A model generated the notes under the pieces. The model made no database searches. It saw only the letters and a list, made by a program, of their open reading frames with translations, and had not been told where the DNA came from. Shown here piece after piece: positions 1-64,000 of a stretch of DNA of 64,000 nucleotides (the stretch's first letter is position 1; each line of letters starts with the position of its first letter). The position numbers were made by a program, and so were the translations under genes. Source of the stretch: Setoptus koraiensis (Eukaryota; Animalia; Arthropoda). Location of the stretch: positions 2,418,001-2,482,000 of the forward strand of contig CM106586.1 in assembly GCA_048013815.1 (NCBI GenBank), given 5' to 3'.

Positions 1-710
1 CAAAAGGCTGTGCTCATGAGCGAGAAAGTGAATGGAATTGAGCATCCGCAAACTATCACAGAATATACTCACTTAGCTCTATATTGTTTCGCAAATGGAC
101 AAGTGACAACTGCTCTCAAGTTACTCTATCGTGCACGATACTTATTGCTGCTAGTATGCGGCGAAAACCACCCTGAAATGGCCGTTTTAGATGTAAGTAT
201 ACGAATCTACGAAATTCAGGAAATATTTCTACCAAGCCACGCTTGATTCTCATTGTCGTTCTTCCCATCTATATCGTACAGAGCAACATTGGCCTGATAC
301 TTCATGCTGTTTGTGAGTACGATTTATCGTTCAGATTCCTGAAGAATGCCTTGAAGCTGAATATTGATTTCTATGGACCGAAGAGTATGAAAGTAGCCGT
401 CAATTATCACTTGGTTGCACGAACTCAATCTTGCACTGGGGACTTCCGAGGTGCATTGCAAAACGAAAAAGAAACCTATGCCATATATCGACAGACTTTG
501 GGCCCTGAGCATGAGAAGACCAAGGAGAGCTCTGAGTGCTTGCGCCATCTTACTGCACAGGCGGTGGTTTTAGCCAGAAAACTCAATGATATGCATCAAG
601 GAAACACAAACCCATTCATACCGCCCATAAACATTCAAAGGCCTTCAATGAGCTCAGTTCTTGAGATGCTTAATATTATCAATGGTATATTGTATCTTCC
701 CGTATCATAG
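1..710 (+). CDS. clu: Clueless/CLUH (clustered mitochondria protein), 3' part; exons <1..192 and 282..710
   Basis: Spliced translation [34 protein letters not shown]...HPEMAVLD|[10 protein letters not shown]...[19 protein letters not shown]...[13 protein letters not shown] matches the CLUH C-terminal TPR region. Intron 193..281 (GTAAGT...TACAG) joins the two ORFs in frame. 5' end is outside the window. Confidence 0.93.
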
Positions 711-1404
711 ATTCAACAAACAGTTGCCGAATCAAATTCTCTTCCGGGCCCAGGATTAATCGTGTTGATCAATATATCAGAAAACTATTCGTAACAAGCT
801 TAAGCTCTCAAAATTTATTTTCGACATACCTCAAGACCTAGATCTACAATAATATATTTCTTTTGAATTTCGGAGAAACTATTTACACACAATCACACAC
901 AGAACTAAGCAAATTTCTAGTTAAGAGTAGAAAGATTTATAAATGTATATAAATACGCATATACATCAAGATAGAAAGGTATCATATGGCATTAGTGTTT
1001 GTTAGTCCCAAGTTAGTTCTGAGGAAAATTGATAGATTTAAATTAAAGATTTATACAAGTTAGAATCAGTTTATATATCATAGATTAGAGCCTTTGTTAG
1101 TCAACTAGCATTGATTAATCCTTCTCTGTTCGCCCAAAAGGCATAATTATAACTTGTTATTTGTTTTTGGCAAGGTGCCAATACTTTCTATTCGCAGGAA
1201 TGCCTAGTTCACTTTAGCGTTTAGAGTACTATAGAGTATACAAGCAACAATTGAGCTCCATATAGTCTGCGTATCTCGTCTGGTAAAATCTTGGAGTCCA
1301 CCGTTATACAATGGTATTCGACTTGTTACATCTAGTTATTATGCAATAAATATTAGATACCTTGATAGTGTCCAAAAATGAAACTATAGTTATTATACAT
1401 CGAA

Positions 1405-4400
1405 ATGATACCAACTCAATATTTCGCACTGGTCTCTATAGTAGCGGCGCTGCCTCTTCATGCATTGCCATTGGACGTGGAGGAAATAAAAATAGGTGCC
1501 ATTATGAAAGATGAATCCCTGAAGGAATCTTTAGACAGAGCTATCGCCAGAGTCAATGCAGATTCCTCCGTTTTGTTTGGCATAAAATTGATTTCAATCG
1601 TGGAATTCATAGATTCGGAGAATAGTTATCAAGCTTCTAAAGCAGGTGAGTGGAATCCTTTTTTAATCGACCTATTATTATTCTTCTGAATGACATGCTT
1701 TAGCAATGTTATATTCCTTGATCAATTTCTTGATTTTTTTATTTAATTGCAGTTTGCAAACTACTCGAACAGCGTGTTTGGGCAGTTATTGGGCCTCAAT
1801 CAATGCAACTGACTCCAATTATCCAGGCAATAACAGCCAATTATCATATACCTTTTATATCGATTGATTGGCAGCCTTTCTCGGTTTACCAAGGCGAAAA
1901 TTCTTCCACTTCTGCAAGTTCTCCTCGGCGCCAATCCTCAAGACAGATGGCTTATGATTCGATGATAGGATTGTCACATATGTCGGCAATACAGAATTTC
2001 AGTATTAATTTCTATCCACAAGCCGATCAGTTAAGCTTGGCTTATTTAGATCTCATCAAATACAAAGGATGGAAAAGTTTCGCTCTGATTTTTGATTCAA
2101 CCGAGGATCTCATAAAGGTTAAAGACATTTATCAGGTTACATTCGCGGACACTAATATTTTAATTCATAACATGGACATAAGTGGCGACTACATGGAATC
2201 TCTGCCCGAAACACAATCACCCAAGAGTGTAATGGGTTTGGACGGTACCTCAGGAATAGAAGGTGACGAAATGAGATTCAAAGAGTTTGAAGGCGGCACA
2301 AGGAATCCCGGTAAAGTGTTGTCTTATCAGAAATTAATGAAAGACATGCGGAAGAAGGGAGTAGAGAATGTTGTTTTAAGTGTTCCTTCGAACAAGATTT
2401 ACAAGCTTCTCAAGGAGGCAGCAAGAGTGGGCCTTTTGTCTGTATATAACGACTACATAATAGCAAATTTAGATGTACACACTTTAAATTTGTCTTCATT
2501 TCAGCCATTGCTAACTAACATATCTGGCTATACGATGTTGGACCCTGGTGGTCAACAGATTGGTCTTGTTGACAAAGCTTGGATAGGTGGTAGGCCGCCT
2601 CCAACTCCCAAACAGGTCATGTCCACGGACAATGGTCTGATAAATGACGCCATTTCATTATTGACATTGAGCATGGACGAGATGATCAATGATTCTAAGA
2701 GGAACTATCCAATTACAGAACCGATGGTTTCGTGCAAGAATCAACAAGTTTTCTGGGATTACGGTTTGGAATTAATGGATAGCATGAAGAAGACAGAGAG
2801 ACATGGCGGTTACACTGGCGATTTGCGTTTCAATCAGTATGGTGAACGGCATGACTTCGATTTAGAATATGTCATCTACAAGAGTAATGGATTCAATAAG
2901 GCAGCCACATGGAATACACACAATCGATTGGGCGATATGGCAAAGCATACCGATGATTTTGGTTTGCAGGCAATTAGGAACAAAACATTAAAAGTCACCA
3001 TTGCAAGAACTCCACCTTACGTAATGTTCAAACAGGATCATGAACAATTAGAAGGCAACGCAAAATACGAAGGCTATTGCATTGATCTGTTAAATTTATT
3101 GGCGGGGAAATTGGGTTTTAAGTTTGTTGTGAAGGAGGTAGCCGATGGACAGTATGGAAAGATACAGAATGGCTCGTGGACGGGCATGATTCGAGAATTA
3201 TTGGATTGGGAGGCCGATCTGGCCATCGTTGATCTGACCATCACCAAGGAGCGTCAGTCGGCTGTTGATTTCACGCATCCGTTCATGACGCTTGGCATAG
3301 CCATCATGTTCAAGAAGCCCAAAATGGAGGAGGCTGAACTATTTAGTTTCTTGATGCCCTTTTCCACCGAAGTTTGGCTATCAATGTGGAGTGCATATGT
3401 GGGCGTCAGTATGCTGTTATGGATAATATCACGTTTATCTCCGCACGAGTGGATAAATCCGCACCCCTGTTTTGACAACCCCGACGAATCAGATTTAGAG
3501 AACGAACTGCACAGTGTCGGCGCGAGCCTCTGGTTTACTATTGGTAGTCTTATGCAACAAGGCTCGGATTTGGCACCTAGATCGCCAAGTGTCCGAGCCA
3601 TGGCGTCGGTTTGGTATTTTTTCACATTGATCTTAATATCGTCGTATACGGCCAATTTCGCGGCCTTTCTCACCGCGTCGCGAATGCAATCGCCAATAGA
3701 GAGCGCTGAGGATTTGTCTAAGCAGACGAAAATCAATTATGGTTGCAAAACGGACGGTTCCACTCAGGCCTTCTTTGCCTCGTCCAATCATTCCACATAT
3801 AGACGAATGTGGAATTTTATGGAATCAAAGAAGCACGAGGGTGTCTTCCCCAAGAGCAACAACAAAGGAATTGAGTTAGTGAAGAAGGGCAACTATGCCT
3901 TCTTGATGGAATCGACAACCATAGATTACATAGTTCAGCGAGATTGCGAGCTAACCCAAATCGGTGGTCTGCTGGACCACAAAGGCTACGGAATCGCTCT
4001 GAGAAAGCGATCACCTTTTAGAGCGCCATTGTCTAAGGCAATAGTGGAGCTGAACGAGGATGGTATATTGCAAGATTTAAAAGCCAAATGGTGGGAAATA
4101 GAGAACGGATGTGTTTACGAGAAGGAGTCGTCGTTGGCCACCTCAGAACTGGGCATAGATAAGGTGGGTGGTGTATTTGTTGTTTTGGCTGTTGGTGTTG
4201 CGGTGGCTTGCTTTGCGGCTCTATTGGAGTTTGTATGGAAATCACTAAAGACAAGTCGCACAGAGCGTAGTTCATTGTGGAATTTATTTTGGGAAGAGAT
4301 ATTGCGATTCATCAAATGTGGCCCATCAAAAAGACCTGCACCTAACACAGTGGGCAATTCAGGCGCCATGCGCAGCACATCACAACCATCTATACGCTCA

Positions 4401-4652
4401 ATGACAAACTCGTTGAATCAAATAAATCCGTTACTTTATGGCACTGCAGCTGTAGCCCCAAATCTGCAAGCTAATCACTTGAAGAACCTGAATTATCGGT
4501 CTTCTGATGCCGACTATCGCAACAGAACGTTCGACAGCAATCCAAACACTGCTCATCAGTACTACAATCACAACATCAACAACAACAATGCCCTAGAGTA
4601 TGATGCCAATCAATTCAATCAAGACATTGATCTCAATATTCATAACAGATAG
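1405..4652 (+). CDS. Ionotropic glutamate receptor, kainate-type; exons 1405..1645 and 1753..4652
   Basis: Signal peptide, ATD (SKA|VCKLLEQRVWAVIGP across GTGAGT...TGCAG intron 1646..1752), S1 (YEGYCIDLL, DLAIVDLTITKERQSAVDF), pore loop WFTIGSLMQQG, SYTANFAAFLT gate, S2 (GST, FLMEST, GGLLDHKGYGIA), M4 VGGVFVVL. Confidence 0.96.
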
Positions 4653-6146
4653 ATTCTTTGGATACAGTGCAACAATCAATCCTCAGTTGCCAAGGGGCCT
4701 TTGCGACAAATTTTGATATCGTCATGCGATGAACAGCAAGTGTATTTGCTTGCTCAACAATGTCACCTCAAATAACGCATGGTCTGTGAGGACCGCCATC
4801 TTAATTGATCTCTGATTGTATCAAACTCAAATAGAAATAGATTATTATCAGTGTGTAGAGCTTTGCTAGTTTTAACGAGCTCGTTGGCGTGCGCATCCTC
4901 ATGAATCTATGCTGTTGGACGGACGGAAAACCATTTAGTCTTGGTTTCACTTTATTGGACAATTACAAGAACCAAATTTAAGTGGTGCCCTGCTATGGAC
5001 ATTACTCTGACAGCACCTATGATTTGAAAAGTCATTTCCATCATCATCATCATTGCAGCTCTCAATCATAGGTTGATAGCTATTTTATAAAAAACGAAAA
5101 AGTTTGAACCCAATCAATTACAGTGAGAGCGTATGTCACAGTTACAATGCTCACTAGATGACAAGATCACTATCGATATCATTAAGAGATCATTATCCTC
5201 TCGTCATAAGAGCACCGTCAATTGATAAAAATAATGACCATGGATTATAGAGCCATACCATGGCACACATAAGACTAATAGTAAACTAGGAAATTTGTGG
5301 CGATACATCATATGATATATAGCCTCAAATGACAGGTAGTAGTAGAACAAAATGACAAAAAGTTCCTATCTGTGGTGTGCCAACCAAGTCCAATCAATCG
5401 CTTGATATATGAGTGTTCAGAGGGATAGTGTTTTGCATCATTCGTTCATTCATACTGTTTCACCATGTTTGATTGCAAAATCAAAGAAAAACAACAAACA
5501 CAATCAAAGCTTTTACCACAAGAGTTGATTTATAAGCGATCAAAGAACCAAGAATTTGTAACTGTAGATCAGGTATGGATAAGATTGGATTTCTGGGCAG
5601 TCAGCAAACCTAGATGGCTGGCCCATTAATAAATCAACAGTCAACGACTGTATAAATCATCCTTCGTTGGACTCTGAAATATCTGTGTAGTTATTACCAA
5701 TGCTACTAATGTCTTTGGTATCGCTTATTACCTTTGGTATATTGGTCAACTATCAATATATAGATTACCTTTTATAGATAAATTGCTCTCTTAAAAAGAA
5801 GAAAAAACTTTTTTTCACCGTTACACTCAGCCAGTGTCACCCTTCAAATGATTAGATATGTATTATTGAAATCGAGATTCAAAGAAATAAGAATAATATT
5901 CCAATGCTTTAGGCAGTGTGAATATATGTATACATATATGTAATAAGCTTTTGCTATTGTATCATTAACTTTATTTAATATTAATAATAATGGTAGTGCA
6001 TTAATTAGTCATTTTATTTTAGAATTAAAGCCTTCATATTACTATTCGATGAGACAACTTGAATGAAATGCATGATAATTGTCAACGATAATTGTGAACC
6101 ATTATCATTCGATAAGACGACATGTTTGTGAAGTTTGAGTGAAGTG

Positions 6147-8531
6147 TTAATTGCCAATTGTGGACAAGTTATATAATGATCTTGGTACAATAACTGGTGG
6201 TGTTGTCGAAACAGTTGGCTCTGTTGGTACGGTCTCGTCAGATAGATTCTCGTATGCACTCGCATTGGGTGGCTGTTTGAATTCGTCTCTAGATGAACAG
6301 TATATATATGGCTGATAAACCATCAATACTTGTTTGTTGGTAACATCATGACCTTTTGATAGTGATCCGGTCATGCTTGTGGCTCGGTTTTCTTGGTTGT
6401 TTGCAAACAAATCTTTTGTAGACGACATTTTACTGTTATCTGTTGCCGCGCTGATCAGGTCGTTATCGTTGGAATTGTTGTTGTTGTCAGTGTTGGTGTC
6501 GCGATTGCAATCAACATTAAAATTTTTCTGCTGACCATCGCTAGATTCGTTATCATTTACTTTTTCGCTCAATGATATATTTTCATACAATTCTATGCCA
6601 TTCCTAAAGACATTTCTAGGGTTCTTCATAGGTGCAACAGGACATATTCTATTTAAGTCATCATCGTTGTTAGACTTATTTGTTGTTAAACCAACGATCT
6701 CATTAATTGGTGGTGATTCTACATCTAGCACAACTTTATGACTTAGAATATCTATGTTATTATTATTGCCATCTGTATGATTTTTCCACGCATGAGTGAA
6801 GCCAGAATTTCTTCTCACTTGTTCGTAGTGACTTATATTCGTACGAACATTACTACCACTGTCACAAACACTATTTCGTTCTTTATCATCATCTAAAATT
6901 AAACTCAATTTATCCAGATCATCAATTAATTGCTCCTGGCTATAATGACGATAGTTGTAATGGGCAAGACGGTTATTTTGTTGATGATTGTAATGTGGTG
7001 TAAAATGATGATGATGATGGTGCGTTTGGTGGTTTCCCTCTGGTTTGGTAGACCAGCTATTGTGATAAATACGAAAGTTACTAACCTTGAATGTGGCATC
7101 AGATGAGTTATCAACAATTTGTTGACCATTCAACTTTAGCAATCTATCGTACGATTTAAGTTGTTGCTCTTCTTTTCTCACTAACTTTATAATTAATTCA
7201 GCCTTAACCGTAGAAGCATTTTTACGTTGACCTGTAGACGATTCAGCTGAGCCCTTATTGAGTTTTGAATATCTGTCGTCATAATTACTACTATTTATCG
7301 ATTCAAGATCATCAACTAGACTCTGGTGTACCTCAAGTAGATATTCGTCATTTCTCAGAACACGCTTATAGTTGGTTGCCTCACACACTTCGATCAATTC
7401 GAATTGATCGGCTGTAGATGAACGTGATGATTTACTGGTAAGCGATGCTGTATCCGAGTCTCTACTTTGACTAGAAGTATCTGAGCCTAGATTATGATGC
7501 AAATTTAAACAATTCATCAGCAACTCAATAGTCTCTTCAACTGTTGTCTGGGTAGATAATGACAGAGATTTATATAAAGAGTCACTGACAACATCAGAAC
7601 AATAAATTTTGACTAGTGCCCCATTCTTCATCAACAGAGTGAATCTAATATCATTATGAGGTGGATTCGAGCAGCATGATTGCAATAATGCCGGACAAGA
7701 ATCGTTGCCTAATATCATTACGCTCTTGACAGGTATGCCTTCTTTTTTTATCCATCTCTCTAAAGTGAGGTAGAATAAGTTTGGATCTCTATGACGCAAA
7801 CGGAACTTTTTCAAGAGCATTCTTACGACCTGACTACTTTTCGTCTGATTATCTACAGGCAGTGTGATGTATTCCACATCTTGACAGAGGGTCTGAGCGT
7901 AAACTTTAATGATAACCTTAGGTGGCGGCTTATAGAGACTCTCGGGAAAATAGCTTGTGGACGCTAATTTGGTCTGGTTGTGTAGCTGCTTCTGACGTTG
8001 ATAAGTCCAATATTGGCCAACAGAAACCGGTGCTTTGGTTAGTGGCGGTGAAGAAGATCTCCATTGCTGATGAGATGGCGTATCACCATTAGAGTGATGA
8101 TGGACTGGTGAAATTACGTTGCAGGAAGTTCGTGGAGCTGGAATCGGCGATGATTTTGATGCATCGTGATTTTCTGTTTTAGATGGGCTGTTTTCTTGTA
8201 ACAACTTTTGTAGTCGCTTGTGTCTTACAGGTGGTACAGGTGGTGATGGTGTTGTTCGTTGTTGGGAATTGTCGTGATTTAAGATTTTTTCGATTCCGGA
8301 GCTTAAGTTGGTGAACCTCAGCTCTAGGTTGTTAGGTTGGAAGGAAGGCTCGTTGGATTTTGAAGAATTTGAACTTGTAGACGAGAATGACGAATTTGCA
8401 GAGATTGAAGATGCGAAAGAGGCAATTGATGGGGGTGGTGAAGGAAAACACATGGGAAGCGGTGAAGACGAATTGGAGCTATCCAAGGACAATTTGTAAC
8501 CGTTTCTCGAGGAACTATTATGTTTCATCAT
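6147..8531 (-). CDS. Tandem Ras-association (RA) domain protein, similar to Drosophila Rau
   Basis: 794-aa ORF. Central region VIIKVYAQTLCQDVEYITL...LLKKFRLRHRDPNLFYLT...LVKIYCSDVVSDSLYKSLSLSTQTTVEETIELLMNC has two ubiquitin-like RA folds, flanked by low-complexity Ser/Pro/Asn tracts. Non-coding 5' exons are not defined. Confidence 0.75.
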   Translation of the reverse strand: MMKHNSSSRNGYKLSLDSSNSSSPLPMCFPSPPPSIASFASSISANSSFSSTSSNSSKSNEPSFQPNNLELRFTNLSSGIEKILNHDNSQQRTTPSPPVPPVRHKRLQKLLQENSPSKTENHDASKSSPIPAPRTSCNVISPVHHHSNGDTPSHQQWRSSSPPLTKAPVSVGQYWTYQRQKQLHNQTKLASTSYFPESLYKPPPKVIIKVYAQTLCQDVEYITLPVDNQTKSSQVVRMLLKKFRLRHRDPNLFYLTLERWIKKEGIPVKSVMILGNDSCPALLQSCCSNPPHNDIRFTLLMKNGALVKIYCSDVVSDSLYKSLSLSTQTTVEETIELLMNCLNLHHNLGSDTSSQSRDSDTASLTSKSSRSSTADQFELIEVCEATNYKRVLRNDEYLLEVHQSLVDDLESINSSNYDDRYSKLNKGSAESSTGQRKNASTVKAELIIKLVRKEEQQLKSYDRLLKLNGQQIVDNSSDATFKVSNFRIYHNSWSTKPEGNHQTHHHHHHFTPHYNHQQNNRLAHYNYRHYSQEQLIDDLDKLSLILDDDKERNSVCDSGSNVRTNISHYEQVRRNSGFTHAWKNHTDGNNNNIDILSHKVVLDVESPPINEIVGLTTNKSNNDDDLNRICPVAPMKNPRNVFRNGIELYENISLSEKVNDNESSDGQQKNFNVDCNRDTNTDNNNNSNDNDLISAATDNSKMSSTKDLFANNQENRATSMTGSLSKGHDVTNKQVLMVYQPYIYCSSRDEFKQPPNASAYENLSDETVPTEPTVSTTPPVIVPRSLYNLSTIGN

Positions 8532-11500
8532 AACTGTTGGTCGTTGATTGTTTTTTTCACTGCTATGTAAATTTGTATGTATATGTTTTCGACAATATTG
8601 TGATAATGTAGTTGGACATAATAGTTAGTAGTGGGTATTTCGTTTGTGATACTTGGCAGTTATTTTCAACGAGCTTAGAGTAATCTTGTATTGTGTTGCT
8701 ATTCGAAAGCTTGTCGTTGAATGTATCAGATGAATAGTTATAAAATCAACGATCAATGTTAATATGAGATGGTTGTTTTAGTTTATTTTTTCTTATCTTT
8801 TACTCTCTTCGGAGATCTCAATTTCAAATGTTTTTCAAGAATGCCGATTACTGCAAATTATCTCATTTGACTTTGTATCGAGAAATCTATCGCACGATGT
8901 AGCATGATTATGAAGATACTCTGAATGATTGCAGTGAAAAGTAGTAGAAACTAAGGTCATGTTGATCTTCGTCTGCTGTTGCTATCTTATTTGTTACTTG
9001 TGGTGTTGTTTTGTTTTCTAGTTTGTCTTTATATGACGACAAAGATGATTGTCTGTGGCAGTGTCAGATAGATGTGCAGTGATTTTACCAGACACTATTG
9101 AGATGCGCCGAAATAGTGAGAATGTGTATCATGGTGCCCGAGTGATTGTTGTCTTATAGTTGTTACATCCATTAACATTGGTCGATCATATCATAAAGTT
9201 TGCAAGTATCAATAATAATAAAGATGAGATAACGCCTGTGAAACGATTGTCTTTAAAGAAGATAGCATTCAAAGTGTGGTCGTTGAACAAGTGATATGGC
9301 AAACATTTGACTAACAATGATGGATGGAACAACAATGGTGATGTTTGTATGGACCTTGTGTGTCCTTGTTTTTTGTTGTTGTTGTTAGAATGTTTTAGCA
9401 AGACAGGGCGACGATAAGTATGCGAAATCTTCGGATGACTAATTTAAATTTTGCTAATCTAATAATGCAAACACGAACCTGAGCGATAATGGAAACAGAT
9501 TTAATTATGTTGTTGTTTAGTGTGCCTATGGGTGGTGTTGTGAATCGAAAAATTGTTTTTAACAATATTGGAGAGAGTGATTTACTTGTTGCACATCGCT
9601 GCTACCTTGAAAGGAATGATGGTTCTAGATTGTGCTCAGTCAGAGGGTGAGAGTTAATGCCTTTGGTATTACAGGTAGTGGCGTCTGTCTTTCTTTTTAT
9701 CTCGGTCTCTCCTTTCTAGACTGGTCTTGTCTTATTTTAAGCGAGTGTGTGTGCGCGCAGGTCTTGTCTTGTCATCTGCCTTGTTACTTTTCAATTTAAT
9801 TTCGATTGTTGTTGTAGTTGTTGCTGTTGTTTTTGAATAGCGGCCGTAGCAGTGATTGAGTGAGTGAGTGAGTGTGTAATAATAATAAGTTAGTTAGTTA
9901 GCTTGGTGTAGGGTTGCATAACAATTGTGTTGTGAGTGTGTGTGCTGGCAAGAGGCGATATGAGATGATGAGAGGATTGAGCAAACTTGATTTAGGTTTC
10001 TCTCTTTTTGTTCGCTTGTTAATTTGGTGAACTGCATTCGGTGATGATGATGCTGTTTGTGAAGGTGAGAGATCAAACCCAATGGTTGCTCGTCGTCTCT
10101 GCGACTCTGCGTTTCTCTATGCTGTGTTAGTGAGTGAGCTAATGTGCAACCCGTCAGTCTAAATATATTCCAATAGTAATAATAATAATTTCAATTGTAA
10201 TTATCTTGAGGTTGTATGTTGATAAATAGTAATAATAACAATAATAATAGTAATGATTGTAATGTTTGCCCTCGCAACTCTGATTGGTGTGATGAGGACG
10301 AGGATGACGATACGACTACGGGACTATCAATAATCGTAATGAAAATGATGTCTACAATGTGTACAACGCCTAAACAACTGGCCGTGTGTTTGACTTATTT
10401 AAATTAGCTGCGTTGGTCTACATTGAATATGATTCATTATTTTTATCATTGTATGAATAATAGTTGTCGCCCTGTTTGCTGGACCCTTTGCACTGGCAAG
10501 CAAGAATGGAACTGGCTCGAAGCGAACGAATGAATCACAACAACAGCAGAAGCAACAGCATGAGCGTCGAATGGCTGCACTCACAATTGTCGAACTGTTC
10601 TCTCGGTCTGTCTCTGTGTTTGCTCTGTCCTGCTCTCAACTTGAGTCTCGAACGACACACTGCTGTTGCTGCTGTGCCTGCTGTTGTGCACACAAAACTC
10701 ACTGCCCCTATTTTGGTATGCGTGCGCTAGTGTGTGTGTGTGTGTGTTTTTCCGTCTAAAAAATGTGCGCAGACTCAGCATGACAATGGCCAGTTCCGTG
10801 GAGACGGCCACTCATCCACGTGTTAATAGCTCTGTGCCAGGGTCGCTGTGCTGTGTGCTGCACAACCTCTGCCATGCAGCGTCCATTTAATAATTTATAT
10901 TGTTGTTGTCCATTTATATCCCATAAAAAACTCATCACACGAACGAACAGACACACACAGACGTTCGTACGAACAGTCTGGTGGCACATCATGGACATCG
11001 TGCAAGGGCAAGCAACAGCTAGCTGCCGCTGGACACTGTGGTGCTGCTGACACTGCGAGATGGTCCCAGTGGACCATCGAACTTTCTAAAATGTTCACGA
11101 TCGAACTTGACGCAGCGGACCTGCGCACGCACCACAAAGCGGCCGAAATTCGATTCTTTTCACAGCGCCAGATTAGATTCAAAATTCTGATTTGATTTTG
11201 AAGCTGCGCGATCTTGTGTGTTGCGAACGCATCGGGACGCACAAGATGCACACTAGCAAGCAACGAATGCCAAGCGAGAGAATATCAAGATAAAATCGGC
11301 CGAAATGTGGATATCGATGGAGCGCGCCGTGCATAGCCTTATATAGCCATACAGTGTAGATGGTTGTACGCAGCTATGCACGGCTATCTATGGCCCAAGG
11401 AATGAGTGTAATAGCAGTGTGATGGAATAACACCAATGTGGAAGCAACAGGCCGTGCCAGTGAGAGCGTGCGCCCTCTTTGCGCCTGGCCTGTTGCCGCT

Positions 11501-12194
11501 GGTCGGCGCACGGGCCGATAAAAGCCAATGGTCATTATATGCAGTTTGGCTGGCCGTGGCGTGTATTTAATGGCGAGAGAGTGAGCCAATGAACTGTGAA
11601 CCTCGGCACAGCGAAAGGAGCAATGAAACGAAGTGAAGAATTCGCTGCTTCGTTCGTCGCCGACGTTACATTGAGAGGCGTCATTTTGATCATCAGCGAG
11701 CCTGTGGCTGGCGCTTGTTGCAAACACATGGCGACCAACATGGTGAGTGGTGACCAACACAATTGATGATGCGTGTAAATGACTGCGCACTGATACTGAC
11801 CATAATGATGCAGCAGCGCCAGCCAAACTGATCCGAACTGACGCAAACTGTGCCAGCGACGGCGTTGCCAGTGGCAGCACAGCCAGAAGCCGGCGCTGCT
11901 GTTGTTGCTGGTGCGGTGGCGGCGGTGGTGCAATTCACGCATCAACAACAAAAACATTCTCTCAATGCCTCGCCGTCCATTCTTCAATTCGGCGCTGCTG
12001 CTGCTGCTGCTGCAGCATCACTGTAGATTCGCGTATGTACGGGGTGACACATCGGACATCCATCATAGTGGGCGCTGGTTGATAGAGCACGAGCAGACAA
12101 TGGCCGTCCATGCAGCTATGTACACAAACCGGCCAGTTCTTTTCGCTCGTCAAACGCACACAATCTCCACTATTATCCCTGTTGCTGGCCACTG

Positions 12195-12229
12195 GCCATT
12201 GTGCCGTTGTGCCATTGTGCCATTGTGCC
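12195..12229. repeat. 8-bp tandem repeat (GCCATTGT)x4
   Basis: gccattgt gccgttgt gccattgt gccattgt gcc read directly. Confidence 0.85.
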
Positions 12230-13664
12230 CTCTCAGTGTGCGCATTGTGCCGACACGAATGTGCAACTGGTCAGTGGGCAACTTTGGCCATTTGCGGCCA
12301 TTCGCGGCCATTCGAATTGGGCGAATTGCGAGCCGCCAGCCGCAACATACGAACTGGCCACTGGGAGCCGCCGACTGGCGACTTGCAGTGAGCGCCTTCT
12401 AATGAAGACACCGCCGTCGCCTTTGTCTGTCTCGCTTACAACGCCGGCCGAGGCTGGCACGCATTTATATACGCGATTCTTTCAAATAAATACACATCAA
12501 ACTGAGCAGTGCTGAGAGTGGGCGATCAATTGAGTCGCCAGCACCGAAATCTTTACATATCCATGCTACTATGTACGCACAGACAAACATGCAAAAGTTG
12601 GATAATAATAGGCCCACTGGCATCATGGTCGTGCAGCCATAACAATGCCAGCAACAGGCAAATACCAGAATGGACCTGCGACTGCAACACCAACAACAAT
12701 GGCCACGGCCAACAACAACAGACAACAACAAATTACTGTTTCGCCTCATCTCGTTGCGTCGCGTCGCGTCGCGTCTCGCCTCGGGACCTGTCGATTGCTT
12801 GGTCATTTGTTTTGTGGTGCTAGGTGATGACTAGCACTTGTTTGGCGTCGTCATTTTTGCCAATTGCCCACAAGCCATTGTTTGCTCGTTGTCTGGTTGG
12901 CTGGTTCACTGGTTCACTGTCTAGCTGGTTGCGGCGCCGGACACGTACTGGAGGCGGAGATGAAGAAATGGAAGAAATGAAAAAATATGACAACTGGTGC
13001 TACTAAAGCTGCCAATTGGAGCATTTGCCAGTTGCGTCGATTCGCTGCTTTGATCTTGACTGATTCTGTTCGCTCCTTGTTTGCCGTTGTTCCTCGTTCC
13101 ATTATCGTTCTATTACTAGTACAGTCATTAGATGCGCCACATAGTGCCGGCCGAAACGAATGCCGCATTATATCTCTGGAAGCAGGCACGCTCATGCGAC
13201 CAAGGCGTCAACCAATGGACCCTGACGGAGCCTAAACCCAAACTGCAGACACTGGCGCTCACACGTCCAGCGGGCCGAAAAAGACACACGTAATTGCACA
13301 ACAATCTCCCTCTCCAGTTATATACCATGTTACCATGTGTTATTATTATTATTGGCAAAGACACCGAGAGAAGAAGCTTACAGGCAGCGATTGAATAATG
13401 TCGCGCCATTGGCGAGAAGACGCGACTTGTGCTGCTCTCACAAACATTGACTCACCCTGGCAGTCGTTGGAATTTCTATCCCATTTGCGGATAACAGAGA
13501 GCCTTGTGTAATGTCGCGTCCTTGGTGCCAGTTACGCCATCGTCTGGCGTAACTGGCTTCGGCCTCGATTAAAGCGCGCAAAAATAAAAATAAACGGCCT
13601 GATACGCCAATGTGTGTCCATGTCGCGTTCTTGGGCAAACCTTGAATTGCTCGGGTCCCTGCCC

Positions 13665-13723
13665 AACTGTTATGGCATAACTGTGATAGCATAACTGTGA
13701 TAGCATAACTGTTATAGCATAAC
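13665..13723. repeat. 14-bp minisatellite (AACTGTKATRGCAT)x4
   Basis: aactgttatggcat aactgtgatagcat aactgtgatagcat aactgttatagcat aac read directly. Confidence 0.9.
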
Positions 13724-14438
13724 CGCATAGCCAAGGCGACATTCTAGTGTGAACAGAATGGTAATGGCGACCAGACAGACAGACAGACAGAAAATTGCTA
13801 CTGGGTACCAGCAGTTCGTCACTACAACAGCTGGCCAAAGTGAAAAAAGTAGCTGGCAACAGAACAGAAGTGGCGAAATTAATGCAAACAGGAACCTCTC
13901 ATGAGCATTTGCATATATGATGTAAGCGTGAGCGTCGAATGGCATGGCGAATCGAATGCGAATGCAACTGCGATTCCGACTGCGAATGCGAACAAACTCA
14001 TTAGGCAAATGGCGATGCATGTGTATGTGTGACATAATAATTGTTTGTTTAAGTAACGGCATATATTATTAATCAATACTTCAGTGGCATGCTAACAAAG
14101 TAATAGTCTCTTCGCTGTGTTCGCTGCCGAGCAGCTCACATTACTTCTCAATAATAATCTTGCCGCTTGTATAATAAGCGCTGTTTCTTGCGCAATCACA
14201 CTACTAACTAACTTTACTGTATTAGCAGCACACAGAAGCCGAAGTCAGATGGTGAATAATTGAGCAAATCATTCATTTCAAGTTGCACCACTATAGGCAT
14301 TAGCTATGTATGGTTGACCAGTGATCTAATGTCCGTCGGCCAAACAAGCCAGAGAGAGAAGAAGAATGAGAAGTAAAAGTAGCTGGCGAGCAGCTACTTT
14401 TACGATGATGACATCATTGCATCTTCCATCGATAAGAA

Positions 14439-14475
14439 GTTCTGATAGTTCTAATAGTTGTGATAGTTCTGATAG
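14439..14475. repeat. 9-bp tandem repeat (GTTCTGATA)x4
   Basis: gttctgata gttctaata gttgtgata gttctgata read directly. Confidence 0.85.
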
Positions 14476-17400
14476 AGATGTTAAAGTATTACTCGGTTGG
14501 CTCGCTTCTGCTCCAATGATGGCTAATTGGCGCCATCGCCATCATTATCATTAAGTTAGCAGCAACTGGTATGCGACTGTGTGTGTGCGTCTGAACCGTT
14601 TATCGTTTCACCTTAATGAGTTCTTTATGAGATTCAAAGCTTGGCATCGACATCACATATTCGCGTTGCATGCACATTACATAACTCTTCATTTTAGACA
14701 ACAGCATGAGCTTGTTTTTGTTGACTAACGTACGTAGTCTGTCTAGTGGAGTTGTTTTATGTGCCCATAGACATTGGTAGCAGCGGCAACTAGCATGCCG
14801 GCCATATGTGTACCTTCGCCTTTTATGTTGTGTCTGATGGGCATCATGAGGATAATGATCAAATAATGGCATCAACATGACAACAACGACGATTTGATCT
14901 TAGCAAACAATCCAATAAAAGTGTCTAATTAATTTCATCCAGCAACCAACGGCAATATAAGTTACAAGCTCTCGTTGTGTAGCTTGCCGACTGCTGACTG
15001 GCCGGTTGTCTGGCGTGTTATATTTGACATGAGTAAGTTTAACATGTTACATAATCCGAAACACATCGAATGGGCCTTTAGATTATGTATGTATGTATTA
15101 TTGCAGGGCCGTTAGTCGAGACATAAGCTAACATCAGTGGCGGTGGCGGCGGCAGTCAAATTATTATGATATCGTCGAGTTAGTTTTGCTTTTTGTAGTT
15201 GCAAGTTAATTGGTAGTCCCGCTAACACCACTCGGCAGCTTGATAAAATCACACACACAAACAGCTATTATACGATTAACACAATCGAGCATAATCACTC
15301 AGCGTGTTGTTTGCAGAGGCAACAACAACTAGCTGCCACTCTCTCTAGAGTAATTATTTACACATGTCAGTTAGCCTGCTTGGGATAAAAAGAGGGAGAG
15401 AGAGATAGAGATGGGAGAATTGTTTATTAGCGATGGAGAGTGAACATACTGAGTCAATGGTAGTGTCGCGAAAATTACCATCAAACACACAGACATTTGA
15501 TTCAATTGAATCGTATTTGACTCAGACATCTGATTTGTTGAAAAAAGAAACCAATCTTATTTTGTCAGTTTCGCTAGATAACAGTTTAACAGTTAGCTGT
15601 TGTTTTTGATTGGCAACGAGGCCCATGAGAGCGTCCGAGGTGCGAGGATTGGCTTATGCGAATCAAATCAGATGGTGAGTTAATTTCTCACCGTCATCTG
15701 GTTGTCATGTGATGATGATCTCACACTATTCTATATTGCATTAGGGCTCTAGTAAGGAAACTAACTACACAATATCAAAACAATATTACTGTACGCCAGC
15801 GTGTATGTGGGGACAGATGGCAATAATTGGCTGAATAAATCAATTGATGGAAACAGTATAGTTAGTTAGTATCAAAGCGGCGCCACGAACAGCCAGTAGG
15901 AAAATTTTCGCCTTCGAAAAACTTCTTTCGCCTTCTGTCTTCTTATCGACACACCATCAACATTGACGAAGCTACCATGTTACGTAAGCTATTAACTATG
16001 GCTTATGATATAACTCCGGATGACAGAATGAAGAAAAAAAGACAAATGTGTTCAGTCGATCGGTCACAAAATGGGCTCTCTTTAGCATGTAGCAGTCTAG
16101 GTAGTTTAACGGTAAGAATATCGTCCGTGACTTTCCGTCCAACCAGTTGTTGCTCACTTGTCATTAGCATGATCGTTATCATAAACGTCCATTCATTTAC
16201 ATTAGTGTGAACAGAGGGAGAGCGATAACAAGAGGAGGAAGAAGAAGACGGAGGAATTATCGTGAAAAGAGAACTCAGAGAGGCGGAATACCGAAAAATT
16301 ATCCGGTGTAGTGTGTAGTTATCGTGTTGATTATCGTTCCATGATCACCGTTCACAAAATAACCATGTTGTTTGTCTTAATATCTCTAGCAGAAACACAA
16401 CATTTGTTTGTGATGTCGGTGGTGGCAAACTATCCATCACCATTACCGTTGTCTCAATTAGACTCACAACCACTACTAAAACTTACTACACGGTTACACC
16501 CTTCCTTTCGATTAATTTATCATACTGGCCACTCGGACTCTTTCTCTCTCTCTCTCGCTCGCTCTCTCGCTCTCTCGCTCGCTCAATCTATCTTTTGCCT
16601 TTAACCTGCCCAATCCTTCCTTAATTGACTATTACGGTCATATGATAATGATTATTGCTAATAAAAAAATTAAATATTTATATATATAACGTAATTATCA
16701 GAGATATAGTCAAATGAAAGAGTACGCACACACAAATAAGCGACAGACGAAGAATCTTCTTTTTCGCCCATTTATTATTGGGCGTAAATGGTCAGAGCTG
16801 TCAAAGTTGTTCTCCTTGTCTGTTGCTCAACGTTGATTTAGATTTACAACATTCACATTCATCTAGATCGAACTTGAAATAATTGTTGTTTGTAACTTTT
16901 TCAATGATTTATTAGCTCACTGAACCATAAATGAATGAATTGATGAATGAAGTTGTATTCAATTTTTCTTTCTCTATCTCTCTTCAGCTCTCTGCAATTA
17001 TAACAAGCTAGAGCAAAAGTTTGAATTTTAGTTAAGTTTATCTTCATCCATCTCACTCAACTAGACAAACCATCATTAGTTCTAATACAAATCGATTCAA
17101 ATGTATAAATTTGAGGTTTGACCTAACTAACTACGAGCAAAATCGTTCATTTTTTGATCTGAATCAATTAATTCATGTCACCATACTAGAACACTGTTAG
17201 ATTATATTTAATAATTAGATCTAACCAACGATTATATAGTCACTGCTGTTGTTGTTATGTAATTTAATATCATCAATTGGTGGCACCATTCGAGCAAGTA
17301 AATCCTAGATAGTCAATATTGATTAACTGTGAACAAATAACCGCACATGTTGCCTATGATTTCATAGACTTTCCAAATCACTCATTGGTTTTTTCCAATG

Positions 17401-19985
17401 ACTGTGACAAGACGATAAACCCTTTTGTGACATACCCTTTGTTTCGCTTGCTCATCAAGTTTTTAACGCCGTCGCTAATGCTGACTTGTAAAGCTGCACT
17501 CAAATAATGCGGGTTTTCTCATTGAAATTCAACCAAAAAAACAGCTCGCTACTTTTAATGGCGAGCTCAAAAATTGTATTAATATAAACCAGCAACAAAA
17601 GAGGCAATTAATTGTACATGGTGAACGAACAAGTACAAACACATTGCCGGGATTGATACCAAACCGATATGTCTAGCAGCTTTTAGAGGCTCGCATGTAT
17701 AACTAATGAGCGTAGATGTCAAGCTGATATATTGCTGTAAGAACAATCATTCAGTATTATGGGTAGTAAACTTAACAGCTCAGGTGCTAGCTGATAAGTT
17801 GTTTTGTTAACATTACCGTGAACAACTTCCTGTTCGATATTGGATTCAGCACACAAAACATTACAAATCGCACTTTACAATGCTGTTCAAATTTCGAAGG
17901 CTTGGTGGTATCAAGTCAAAATCGAGGCTAGATTCAAACCATAACTTTCGTTGATTACGTCAATTTGACTGTTGTTATTATAGGAAACGAATCTAGGTTA
18001 AACTATCACACACATGTTGATGGTCTGTGCGGCGATTCTTTCGATTGTATATCTTCATCCGGTGTTAAGGTCTAATTGTACGCAATATATATGTATTCTT
18101 GAATTATACGAATGTGTATAGCATGTATTCAACATTCTATACACAATCGACTAATTTCGACATGATCTCAACATTCAAAATTAACTGGAGCGACAAATTG
18201 TTTGTAACCAATTGAGCGTTTCGCTGGTCTTTTGGACACCTCAACTCATTCCAACCTCACAACAAGGTCCAACCAGCCAGGAGACGTCAATCTCGGTAGG
18301 CTACAACATGTTGGATATCAAGACGGCGTGACATATTGTTTAGTGTTTTACTCTATCGCTAACGAATAGTCTATCTGGAATGCTCGAAAAATTTGTTAAC
18401 GAAGAACACAAAAAGCTATTTTGTCGCCCTCATTCGATTTCCAAGTAAACTATTCACAACTTTTTGTGTTACTTTTTTGCCCATAGGAAAATAGTAGAAC
18501 ATATTATAGCCTGAAGATGGCATCACAAACGTTTTGGGCGTGTGTCCTCATGTCCACGACATGATCACACCATTATTGTTGATTACGTTGCGAGACGTAT
18601 TATTCATATTTATACCGGCTGCGAGCTTGATCATATTAAACTACTATTATCATTATTATTGTCATCTTGATATAGTGCTTCTGTCTAGACATCACGTCAC
18701 GATATAAGATAGAATCTGTTCCAAACAAAATGACTGACAGAAATCCGGAAGAGACCAAAGCAGATCACGAGGAAGACGGTGAGTTACAATTCTTTCATTT
18801 GTTTTATTCTGCCATAGGACACCCTCAATAACCGATTTACCTCTTCGAACCCCGACATAAATACTCCCGAAATAATATTAGAGGAAATCAAGAATCTCCG
18901 CTTGATCAACGACAAGTATCGCTACAGGATTCAAATCTTGGAGGCTGCAGTTAGTGAGATGAAAGCTAAACTTGCCTGAGCCGATGGGCCCATCAGTCGA
19001 AACATTCGACTAAATAAAAACCTGGACCCTCTATCGAGATATGTGATGATTTTTAGATTCGGTTTCAAGCAGAATAATTTTAGTGTCTGGTGATTTTCTA
19101 GGTTCCGTACAGGTGCTTCCGTCGCAACTCTACAACTCTCAATACGCTCAATCATCGGCACCTGACAAGGCTTCTTGACAAGGTCTCGCCTTTGATGCTC
19201 ATGGTTTATTCCGGTGGAGTCTGATTGTCTGACAATTCTCTATGAGCCTAGTTTTATGAAACTAGAGATAATGCGTGTGCAGAATAAATGACAACAACGG
19301 CTTCAAATGACCGTTCTTTTGCCTATTTTCAGTTGTTTACTGTATGAAGTTTCTCCAATGCCTTAAACCCAGTACAAGAGAAATCCGACAGGGCGGCGTT
19401 GCTCAGCTTTCTACAACCAGTGTATCGCCCTCAGGGCACGCTGCAACAAGCAATCAAAAAAGAAATCATTTTACGAAACAATGTGCCGTTGACTGCACAT
19501 TTTTTGGACGACGCCAGCGTCCCTGCCGGATCTTTCTTGAACCAAGAGTGAGAGCGTTGGAAAAACCTCACACACCAGTAGTTACACTACGGATTATGTG
19601 AGCAACGCACTCTCACAGTTGTTTTTACGTTCCTATTTTTGTTTGTTTCGTTTCTAACGCAATATCAGCGACGCCGATTCAGCGTTTGTTGTTGGTAATG
19701 GTATGAAATGACGCTGCTGTTATTTCTGTTTTAGTGAACTATGCGTCATTCTTGTCTATTTAATAGCTCGTATTATTATCACTGCTGTTATTATTATCAT
19801 TATTCTCTATCAATTGCTTACATAATTCTACAATCTCCATGATTAATGTATTAATAATATTGAATTATTATTGAAAAACAACGACGACAATTTACCCATT
19901 GGACAGCTAGACAGATACTCAAAAATAAACAAAAGTCCGATATAGATATACATCTCTATCAGATTATCAAATTGGATAACTTTAC

Positions 19986-22025
19986 ATGGAGATCATATAC
20001 AATCGACACGTTACCTTTGTAACGACTATTCTTATCTCAATATTGTTTGTTGGGATAGATGGACTAAATCTGAAAGCTTTCAATGTTGTTTACGAAGAGT
20101 CAAATGAATTTATATTCAACACCACCAGAACGCTAACTCTGCCCCAATGTAACGGCTATCATGCTTGCCTTTTGAAGAATGGTACTTTTCAGTCAGGTTA
20201 TACATTAGATGTCGACAAATTGGGCCACTATGAAGCTGGTCTTGGTTACTTCAAAACATCGAAGAAAGATAAAAAACTAGATAAAGTCACCGACGACTTA
20301 TGTCCGCTCGGCTATCATATACAAATCCATACTCATTGTAACACTCATTGGCACCCGCCAATCCATTTGCATCACGCCAACTGCAAGGAAATATTTGAAT
20401 GGAGTTCTCCTTTTGCCTGTACCGATCACGTGGTGGTCACTCAAGAGAGCCAATGTTATACTTACAATAAACAGGGCCAACTTATCAGCTTAATACCCCT
20501 GCTAAAGTCGGACGGCTCAGGCTATCAAGTGAATGCATCTAGATTCTCCGACACCAATGGAAATTTTCACATCAATGTCTGTAACGAAGCTAGCATAGAG
20601 TGTGGTCCTAATGTTTCATCTTGCTTCACATCAAAACAGAATGGAACTATTGAAGCAGGCTTCAATAATCTTACTCGCATTAATTGGGATGCAACTGAGA
20701 ACGCCACCATCATCACTTACCTTGGTCAACACAACCCAGCGTGTATAGATAATCAGAGAACTAAAACAACCATTCGTTTTAGATGTCCCAGCTCAATCCG
20801 TCTCAAAACGCAACCAACATTAGTTTCAACTAGCCCTTGCGAAAGTGTGATAGATTGGGAAACTATACACGCATGTCCTGAATCAAACATAACGGCAAAG
20901 GCTACGGAATGTTTGCTGAAACTTGACCACTATAATATTAGTGTCCCAATAACAGATCTAACCAATGGGAGGAATGAGGTGGATGTCGATGACGTCAAAG
21001 TGAATCAAACAGACTATACCATGAAATTGGGTATATGCAAAGGTTTATCTAGCTTCCCATGTGCAGGAAAACTAGTTAGCACTGAAACTGCCTGCCTCAT
21101 CCCGAAGAATGATAAAAACATTAAACAAGAGCATAGTGAGTCAAGGATTGTGGGATCTATTATAGACGGTACTATTAGGTTAGCGGACAACACAGTCATC
21201 ATTCATTATCCCACCAATGAAGCTTGTGTCTCATCCGATGAGACTCAAAAAACAGCTCAAAAAACGTCAACTAGAATTGAATTTAGTTGTGATCCAAACG
21301 CTGATGATACTAATAGCAAACCAAAATTTGTAGGGTACGAAGATTGTTCCTATGTGTTTTCCTGGCCTTCAAAGCAACTCTGTCACAAGATATATCTTGA
21401 TCAAGGCTCTCTCGAACAGGTTAACAAGACTTTCATGAGGAACACCGGTGAGCAGATAGAAAAACCCTCTGTAGTCGTCACCCCCAAGACCACAAACAGC
21501 TCAACTGTTGTCGCGGAGAAAAACCATACGCTAAATGAACACCACGAGCACAAGGAAAAACCTGAGCAAAAGGAAAAACATGAGCAAAAGGTAGAGTCTA
21601 CCCACACGAAAGAGTCTACCCATACGAAAGAGTCCAATCATACGAAAGAGTCCAACCATACGGTAGAGTCGAACAATGGACATCATGTTTTTAGTGGAGA
21701 GGAACTCCACGAAAATACCAATACCGATGCGAACTCCCATTATAATAGTCATCAGGAGGACCACCACCAAGCGTCTCCTCAACCCTCTGTAAACAAATCG
21801 GTTAAACGAACCGACAAGGCTCCTGACGGCAATCGATTTCACAAGATAGTTATGATTAGTTTGATATTAATTTCATTCATTGCATGTTTTGTGATAATTG
21901 TATACCTAAATGCTAAAACTAGATTGACCAGACCTCTCAACAGCTTCAGGTCTAGAAATCAACAAGCCGCTAATGTACCCTACAGAAGAGTTGTTGACGA
22001 TTATGGGGAGAATGGTGATTTATGA
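19986..22025 (+). CDS. Mannose-6-phosphate receptor homology (MRH) domain sorting receptor, Lerp/CI-MPR-like, intronless
   Basis: Signal peptide; three MRH-like modules ending in FEWSSPFAC, IDWETIHAC and YVFSWPSKQLC; His/Glu/Thr-rich stalk; TM (IVMISLILISFIACFVIIVYL); short tail with YRRV (YxxPhi) and acidic C-terminus DDYGENGDL. Confidence 0.85.
   Translation: MEIIYNRHVTFVTTILISILFVGIDGLNLKAFNVVYEESNEFIFNTTRTLTLPQCNGYHACLLKNGTFQSGYTLDVDKLGHYEAGLGYFKTSKKDKKLDKVTDDLCPLGYHIQIHTHCNTHWHPPIHLHHANCKEIFEWSSPFACTDHVVVTQESQCYTYNKQGQLISLIPLLKSDGSGYQVNASRFSDTNGNFHINVCNEASIECGPNVSSCFTSKQNGTIEAGFNNLTRINWDATENATIITYLGQHNPACIDNQRTKTTIRFRCPSSIRLKTQPTLVSTSPCESVIDWETIHACPESNITAKATECLLKLDHYNISVPITDLTNGRNEVDVDDVKVNQTDYTMKLGICKGLSSFPCAGKLVSTETACLIPKNDKNIKQEHSESRIVGSIIDGTIRLADNTVIIHYPTNEACVSSDETQKTAQKTSTRIEFSCDPNADDTNSKPKFVGYEDCSYVFSWPSKQLCHKIYLDQGSLEQVNKTFMRNTGEQIEKPSVVVTPKTTNSSTVVAEKNHTLNEHHEHKEKPEQKEKHEQKVESTHTKESTHTKESNHTKESNHTVESNNGHHVFSGEELHENTNTDANSHYNSHQEDHHQASPQPSVNKSVKRTDKAPDGNRFHKIVMISLILISFIACFVIIVYLNAKTRLTRPLNSFRSRNQQAANVPYRRVVDDYGENGDL
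21591..21674 (+). repeat. 18-bp coding tandem repeat encoding (V/K)ES(T/N)HT, about 4 copies, in the receptor stalk
   Basis: gtagagtctacccacacg aaagagtctacccatacg aaagagtccaatcatacg aaagagtccaaccatacg gtagagtcgaac. Confidence 0.85.
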
Positions 22026-22673
22026 GTGTACGAAATAAGTCAAACAAGCAAATGTAACAGCAGGATTCCTAAGAAATGTTATGTGATATATACAGTATCG
22101 ACTTATTAGTTCGAACAACACATGAGTATAAATAATTAGTCGTGTAGTCATAATGATATCTCGTGAACAACTATACTAGTTTCTTCTGTCACTTGATTAT
22201 TTGAACTTTGATTTAGATTTGTTTATATTTTTATTTATTCTTGCTTGGCATGAACAATTACAGTCTTTCGATTCAAAGACATGTAATTCGTCATGCGATA
22301 ATGCGAACTAACAAGCTGTAAGTCTGCGCGTTTCATCGAGCACATGAGATAGCGTTCGATGGTACGGGCACAGAAATCAACTACAACAATAACAGTTGTA
22401 GGAGTAACTGGAAATTGGATTCTGGAAGGCCAAATCATCAACTTCACCACCTGTTGCCTTACTTCTGTTGGTTCTATCAGTCACATAATATTAAGTGTTA
22501 CATAATAGAATTGCTCATACGTCTTTTCTATATCCAATCAATTTATATATCAATAGAAGATTTACAATCGTTTCAAATCAATGCAACTGTATATCATGTT
22601 TTGATTGAGAAACGAAAAAAAGGACTAAAACACTGTAAGAAGATTCTGTGGGTCGATATAAAAGCAACAGATT

Positions 22674-22681
22674 TATCGATA
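22674..22681. promoter_or_regulatory. DRE-like palindrome TATCGATA about 125 bp upstream of the TMCO4 ATG
   Basis: Exact match to the DREF-binding element of Drosophila housekeeping promoters. An 8-mer also occurs by chance, and other copies lie at non-promoter sites in this window. Confidence 0.35.
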
Positions 22682-22805
22682 TGATAGGATTTTTATATAA
22701 GAACCAAAGCAACTATGTTAGGACAACAACTATAGAATTTATGTAAACAAGGGCTACTTTTTTTTCTCAATAGGATCTCGTTAGAAATTAATAAAGGGAC
22801 GAGAA

Positions 22806-24766
22806 ATGAAAGATGCTAGTAGTAGCCGGATACAAATACCCCCATCAAATTCTGCATCCTCGTCGCTTTCATCAACAGCCAGCAATGTGATAACAGATGT
22901 GGTTGCCTACTCACTTTGTGCATTATGCTCTATCAATCTCAGAAAACTATATCCCGAACAATGCCACGAGTAAGTGCAAACAACTGGTGGAGATCTAAAC
23001 CCAGTTAACGTACTTCAACTAAATTATTGATTATTCTCTATCCTTTTTTTACCTGAAACACAACCATATGTGTCACTATATAATAATTTGTAGATCTTAC
23101 AGAGAGAATACCATCAAATGTTTAGCGGAACACTTTAACTTACCGAAGAAGGTTCACACATCGATGCAGGAATTTTTAAAAGAGGAGTTTGATTATGCAC
23201 ATGAAAGAGCTTTCGTCAATACTATTAGAAAAAACTGTGATACTGGCTATTTCAAGGTCATAGAAGAACTACTCATATTCTCTGTTAAATTTGGTGCATA
23301 TGACGCAAGATCACATTATCTTATATTGGAGATAGCTTGGCTACTGGGTGTCCCAAAAGATCTGGTTGAAATTTATGGAGAATCTGTATTCAAGATGCTC
23401 TCTTTGGAGGCTCATCAAGAAAACAGCGATGAAACCAAAGCCAGAGAGAAACGTGAAACCAGAAAAAAATACAAGAAATATTTTATGATTGGACTTGCCT
23501 CTATTGGTGGAGGAGCTGTGATCGGAGTTACCGGGGGTCTTGCCGCACCTATAGTTGCTAGTGCTGTAGCTGGAGTATTGGGTGCCGGAAGTCTAGCGAT
23601 GAGCACTGCCGCGGTAGGAATTGTTGGATCTCTGTTTGGAGTTGCCGGAGCAGGACTAACAGCTTCAAAAATGAACAAGAGAATTGGAGATTTAGAGGAG
23701 TTTGCTTTCGAGTCACTTTCTCCAGATGATGATCAGACATCACTCACTATCACAATCGCAGTATCCGGCTGGGTTTCTGATGAACGTGATCAATCCTTTT
23801 CTAAACCGTGGAAATTTCTTCGACACACAAAGGAGCAATACTGTATTCGTTACGAATCGAAGTATCTGCTAGAACTTAGCCGGGCGATGGACTATTTGTT
23901 AAGTTTTGTAGTATCATATGCGACACAAGAGGCACTCAAGTATACATTTCTTGCAGGGTTCATGGCAGCTATAGCATGGCCTACAGCTTTGATTACTATG
24001 GCCAACATCATAGATAATCCCTGGGATGTTTGTATTGGCAGATCGGCCCAAGCTGGAAAGCATCTAGCTGATGTTCTCATTTCTAGGCAACAAGGGAAAA
24101 GACCTGTATCCCTGATTGGGTTTAGCTTAGGAGCGAGAGTTATCTTTTTCTGTCTTCAAGAGATGTCTCAGAGAGCAGATTGTGAGGGAATCATAGGCGA
24201 TGTAGTATTATTAGGTGCTCCTGTTACAGCTTCCATAGATCAATGGAAGCCATTCTCACGCCTTATATGTGGAACTATCATAAATGGGTACTGTTCCAGT
24301 GATTGGTTGCTGAAATTCCTCTACAGAACATCATCTGCCGCGATAAAAGTTGCTGGACTGCAAGAAATCAAGTGGTCTGACAAACGACTGAAGAATGTTG
24401 ACCTGTCACCAATCGTGAGTACAAGAGTTTAATCAAGAATGATGATTCAGAATAATCAGTGACCATTTTTAACATACAATGCATCCCTGCGTCTTTGAAC
24501 CCCTCTAGGTTAACGGACACATGGACTATTACAAAAAATTGAGCGATGTCTTAGAATACGTTGGAGTCAAGACTGTATCGCCAACTTGCGATGATCTCAT
24601 CTCATCTAATGACAGCGGCATTGGTAGAACAACTTCTAATATGACCGATATATCTCAACAATCACAGTCAGTTTTACCACAGCAAATAAGAAAGTATAAA
24701 TCTGATCTCGAAGTAGATAAATTCAAGCGAAGAAAGCTTAAGAGGATTAGAAATAAAACCATCTAG
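22806..24766 (+). CDS. TMCO4: TMCO4 (DUF726, alpha/beta-hydrolase-like); exons 22806..22969, 23094..24414, 24509..24766
   Basis: Motifs YFMIGLASIGGGAVIGVTGGLAAP, GSLFGVAGAGL, RPVSLIGFSLGARVIFFCL, VVLLGAPV, NGYCSSDWLLKFLYR, VDLSPI|VNGHMDY. Both introns (22970..23093, 24415..24508) are GT-AG and keep the frame. Confidence 0.93.
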
Positions 24767-25271
24767 AACCAGTTGTTTACAACGATAATTTGTTAATGAC
24801 CATAGAGAGCTATGGGATAATCGTCATCTTTAGTAGTCTCTAGAACGCTGGATATTTAGTCACTCTGTCGCATATGGTAACTTCATTTATCTGAAGTAAT
24901 CAAGTTCGTTGCGAGAGTCATTATGAGTGGTTATAGAAGGATTCTAATCCAGGGTTCAGAGGATCACTATAGAATGCCAGTGATTAATCACTCCTCAAAA
25001 ATAATTCCAAACGAACAAATCGGGTAGTGTTGATAATGACCTTCGGTATACTACTTCGTCTAGATTTGATTCTATTAATTGTTGGATGCTTTTCATAGTA
25101 GCTTAGTTCTGTATTTAAGAAGTAAAGTATCGTTAGGAGACTTTTATAATAATTATAATTGATTGGCGATATTGAAGTCTTTTTAGAACATTTTCCAAAT
25201 TGATCGAAAGGATCACATGAAGTGCAACGGCTCTCTAACAACATTTCTGAACTTCTGTGAGCCAACTTTTT

Positions 25272-26603
25272 TCAAGGTCTAAGATGCCTCTCGCGATAAG
25301 ACCTTTCTATCCATTTCCAGAAGCTCAGACGATAGTTAACGGGATCATCCACGGTCGTATGGTTCCATTGAAATATCAAATAAATAGCACATATCGATAT
25401 AAGTAACAAACAAGTAATAACTATGAAGGCCCAAAGGCACCAGCATACGCGTCTTCTACCCCTTCTTTCGCTGTCTCGAAGTAGATACTCAAATGCTGGC
25501 GATGGTTTTTTGATATATTGACTGTGAGTCACAACATCAGTTGATACTAAATTTGTGATGGAAGGTTTCTTCATTATAGACTTTCTTGGTTTCTCAAAAT
25601 CATTGTCATCGCCAATATTGTTCATTTTACTCAAAGTTTGTTGATGGAAGTCTATGCTGTTGTCTAGATTATACCCAGCTTGTGGCAGTAGCGGTTGGTC
25701 AGCTGAGGCATAAACTTCTCTGATCTTATCTGAAGCTACCATGTTCTTGGTACCTTTTGTGGTATCTTTATGTTTTCGCTCGATGCTTTTGTTGCGACGA
25801 AATGAGCTTCTGGGAGCCGGAAAGTTATCATTTACATTACTCGGATTGTTTGCACCAGAAAATTGTGTAGTTTTGGATGATTTAGAATGAAAGTTTTTTA
25901 ACTTTTCCGGGTTATTTGTCATGATAGCAACTTGATCCATTCTATCAAGTGGTGTATTATTAGGGTGATTGCTGGATTGGATATCCCCTGATATAAAACT
26001 ACTTTGATATTTGTTACTATTATTAGTGGGTTCTATCACTATATGTCTAGTCTTGAATCTGGATGGACTATCTTCTTCTAAATGATTGTCGTTAAGATTG
26101 GTCTCTAGAACACTAAATACTTGATTGCTTTGTGCCAATTGATAACTATTTCTTTTTCTCCTTGCAGGTGAACTCCTGAATTGTTTTTGGTGTTGAGTGC
26201 TACCGTCTGTAGGAGAGAGTCCTCCACCAGTTTCTAATGTGTATTTCTGCTTAGATGCTGCTGGCCAATCACATGAATCATTGGAGTTATTCTTGTTGCT
26301 TGTTGTTTCGAAAGATGGTGTAGTGGAATGATGGTGAAAATTGTTGTTCTCAGAAGAGTCGGTTTCCGGTGAGCCATTAGAAGTGTCTCTACTAGAGGAT
26401 AGAATAGTTAAGTTTCTGTTGTTGTTGGTGTACGCGACATTAGCTGCAGTTTGATGATTGTATGGTAAATCATTGATTAACACCATTTCCTCATGCTTGT
26501 TGCCCCTCTGATGCTGATGACTGGCATTGTCTGACATGATGATTGGTCGTTGTTTCTGACGATAGTAATCCATGGTGTGACTGGTCATAAAATGTGCATT
26601 CAA
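25272..26603 (-). CDS. Uncharacterised protein: long disordered N-terminus and one C-terminal transmembrane helix
   Basis: 443-aa ORF rich in S/N/T/D; basic stretch RRGRRR followed by VCWCLWAFIVITCLLLISICAIYLIFQW. No family recognised. Confidence 0.7.
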   Translation of the reverse strand: MNAHFMTSHTMDYYRQKQRPIIMSDNASHQHQRGNKHEEMVLINDLPYNHQTAANVAYTNNNRNLTILSSSRDTSNGSPETDSSENNNFHHHSTTPSFETTSNKNNSNDSCDWPAASKQKYTLETGGGLSPTDGSTQHQKQFRSSPARRKRNSYQLAQSNQVFSVLETNLNDNHLEEDSPSRFKTRHIVIEPTNNSNKYQSSFISGDIQSSNHPNNTPLDRMDQVAIMTNNPEKLKNFHSKSSKTTQFSGANNPSNVNDNFPAPRSSFRRNKSIERKHKDTTKGTKNMVASDKIREVYASADQPLLPQAGYNLDNSIDFHQQTLSKMNNIGDDNDFEKPRKSIMKKPSITNLVSTDVVTHSQYIKKPSPAFEYLLRDSERRGRRRVCWCLWAFIVITCLLLISICAIYLIFQWNHTTVDDPVNYRLSFWKWIERSYRERHLRP

Positions 26604-29600
26604 TCAACTTGCACTTGAATAGGTTCTGTATTTGTGGAATAACTGCAGCAATGCTGATCAACAACAGGTGCCCGGCTGAATGAGAGTGGCGTGGCACGAC
26701 TTGTGGCTACTTTGCAGCTAAATATAAGTAGCTTAGATTAATTTATTGTAAACAGTGTACAATGCTTACACAGACACAATGTGTAGAAGTACAAATATCA
26801 TAATAATGGTATGTAAAAGTTTTCTTCTATCTATATTCATGTATTTATTTACCTCCTAATGTTGGAATGGCAGATCATATATGGTATTAATAATAGATTC
26901 AATTAATAAAAATTGTGATAATTTGTGTGTGCGTTGTATGTGTAAACAACAAGTGCTCGCCTGACGGTTTATTAATGGTGATGCATAGTATGTTATTGGA
27001 TTGACTCATCCCCATTGCTGGCTAGTCTTGTATCTAGAGCTTTAATCAGCTCGCTGCTAATCATGTCTTAGTGTCCAATGTCCAATTAACGATGTTTGGT
27101 AATGAATGTAAAATAAATTACAGCAAGACGGCAACAACAATAATAGTGATATATAAAACAAACACAAACAAAACACAACTCACGCTATTTGCCAAGTCAT
27201 TTTACACATTTGTGTGTAGCTATTTTTTTGATGAATACTGTACGCAAAAGTGGCGCACCATCAACAGTGGCAAGGGCAGTGGCAGCAGAGGCAGCAGTGT
27301 CTGCAGAAGAACGAAACAGACACATAGGCAGATCGGCGGGCTTACAGCAACATTAGTCATCTCAACTATATGGCAAAGTTTATTGCCCCGTTCCACTATT
27401 GCCCTCTCCCTCTCTCTCTCTCTCCCTCCCCGATCTCGATATGTTTTATTCTGCATGCGCTAATATAGGCTACAGTTGCGAACAGCCAGTGTACAGTATG
27501 TGTTCGCTCGGGCGGGGAAAAACTCTTTGGGTCAATATTTATTTAGTAAGCTGCCTCTGGCTTGACTTTATACTCCCGCCTCGCTCCTCCTGCCCCCTCT
27601 GTGTGCCGCATACCCCAAACTACCCACTGTTCGCTACCAACTGGCCATCGCTGAGACCTTCGGACCAAGACTGCTCGCCGCCACACTGCCCATCCTGTGC
27701 CTACCACAGTGTGTGCTGCTGCACTCGTAGACACTGTGTCCAGGATCCGGGCTACACAGTGAACCAATAGTATAAGCGTAGGTATCCATGCCATGCACAT
27801 TGTACAAGTTCCAATTGCAACTTGCCACTTGCAACGAAATCATGTTCCAGCGAATGACGAACAAACCAGGCTAAATAGCAACAGATGCTCAAGTTCATTG
27901 TGGCCATAACCACATTGACTTACAACTTCTTTCGTCGTTGCACATACGCACTTATCAATGTAACGCTGCACTAATATTCATCAGACTCGAAATAATAATT
28001 AATCTGCAAAATCTACAATTGACAGGCCATTCGTTTCAATGGGCATATTTGTGTCGAGTGGGCGAATTTACCCTTTAGGCTCTTAACCAGAGCAACAACA
28101 AAAAAATCTAGATCTCTCAAAGTGATTACATCCCATGTGGGTGTAATCACATGTCCATCAGGGAAAGGTACACGCAAAAACAAAATCTAGCGAGGCATAA
28201 GGATCACGAGACAAAATACATTTGTGTTGCACTCTCGGTGGAATAATGACTCGAAACGGACTCAAATGAATAACCAAGCCATACAGATAAATAGATATAC
28301 ATTTTATTTATAGTTCCCACGGATGATCCATAACCATTTTGTGCAGTTTTGTTATTACAAGATACTACTCTACTCATATGGACACACAATCAACCAGTGG
28401 GCAAGACTTTAAAACTTTCGAGAATTGTTATCGTTTTCGATGACACTGTCCGGTGTAAATTGATCACATAATCGTCCTTGTATGTGCCTGATTACTAACT
28501 CATTGTCGAGTCCATGATGGATTCTCTGTTGGAATTTCCCTACCTATCAGTATCACCACGAAACCCTATCACTCTGTTCACTGTTGAAGCGCCTCAAATA
28601 CTTACTCCAAAAACTGCTTAGCTATACTCATCGCTCTTGCTAGGAGGTCATGAGGAGAGTTTCTCTATGGATAACCAACTGCTCTTCTGAACTATGCCTT
28701 CAATTTCATCTTTCAAATAACTTGAAACTTTTCGATACATTATTAGATTCGCAGTCATTGTGAGAAGAACTGATAGAATATCTTGCGAGCGCCTCCTCAA
28801 GTCTTACGGAGATAACAAGCTCTCTCAGTCGAGTGATCATTTCTTTAGCAGGAAAACTAAAGCCCCATGATATTCAGATTGAGCATCTAGGCTCCCTTTC
28901 TCTTTTGGGGGCAGTTATTGTAGACTCACGTAGATTAGTCCTCGAATATACAAACCCATTTTGGTCTCTCTGAGGTCTAATACTTCACATCTACATACCA
29001 AGTCAACTAATTGTGAAAACTTGATTGTCAAACTAGTCAAGTCGATTTCACGATTGAAATTCAGTGTTTTCTTTTCCATTACACTCGCTTGCATCACTGT
29101 ACATCGGCTCGAGTGTATCACTAAACTGCACTTAATTCACTTCACATGGCTAGAGGAAGCATTTCGTCTCACATCGAATCTGTTTTGTTATGTTATAATG
29201 AACAAAAGCGACCCCTCCAGTGAAAAGTTCACACTAGGCGAGTGAATTGGTTTTTCGCTCACACATACACAGTTATTTTCGTGTTGCGCAACTTTTTGTT
29301 TCGTTGTTAGGATTCGATTGAGTGTGCTCTAAAGTTGGCAGACATGTTAATTTTACGACGTAATTTGCCGAAGTGATCAGTGTGTCGTTGCTAATATCAG
29401 AGATTTTTCCAAAGAAACTACACCATTCTGTTGCTTGTTATTACATGCATTGCCTAACTTGAACAACAAGGTAGTGTAGCTGGGCATCGTCATGTGGTTG
29501 TTAGGTGATTTGGTGTAAGGTTGGTTGTGGGCAACCCGTAATCAGTAGATAGCAGCGATGGAACAACACGAGTGACTATATATGGAGATAGAGCAGACAA

Positions 29601-30916
29601 TATGGCACTGTCTGTTGATGTGTAATATCCTGCCTACAGACAATGAGCGAAGGAACTGGAATCAATTTTTTGAACAGTGACAGCATAGATTGGTCAGCAC
29701 AATGGCCGCACTGTCTGTTGGAGCTGAGAACAAGAAAGCATGACACAAGCACTAACTGACACATGGCCTGGCGATGGAGTGCGTAACGATGACTGCGTTG
29801 CCAATTTGGCGCCGTCCATTTGCAATAAATAGACGCAGACACGGCCAGCATGAATAATGCAGGCTGTGAATATCGTCGCCACTTGTCGCCACATATTTGA
29901 CGTCTTGTAGACTTTACAAAGCTGGCATGCATTTGCGTTGCAATACACTGCTAGCATATACTGCATTACGTTTGAAGCGCACACACACACACACAATCAA
30001 TTCCAAAGGGTGTTCTCCATGCGTAATCTTGAGTAGCGCAGATACTTTCAAAATGGGACGTTTCACTTTAATGTGTGTAAAGTTGCACAATTGTTGATTT
30101 CGTAGGCGCTATCAAGACAAACGGCACACGAATTTAGCGTCTGTTCCTGATGTTACTATTCAACGTTAAAGCATTTACAGCATGTTATAATGGGAATGTT
30201 CGTTTGGCAGTGCCCTAATAGTCACAGTTGGTTTGCGTGTGCCGGCACAAGACAACATTCGCACACGGATACTGAGCACAACCACATGGAATGCATTGTG
30301 AAAGGCGTGTGTGCAGCAGTTCTGTGTGTCCATGTAGCTTGATTTTTTCTTCTATTTCGTTGAAACATTCTTTACACATTGAGTGTGTGTGTGTGTGTGT
30401 ATGCCTTTCACTTCACACAAGTGAATCACTACGAGATAGACGGGACGCGAAAAAGAAAGGCAATACTGGATTATAATCGTCATTATTATTATACAATACA
30501 ATATTATTAAATAATATCATCATTTTTATCATTTGTACACCATCATTGGATCATTGGCTGTAGTACAGTATAGTTGTACTGCTGTTGTAACACAGATTAC
30601 ATCGCTAAGAAGGAATAGGATAGAGAGTAGGATATATTATCTCATGCTCATCTTGGTGTTCTGATTATTTCATCATCATCATCATCATCTAAAATCGCCA
30701 TCATCAACCAAACTCGTGATCCAAAAGATTCGATTCAATTCGATCTGATTTGATTTGATCTGTCCTGATACCATCACACATTTCATCTGATCAATGTTGC
30801 ATTGGACAATTTACATACTTCAAATAATCTATATCATTTAAGGACACCCTACAACCATTATTACTACAAGTAGCAACAACAACCGATGATGCATCAATAA
30901 CGCAACCACAAATACT

Positions 30917-30917
30917 T

Positions 30918-30950
<33 letters not shown>

Positions 30951-31024
30951 TATATACGTATATATATATACATATATAAATATATATATATGCATACATG
31001 TGTGTGTGTGTGTGTATGTATATA
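30917..31024. repeat. Compound microsatellite (TACA)n-(TA)n-(TG)n upstream of Max
   Basis: Read directly. Confidence 0.9.
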
Positions 31025-31431
31025 CATGATGACCCACTGCTACTACCACTAGATCATTTCCAAATATCTCTATTACTCAATTACTAAGGCCATTGGTCAC
31101 CACTGGATAAGACTATTCTTCCCAAATTCTCTATTGATATTATATTAACCAATACCACCAACAAACTGGAAACTTGCATATAAAAAGATTGAATTTCAAG
31201 TGTGCTAAATAACGCCTCTCATAACTGAGCAGCCATCATTACCTACCTTTTACCTAGCTACTACTCTCCACTAGCCTCTATAGATATTGTTGACCTCTGT
31301 CTCTCTCATTAGTATAATATAATCTCAAGATTATAACTACAAAGAGGCATTAACAACGATACATACATACAACTAATACTGATCGTCATCTTCGATATTG
31401 GTCGTTCAGCAACACAAAATACAAATACATT

Positions 31432-31824
31432 ATGTCCGACTTTGATGATGATAACAATGTGGATTTCGACAGTGAGGATGATGACGAATCCATGCAATCT
31501 ACCCCATCGAGTAGAAACAGATCTCATGGGCCAAAGGGGGACAACAAACGAGATCATCACAATGCGTTAGAAAGAAGGAGGAGAGACTTGATTAAGGACT
31601 CGTTCTGTAAATTAAGAGATGTTGTACCATCTCTTCAAGGTGAGAAAGCTTCAAGGGCACAAATATTAAAGAAAGCAGCTGAATACATTCAGGTAATGCG
31701 AAAAAAGAACGCAAGCCATCAAACTGATATAGACGAGTTAAGAAAGTTGAACAAAATGTTAGAAGAGCAAATCATGCTTGCTATCAAAGAAGACAATGTT
31801 GTTTCTCAAGTGGAAATCAATTAA
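31432..31824 (+). CDS. Max: Max bHLH-leucine zipper transcription factor, intronless
   Basis: Acidic N-terminus [16 protein letters not shown]; basic region [20 protein letters not shown]; [19 protein letters not shown]; zipper [15 protein letters not shown]. Confidence 0.95.
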
Positions 31825-32026
31825 CATCTTTATTATCATAAAATATAATAATTACATTATACATATATATATACATACAAACAAACAAACAAACATTACT
31901 ACCAAATATTCATTATTGAGCTAGTTTGTTCGTCTTCAAACAAATCTATCCAACAGAAGATAACTTACTCATATTATTATCAATATTATTATTTGAGTGG
32001 TCTTGAAGCAGTTGTAATGGGCTATA

Positions 32027-34753
32027 TCAGTTGTTACCACCACTGCTACTGCTGCTACTACTGATTGATGCTAATGTTTGATTATAATGCTGAAATGTCC
32101 ACCTTTGTGCATCATTGTGCGGATGACAATCGGACATCTTTAGTTTTATCCTATCTCCAGCCAATTCCATACACATTCCACTAGTACTATGTCTGATATG
32201 TTGAGACTCTTGATCGTAATACCACAATTGATTACCGCCCGAACCATGACAAGGAAAAAGTATAACGTTCTGGCCTGCATAGTCTACACAAGCCTCGTCT
32301 CTCCTTATCTCGCCTTCTTTACTCAATAGCCAATACTGGTTACCGCCAGCCCCGTGGCAAGGATACACTCCCAATGGCTTGTGCATTTCGCTTTTTCGTG
32401 CCGGCGAGTCAAGGCACATTTTAATATCACCATGCGCCTCGTTGCGTACCTCACCATAAGCGACCGCTTCTCCGGGAATGAATAGTTCAGGATAGATCTC
32501 TTTCACAAAATATGAGAATGGCTTGCACTGTAGCTCTTGTCTTAACTTAATACGCTCACTGACATCACCAAAATCACCTAAATCATGGCCGATTCTGTCA
32601 TAGTAGTACTTCTTGTATTCGTCCATCCAAACTTCCGCCAGACGAACGCTATTGCGTTTGAGAACATTAACACCCGTGCGCCACTTGTATGGTGATCTCG
32701 ATCTAAATATATGTCCTACATGCGAGCATGGGATTATTTCAAGACTCCCACCGCACATCCACGTTTTGAATGAAAGCTCAAGATTTTCTCCGCCCCAAAT
32801 GTCGAAACCACTATCATAAGTTCCTAATTTCTCAAAGAAGGCCTTGTCTATACTGAAGAGACCGCCAGCCATAGTTGGTGATCTCACAGGCTCATAGGGG
32901 TGTGCTCTACGTTTTCTTTCTCTATCCGGTATAGAGTGCCAATTAAATTGAAGATTCCAATCGAAACCGCCCACGTTTATCGCGCTCGCGTCGCCTCTAT
33001 ACTGATACTCAAATGTTTTGTCATTTATGACATCTATCACGGGACAGACCACCGTGTGAGGGTCCTTTTGTATCCTTGTCAGTAGAGGCTCCAGCCATCC
33101 CTCGGCACATTCACAATGCGAATCCAAAAATGTCAACACTGGAGCAGTGGCGGCTTTGGCACCAAGAAGACGCGCTCTAATTAGCCCCTCTCTTTTTTTG
33201 GCACGAACTATTTTGACTATCTCCAAAGGTTTCACGTAGTTCTCCAATTGTTCTCCCAGATGGGGCTTGTTGGAAAAATCATCCACCAGAACTATCTCTT
33301 TGACGAGACGCTTCGGCGATCTATTTATAATTGAGTGTACAGTTCTCAATAACACGGACCAGGCTTCATTGTGGAAACATATAATAACACTTGTTGCTGG
33401 CAAATCTGTCGGGTTGGGATATTTCAGCGATTTACAGCTAGGATCCCTGACATCGGGCAGTGTGCGATTAAATGAAATCAAATCGCTTACATACTGATTG
33501 AAGGCATTGTTCTCCCAGCCAACATTAACAACATCCTGTTGTTCTTTGGTGAGATTCTTGAGCACTACAGGTCGGCCCATTTCTCCCGGGCCGCTTGGAT
33601 TGCTGGGTGGCGGTATGACGGCCGCATCCTGTCGATCGTCCTGTTCATCTTGTAACTCCTCCTCTTTAGTCTTCATTGCAACAATTTTATTCTTGTTTTT
33701 TAAGATATCCGCTTGCTTGAACAAATCTTTGTTTTTGTTGTTGAGCCTCGATTTGACCACTTGCATGAGTACGCCATCTTCACCTCTAGAATCATTGAGT
33801 GACGATTCAAATGATACAGATTCCTTGTTGTTGCTGTTTTCAGATGAGCGTATTTGGCTTTCGTCCATGGAATCGATGTTAGAATCGCCTCCTCGGTAAT
33901 AACTATTATCCTTGAGTGTGTTTGATGGTTCTCCGCTTATAATAACTACATTCTCACTGTTACTATTATGTTTGTTCGGAGCTTGTAGAGATTCCAATCT
34001 ATTGTTTGATAGTCGTTGTTGATGTCGGTTTATTTGTCGAATTTTATTATTCAATCTCATCAAATAAGCTGAATCAATGGCTGATGGAACATTCTGCTGG
34101 TCACCGATAGATTGTTCATCTTGCTGCTTGGCCGCTGAACTATCCAATAAATCACCATCAGATGTTAGATCATAGGAATTTGCATTTGAGTGTTTTGGTT
34201 GCTGGTGTTTCCAGTAACGCTCCTGTTGTTGGTTAAGTAGTCTATATATGGTATCTCGGTTTCTAATTGGCACTGCTTGATAATGTTGGCCCACTAGTTT
34301 CGGTGCAACGTTATCTTCAGCTGCATCAACATTGTTCCCGTTGCTAGATTCTATCACTAGATCATTATAACTATTTAATAGTTGATTGTCTACCGATTGC
34401 CTATTCACATAACCAGAGGGTACATTATAATTAGACAAAGATCTATTGATATCTGCCGAATAATTAATTATATCACTATTTGTATTTAGGTGATGCCTAT
34501 TGTTGTTGTTGATATGCTGTAAAGATTTCATATAAATCAATCTTTGATTAGTAGGGTCCAAAATGTCGCCTGCAGTGTCTCCGTCATTGTTATCCGCTGA
34601 TAATATTTGTGCTGCGGAACTCAATTGCTGCTGTGGCTGAGGCTGATAATTAATTACTGAGAATTGATAATAAATACTGGTCACTATCAATGCTGCGAAT
34701 GTTATAAATATTAATATCTTGAGCAGTTGACTTTTCCTCCTTGGAAGTAACAT
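32027..34753 (-). CDS. Polypeptide N-acetylgalactosaminyltransferase (GT27; pgant9/gly-5-like), intronless
   Basis: Type II anchor, long stem, GPGEMGRPV, SVIICFHNEAWSVLLRTVHS, DSHCE (DxH), SPTMAGGLF, DIWGGENLELSF, C-terminal ricin lectin with CHGAGGNQ/CHGSGGNQ. Confidence 0.96.
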   Translation of the reverse strand: MLLPRRKSQLLKILIFITFAALIVTSIYYQFSVINYQPQPQQQLSSAAQILSADNNDGDTAGDILDPTNQRLIYMKSLQHINNNNRHHLNTNSDIINYSADINRSLSNYNVPSGYVNRQSVDNQLLNSYNDLVIESSNGNNVDAAEDNVAPKLVGQHYQAVPIRNRDTIYRLLNQQQERYWKHQQPKHSNANSYDLTSDGDLLDSSAAKQQDEQSIGDQQNVPSAIDSAYLMRLNNKIRQINRHQQRLSNNRLESLQAPNKHNSNSENVVIISGEPSNTLKDNSYYRGGDSNIDSMDESQIRSSENSNNKESVSFESSLNDSRGEDGVLMQVVKSRLNNKNKDLFKQADILKNKNKIVAMKTKEEELQDEQDDRQDAAVIPPPSNPSGPGEMGRPVVLKNLTKEQQDVVNVGWENNAFNQYVSDLISFNRTLPDVRDPSCKSLKYPNPTDLPATSVIICFHNEAWSVLLRTVHSIINRSPKRLVKEIVLVDDFSNKPHLGEQLENYVKPLEIVKIVRAKKREGLIRARLLGAKAATAPVLTFLDSHCECAEGWLEPLLTRIQKDPHTVVCPVIDVINDKTFEYQYRGDASAINVGGFDWNLQFNWHSIPDRERKRRAHPYEPVRSPTMAGGLFSIDKAFFEKLGTYDSGFDIWGGENLELSFKTWMCGGSLEIIPCSHVGHIFRSRSPYKWRTGVNVLKRNSVRLAEVWMDEYKKYYYDRIGHDLGDFGDVSERIKLRQELQCKPFSYFVKEIYPELFIPGEAVAYGEVRNEAHGDIKMCLDSPARKSEMHKPLGVYPCHGAGGNQYWLLSKEGEIRRDEACVDYAGQNVILFPCHGSGGNQLWYYDQESQHIRHSTSGMCMELAGDRIKLKMSDCHPHNDAQRWTFQHYNQTLASISSSSSSSGGNN

Positions 34754-37700
34754 CTCTGAATGAAAACGTTTCGCTGTAGCAAATGGTTACGAAAATGAAT
34801 ATGAATAGTGATAACAATTTAGTGTATCCGGTTTGTGTCGCAACAGTAATTTGTTGTATGAATTGGTCATATTGGTCACAATGGCCAGACAAATGATGAT
34901 GATTGGGCAATTGTTCACTAATTAGATTATGATGATTAACCAGAGACAATGTTGCATAAATAGTGGTGGGTGCATGTCGGCAATAGTATGGTGGGCATGT
35001 AAATGTTTTGGTGGATATTGATAGGTAGATATTTGTTTGTTTGAGCGAGAATGCATTGTTGTTGATGTTGAATTCATTCATTTAGTTCGTACAACGATAT
35101 CACATAGTCGAATTGATACGTCGCCGCGATCGGTGGAGTATCGGTGTGGAATTTGGAAATTGGTTTGATTGCGAGTTCGCGAAATCGCATTATGTTAATG
35201 ACGATGCAGATAGGGAAAAGTCGAAGATAGCATAGAATAGAGAAAGAAGATTATGATTAGTTGTGAGCTGCAGTAAACATTAAGAGTCACTTGTTATTTG
35301 TGTGTATTTGATTTCTCTCTTTCTCTGTCGCTGTCTCTCTCTATCTCTTTCTCTGTCTGTTTCTCTTAAGATTATCGCAATATACATAATTATCTAGCCA
35401 TGGCAGCAGCTATTGGCATAAGTAGCTGGCAGCATTAATAATGAGCTGAGCTGTAGCAGTAGCTGGTTCGATAGCTGCTGGAGCAGGTGGATATTAATAA
35501 TGCGAAGATGATATTTGCACATGAGTGCCTCTTCTTTTGAATAATATTCACAATAGTAGTATTATGTTCGTTGGCTCTGTCGCTGCCGTCGCCACTACCT
35601 TCTGCTATTTTTAATTATTTTTATTCTCATTCCCATTACTAGCCCTCGTTGTCTTTGTGTAGCTACTGGTAGTCGACACTACCACTATTATCGTAATGCA
35701 TCGACCTCTCAATGTAGCTCTGCAAATAGCTAACCAAATCAACTTTGCATAGCAGCGAGTTCATCAATTACTAGTATTACCATACAACAGTGGCATTTGT
35801 ATAAATTGAATTGATCTTAAGACTAATACTGCTACTACTACCACCAGCACCTATCTTGATACTATTTCTGTATATCTTATGTACCTGCTAATCACAATGG
35901 GTGAATGAATGTGCGCGCGTTTCGTGACGCGTGACGTAATTTACATATAGCACCACCGATATAGGTGGACTATTGCTGATAACTAACAGTAATAATGATA
36001 ATAACACCACTAATAAAGTATCACAGTAACAATAATAATACCATTATCATTATTACTATTATTCTGCTTATTATCTATATGATAACAATGATGACGAAGA
36101 TGATGATGATGATGAGCACCGTATGACTACTTTGTTATACGGCTAGCCAAATAAAAGTTGCAACGAGTAGCAGGTGTATGCATTGGAAACTAATTAACTC
36201 ATAATGAAAATAACCTAGACAGCCTACAAGATTTGAGTGGTGGCCGCTCATTACTAACAAGGGTAATTAATTGATTAAGCATACACGTTGGTGCCTACAC
36301 AAACTCGATTCTATCTCTTAATTGATCTTTGGGAAACAATACAAAACAATATAAAACAGCAGCAGACGGGGATGTGTAAGGTTACGACAAGAGAGGAATC
36401 AGGATATGCAAAAACAAAGATATATAGAATGAGTTTTGAATAACAGTAATAACAACAACAACAACGTGATTTATCATCATCATGCCAATATCTAATCCAA
36501 CAGTCGTAAGGCTTTTACGAGTTGGCGATGTTGTTGTCGTTGTTGTTGGTGGTGTTTTTATTGTTGTTTCGTTGTCATAAAAGAGATTGTTTTACTACTG
36601 GTGATATTGTGGCGGTGATTCGGTCATCGCACATGCAATAGACTAATCTGAAAGTCGTCTAGACTGATTGCAATAATTGCTCTATATAAGCAGAAAACTT
36701 TTGGCCTTTCCTTATTCTGTTATTTAGCTCTCTTTGCCAGTTGGTCACTTGATATGTATAACACTCCGTACATTTGACAGTTGTTTGTCAAGTATATGTG
36801 TGTGTGCGCGCGCGCGACATAATTAACTAGTTACGTAATAACAAGCGTAATCATGGGCACAGTTGAGGTTGTAATTACAATATGTATATTAGACTTATAC
36901 ATCAAAATGAGCATACATACAACACATGGTTAGTTGCATCATCACAAGTGGAAGCAGCAGCGGCGACATGTGTGTAATTACCATTGACATTAATACATAT
37001 AAGGACGCAGAAGGAGAGATACTTTTGTTGGTAGGCATGTAGGGCGAGAAAAAACAACAACATTCGTTGGAACAAACAATTAAAAAGGCAACATCATCAT
37101 GGTGATTGTGTGGTTGTCGTCGATAATGCTGGATATCATATCATGGTTAGTTGTTTGAAGTTCAAACTTTTGAAATTGGTCGTCGCCGTTGTTGTAGTTG
37201 TTTTGAGAAACTCTGCCAGAGTTACTGGCAATCTATTATTGGTAGTGTATGTGTGTTTAAGAGGAAGCAAATGGCCATCAGAGAAGGAGAGGAAAAAAAC
37301 TGTTTGCTGTCGGCGATTGTTAAATAACAATGGTTTTAGTTGCAATTGTCGCCACTGATGCGACAAACGAAACCCGCTGGCCATTGTTTTTGCAAGCTAC
37401 ACACATTTATAGTTTGTTTTAGCTACAGTTTTATTAATAGGGTTCGAAACATACAGTCGACTTGAATAACAAGTACACTTAAACTCATTCAGTATAATGG
37501 TATCATCGTTTCGAAGATCAAATTCGTTAGCCTAATTGTAATAATGGAACCCATTATTTTTGTCCTCAATATAGCAATTTGTTGTTTGTGTTGAGCAATA
37601 TAGTGCAGTGCACAGTTGACTAACTACACAGACTTTCACGAAGACTGTTAAACTATTCATCATGGTCGCCATTGATAGGCAGCCTGATGATCAAGTGTAT

Positions 37701-40586
37701 CGCAAATGAGCCATTGATTGACTTGGGTGATCTTGTTTGTCTAAACAACGATGACAAAGACAATAATAACTAGGTTACTCAATTGTGCAATATGGTGTCA
37801 TAATGGCGATGTGCCACAATGATAACAACACAGTCATGATGAAACAAATAATAGCACCGTCTGTCTTGTGCCCAATCGTGAGACGAGGCGTTGTTTGTTA
37901 TTGTCTAAATGATACCCGATAATGAGGCCAAACCGACACAATACAGACAATACAACAGCCAGCAGGTGTCGTGTTGTTGGGGCTGTTTTTGTGAGACAGA
38001 TGTTTGGCTGACAATTGTGAGGTGACAATAGGATTAGAAGGATGCGGGGACTAGCGGCGACCAGAAGTCTGGCAAGACTCGTGCGCTCGCCGCATTTCTG
38101 GTCAGACCAGAAATGCGTTCGAATAGCGCGCCCGGCAGCAACGCATGCGCGTGCATGGGACTGGTCGTCTGTCTGGCCGGCTGAAACGCCTGCGGACAAT
38201 GGAAATAGACGCACGCACAAACTGGACAACAACAACAACAACAAAAACAACAACAACAACTGGTCATCGCTGTTTGTTGCTGGTTCATCGATTGTTGCTG
38301 GTCACCGGTTGAAACTGTTGACAATGGTGAAATATCGATAAGGAGGGTGCTGCAGCACGATGATAATCGCACATTAACCGATAATCTGTGATGATTGCGC
38401 TGCCTGTCGGTCTGTTGGAATTGGTGGCTTTGGACGAGACGACTTACCCAGTGACACTCGATTGGGGACCCGTTTTTTTCTGCGCGTGTGTGTGTGTGTT
38501 TGTAAATCAATCAATCGATAATAAATGGGCTTTCTGATTGTGAGTGTTGTGGACCTGTTGACACATTATACGTGGTTGCGTTTGATTTGATTTTGCTTGC
38601 TGTTTGTTGGCATTTGCACGATTGATGTTCGATGTTGGTTGGCTGGCGTGATGAATGCGATCAACTTTTGAGCATCGATGATTGGGTGTGTGTGTATTGG
38701 ATAATGACAATTAGTGTGTGACGCGATTGTCTTTACGTAACTATTGGCCGCGTCTCATGGTCAGTGTGTGATGTTGTCTTGCAGTGTGTTGTGTGTGGCA
38801 TTGGCGAGGATAACAAAATGAACGAAATGAGAGTTGAGCGCAACTGCAGCGGCCACTCGACGATGTGAGCAACAATAAATAGCTAGTGTAACTGGTGGTC
38901 AAGTGTACGATACAAGAGTGCTGATTCTGTATAGTAAAGAATGATATTCACACACACACTCACACAGTCACTGACACACGCAGAGCGAAATATTCACAAA
39001 TCAGAGATCGCCGATGGAAATCAGTGCTCGTTTGCTGTGCTCGCTGCTCACTGATCACACACTGGGCCTTGCGTGAACGATAACTGTTGTCAACTGCTCA
39101 CGCTGTATATTCGCCTGTGGATACTTGTGAGTGTGCGCAGCGAATTGCGCACAGTGCGTAAGTGAGCGCAGTTTTGGCTCACAAGTGAGCAAATTTCTAG
39201 CGATACAGCAAAGAAGCAGCTTGTTGTGTGTGTTGAAATGCCAATGGTGCTGACGGCATTCAAACAACTGACAAGGTGACTTTTTATTATACCTGCGAGC
39301 TTGCACCTGTCTGCTCATCGGTTGCTATGGCATTGACTGGTCCATTGGCCGATACTGCTTCTGGGCTGCGCAGCTCTGGCTACGAGGCAAAAAGTGGTTT
39401 TGCGCGACTCGCCCATTCACCTGTTCGCTCGTCTTCGTCTTGGTCGCTTCATTCTGCGCTCCTTCGCTTCTCGGCTTCTTCGTCGCTTGGCTTATGCGTG
39501 GCCGGCCGATGCCGACGCCAGCATCGGTGATAATTTTCGATAGGCAGCGCCGGCCATTCTCACAATTCTCGAATGTTGCGGACCGACGCCGAACGTTGGC
39601 GACTGTCGCCAGCATCGTCTATCGCCAGCGTCCATCTGTGGCCCGGGTCGCACTGGCCGGCGCATTCGAGCGCCATGACACGATCGCCTAGACTCTGCAT
39701 GCCATAGAGAGAGAGCGCAACAAATCGAACGAATATGCGCTCGAATAGGATCTTGCCAGCGGCCAATAACTCACCGTCAGTCGGCCGCATAATGTGTGTG
39801 CGATATGAGCGTGCCCAGTGTCAGGCCAGTGCCCATGCAATATCTGGCCATCTCTCGGTATCTGGCTGCATGCTGCACCATAGACTGAAGTGCGCAAAAT
39901 TGTGCAAAATTGCGAGCTGCCCATTGCTGTCATGTCACACGGCGACGTCAAACTGGCTTCAGTTTGACGTTGCTTCAGTTTGGTGTTGGCTCAGTTTGGC
40001 GTTGCCTCAGTTTGACGCTGCCGTGTGACAGACGAATGGAGTGAGCTGTTGTTGTCGGTGGCGCATGGACGGCGACAACAGCGATACTTGGATGCTGCAC
40101 TTTTTGCACACTCAACCGAGAGAGCCAGTTGTGTGGCAAGGCAGCATCGTCATCTTTGCGGCTAGCCAAGTGGTCCGCTATTGCCCGACAACCACAACTG
40201 GCCATCGCAACGCTGTCAACGACAACATTCAACAAACACCGCCAGCCAGGCCAAGGTGAGCTTGCTGTTGTTTCATCATTATTATCATTATTATTATTGC
40301 GGCGTTACTAGCGCCACTAGTTGGTGGCAGTTGGCACAATTTGGGCCGCAATGCGCCCGACTGTTTGTGGCTGCGCAACGCAATGCGCCACAATGCGCCA
40401 CTCGGCCAATATTCATGTGTGGATATGGCCGTCACATTCATGGCTGGCGTGTCTGCAGACTGTGTAATCTACAAACTGTAGACCATTTTAGACATGTAGT
40501 GTGGCATGGCATATTGGATATTACATAATACACAATATTATATATACAATATGTGTAGCATTAATATGTATTGGAGCTAATCCAGT

Positions 40587-40615
<29 letters not shown>
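40587..40615. repeat. (TG)n microsatellite
   Basis: Read directly. Confidence 0.9.
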
Positions 40616-40619
<4 letters not shown>

Positions 40620-41590
40620 GCTATAGGCTGGCCGGTGGTGGCAAGCGATAAAAAATGTCGTCGTAAAAAGAAAAATCGCTTTTTGACACGGTGCCAAGTG
40701 GCCACAGGCCGGCTTGTCATGATGCAACATGAACGCAGCAGATGCAGTTGTTGTTGCTTGTGGCCAGTGGCTTGTGGCAACAACAACAACAACAACTTTG
40801 CTAGTAAACAAAGCTAGTGTTGTTGCAGTATCACCGCCACTGGCCAATACATACGCTGGCCGTAGCTGGCCAATAGTACATATGAGCTCATGTACTATTG
40901 GCCAGTTAATTTATGGCTACCAGTAGCCGCGAATGGCATGCGCGTGATTTGTGTTATGTCATACATCTCGCAACAGTAAACACTTTGAAATTGGTTATAG
41001 AGACTGCTGCCCACAGAAAGTCATCAACTACCACTACAGAGCAATAATTACAAATGCAACAACAACAACAACAACAGCAACAACCCAACTGGCAACAACA
41101 AACTATATATTGTATAGATCGGCCAGAGAAGACACACACACACACAGGGCCCACTAAGGTAAAGGGTGATTCAACTGAAACCTGACCACTTTTTGTCTAT
41201 TGGCTGGCCAGTTGTTGCCGGCGCGGCCGAGTGCAGCTGAGCAGGCGATTTTGATTTCGTTTCGATCATCGCATGTCAGTGTCTCACCAGACTACATTTA
41301 TTACATAATTTGCAGTGACTCGCAGCCATTCATTCGCGCTTCGAAGCGACTCGCAACCGCCATTGAGACAACTCATCACAGACACTCATACTCACAAAGA
41401 TTCGTAATCTCGATCGCGGCGAACAATCGCACAGTTTGCTGCAGCATGTTGCACTTGTTAGTTAACTTGACTCGCTGGGCTCTCTCTCTCTGTCTCGTTT
41501 GCTCGCCGGCTCGCTCAAGATCGGCAAAGCGCCAATCAAGGACACCTAATGAGACTGACAACTCGATCAGCCGACAACCTTGAGCGTCGT

Positions 41591-41660
41591 CGTTCTTCGT
41601 CATTCTCGGCCATTCTTCGTCATTCTTCGCCATTCTTCGCCATTCTTCGCCATCCTTCGC
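41591..41660. repeat. 10-bp tandem repeat (CATTCTTCGC)x7
   Basis: cgttcttcgt cattctcggc cattcttcgt cattcttcgc cattcttcgc cattcttcgc catccttcgc. Confidence 0.9.
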
Positions 41661-42279
41661 TGTGCCCAATGGCAAGCTCGTTTCTTTTCCGACGCACCGA
41701 TAGCCGGGCCAGCCTAGTGCTAGTTGCAGTGTGGCAAGTGTTGCGCAAGTGCTTTTTGCGAGCAAACAACAAGTGATCGCCCAACTCTAACAAGTGTCCA
41801 GTGTTTCGCAAAGATCACAGTGTGACCATCGCTAGTGACCACAAGTGAGCCAATCAACCAATGGCTCACTCCGAGAATGCGCACACATCTCCACATACTC
41901 TGTGGCTTGTCGTGTTTGCGGGCGGAAGTATTAAAAATTGCTGTTGCATGATAGGCCTGGCAAACATGATAATCTCATAATGCTGATATGTCTGACATGC
42001 AACAGTGTACATGTAGCCAACTGTCGATACAAGCATCAGCTCTGGCCAGTCTGCACTACGGGCAGCTTCCTGTGTTTTTGTTCATTGGGCTTGCGTGGTC
42101 ACACGCCAGCCCAATGAACGTCTACAGCATCAATTGTTCGAGCGCCGCAACGCCGGGGCCCTAACCACTAATTACAATGACAACTAATTAGGTCCGTCGC
42201 TGACCATATGATGGCGCACATTTGCGCACACACACCTGTCTCACAATCACACCTTTCCTTATGGGTGGCTAATTGAAAC

Positions 42280-42304
42280 CACACACACACACACACACAC
42301 ACAC
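42280..42304. repeat. (CA)n microsatellite
   Basis: Read directly. Confidence 0.9.
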
Positions 42305-45300
42305 TTTTGTATACATTATTTCATGCGCATACACCACCGGCTAAATATATCCTAATTATAAGCTCCCATTTTCCGTATTTTTGTCTTGTCGTTTGCGTGC
42401 GCCCGTCCGACTAACTGCGTGATCAATGACGACCATACAATAAGTATAAGGTGGCTGTACAGGTTGCAATTAGTCACGATCATGACACCACGCAAACAGT
42501 GCCGCTACATTCGGACAATTTTCAAGTGTGTGCAAGTGTGTGAATTTGGCTGGCTGTTTTACATTCAACAACTAGTGTTATGTTTCAAACCAAACAAACA
42601 CACACATAATAAAAACACACACTAAACACTTGCGAGAATTGTGTTAAAAGCTCGTGCATAAGCGGGCCACTTTTGCCACCAGCCAGCCAGCCCAACAAAT
42701 ATGATAATGAAATTCGGCGTCTTGCCAGCAGCAGGCCGAGAGATGTATCAAGTTTCAAGCTGCAAGTTTTAAGCCGCCGACTCTTTTGTTGGCTGTTACC
42801 CGGCAGCTATCAACAGCCAAGCAACGGGTTAGCTGGCGCCGTCAGCTGATAAAGATAAGCCTCTTGTTGTTGGCGCTAAGCTTGTGCCTGCGCCGAGAAG
42901 AAGCCCCCTAAAGAGAATAATGGAGTTACGGATAGAGCGGTGGTATGTAATTATCGTCTAATCGTATCATCAGCATCCATGGCAACCGGCGCTGCAGTCG
43001 TCGTCGTCGTCTTCGTATAGTCGTAAAGTGGCAACTAAAGTCATAAATAAAGAGCCTGTAATTGACAAGACAACTACCCTTCTTCTTCGTGTTCTTTTTC
43101 TTTGTCATTCCTTGCCTGCTGTCAATTCGCTATGTTGTTGTTTTGCTTGTTTCTCTTGTCACCTCGATATGCATTTGTTTGCCATTTTGCAGGCAGGCAC
43201 GCAGGCTGACTGGCTGACTGGCTGGCTGGCTGGCGTGTCATTGCTCACAACCGCATTAGCTCTGTCATTATCCGTCTCTGCTGCCTATCTGTTGTTAATT
43301 ATCATTGTGTGTTTCTGATAATAACTCATGCTAATATTCACAGGTGGATGTGTGCGTGTCATCGCACACAGGTGAACATGAACAATAATAACAGAAACAA
43401 TGGCAATGAGATGCTAGCACCATACTAATACCATTGTCTGACAATGGCCACTTCCAGCAGCAACCATAAAGGAGCGCAGCCCAATTTGAATAATGCGCAC
43501 AGATATGCTCTGGAGTGAAAAATTTGGTCGAGTTTCGCATCATCGTCGCGACAATTGTACACTTTTGTCAGCCCATTATCGTTCGCCCGCCAAACTTTGC
43601 CTTTGGCGCCATTCTATACGAGCGAACTAGCCAGACTCTGGTTACCAGAGCGAGCTCGCTAATCTGATGGTGAGACAACGGAAACGACAAAAACGCGCGC
43701 GCGAGAAATATGATCGCTTCGCTCGATGATTGTCGAACTCATGCCGATGATGATTTAATGACTTGATGGCATACACACGCACTCAAACACATATAAACAA
43801 ACAACAACTAACAAACAATATAAATAATAGAGATAATACAATTGTGGTTTGCGCAAATCAACACCATTAATCATCCTGCTCGATCAGTGTGTGCTATACT
43901 GTCGCTGACAATCACAGAGCGCACCATCAACGTCAAAGTTGGTTAGCTATGATTTGATAAAATTAATTGGCTAGAGAAAGACATTAAACTGTTGGCTGGG
44001 AAGAGCGTTCAAACTGGATAGAGAAGCGTCGTATTGGCAACACACATCCAGCCATTGAGTTGTGGCACAACAATAAGCGGAACAAAGAAGCCACACGATA
44101 AACAAGAATGTATTATAAGAATGTATTATCTGGATAGGCAAACATTACTATTACCATTATTATTATCAGTATCAAAGCTTTGTTTGCATTGTCAGTTATC
44201 AATCATATTACGACGATCATCTTTGGGGAGCCGACGAGCAGCAATTATCGGTTTGCATTATAATCATTAATGTTGTTGCTACTGCTGCCGCCGCCACGAG
44301 ACCAGCAGAGTCGCTTGGTCGCACAAATTGAGAGCTTGAATATTAATTTCAATTGACTGCCAGTGATAACAACATAACGGTGTTTTGTCGGTCATTAGAC
44401 CACAATTTGATTGATTGACTCTCTGTTGGCTCATAGGTAGCTCATCATATGCTATCTGAGAACCGATGAAAGCGAGCCAGTTCTTCTTGTATCATTCGCC
44501 TTCTTGTATCTACCAATCATCGGCCAACCAAACAGCCAATCAAAATGTCTTAAAACTGCTGCTAATCTACACTGTAATGTATCAGTTATATTGATAAATA
44601 ATCAGCGAATAATCACTGCCAAACGATTATGATCGGTCGTAAAATATTTGATAGTAAAAAAAAAATAATCAGTTTTACACTGAACAGTAGGCAAAACAGT
44701 TTGATAAGAACAAAACAACAAAGATCCCCTTAGCGGTGCTCACAATAAAGATTGTAACTGCTAACAGTTGTAACTAAGCGTGAAACTTTTATAATTCAAG
44801 CTGCCAGACTAGATACGGAAGATACTACGAACAAACAAAAATCTGTTAGTTACTCTATCTAATATGCAATAATATGCAGCTCAGCAAATTTTACACACTT
44901 GAGAATTAACATTGTAAATGTTGCTCAGCCAGATATTATGAGTGCTCGCGTGTTAAAGCAGCCACTTCGTAACAATAGCAACGTAATTATTTATACATTT
45001 CAATTACAATTTGCCAGCCAACACTCACAACTCGGACGAGTTAGCTCGCGAAGCTGATAAACTAGAATAATTTAAGCAAATGTAGCTGCTTGTCATTAGC
45101 ATAATCATCACAAGTTTAGTCACGAGCATAATTAGAGCGCCACAAAATTTACACGTACCAGTACCACGCTGTCACTAATACGATTCTAATTTATGATAGA
45201 TTGTTGTCGTTTATCTTTATTTATTACACGCTAGCCGTTCAATGGCTGGACAGTCTCGATTGTCGTTGTCTCATCTTTGCACGAGACTTTATTTTGACAG

Positions 45301-46271
45301 GCCCCGTTCAAGAGCGAAACACTGACAACAAGAAAGATTAATCTTGACGGTGGCCTTAACGGTGGTAGCGGTTGATTTGCCTAATTGTGTTTAATTTAAG
45401 TTACTAGTTAATTAGTCTGGTCAACTAATAATAGTCGAGCGAGGTCATTAAACATATATTAGCAATGAAAATTCTCATCGGCAAAACGCAACCCAGTGCG
45501 CTTGTAAAAAGTCACCATTCAGTATTGGTTCATTTTCGAGATTTTACAATTGGTTGGACAGGTTTATTTCAGGTGGACGACTCCTTTCAATAGCGCTAAA
45601 AACAGAGATACCTGAATAGGAAACTTGGCTCGCTCCACAAGACAGCTCGTTGATGATACTGAAATATGATTATTGTAGTATTTTTTCGAAAAGCACGTTC
45701 GTCTGAGGTTGTAAGCAGACCATGAGCATGGAAATATTGTTACCTTGGCATTGTTAAACTCCAACTAACGCGCAGTGTATGTAACAATTACGATGACCAT
45801 TGTCCACTTTTTTGACCTTTGCTTGACTTTGAGATGATGATGGTTCTAGATGAAAATTTGCAACTTCTCTAAGTATCTACAATTCATGCCGATATCGTCA
45901 CTAAGATGATACCGTCAGTGGTTATCTATTCTGATCAAGTCAGAATAGATGTCAGATGTGTTACGAGGGCCCGGAGAAGAGATTGATGCCAATTATAGCT
46001 GTCAGGTGTTTTGGTATGGACATTTGGTGTAGCCTATAATTAGGACTTACGCAAACCATTTGTATATTAGCTTCTTACGAGCAAGCATTGAGACCCTGTC
46101 TCGATTTCTCAGCAGAAGCGAGACAGAAAAGGTTGATATTTTAGTTTAACGGCACATCTCTCTGGTTGAACGTGTGTGTCAACTCTAGATTATTGAAGCA
46201 AACAAAGCAAGTGAATCTAGCAACCCTAAAGAGCCATCGTATTATCTCGTTATTATTTTCAATTGGTGGTC

Positions 46272-47168
46272 TCATGCAGATTTTTTATTCGTATTTGATC
46301 GGGGTTTTCTTTTTTGATTTGATTTTTGCTTAATGTGCATCAGCCCCTTCAGTCCAACCAATTTTCTAGGTTTGTGTTTTGCCACCTTCTTGCTTGGTTC
46401 TTGACCATTACTGGAAAGCTTGGTCTCATCCACAACATTGGTGACTCTAAGAGCACGATTTCTAAATCTGTGCTGGTCCAATTGCAGCGCCTTGTTCACT
46501 GTGGCTCGGTCTTTGAAACAAACAAATCCAAAGCCCTTGCCTAAGCCAGTGGTTTGATCACGGACAATACGAACACCGTCAATGGGGCCACATTTTTCGA
46601 AGTATGTATAAACTTCGTCATCCTTGGCATCAAATGGCAAATTGCCTATGAAGACGGACTTTTTTCTGCTCACTTTCACCTTATGTTTCTGTGATTTTGG
46701 CTTAGAGGCCCTATCCACTCTTATATGGTGTTCGTCAACTAATAGTCCATTTTTGGCTAGTGCATTTTTCATCGGAACATCATCTGGATTTGATTTGAAG
46801 ACGACATAGGCATTAAATGAGTCTATCCTACCGTGTATCTGTTTAGTTATTGATGCCACCCTCTTTGAAAGTTTCTTCTTGTCGGGCGCAACAGACCTTA
46901 TTCTCACTGACTCTATATCACCACAATCTCTGAAAAGTTTTCTTATAGTTCTAGTGGTCATTGTCTTTGGCAAATTGCCCACAAAAACAGTCCTGTTATT
47001 CTTTTCAACGTTGAACTTTGGTGGGCGCTTCAACTTTGTCGGGTTGCTGCGGGCTTCTCCAGTATCCTCATTGTCATCATCATCTTCATCCATGTTGTCC
47101 TCCTCTTCCTCTTCAAAATTGTCGCCCTCATCTTCCTCATAATCTGATGCAATTTTATTCCTAGTCAT
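46272..47168 (-). CDS. RBM34: RNA-binding protein 34 / Nop12 (two RRMs), intronless
   Basis: Acidic N-terminus; RRM1 RTVFVGNLP...GDIESVRIRS...NAYVVF...HHIRVD; RRM2 SVFIGNLPF...VRIVRDQTTGLGKGFGFVCF; Lys-rich tail. Confidence 0.9.
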   Translation of the reverse strand: MTRNKIASDYEEDEGDNFEEEEEDNMDEDDDDNEDTGEARSNPTKLKRPPKFNVEKNNRTVFVGNLPKTMTTRTIRKLFRDCGDIESVRIRSVAPDKKKLSKRVASITKQIHGRIDSFNAYVVFKSNPDDVPMKNALAKNGLLVDEHHIRVDRASKPKSQKHKVKVSRKKSVFIGNLPFDAKDDEVYTYFEKCGPIDGVRIVRDQTTGLGKGFGFVCFKDRATVNKALQLDQHRFRNRALRVTNVVDETKLSSNGQEPSKKVAKHKPRKLVGLKGLMHIKQKSNQKRKPRSNTNKKSA

Positions 47169-47810
47169 TCTGATACAATGATATGATATAATATTAGATG
47201 ATAAGAGATGATATAAGCCGTTTTTCGATCAGTTTCGAGCAGTTTAGCTTTGCTGCATGGGGTGATTAATTATGGAAAAAAAAAACACGTTTTTGTGTTA
47301 TTGTCAATAGTGAAGCAGGTGCTTCGGGCGCGCGATTCAAATGCAATAATGTTACGTAATGAGTAACAAAAGACTTCACCAATAGTTTATACAGTTAGTT
47401 TAGAACGCCATTGTTTCATTATTATTAGATTCATTTTGCAACATCGATTGTTGGTGTTGGTAAGTTACATTCATTGATGGATTAGAACGGGATCCAATTC
47501 TCATTGGTTGACTTGTTGTGTTGCTCTGAATAAAATTAGGTGAAAAGGATGTATACTGAATGTTGTATTTATTTTTTGTTTGTTGGAAATGGACCTGTCG
47601 GTGCCTGATTCTGAGATGCCTGATATCTAGATATTGGCAGTCGCTGTCGCGACCTATGCTGATGTGTAGGGCACATTTCTAACAGGTTGATGAATTTGCC
47701 TCACTGGCCCAGCGGCATTATTAGTAGCGTAACCGATGGCCGCACCAAAAAATCAACCAATCAACCAACCAGAAACGAAAGATGGAGCGGGTAAACGATT
47801 ATCCAGGTCC

Positions 47811-48526
47811 GACTCAACTCGTCGAGATCTACAAGAGTAGACCCACCTGAAAATCTGAGAGTTAAAGTCACCTAGCTTACCTTGTGAGATAGGACTGGTA
47901 TTTTATATTAATACCTAAGTATTGTGTCGGAACCAGCTCAACTCGCCACAACCGCCCTTATCGATTCAAACTCTTTTCTCCTTTCTCGGAAACTGATCCA
48001 AATACGCAAACTGAAAGACTCTTTGACATCGGGAGCGGGTTGTTCGCCCACTACGCGACGAAATGATCTTCTACAAAATTTCGTTAGAAGCGAAAGTTTG
48101 CTCCACAACATTATGTCGATTTCTATAATCTCTAAATTGAAACTAAATGCAAACAAATCAACCGTTTCTTTCACTAACAAGCTAATCTAGGTGAACAAGA
48201 CTCGAAGATTTTTTTTATGTGTCTATTTTTGTAGATTTCGACGAGCTGAGTCAAACTCGAACAACCATTTGAACCTGATTTGTTATTAGTTTTTGCAATA
48301 TTAAGGTTGATTCACTGGTTATTCTACTAAATACAAGATCAAGACTGTTATGTACAGGAGACCAGCTTGCTTTGGAGCCTTGACAGGTCGATGTGTCTGC
48401 TAAAGAATGCTTTTAGGCACAAAATCCAGAAGAGACCAGGATATTTCAAAAAGACAAAGTTGTTCGGGTCGACTCAGTTCGTCGAGATGTATAGAGATCG
48501 ACCCATTAGAAAATATCTGAGAGTTA
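47811..48526. repeat. Three diverged copies of one motif: 47811..47864 (+), 48221..48265 (-), 48459..48526 (+); possible MITE or TIR remnant
   Basis: 47811..47842 and 48221..48252 are inverted repeats matching at 28 of 32 positions. The third copy is a direct repeat of the first (gactca..cgtcgagat..gaccca..atctgagagtta). No target-site duplication found. Confidence 0.7.
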
Positions 48527-48804
48527 TGTTCTCTTAGGTTATATTTTAAAAGGGATAGCTCACTTCATAGGCTCTCTAGTTTCATTGGCAAATAGCACCA
48601 TAGAAAAAGAGCGAGTTGAAGCGGATGAGGTTTAGGTAATTTAATCCATTCTATCATCATCACAGTCGATGAATTGTAACTTTTGTTGTGCCGTAGTGTT
48701 AGAGTAATTTTAATCATGATGACGAAAATGATTGATTAGTTACTATGCATGCCTGTGCGTGTTTGTTACTCTTCTATGACAATTGTTATTGGTTCTTGTC
48801 GATG

Positions 48805-49942
48805 CTAGAAGAAATTGCTAACTTGCAAAATCGGCATAATATAAAATTTGGACTTTGGAGGCGACTCTGGGAAGCGTTCCAATTTTTTGCAATTCTCTAG
48901 CACTTTTGGCGACTCTAAATCTGGACAAAATGAGCCAGAGGCGTCGCCCATATTTGAGTCGACATATTGTGTCATAACATCGGTGTGCTCGACGCATTCA
49001 GGTTTGAGGGCCTCGAGAAATTCCTAGTACAATGGATTAGTGTAACGTTATAAGAAGGGTAATGATGGTATATTGAGTGGGATGGAAGAGAATTGTTAAT
49101 AGTTAGCCTTTTGAAATAATCAACAGTGCACTAAAGTCAGTCGATGTAATTGCCGGTAGTCGAGCTCACCTTCCTTATGGCCGCTATTGCACAACAGGCG
49201 TGTTGAACCTGCTGATCTCCTGTGATATTTTTAAACGTTTCTCCATTGGTCAGAATGGCCTCTGCCGACATTATTGCCTTTCTTTCTGCCTGTTTCAAAG
49301 AGTTCACTCGGTGTTTGTATAGACACTTTGAGGCACTCAAGATAGCCTTACTGAGGCCGTCGTCTGATGGTGACGATGAGCACACTTGCTTAACGAATTT
49401 CGCTCTAGTACCTAGAACAGCCGAGGCAACAACTTTTTGTACTTTTGTCAAGCATCTAATATACAAACGGAAACATTTAATGGCATCCTGATTTCTCTTG
49501 CATGACGCCTGTAGACTTGCCTGGTCTTTGGGCCAGGCAAAGTCACTGAGTAAAAAGCTATAGCCTTGAGAGACGCTGCATTCCTCCAAGACCTCCAAAT
49601 GTCGACTACAGTTAACCGGGCTAGTGATGATGGTATTCAGATTGAATGTTGACTTTGCTGGCGATGTGCTTGAGGCCCTAGTTCTAGTTGCAAAGCTGGT
49701 TGATATGGCCGTTGCAGCGAGACAGGCTAGAACTACTCATAAAGCAAGGTTTACATAAAAACAAAAAAAGAGAGGCATTTGCTAAATTGTGAATGATTTT
49801 TATGAAAAAAAAAACTGGCTCAAGTTGGTTAGTCGATATGAGATCTCCTATGGAGGGGCTTTTCGATTAAATTTTCTACTCAATCGGTGCTTATTTTTCA
49901 AAACTCACCCAGACAGACATAGTTAGAAAATATTGTTGTCAT
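48805..49942 (-). CDS. Secreted 12-cysteine protein, paralog A; exons 49942..49909, 49732..49170, 49023..48805
   Basis: GT-AG introns join MTTIFSNYVCL|VLACLAATAIS (signal peptide)...HACCAIAAIRK|EFLEALKPECVEH...FYIMPILQVSNFF in frame. Cys spacing matches paralog B. Confidence 0.8.
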
Positions 49943-50620
49943 GATGATGTGATTTTGTTTTCTGTCGGCTGATTGCTGTGACTTGAATGTTGCTCGGTCT
50001 ATGTAAGTTGAACAAGTCGTGATATTCAACCGACTATATTAATTCAGCCAAAGATTTTCACCGATTGCCGCTTGATTTGTTTTTTAGTTTTTTTGCCAGT
50101 GTTGTTGAATTCGTTGCTGTACCTGTTGTTGTTGTACCTGTTGTTGATGAGGTTGTCGACGAGTAATTAGCGGTGATTGGCGCAGTTGATCTGTAGTGGG
50201 GTGACACCACCAATGCGACGACTGTATTTGCTTGATTATGTACAAAAAATAATTTCACTTGAAAAACGGCAACCTATCAACACGACATAATCTTGATATA
50301 TCTATAAATATTTATTTTTGAGCACTGAAATTGTCGTATTTGTAAGTGTTTGAGCGAGAGTGTCTTTCATATGAGTTATTGATCTGTCTTTTCTTCATTC
50401 CCTTCGTCGTTTCGCGTCAACTGATCGTCATCACCGGGAGCGGTTGTGGTGGCAACGGCACCACTACTACCATCAAGCTACCATAGATGGGAGACATTTG
50501 GCTGGCTAGTTTACTATTGATGAACGAGGAAAGGGCAAGTAGTCTAGTCTCTAGACTGTTGCTAATAATGAGTAGTTCCTGTATAGTATTCTAACCTTGA
50601 AAAGAGAGACAGAGAAACAG

Positions 50621-50623
<3 letters not shown>

Positions 50624-50654
<31 letters not shown>
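50624..50654. repeat. (GA)n microsatellite
   Basis: Read directly. Confidence 0.9.
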
Positions 50655-50657
<3 letters not shown>

Positions 50658-51959
50658 AGACTTAATTGCCATCGGAGTAGTTGCCTACGATATAATGAAA
50701 GTGCCTGACATCATCACGCCAGTAACTATCTGACTTTTTGTTATTGATTACACAAATCATGACAAGATCATCCCAAAATAATCATCTGTAATCTGCTATC
50801 TCTGGGCAAATAACCAAGCAACAACTTTGCATCTTATTACCAACGCAGGCACTCGCTTTAGTTGTTAAATAAATATCTATATTTAAATATATATGTATCA
50901 CAATCAAGTTAATGTCCGCCATCGATGGTCCTAATGGCACGTTTAGCATTTGGCCACAGTTGTTTTCGTTGTTTTTGGACACTAACAAACTATAAGTATC
51001 AATTATTTTATGCTAATTTTTCCCCACACTAAAATCTCTTTCTTGCAGCTTTGCCGTCGGATGAGGAGGATACATCGCTCGCATCATCCTGTCATCTTGA
51101 TAACTTTATATAAAGCGACATAGAGCCATGTCCAACAATTATTTTCATGGTTATGTGCACAGGTATATTACTCACTGCCTATTATCATGGATATTAATAG
51201 GCATCATATTGGTATGATATCTTCTTATAGCGAGGCTGTCTCTCAATAAGTAAAAGTGTTGAGTCAGTCAAAATCTTCGACTGGTGACCTTTGACTATGG
51301 ATTTATGATGTAATCTATGGAGAGAGCCATAGGCAGCTATCGAATCATTCAGCATAAAAAATAGCAATCTGCGAAAAGCTCAATTTTGGGCAAGCATATA
51401 AATGTGATAATAATACTTCCAACATGCCGTTGGTTTCCGTCGACTGTCTAGCTAACAACTCACAACTTGTTGAGACGACAACACAGAATATGCGAGCTAT
51501 ACCTGACGGAGGGGACTAGCCCCTCTGAAAGGCTTGCTATGCACTGACGTAACACAAAAAAAGGTCGTTTCGATATAGCAAAAAGTCAGTTGGTAGTTAT
51601 TGGGTACTAGAGATTGCGAAGTGCAGGTATATTTTCTCATAAGCTTCGAGTATATTCGCTTTAAAACATTAAATCGCTTGTTAAGCTTGAGATGATACAT
51701 GAAAATTTGGCGGGTTAATTGGTTTTCCATAATTAAATATGTAGTATTTAACTAATTATAATTGAAGCTTGATCATCAGCTTACCGCTACAACACAAATG
51801 AATAAGATGTGCGAGGCACCCAAGCCTAAAGTAATCAGTTTGTCGCAGTAGTTGAATAGTAAAATTGTGCTTTTGTTATGAATGTATGACATAGTTGAAA
51901 AGTTCTTCAGAAATTGATAGATTCTAGTCTGTTGTCGTTCGATCCCGTGAACCCCTCTT

Positions 51960-53130
51960 CTATGCCTTCAGTAAATCGATGACTTGTAATATTGGACGCA
52001 CAAGGTACTTGGCCTTCAATTGTTTGGGTGAATCCAATTTGGGTAAATTGTCACAGTCTTTTGTGCTTGTTGATTCAAAATTTGGACAAATGAGGCCAAC
52101 GGTTTCGGCGAGATAAGAGTCAACCAGATCTCCAAGTGTTTGAGTGTGCTGAGCGCAAGCAGGCAGAGTGGCTTCCATAAACTCCTGTTACATTAATTAT
52201 TATAGTGATTGGTGATAAATCATGCGTCAGTTGTTGTAAGTGTCATTGGATTATTGAATTGTTGTGTAAGTATCAAAAGACAATGACGCTTGAAAGTAGT
52301 CGAATCAATTAATTACCTTTTTCACTTGGGCCACCGAACAACACGAATATTTCAACCTGTGGTCAAAACTCAACTTTGAGCTTGCTTGTACAATGGACTC
52401 CGAGAAGCGTATGGAATTCTCCTCAGCCTTCACTCCTTTCTCAGCAGAGAGGCCAGACTGAATAGGAAATAATGTGAGGACGAGAGCAACCGGTGGGTAT
52501 TTGTAAATGCTACTAGTATGAGTTGAGATGATCAGAATGTGATGAGAGCTGAATTAGGCCCTTCCTTCTCACCTTTTGCATGCATCTGTTAAGTTCTAAG
52601 AAGCGTTTGCTAACATCCGATGGTTTTTCGGCGCACAATTTCTTGTTGTATTTACTTCTATTGGTGATCATAGAGATAAGTATTCTTTCAGTCAACGGCG
52701 CCAAACATTTGGCGTAGATCTTCAAGCATCTGAAGCCGTCTGCTTGTCTTTTGCAGTCCTTCAGTAAGGCTTCGTGACTAGTCGGATAAAGGGCTTCTTG
52801 AAATCTAAATGAGAATCCCTGCATCAGGCCACACTCGTCGATAATATCAACTTTGTCCATAGTACAATTTGCTCTACCACTAGTTATGGTTTTAGTCAAA
52901 TTGAAAGTGGGACTGAGGCCCAAGCGTGACTGTGTCGCTCTGGATTCAGAGAGCACTGAATTGAAAAGAGAAACAGATCTTATGATTATTACATTTTCAA
53001 ATATTGTACCAGTTATCGAAAATGAATTGAATATTATTCTAGTTAAATTATTTATATCAGAACTGTTCTTACCTAGAATTGACATGAGACTTAATAGAGT
53101 CAACATTGTAAATTGTGATTGGCGAAACAT
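51960..53130 (-). CDS. Secreted 12-cysteine protein, paralog B; exons 53130..52573, 52457..52317, 52184..51960
   Basis: Phase-0 GT-AG introns join ...LNRCMQK|SGLSAEK...YSCCSVAQVKK|EFMEATLPAC...YLVRPILQVIDLLKA. The last intron is at the same position as in paralog A. Confidence 0.8.
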
Positions 53131-54416
53131 TTTGTGTTTGGTCGTCTTTGTCGCTGTTTGACGCTTCGGAATTTGTGAAGAAATGAAAGTGACTGTTGTT
53201 AGTGCTGCTTTGTAAGTAAGTCGTTAAGTGAACTGAATTAAATAGATCTCTAGATAGCTCCTGTAACTGTGCTCGGTTGAAAAGATTGAAGTAATTGAAT
53301 GACTTCTTGATTGGCCGATTCTATTTATATACTAGCAACAACGAGCATAACTTGTTTGAACAACAACAACAACAACAAATTGCACTTGTTTCGGCTGTCC
53401 CACTCTTGTCTCACCTCTCACCTCTTGGGTTCAGAGTATTTTTTCCTCCCCATCGCAGAGTCGTAATCACATGGGACAACACATCACATGCGACAAGATA
53501 CCGTCTAACATAAACCAAGATCAAGGGGGAGAGTGAACGAGTATCATCTCATGATTAGTATAAGACTTACTAGACGATGAAAAGGACCGCCCAGTTAATT
53601 AATTGTTTGTTTGGATTGGAAGTGATGATGTTTGTTTGCTGTCGCTATGTTAGACAACTATAACTCATGTCTGTTTGTTTCTATATGCGTGCGTGATCTT
53701 CCGTCTCTGAAGGAGATTATCGCCAGTGAATGACGGAGAAGTGGGAAAAAAATTAATAAAGATGTCGCTCATTCGACATGATCTCTCCCCCACGACAGGT
53801 TGATTGTCATAAACACAGTTGCTGACATTTGCCAGTATCGATAATCACCAACAATGCTTTCGCCTAGCCAACCTTACGAGCTTTGCACATGCAAATAAAA
53901 GACAAAATGTTTGGGCTGTCATGTAGTCACAACAATAATAAAGCTTGACTATATTAGCTTGTTAATATCATTAAAACGTTGATGCAGCTGTTGTAGACAT
54001 ACGGCGTTTGGACGTTTTCCATCTATAGATTCATGAAGAAATTTCTTGAATATAAATAAGCAGTAATTATCGAATCAATAACAACAGGTCAACAAACAAT
54101 TAACTAACTAACCATTGAACGTGACTGTCTCTTTCCCTCATTGTGTACACAAATGGTAACTAGAAAGCAAATAATAAGCAACTGTTATATTATGCACGCA
54201 ATCATTTGAGCTACACATGTATTGATTTGATCAGCCTATAGACTATTCCATAGCCAGATTGTCCATAGAGAATGTCCTTGATGTATCATTGATTGTCTAT
54301 TATACCGTGTGAACTGCTGACTAGCTGCGAGAGCTTATCGCAACCACACTCACGTATGAGATTCAAAATCAAATTTAGATCTCTAGAATGTCTACATAAT
54401 TTCATTTTGTTATTTT

Positions 54417-55090
54417 TTAAACCCTCTTGATAGAGTATGTCGCTTGAGGACATGAGCGACCAATGAAGATCAAAAACTTTCTCAGGTGTTCTCCCTCATT
54501 TCTTAGCATGCATTGCAACAATTGTGAAAGCCAGTTAGTGACAGGCACAAATCCGTGATATTCCCCGACAGTTTTAGCTAACTGGGAACGTTCATCGTCG
54601 AAAGATAACAACCAAAGCCAAGTTAACTAGGAACTTGCGCGATTTTGGTCCAGTCTGATGTCGGCAGGCTCCAGATCCGCCATGAATCAGATTTGAATTG
54701 TTAACATCTATGTTTGTCTCTTGTATAGAGCGTCCCTAAATGTGTTCGAACATCAAAGCTGCTCGTTGACACAGATTGTGGTTTTTACCAAGATAGCGCA
54801 ATAATACTGGACGAATCTGTATAGGAGGCTGACATAGAGACACTGCCTCCATAAATGTACCGGTAGCACTAGGATGACATTCAATCTGTTTAACATGACT
54901 TCCGCTGCACAAAAATGGTACTATTTCTCTGCCGAGAAGAGTCGTCTGCGAATCGTTCAATACTTTCCAGATCTTTGGAAACATCTGTATCCAAATATCA
55001 TGAGCCAATTGTGAGTCAGTGACATGTCTGAGCCTTAGATTGGAGTAGACTACCAGTGTTGATCTGTTTCACATCGTCGTCAACGCATTG
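54417..55090 (-). pseudogene. TRRAP: Decayed TRRAP/Tra1 (Nipped-A) fragment: two non-adjacent segments fused
   Basis: TGSLLQSKAQTCH /frameshift near 55020/ DSQLAHDIWIQMFPKIWKVL...PFLCSGSH...IRPVLLRYLGKNHNL...FEHI* (TAG 54738..54736), then ACRHQTGPKSRKFL /frameshift near 54620/ LWLLSFDD...LLQCMLRNEG...CPQA. Both blocks match TRRAP as I recall it, where they lie several hundred residues apart. Confidence 0.85.
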
Positions 55091-55373
55091 TCGTATATTG
55101 TAGAGCTCATTAGAGACAATTAGCCAGTTATCATTTTGCATCAATTCCAATCACAATTAACATGAGATAAAATAAAATAATTCTAGAACCATTCAAATCA
55201 GCGCGCCGAAATTGCACACGCGCAATTTCTTGCGCATTGTACAATGAAATTGCATGTCAGTTCATTTCATCATCCTATCGGATTCTTTTTCATTATAATA
55301 AAAAATAAATAAGTGATTTGCTTGTATTAATTTATTTATCTGTACTATTTGTATTAATTATATAACCAACACA

Positions 55374-55667
55374 ATGGCATCTATGGGCGGAGATGACGCT
55401 AAAGCAGAGCCATCGGGTGACACACCTTCAAGTGACTATATTAAATTGAAAGTTGTCAGCCAGGACGGAACCGAGATACATTTCAGGGTAAAATATGGTA
55501 CTGAGATGAAAAAAATCAAAAAGAGCTACTCAGATAGAGTTGGTGTACCCATACAATCATTGAGATTTTTATTCGATGGAAAACGAATTGATGACACAGA
55601 CACACCAAAGCTTCTCGAAATGGAAAACGAGGACACCATAGAAGTATTCCAGGAACAGCAAGGAGGT
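55374..55667 (+). other. SUMO: SUMO moiety (SUMO1/smo-1-like) ending in di-glycine GGA GGT
   Basis: Ubiquitin-like fold motifs and QEQQGG terminus; disordered acidic N-terminal arm. Confidence 0.95.
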
Positions 55668-56042
55668 ACCGCTTCATCATCATTTCACCGGCTAAGATTC
55701 CTGATGAAATTAAATCACGAGACTGTTACGATCGAATTGAAGAACGGTTGTATTATAACTGGAACCATTATCGGTGTAGATATCGCCATGAACACACATT
55801 TGAAAACTGTCAAAATGATTCCATCTAGAGGTGCCGCTCCCATACAATTGGACGGGCTTTCTATTAGAGGAAACAATATAAGATATTATATTCTACCAGA
55901 GGCTTTGGCTCTTGGACCTCTGCTCGTCGATGAAACCCCCAAACCAAAACCAAAAAATCGTGAAACAGTGAGAGGGGCTACTCGCGGCAGAGCGCGTGGA
56001 GGCCGTTTAGGAGGAAGAGGCCGAGGTGGTCAGAAGCCTTAA
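55374..56042 (+). CDS. SUMO-SmD1: SUMO-SmD1 in-frame fusion protein (222 aa)
   Basis: Single ORF: aa 1-98 SUMO ([19 protein letters not shown]...[11 protein letters not shown]...EVFQEQQGG), linker TASSS, then SmD1 ([22 protein letters not shown]...MNTHLK...[14 protein letters not shown]...RG-rich tail). No stop codon, intron or SmD1 initiator Met between them. Confidence 0.92.
55683..56042 (+). other. SNRPD1: SmD1 moiety (snRNP core protein D1)
   Basis: Sm1 motif [18 protein letters not shown]...[14 protein letters not shown], Sm2 motif [15 protein letters not shown]-terminal [16 protein letters not shown]. Confidence 0.95.
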
Positions 56043-56101
56043 ACCTGGCAAATTATTGTAATAACAAAAATAATATGTGTGCATATGATGATACAAAAAC
56101 T

Positions 56102-59100
56102 TCAAGGCAACGCTACGTTGACTGTCTTCTTCGAAGGGGCCTGTTGTACACTATTCGAATCATAATGTTGGTACACTGCATGCTGTTGCTGGTTAATATG
56201 ATTAGAACCATTCTTAAATTGCTGTCGTTGCTGATGTTGTTGTTGGTTAGCAATCAAGTGTCGCAAATTACTCTGGCCTCGCTGGACACCTCCACCATTG
56301 TTGAGTTTATGTTGACCATTTGGGCGTCCATTAGAAGCGTTTGCATGACAATTTGGAGGTACACCAACGATCAAATGATACGTTCCTAAGGTTGAACAAT
56401 CGCTGTTTGTATAATCACTGGATGAATCATCTACAGAGGACATCTTTTCATGAAATTGAGATCTCTGTCTCAAAAGGACAAATACCGCTGAGCAAACAGC
56501 TAGGGTTAACAAAATCAATGATACAGTTATTCCAAAAAGGAATCTTGTTGTTGTAAAACATATTGTAGAGCTGTAGTCTTTGTATATCTGTTGAACATTT
56601 GGTGAAGGTTGTTCTCGATGATATGCAGCATGCTTGATTGATCTGTTTAGGCTTGTCTCGTTATTATACGATCCATTAACAACAGACTCATACAATGCGG
56701 CCAAGGTGTCATTGGGGTTCGCTATCAGACTAAATGCAACATCACCTATGATAGAGATATTGAAAAAGGAGTGAAAAATCAATATCAAGCTATAGTTTGT
56801 CATGCGTCAAAAAAGAACAAGAATTAGTTAGCTTGCTCCGATGATAGTTACCTGGACTGACTACTTGAATTGTTTTCATGGTTCTAACATTAGTAGATTC
56901 ATTGATATAGTCCGAGCCACTCTGACGTCGTTTTCTTTCTGACCTTTTGTTTTCATTCGGTGTTTTCGTTTTAGAGGTCGCAATGCTCTCATCAGATCTC
57001 ATAGATCTAGGCATGGCTTTAGCCATAATCAGATTCTTTTTATTATCGGATGCGACGCCTACATTATCGAATTCTCCTTGCCTGCTTGTGTAGGTATTGT
57101 GAGAGGAAATCAAATTTGCCTGGTGCTGTTGAGGTAACATTGGGATATTGTTTTTTAGCATGGTAGAATAAGGAGATCCAGTGTGTAGGCTTGGGGTGTT
57201 TGACACAACTTGGTGTTGTTGACGTGAATTCGGTGGCTGTATATTCGCATATAGCAATTGCGGTTTTGAATATTGTTTTGACACTTGGTGTATTGGACTG
57301 GTGGCTTGGCTATTATGCAACAAATGTGGCGGTAGAGCGCCTCCAGATGAGGCAGGTGAGCTTCCGGCGACCATTGATGTATCTAGCTTGACCTGAGCTC
57401 TACCTTGATTCTCATCCATTTTGATGGTGGTCTGTATTCCTGATGAGGCTTGTTCACTCAAAACTGGTCCAGTGCTGATGGCCATACCGTGGTGATGATG
57501 ATAGGATTGACCTGTCATAGAAGAAGGTAAAGGCTCCTTATGGGACACAATTTCTGTACCCGATGCGACGTAATCGCCGGCCCCTTGGCCCGCACCTCCC
57601 GCGATAGCCGTAGCTGAGCCAACACTTTCTGGTGAGCAAGCAGGCTCAGGACATTCGTGACGGCATACTTGAATTACACATTGGAAATGGACATTCATAG
57701 AATCCGGAAATTTGAATGCTTGGAAATAGGCATAGGACACCACTGTAGCTTGTGGTCCAAAGTTGCGGACTTTCAGGAATTTGGCCATGATCTTTGGTCG
57801 AGCCACGCAACCATACTCATCAACCAGTTGGATAGGCTGGTGTTTGTTATTTCCATCATGTGCTACACAGTTTCTGACCAACATATCAAATTTGTTTTCA
57901 TCGTCTTTAATAGCTAATACCATCGTCATAGTCTGACCTATCTTGACTATTCCGGCGACTTCCGATTGCCATGGACCTGTTTTTAGTTTTTTAGCATTAT
58001 AAAAGGATCTTGGTAAATATACTGAATTTCCCATGATTTAATCAATTCAATTTGTTCACCAGAGGCTTACCTTTCCCCACTTGGATCTGCATCCAGCATT
58101 GAATATTGTCGCCAAGGAAATTAGCTGTTACAGCATCCAACATTTCCACATTGTAAGGCCTAAAAGTTACTGATTTCTCATAGTAATCATACCAAGTGCA
58201 ACGTAGCTTTCTTGCTTGATCCCAGATTTCCTGCACTTGAGGATCATACTGAATAATAATTGTATTCTCAATATATAAACCATTGGGTTGTCCCTGATTG
58301 GCTGCACCTACTCCCGTCAATTGATTATTAACACCGTTTGGATAAGTATTACCGGATGCATCACTACTAGTCATTCCACATTGACCCAGATGGATGTCGA
58401 AATTGACCGAAGTTTGACCACTATTTGGCGGTAAATGAACGCATTTTGTGTCACCTGATTGAGAGATAAAAAGAACATACAATGATGAATTTGAATCTAT
58501 TGTACATATGCTAGTTTGGTTGATGGATCATCATTTCTATCTCATCGTGTCACAATCTCATGAAAATCTTTAATTAGGCGCGTACTCGCCCTCGCACCTT
58601 CTTGCTAATGAGGAGTCGATCCAATGACAAAGGTCATCGCAATGACTGTTTGAGTTGGCCTAGTTTTATGAGAAGACAGCGACGTCGACTGTGGACGTTG
58701 TTTTGTTGTTTCAAATCATATCTTTGACCAACTTCACAATCGTAACATTTTTGAGGTATGCGAGAGATATCACGAAAATTGAGATGAAAAGTAGGTTAAG
58801 CAAATAAACTACTTGTTAGCAGATTAGATGAATGAATCTATCTTAGCCTTGCATCCATCTATATCAATTTCATTTAAGTGTTTCCTATGATCTTGAGAAA
58901 GGTTTATACAACATTTGTGAATGTCTACAACGTCATCCTTTCAAGAACTATGTCAGCAGTTGCTCCATGACGATATCAGTCGCTGTTCTGTCACGAATGT
59001 CACCGATTCCAGTTTATATATAATAGACAAATATCCATGCCTATATTATATATACTGTTTACATGAATCCACCGTTCCATTTGAATTGTCTGCTTCATTG

Positions 59101-59122
59101 CTCCAGTGTGTGTTTAGCGAGG

Positions 59123-59159
<37 letters not shown>

Positions 59160-61582
59160 AGGTTATTATACTATACAGGAACAACTCATTATTAGCAACA
59201 ATCGACTTTCAAGAGCTTCTACATTCCGAGATATCTCGGCTATGTCGTAACAAGTGGCACTTGTATGCGCATTGTCATCGATGTGCCAAAAATTTAGCCA
59301 GCTATTTGTGACAATCGGACAACCAGGATAGTAAAAATGTCCACACACTAATTTATGAGCCGCCCCTTTCTCTCTTTCGTGCGGCCCTCAATGTTTCGCT
59401 CGAGCTCTTTCTCCATCTCTCTTTCATCTGTCAAACGCAACGGCAATCTCGGAGATATTGAGAGACTAGTTATCGCTCATGTCTCCTGTGTGGTATCTTA
59501 AGTATACAGTTTTCAACAGAGTAGTCAACATGCAATCTCAAAAATGTTTCTGCGAATCAACTGGGTGCGGCAAACAGTCTCCACTCTATCCTTCGGCCTG
59601 TCTACTTTTCTCTTCACCTTAAACTTGGCGCATGAATGTGTGAGTCGTTCTCCATCTACATATCCCAGTCCCAAATATGTTTGCATGGTGAGAGACGAAG
59701 TGACGGCTTCATTGCTACTTATACCTGGTCGTTGCTGAATAGTAAATACTATAAAATCACCATGCACATCACCATAGATACAACTGTGCTTCATCTCAAC
59801 ATTTTTATTGTAGAAAATCCACATTCCCAATAATCTATACCAAATAAATGGTGTATGTGTGTGTGTATGCGTCTCTCACCTATCTGCTTAATTACCTATC
59901 GTATTGTAAGTGTTGTGCAGTCTGGTAATGGTTAACTGTTCGCTTAGTCTTGAGCTGCAGGCAACGAAAACCGCTAAGCTAGTTCTTATTCTTTTCTTTT
60001 TCTGTGAGCATATTCGTGACAATCACTAAAAGAATCTAACTATTCTGGCCTAATTTCACCGAAAATTTCTTCGCATTCACTCAAAGTGCAACGTGATCTA
60101 CACATGCTAGTATAATGCTAGATAGCTATGAAAGTAGTTGGAATGCATTCCTCTAATTATCGATAAAATTCGCTAGCGCCACACATCTATTGGTTATTTC
60201 GAATCGAAATTGATGCAAGATTCGTCGAACGGGCCAGATGATTGATTTGGTTCGTCTACTTACTGTAGTGTCCTTTGGTAAAAACCAATCCATAGAACGG
60301 TTTATCGAAAACAATATTGACCTGGAAAGTAAGATAATAGTAATATTTCATAACCATTTATTAAAGTATAAGTTCACAAATCGAGAACTGTATTCAGTTT
60401 CGTAGTCTTCATTGTCATGCTTATACTTACGGTCATATGATTCTTTTCACACTTTACATTCAAAGCTCGTATGTGCGGCAAGTCTGATCTGACCAATGGC
60501 CAGTTACCTGCGTCCGCTTCAGGTGCAGAGGAAACACTGCTAACTGCACCGCTTTGTTGTGTCATAGGACCACCGACATCACCACTTGTCGCTTGTGATG
60601 CTAGAGCTCCTGTGGAAGCTCCTGCCGAACTAGTATATATGTTGCTTTCTACTGAGTTTGGGACAGGTGCGCTATTAGGATCAATGTAAACATGATTTTC
60701 GCTTCCACTATGAATCTGATGTTGATGATTAATTGTTTGATGTGTTTGCGGATGATGATGAATACCTTGCACATGACCGAGCACCGGATGACCAGATGTA
60801 GTCATATATTGTTGTCTATTGTGGCTGTTAGCCACCTGGTGATAAATATTGGGCCCTTGTGATGCTGTTAAATAAGTTCTATGTTCGGCGGGCATGTTCG
60901 TGGATTCTTCTTCTTGTAGATCTTGTTTACTGTCTATCTCTTTGGCATTGATTACTGACATAAACAGGTTAGATGTAGCAGCTAATATAATTATTAATAT
61001 CATGTTGGACATGTGTTTTATACTTGGATATTTGCTTTTGTTGTGGACTAGTGGTACAAAACTTGTGAATATTTTGTTGCTTTTGTTACAATTCAATGAT
61101 GGTGATAATGCTTCCAATTTGGCGCTATCTTGTATCCGCTGAGTGCGAACAATTTTAGGCGCATTTTCACGGTCATGATCTTGTGAGGATTCTTGTGCTG
61201 AACAAGTCGTGCCTGTGATCTTCTTTTGCCTTCTTTGTGCTTCATTATATCCACGACTTCCTTTACCATCATCAGCAGCGTAACTTTCTACCGAGCTCGT
61301 ACAGTCTTTGTTGTGCTGATGTCCGCTCTTTATTGGGTTATCCATCATGTAATCCACTACTTGACCACTTCTAGTTGATATAGCCACAGTCGATTCGGCT
61401 GATATTGCAACCGTTATATAACCGCCGATAATTGTATTGCGAGGACTTTTTTCAACATTACAGTCAACTTCATGGAGCCGGTTATCTCTTTCACGAGGCA
61501 TGCTATTGTTGTCGTTGTCGTTATTGGCGCGATTCGTTAATATACTAGTATTTGCACAAATCTTTTTGGATTTCGTCGTCAT
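56102..61582 (-). CDS. dyl: Dusky/Dusky-like zona pellucida (ZP) domain protein; exons 61582..60431, 60321..60264, 58454..58071, 57976..56852, 56745..56102
   Basis: Four GT-AG introns give a continuous frame: IRALNVKCEKNHMT|VNIVFDKPFYGLVFTKGHYS|DTKCVHL...ENTIIIQYDPQVQEIWDQARKLRCTWYDYYEK...QVGKG|PWQSEV...AFKFPDSMNVHFQCVIQVC; furin site RKRR; SPG|DVAF; TM FLFGITVSLILLTLAVCSAVFVLL. The signal peptide starts at Met 61012, so that may be the true start. Confidence 0.92.
59126..59157. repeat. (TC)n microsatellite in a dusky-like intron
   Basis: Read directly. Confidence 0.9.
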
Positions 61583-64000
61583 TATAAATTACCCAAGTAT
61601 ATTGGTAGTGCAAAGAGCAAACACACGCACACACTAATAGTTTTGTAGGTGCTTATAGGCTTCACGTTGTGGCGTATTGTGTCGCACTCTCAACTTGAAT
61701 AGTGGATCTGTTACTCACGATAGAAAATGCCAACAGCATTCTATTCCATTTATTCTAGCCAGTTCAAGTTCAATTATTCACCTCATTTATTCACTTGTGT
61801 ATTTGAGTAAACATAATTAACCTATATGTTGGAGTGTTGTATTGGAGTCTCTTGATAACAAGTATGCCACTACTGATGATGTTGGCGTCGTAAAATAGTC
61901 ACGATTTTGCTAATGTCGTTTATATTGCTAATATTATATAAACTAGACTCTTTGTCCTCTTCTCCTGTGGCTTGTTGTCCTTCGCTGGCTCTATCCTTTA
62001 TCCCAGTGTCCGGCGTAGATCAAATGATATAGAGGGAGATGGTAAATATTTCACGTTAATTGAATGCTTGAATAAGTAATATTTCTCTGATAAATTTGTC
62101 TCGACAATCCATTTCGATCAAATACAATGTATCAAGGAAGAACGCATCTGCTCGAATATATAGTTATGGGTATGGGACGTGGGGGAAGGGAAAGTCTAGA
62201 GGAATAGAGAAAAAAAACGAATATTTGGCGCGCTCTATACCTCACAACTAGTGTGTGCCTCGTCCAAACACCTTCCCCCCCCCCCTTGTGTACACGCTGC
62301 AATGAGCGGTTATTGCACATAACAGTTGATAATTGGGTTAATCTACCATCATCGACATGCAATACATCGAGGCAGCAATAAGAAGATCCATTTCAATTAA
62401 CACGATTCTCGGGATTTGATCCACTTTCATCGACAACCGTGCATACCACCTTGCTGCTGATATACGGCATAACACATATTTGTTTGTATTGTCAGATTTT
62501 CATTTTCAAGTTTGCATTTACAATTACATTCGCAATCATGCAAGACATAGGAAAGTTATTTTTTCCAGTTATTATTACTCTCGGCTCAGATGTATATCAC
62601 ATGACGGCGCGAAACAAACAACAACCTCTACTTCGAGCGCTAGTTGCAATATATGTAACTATCGATGATTATCTAAGGCAAAAGTCGTGACCGTGACCAT
62701 GGTATCAATGATGTTAGCTCAGCAGCGGATTATTTCAACAAAAAACACATACACTCACACACAATGGCTTTCATGGGAGAATTTGTATCGGCCAAGACCA
62801 CCTCTGTCCATACATCATGTGGACTAATTTTATTGGTCATGCCATAAGGTGACTTGTTTTTGTTCATCACAAATATCTACGACAAGATAGATTATATTTG
62901 CATAAGTTAACTTATTGATGCTCTATTACAATCCGTATGGATAACAATAACAAATTCAGACGCACATGTGTTTCACCTTCATCAAAGGGTACTTGCGTCA
63001 TGTAATGTCCAGAGTTATAATAATGCTGCTGCTGTTTTCTAATCTTGCCCGAAAGAATGGTATCATAAAGTATGGTACAATAGTTTTGTTTGACAGCCAA
63101 CTAGCGAAAATGCTAAATATAATCACAACCCACACATGAATGTAAGGTATTAAGCATGCACATTAGGCACAGCATGTTAAAGTTGACAGTGTGTATTATA
63201 TAACATGCAAAGAAAGAAGTGTTTGTTCTTTGCTTTTCTTCAAGTGGATAAGCCAATGTTAAGTCAACAACAACAGGAGCATTATTTCTTTATAATTATG
63301 ATTTACAATAATGATGATGCTAGAAAACTAACGAACAACAGGTTCATAGCAAGGCTCAGCGATACAACGCATATAAACACACTCTGGCAAACCGACAATA
63401 CTGTATATACGATGTACAATTTTACAATTGCATGATTGTGTTGCTGTTAGACCACGATACAAAATAGCATCTAAGACAAGATTAGATAAACAACAAGAAA
63501 AGGAAAGGATACCATTGACGAAGGTATCAAGAATTTAAATTAAATGTCCATTTTTGCGTGCAATTGGCAATGTTACATTGCTCACTTTTGCATTAGGTCA
63601 GTAGAGAAAAAACTACCGAATAGTGGTAGTAGGTAGATCAGTCGAGAAAGTTGCAATTTACTATTTGAGAACGGAGGTATTCGGACACATTTGCAGAATA
63701 GAAAACTGAACAACTTATGGCAACATTACCTGCCGACATCACAAAGTTTCAGTCATGTCAACCAACCAGTAGTAAGTTGTTGATGCATAAAAAATAGCTC
63801 TTGAGCGACAGATAGCGTTCACTATTGCTCGTTGTTGGAAGTCATAAATAGCAGCACTTGTGATTAATAATTGCTGAGTAGTCACTGGGCCACTTGATTG
63901 TTTTATTGTCTTTTGGGCAGTTTACTGTGCACTTTGAGAGTATATATTAGCAATCTCATTGTGGCAGCATCTATCTTCTTTGGAACTGGAACTAGACCAG

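Follow-up and report, generated by a model that had tools for sequence, protein, structure and literature searches.

A SUMO-SmD1 fused reading frame in a mite genome: a candidate lineage-specific precursor for cleavage by Ulp/SENP proteases

Results

The fused reading frame and its neighbour

The window, that is the whole 64,000-nt stretch of DNA that was analysed, contains on its + strand a single ATG-to-TAA frame (55374..56042) that encodes 222 aa and has no stop inside. The predicted protein consists of a complete SUMO, a 9-residue spacer and an SmD1 from which the start codon and the first four residues are missing. It combines an N-terminal UBL ending in GG with a cargo in one continuous ORF, with the spacer in between. 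The existence of this fused ORF in the DNA is regarded as practically certain.

The SUMO moiety (M1-G98; 55374..55667, + strand) was identified with Pfam as a SUMO-type beta-grasp domain (Rad60-SLD/SUMO, aa 23-91, E 2.8e-18). In comparison with PDB sequences, aa 15-101 matched human SUMO2 and, over the same residues, SUMO1. The moiety ends in EQQGG, with the Gly-Gly codons gga ggt at 55662..55667, and is followed by Thr and not Pro at P1' (aa 94-99). The spacer (55668..55696, + strand) comprises TASSSFHRL and the two first bases of an Arg codon. The remainder (55697..56042, + strand) is equivalent to exon 2 of SmD1. It begins within this Arg codon, ends with RGRGGQKP and the stop codon, and holds a complete Sm fold and an RG-rich tail. 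Pfam placed an LSM domain at aa 108-173 (E 1.5e-15), and the best PDB match of this half was SmD1, aa 107-220 corresponding to residues 4-117 of the human protein (1b34_A; E 8.4e-40), RG-rich tail included. The Sm1/Sm2 motifs are present, IRGNNIRY is conserved, and the C-terminal Arg-Gly-rich tail aligns with the RG tails of relatives. SmD1 has neither an initiator Met of its own nor the MKLV N-terminus; FHRL stands at the MKLV place, without an ATG.

The sequence-only reading of this DNA had described a stop-free ORF with a complete SUMO, the Gly-Gly at 55662..55667 and Thr at P1', and all of this was recovered by translation, Pfam and PDB comparison. Its description of SmD1 as full-length without an own start, with FHRL for MKLV and with the sole nearby Met inside RFLMKL, was likewise borne out, and the homology was found to start at an exon-2 boundary. 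No further copy of SUMO or SmD1 was detected within the 64,000-nt window by tblastn. Given adjacency of the two parts, the chance of an in-frame, stop-free 27-nt spacer is roughly 0.2, so the reading frame by itself is weak evidence. More telling are the lack of a stop codon in SUMO and the lack of both start codon and exon 1 in an SmD1 that selection has maintained.

Downstream lies a ZP/cuticlin-type gene (56102..58034, - strand), composed of a ZP-C domain (Pfam, E 3.8e-12) and then a transmembrane segment and a Q/H-rich tail exon. It is convergent to the fusion, with a stop-to-stop distance of 59 nt.

Relatives of the SUMO half

The closest SUMO, P0019 on contig L001, shares 85% identity with the SUMO half. 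The closest named SUMOs are those of the acariform mites Fragariocoptes, Dermatophagoides, Halotydeus and Medioppia (63-74% identity), so that identity to mite SUMOs ranges from 63 to 85%. Mite SUMOs have EQ(Q/S/T)GG in common, and their precursor tails past GG are very variable, from 1 to 50+ residues and with one case of Thr directly after GG. The stand-alone SUMO of L001 has an unrelated tail and is followed by the end of a convergent gene, whose partial protein (GAYHLIFGIAPG...) aligns to aa 139-194 of the ZP/cuticlin-type gene in the window. Because the L001 SUMO likewise precedes a ZP/cuticlin-like gene end, SUMO was probably the original occupant of the locus. A possible SmD1 relic in the L001 SUMO tail (NNNRYYI) was equalled in 24 of 2000 shuffles and was dismissed as too weak.

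SmD1 as exon 2 of a two-exon gene

The closest SmD1 was P0121 on metagenome contig L004, with 89% aa identity. The gene on L004 has two exons (exon boundaries are marked by a slash): exon 1, ATGAAGTTGGTTAG/GT, a 127-nt intron, and then cag/ATTCCTGATG. With its donor, exon 1 reads ACAATGAAGTTGGTTAG/GTGAGT (codons ATG AAG TTG GTT AG), and exon 2 starts as ...cttcag/A TTC CTG ATG AAA. DNA homology between the window and L004 begins exactly at this acceptor, cag/A (L004 1118 = window 55695). The window has ctaAG/A TTC CTG ATG AAA at the same position, with the AG at 55695..55696. Since homology begins at the exon-2 boundary, the window has only exon 2 and SmD1 cannot start by itself; by this alignment, the SmD1 part coincides exactly with the second exon of a gene that formerly had two.

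The more distant mite contigs L002 and L003 carry a stand-alone, intronless SmD1 starting MGVLCRFLMKL, located between Rft1/mS26 and BLOS1-like genes. As the residues ahead of RFLMKL differ among mites (MKLV, MGVLC), FHRL is plausible at this place. A further metagenome match, L010, which apparently spanned residues 63-194, turned out to be an ordinary SmD1 starting MKLVRFLMKL.

Right behind the stop codon of the fusion, TTATTGTAATAA (56053..56064, + strand) matches TTATTGTAATTA, which lies right behind the SmD1 stop of L004. This match was equalled in 4 of 300 shuffles and in 19 of 400 real-sequence controls and is marginal; it is possibly 3'UTR or poly(A)-signal sequence brought along with exon 2.

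Support from independent sequencing runs

Public runs were searched with sampled 31-mers of 55100..56300. Nine runs under three organism labels and from five studies contained a word share of 0.57-0.99, the largest share being the 0.99 of X1. For X2, a DNA run whose label differs from that of the run with the largest share, Logan contigs were compared with the window. One X2 unitig of 3497 nt spans 55654..56700 with 0 differences; it starts in the last SUMO codons, takes in the spacer and SmD1 and reaches the neighbouring gene. Another of 317 nt spans 55367..55683. The sequence-only reading had named a misassembly as a possible flaw, and the junction-crossing unitig, being independent, speaks against it. 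Misassembly and construct contamination are both very unlikely.

X10, a possible RNA run, yielded a SUMO contig over 55407..55628 and no contig over the junction or SmD1. Two raw RNA runs picked by species label (X21, X24) gave 0 reads; the organism is absent from them, and they are probably host runs. Eriophyoid mites, which have two chromosomes and genomes of 34-47 Mb, are often sequenced as contaminants of their host plants (PMC11879100, PMC11920263). The sequence of the locus was also met in air metagenomes and in runs labelled as other organisms, as would fit an eriophyoid mite.

A second SUMO context

The SUMO unitig of X2 has a depth of 178, compared with about 97 in neighbouring unitigs, and each of its ends is a branch point of the graph. 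Past 55683, one branch follows the window into SmD1. The other continues with CCCACCTCGGACTAGGCACAAACAAAGCTC and translates as GG-TASSSSHLGLGTNKA..., an identical SUMO coding sequence here running into ...GGTASSSSHLGLGTNKA and not into SmD1. This second context matches the window through 55683, and the CCCACCTCGGACTAGG that follows still aligns by eye with TTCACCGGCTAAG. Patches of extra depth belonging to the second version were found on parts of the upstream gene, at 55186..55223 and at 56215..56275, and none on the SmD1 part. In this version 55224..55366 is missing or replaced, and an X2 contig joins 55223 to 55367. The patch at 55186..55223 (+ strand) is a GC-rich, partly palindromic upstream element that is present in the second context, with a loose end before 55186, and is a candidate for a shared promoter element.

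Six positions clustered within 55406..55446 separate the window from X2, and largely from X10 too; across 1465 nt of flanking sequence the match is perfect. These clustered differences and the shared unitig look like the result of gene conversion between two SUMO copies, a process that keeps modifier copies alike across ubiquitin loci (PMC8122580). A second, ordinary SUMO gene or allele with an ordinary tail probably exists, and unitig depth and the extent of the diverged flanks speak for a paralogue rather than an allele. Were it an allele, another SmD1 would have to exist elsewhere. Since an identical SUMO with an ordinary tail exists, the fused gene is probably not the sole source of SUMO, which weakens the earlier proposal that the fusion ties SUMO supply to Sm-ring assembly.

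Two other origins of the spacer were considered. Derivation from the tail of an old SmD1 intron, for which L004 offers TSSSSCF in the same frame, was set aside, as the SmD1-less context has an identical GGTASSS tail. By this comparison, at least the first five spacer residues (TASSS) belong to the native post-GG tail of SUMO and are not new or SmD1 intron sequence; the pyrimidine-rich resemblance of the spacer to the L004 intron tail is probably due to chance. A 31-nt mini-intron G/GTACC...CTAAG/A (55666..55696) would be implausibly short, and its product, ...QQGDS followed by a stop, would have the GG destroyed.

An exon-1 look-alike upstream of SUMO

A look-alike of SmD1 exon 1, ACAATGAAATTG (55241..55252, + strand; ATG AAA TTG = MKL), matches ACAATGAAGTTG of L004. 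It is located 130 nt 5' of the SUMO ATG, within the segment (55224..55366) that the second SUMO context skips or replaces. ATGAARYTN occurs once on the + strand in the 10.7 kb of 45000..55700, namely inside ACAATGAAATTG. Matches of this length to exon 1 arose in 2 of 300 shuffles and in 13 of 400 real-sequence controls, so that the resemblance is no more than suggestive, and ACAATGAAATTG is possibly a vestige of SmD1 exon 1. The single plausible donor, CAT/GTCAGT, would give a 12-nt exon of phase 0, and the ancestral acceptor requires phase 2. Spliced to the old acceptor, the ATGAAATTG exon would be shifted in frame and would meet a stop after about 50 codons; no phase-2 GT or GC donor was found. 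From the 12-nt exon, the frame would be preserved solely with acceptor-like sites that lie within the final SUMO codons.

Selection on both halves

For SmD1 exon 2 compared with L004, dN was 0.086 and dS 1.46 (omega about 0.06, and 0.04 over the Sm fold). For SUMO compared with L001, dN was 0.041 and dS 2.2 (omega about 0.02). Both halves are under strong purifying selection. The seven Sm-fold differences between the window and L004 are split about evenly between the two lineages, as judged by eye from an alignment with outgroups, and the window copy is therefore not accelerated. As synonymous sites are almost saturated, only a few percent of the branch, at the most, can have evolved neutrally. 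In X2, where depth is flat at 97.5 and some contigs have possibly been filtered, no further SmD1-like contig (at least 90% likeness) was found over 55684..56053; the SmD1 moiety is thus probably not a recent copy of a nearby parent gene. This pattern argues that the SmD1 moiety is functional, or was so until very recently.

Distribution of the fusion

No SUMO+LSM protein was found in length-matched searches of 5.8 billion clusters, nor among the best matches listed from 1.84 billion cluster representatives searched without length filter. Matches in two or three stretches, checked with Pfam, were poly-SUMO in 10 of 10 cases. No SUMO+Sm fusion was present among 80 metagenome loci, and the exact fused protein is not on record. 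A literature search for a natural SUMO-Sm or SUMO-cargo fusion returned none and brought up papers on SUMO and snRNP/SMN biology instead. The earlier remark that no SUMO-Sm fusion has been described is thus in line with large protein collections and with the literature. As to the sequence-only reading's question of whether related mites share the fusion, the closest relatives (L001, L004, L002 and L003) have SUMO and SmD1 as separate genes. In the collections searched, no fused orthologue conserved across related species was found. On these comparisons, the fusion is lineage-specific and apparently unique.

Discussion

A proposed SUMO precursor with SmD1 as propeptide

The preferred reading is that of a lineage-specific fusion precursor cleaved by Ulp/SENP. 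A SUMO gene in an acariform mite, probably an eriophyoid, would have lost its stop codon, and SmD1 exon 2 with its 3'UTR would now stand in frame behind the SUMO tail, the original SmD1 start exon being gone or vestigial. Most likely, the SUMO promoter would drive one mRNA for the 222-aa precursor. Cleavage by Ulp/SENP after Gly98 would then yield conjugatable SUMO and an SmD1 that has FHRL for MKLV and is five residues longer at its N-terminus; this SmD1 would enter the Sm ring normally. In effect, SmD1 would serve the SUMO precursor as its C-terminal propeptide. A neutral origin of the fusion in a deletion-prone genome is probable, and the fusion would be tolerated because the SUMO-maturing protease separates both proteins again. 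We assign a probability of about 0.5 to the whole chain of one mRNA, one protein, cleavage and functional SmD1. That the mite's only SmD1 is made as such a propeptide and freed by the SUMO-maturing protease is a more tentative claim, and we would not bet on it at even odds.

To our knowledge, Ulp/SENP proteases mature every SUMO precursor. Their target is the folded SUMO domain, and the cut is made behind GG (PMC9603560). Because endogenous proteases typically cleave UBL fusions in eukaryotic cells, with SUMO fusions being cleaved in yeast in vivo, cleavage after GG can reasonably be expected here (PMC4414272).

Alternative explanations

The SmD1 part could be a redundant passenger, with a normal SmD1 elsewhere and the exon-2 copy a discarded SUMO propeptide that contributes little or nothing to snRNPs; the locus would then be a young chimeric gene or hold one of two old copies. 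SUMO tails are indeed discarded and highly variable, X2 has the SmD1-less context, and the search for SmD1 covered the 64,000-nt window. This reading is nevertheless unlikely, given that the dN/dS of 0.04-0.06 at a dS of about 1.4 allows a few percent of neutral branch at most, that the ORF, with its Sm1/Sm2 motifs and RG tail, is unbroken for 116 codons, and that a recent duplication is improbable with no near-identical parent copy in X2. SmD1 might instead remain uncleaved and carry an N-terminal SUMO domain permanently into the Sm ring, and bulky N-terminal tags, for example GFP on SmD1, are tolerated in snRNP assembly. A natural uncleaved Ub-eS31 is cited for Giardia in PMC8122580, where it is ascribed to an altered GG motif, whereas the GG is intact here. 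With a canonical QQGG/T site, in which P1' is not Pro, with a flexible spacer rich in Ser, and with SUMO fusions generally being cut by endogenous proteases (PMC4414272), a lasting fusion appears quite improbable.

Since SmD1 is without its own start, its expression would have to proceed via the SUMO frame or via an unrecognised splice. In the latter case the gene would be nested or alternatively spliced, SmD1 mRNA reaching from the upstream ATGAAATTG exon (55244) across SUMO and the fusion frame being incidental or a second product. The exon-1-like 12-mer with its donor-like CAT/GTCAGT would fit such a transcript, as would the AG (55695..55696) that remains of the ancestral acceptor, preceded by a stretch moderately rich in pyrimidines, and the in-frame acceptor-like sites within the last SUMO codons, ttccag/GAACAG (cut between 55652 and 55653) and aacag/CAAGGA. 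However, the 12-mer match is just marginally significant and lies upstream of a TATA-like AT-rich stretch, joining the phase-0 exon to the phase-2 ancestral acceptor shifts the frame and leads to the stop after about 50 codons, and with no stop codon in SUMO an unspliced mRNA would still code for the fusion; such splicing is distinctly unlikely. A chimeric join in the assembly or an engineered SUMO-tag construct is hardly credible. It could be suspected from GGTACC, a KpnI site, directly after GG and from the branching of the X2 de Bruijn graph at 55683, 16 nt past GG. The KpnI site is native, because the SmD1-less SUMO context in X2 has GGTACC too. The SUMO is moreover mite-type, the flanks are native, the stretch is contained in nine runs under three labels, and the X2 unitig leads with 0 differences from the end of SUMO through SmD1 into the ZP gene; a vector or KpnI artefact was ruled out on these grounds.

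Implications

It is a matter of debate whether modifiers came to be fused with RNP subunits by chance or out of necessity (PMC8122580). With a natural SUMO-SmD1 precursor, the UBL-fusion principle would reach SUMO and the spliceosome, and an independent, evolutionarily young test case would be at hand, in which the modifier either acts as cis-chaperone or expression enhancer or the fusion is merely tolerated through the protease. If the mite's only SmD1 is indeed made as a SUMO propeptide, the locus would provide the first natural SUMO-cargo polyprotein, SmD1 would be the first core protein of the spliceosome to be produced in this way, and GG-cleaved modifiers could serve as safe landing pads for gene fusion in shrinking genomes. 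The locus would also illustrate how extreme genome streamlining may rewire the expression of an essential gene, leaving SmD1 without promoter, start codon and first exon of its own. If SmD1 is redundant here, the locus would be a snapshot of chimeric gene birth.

Comparison with known systems

Among modifiers, ubiquitin and FUBI are the textbook examples of synthesis as a fusion with an RNP subunit, and the SUMO-SmD1 ORF, as read from the DNA, extends this known theme of UBL-cargo precursors. Like Ub-eL40 (UBA52) and Ub-eS31 (RPS27A), it places an N-terminal, GG-ending ubiquitin-family modifier and an unrelated small RNP subunit in one ORF, and release of both parts by the modifier's own protease is expected here as it is there. 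The gene conversion between modifier copies that is known for ubiquitin fusions (PMC8122580) is suggested here by the 317-nt SUMO unitig in two contexts. SUMO stands here in place of ubiquitin and a spliceosomal Sm protein in place of a ribosomal protein. In the classical fusions the cargo follows GG directly, whereas SmD1 is set off by the 9-residue spacer, and the classical fusions are universal in eukaryotes, whereas SUMO-SmD1 was found in a single lineage.

FUBI-eS30 (FAU) likewise has a non-ubiquitin UBL N-terminal to an RNP subunit, and the subunit works only after cleavage (PMC8354635). That fusion is conserved across holozoans and processed by USP36, whereas processing by Ulp/SENP is predicted here. 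Ordinary SUMO precursors belong to the same family, share the QQGG end and have their tail removed by SENP/Ulp. Their tail is a short unconserved peptide, in contrast to the complete, selectively maintained protein of 124 residues and known function found here. Engineered Smt3-X/Ulp1 tags have the identical layout of SUMO, GG and passenger and are cleaved efficiently, also by endogenous proteases of eukaryotes (PMC4414272). They are laboratory constructs, whereas SUMO-SmD1 occupies a native genomic locus with native synteny. The chlorarachniophyte fusions of ubiquitin with actin and with ribosomal protein P1, as cited in PMC8122580, are similar in that a housekeeping gene was captured behind a ubiquitin-family modifier in a restricted lineage. 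They involve another modifier and other cargo and are backed by transcript evidence, whereas SUMO-SmD1 is known from DNA.

The second SUMO context

In the independent DNA run X2, the unitig carrying the SUMO coding sequence (window 55367..55683) had doubled depth and branched at each end. Where the window enters SmD1, the alternative branch reads ...GGTASSS-SHLGLGTNKA, and this context shares patches of both the upstream gene and the downstream ZP gene with the window. It is another SUMO locus or allele, without SmD1. Window and X2 were separated by six clustered mismatches in the N-terminal region of SUMO (55406..55446), five of which were also seen in the possible RNA run X10; the flanking unitigs comprised 1465 nt without any difference. 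The pattern resembles that of a tract exchanged by gene conversion from one SUMO copy to another.

Surroundings of the fusion

A GC-rich, partly palindromic element, gcgcgccgaaattgcacacgcgcaatttcttgcgc, lies at 55199..55240 in otherwise AT-rich upstream DNA. A portion of it is kept in the second SUMO context, which makes the element a candidate promoter motif. The upstream neighbour (54417..55150, minus strand) matched the Tra1/TRRAP HEAT-ring profile at its extreme end only (positions 1624-1682 of 1682, E 3e-12), and the space to its right is insufficient for the N-terminal ~2000 residues. Judged from this arrangement, the gene may be TRRAP-like and N-terminally cut down. Downstream, a convergent ZP/cuticlin-type gene (56102..58482, minus strand) was recognized by ZP-C (E 3.8e-12) and a faint CUT_N trace, and has a Q/H-rich tail exon with a transmembrane segment. 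Only 59 nt separate the stop codons of this gene and the fusion, and the 3'UTRs must therefore overlap.

SUMO and SmD1 in other mites

In L001, the contig with the closest SUMO, the post-GG tail (385..408, SUMO frame) contains NNNRYYI, similar to the SmD1 Sm2 motif NNIRYYI. This resemblance was equalled in 24 of 2000 shuffles; it may have arisen by chance, the sequence being rich in N, or may be a remnant of an earlier association between SUMO and SmD1. Separate, intronless SmD1 genes of more distant mites (L002:6001..6411 and L003:6001..6384) show conserved synteny with Rft1, mS26 and BLOS1-like genes. Their N-terminus is conserved at the protein level while the DNA carries synonymous changes; in this mite group it reads MGVLCRFLMKL in place of MKLVRFLMKL.
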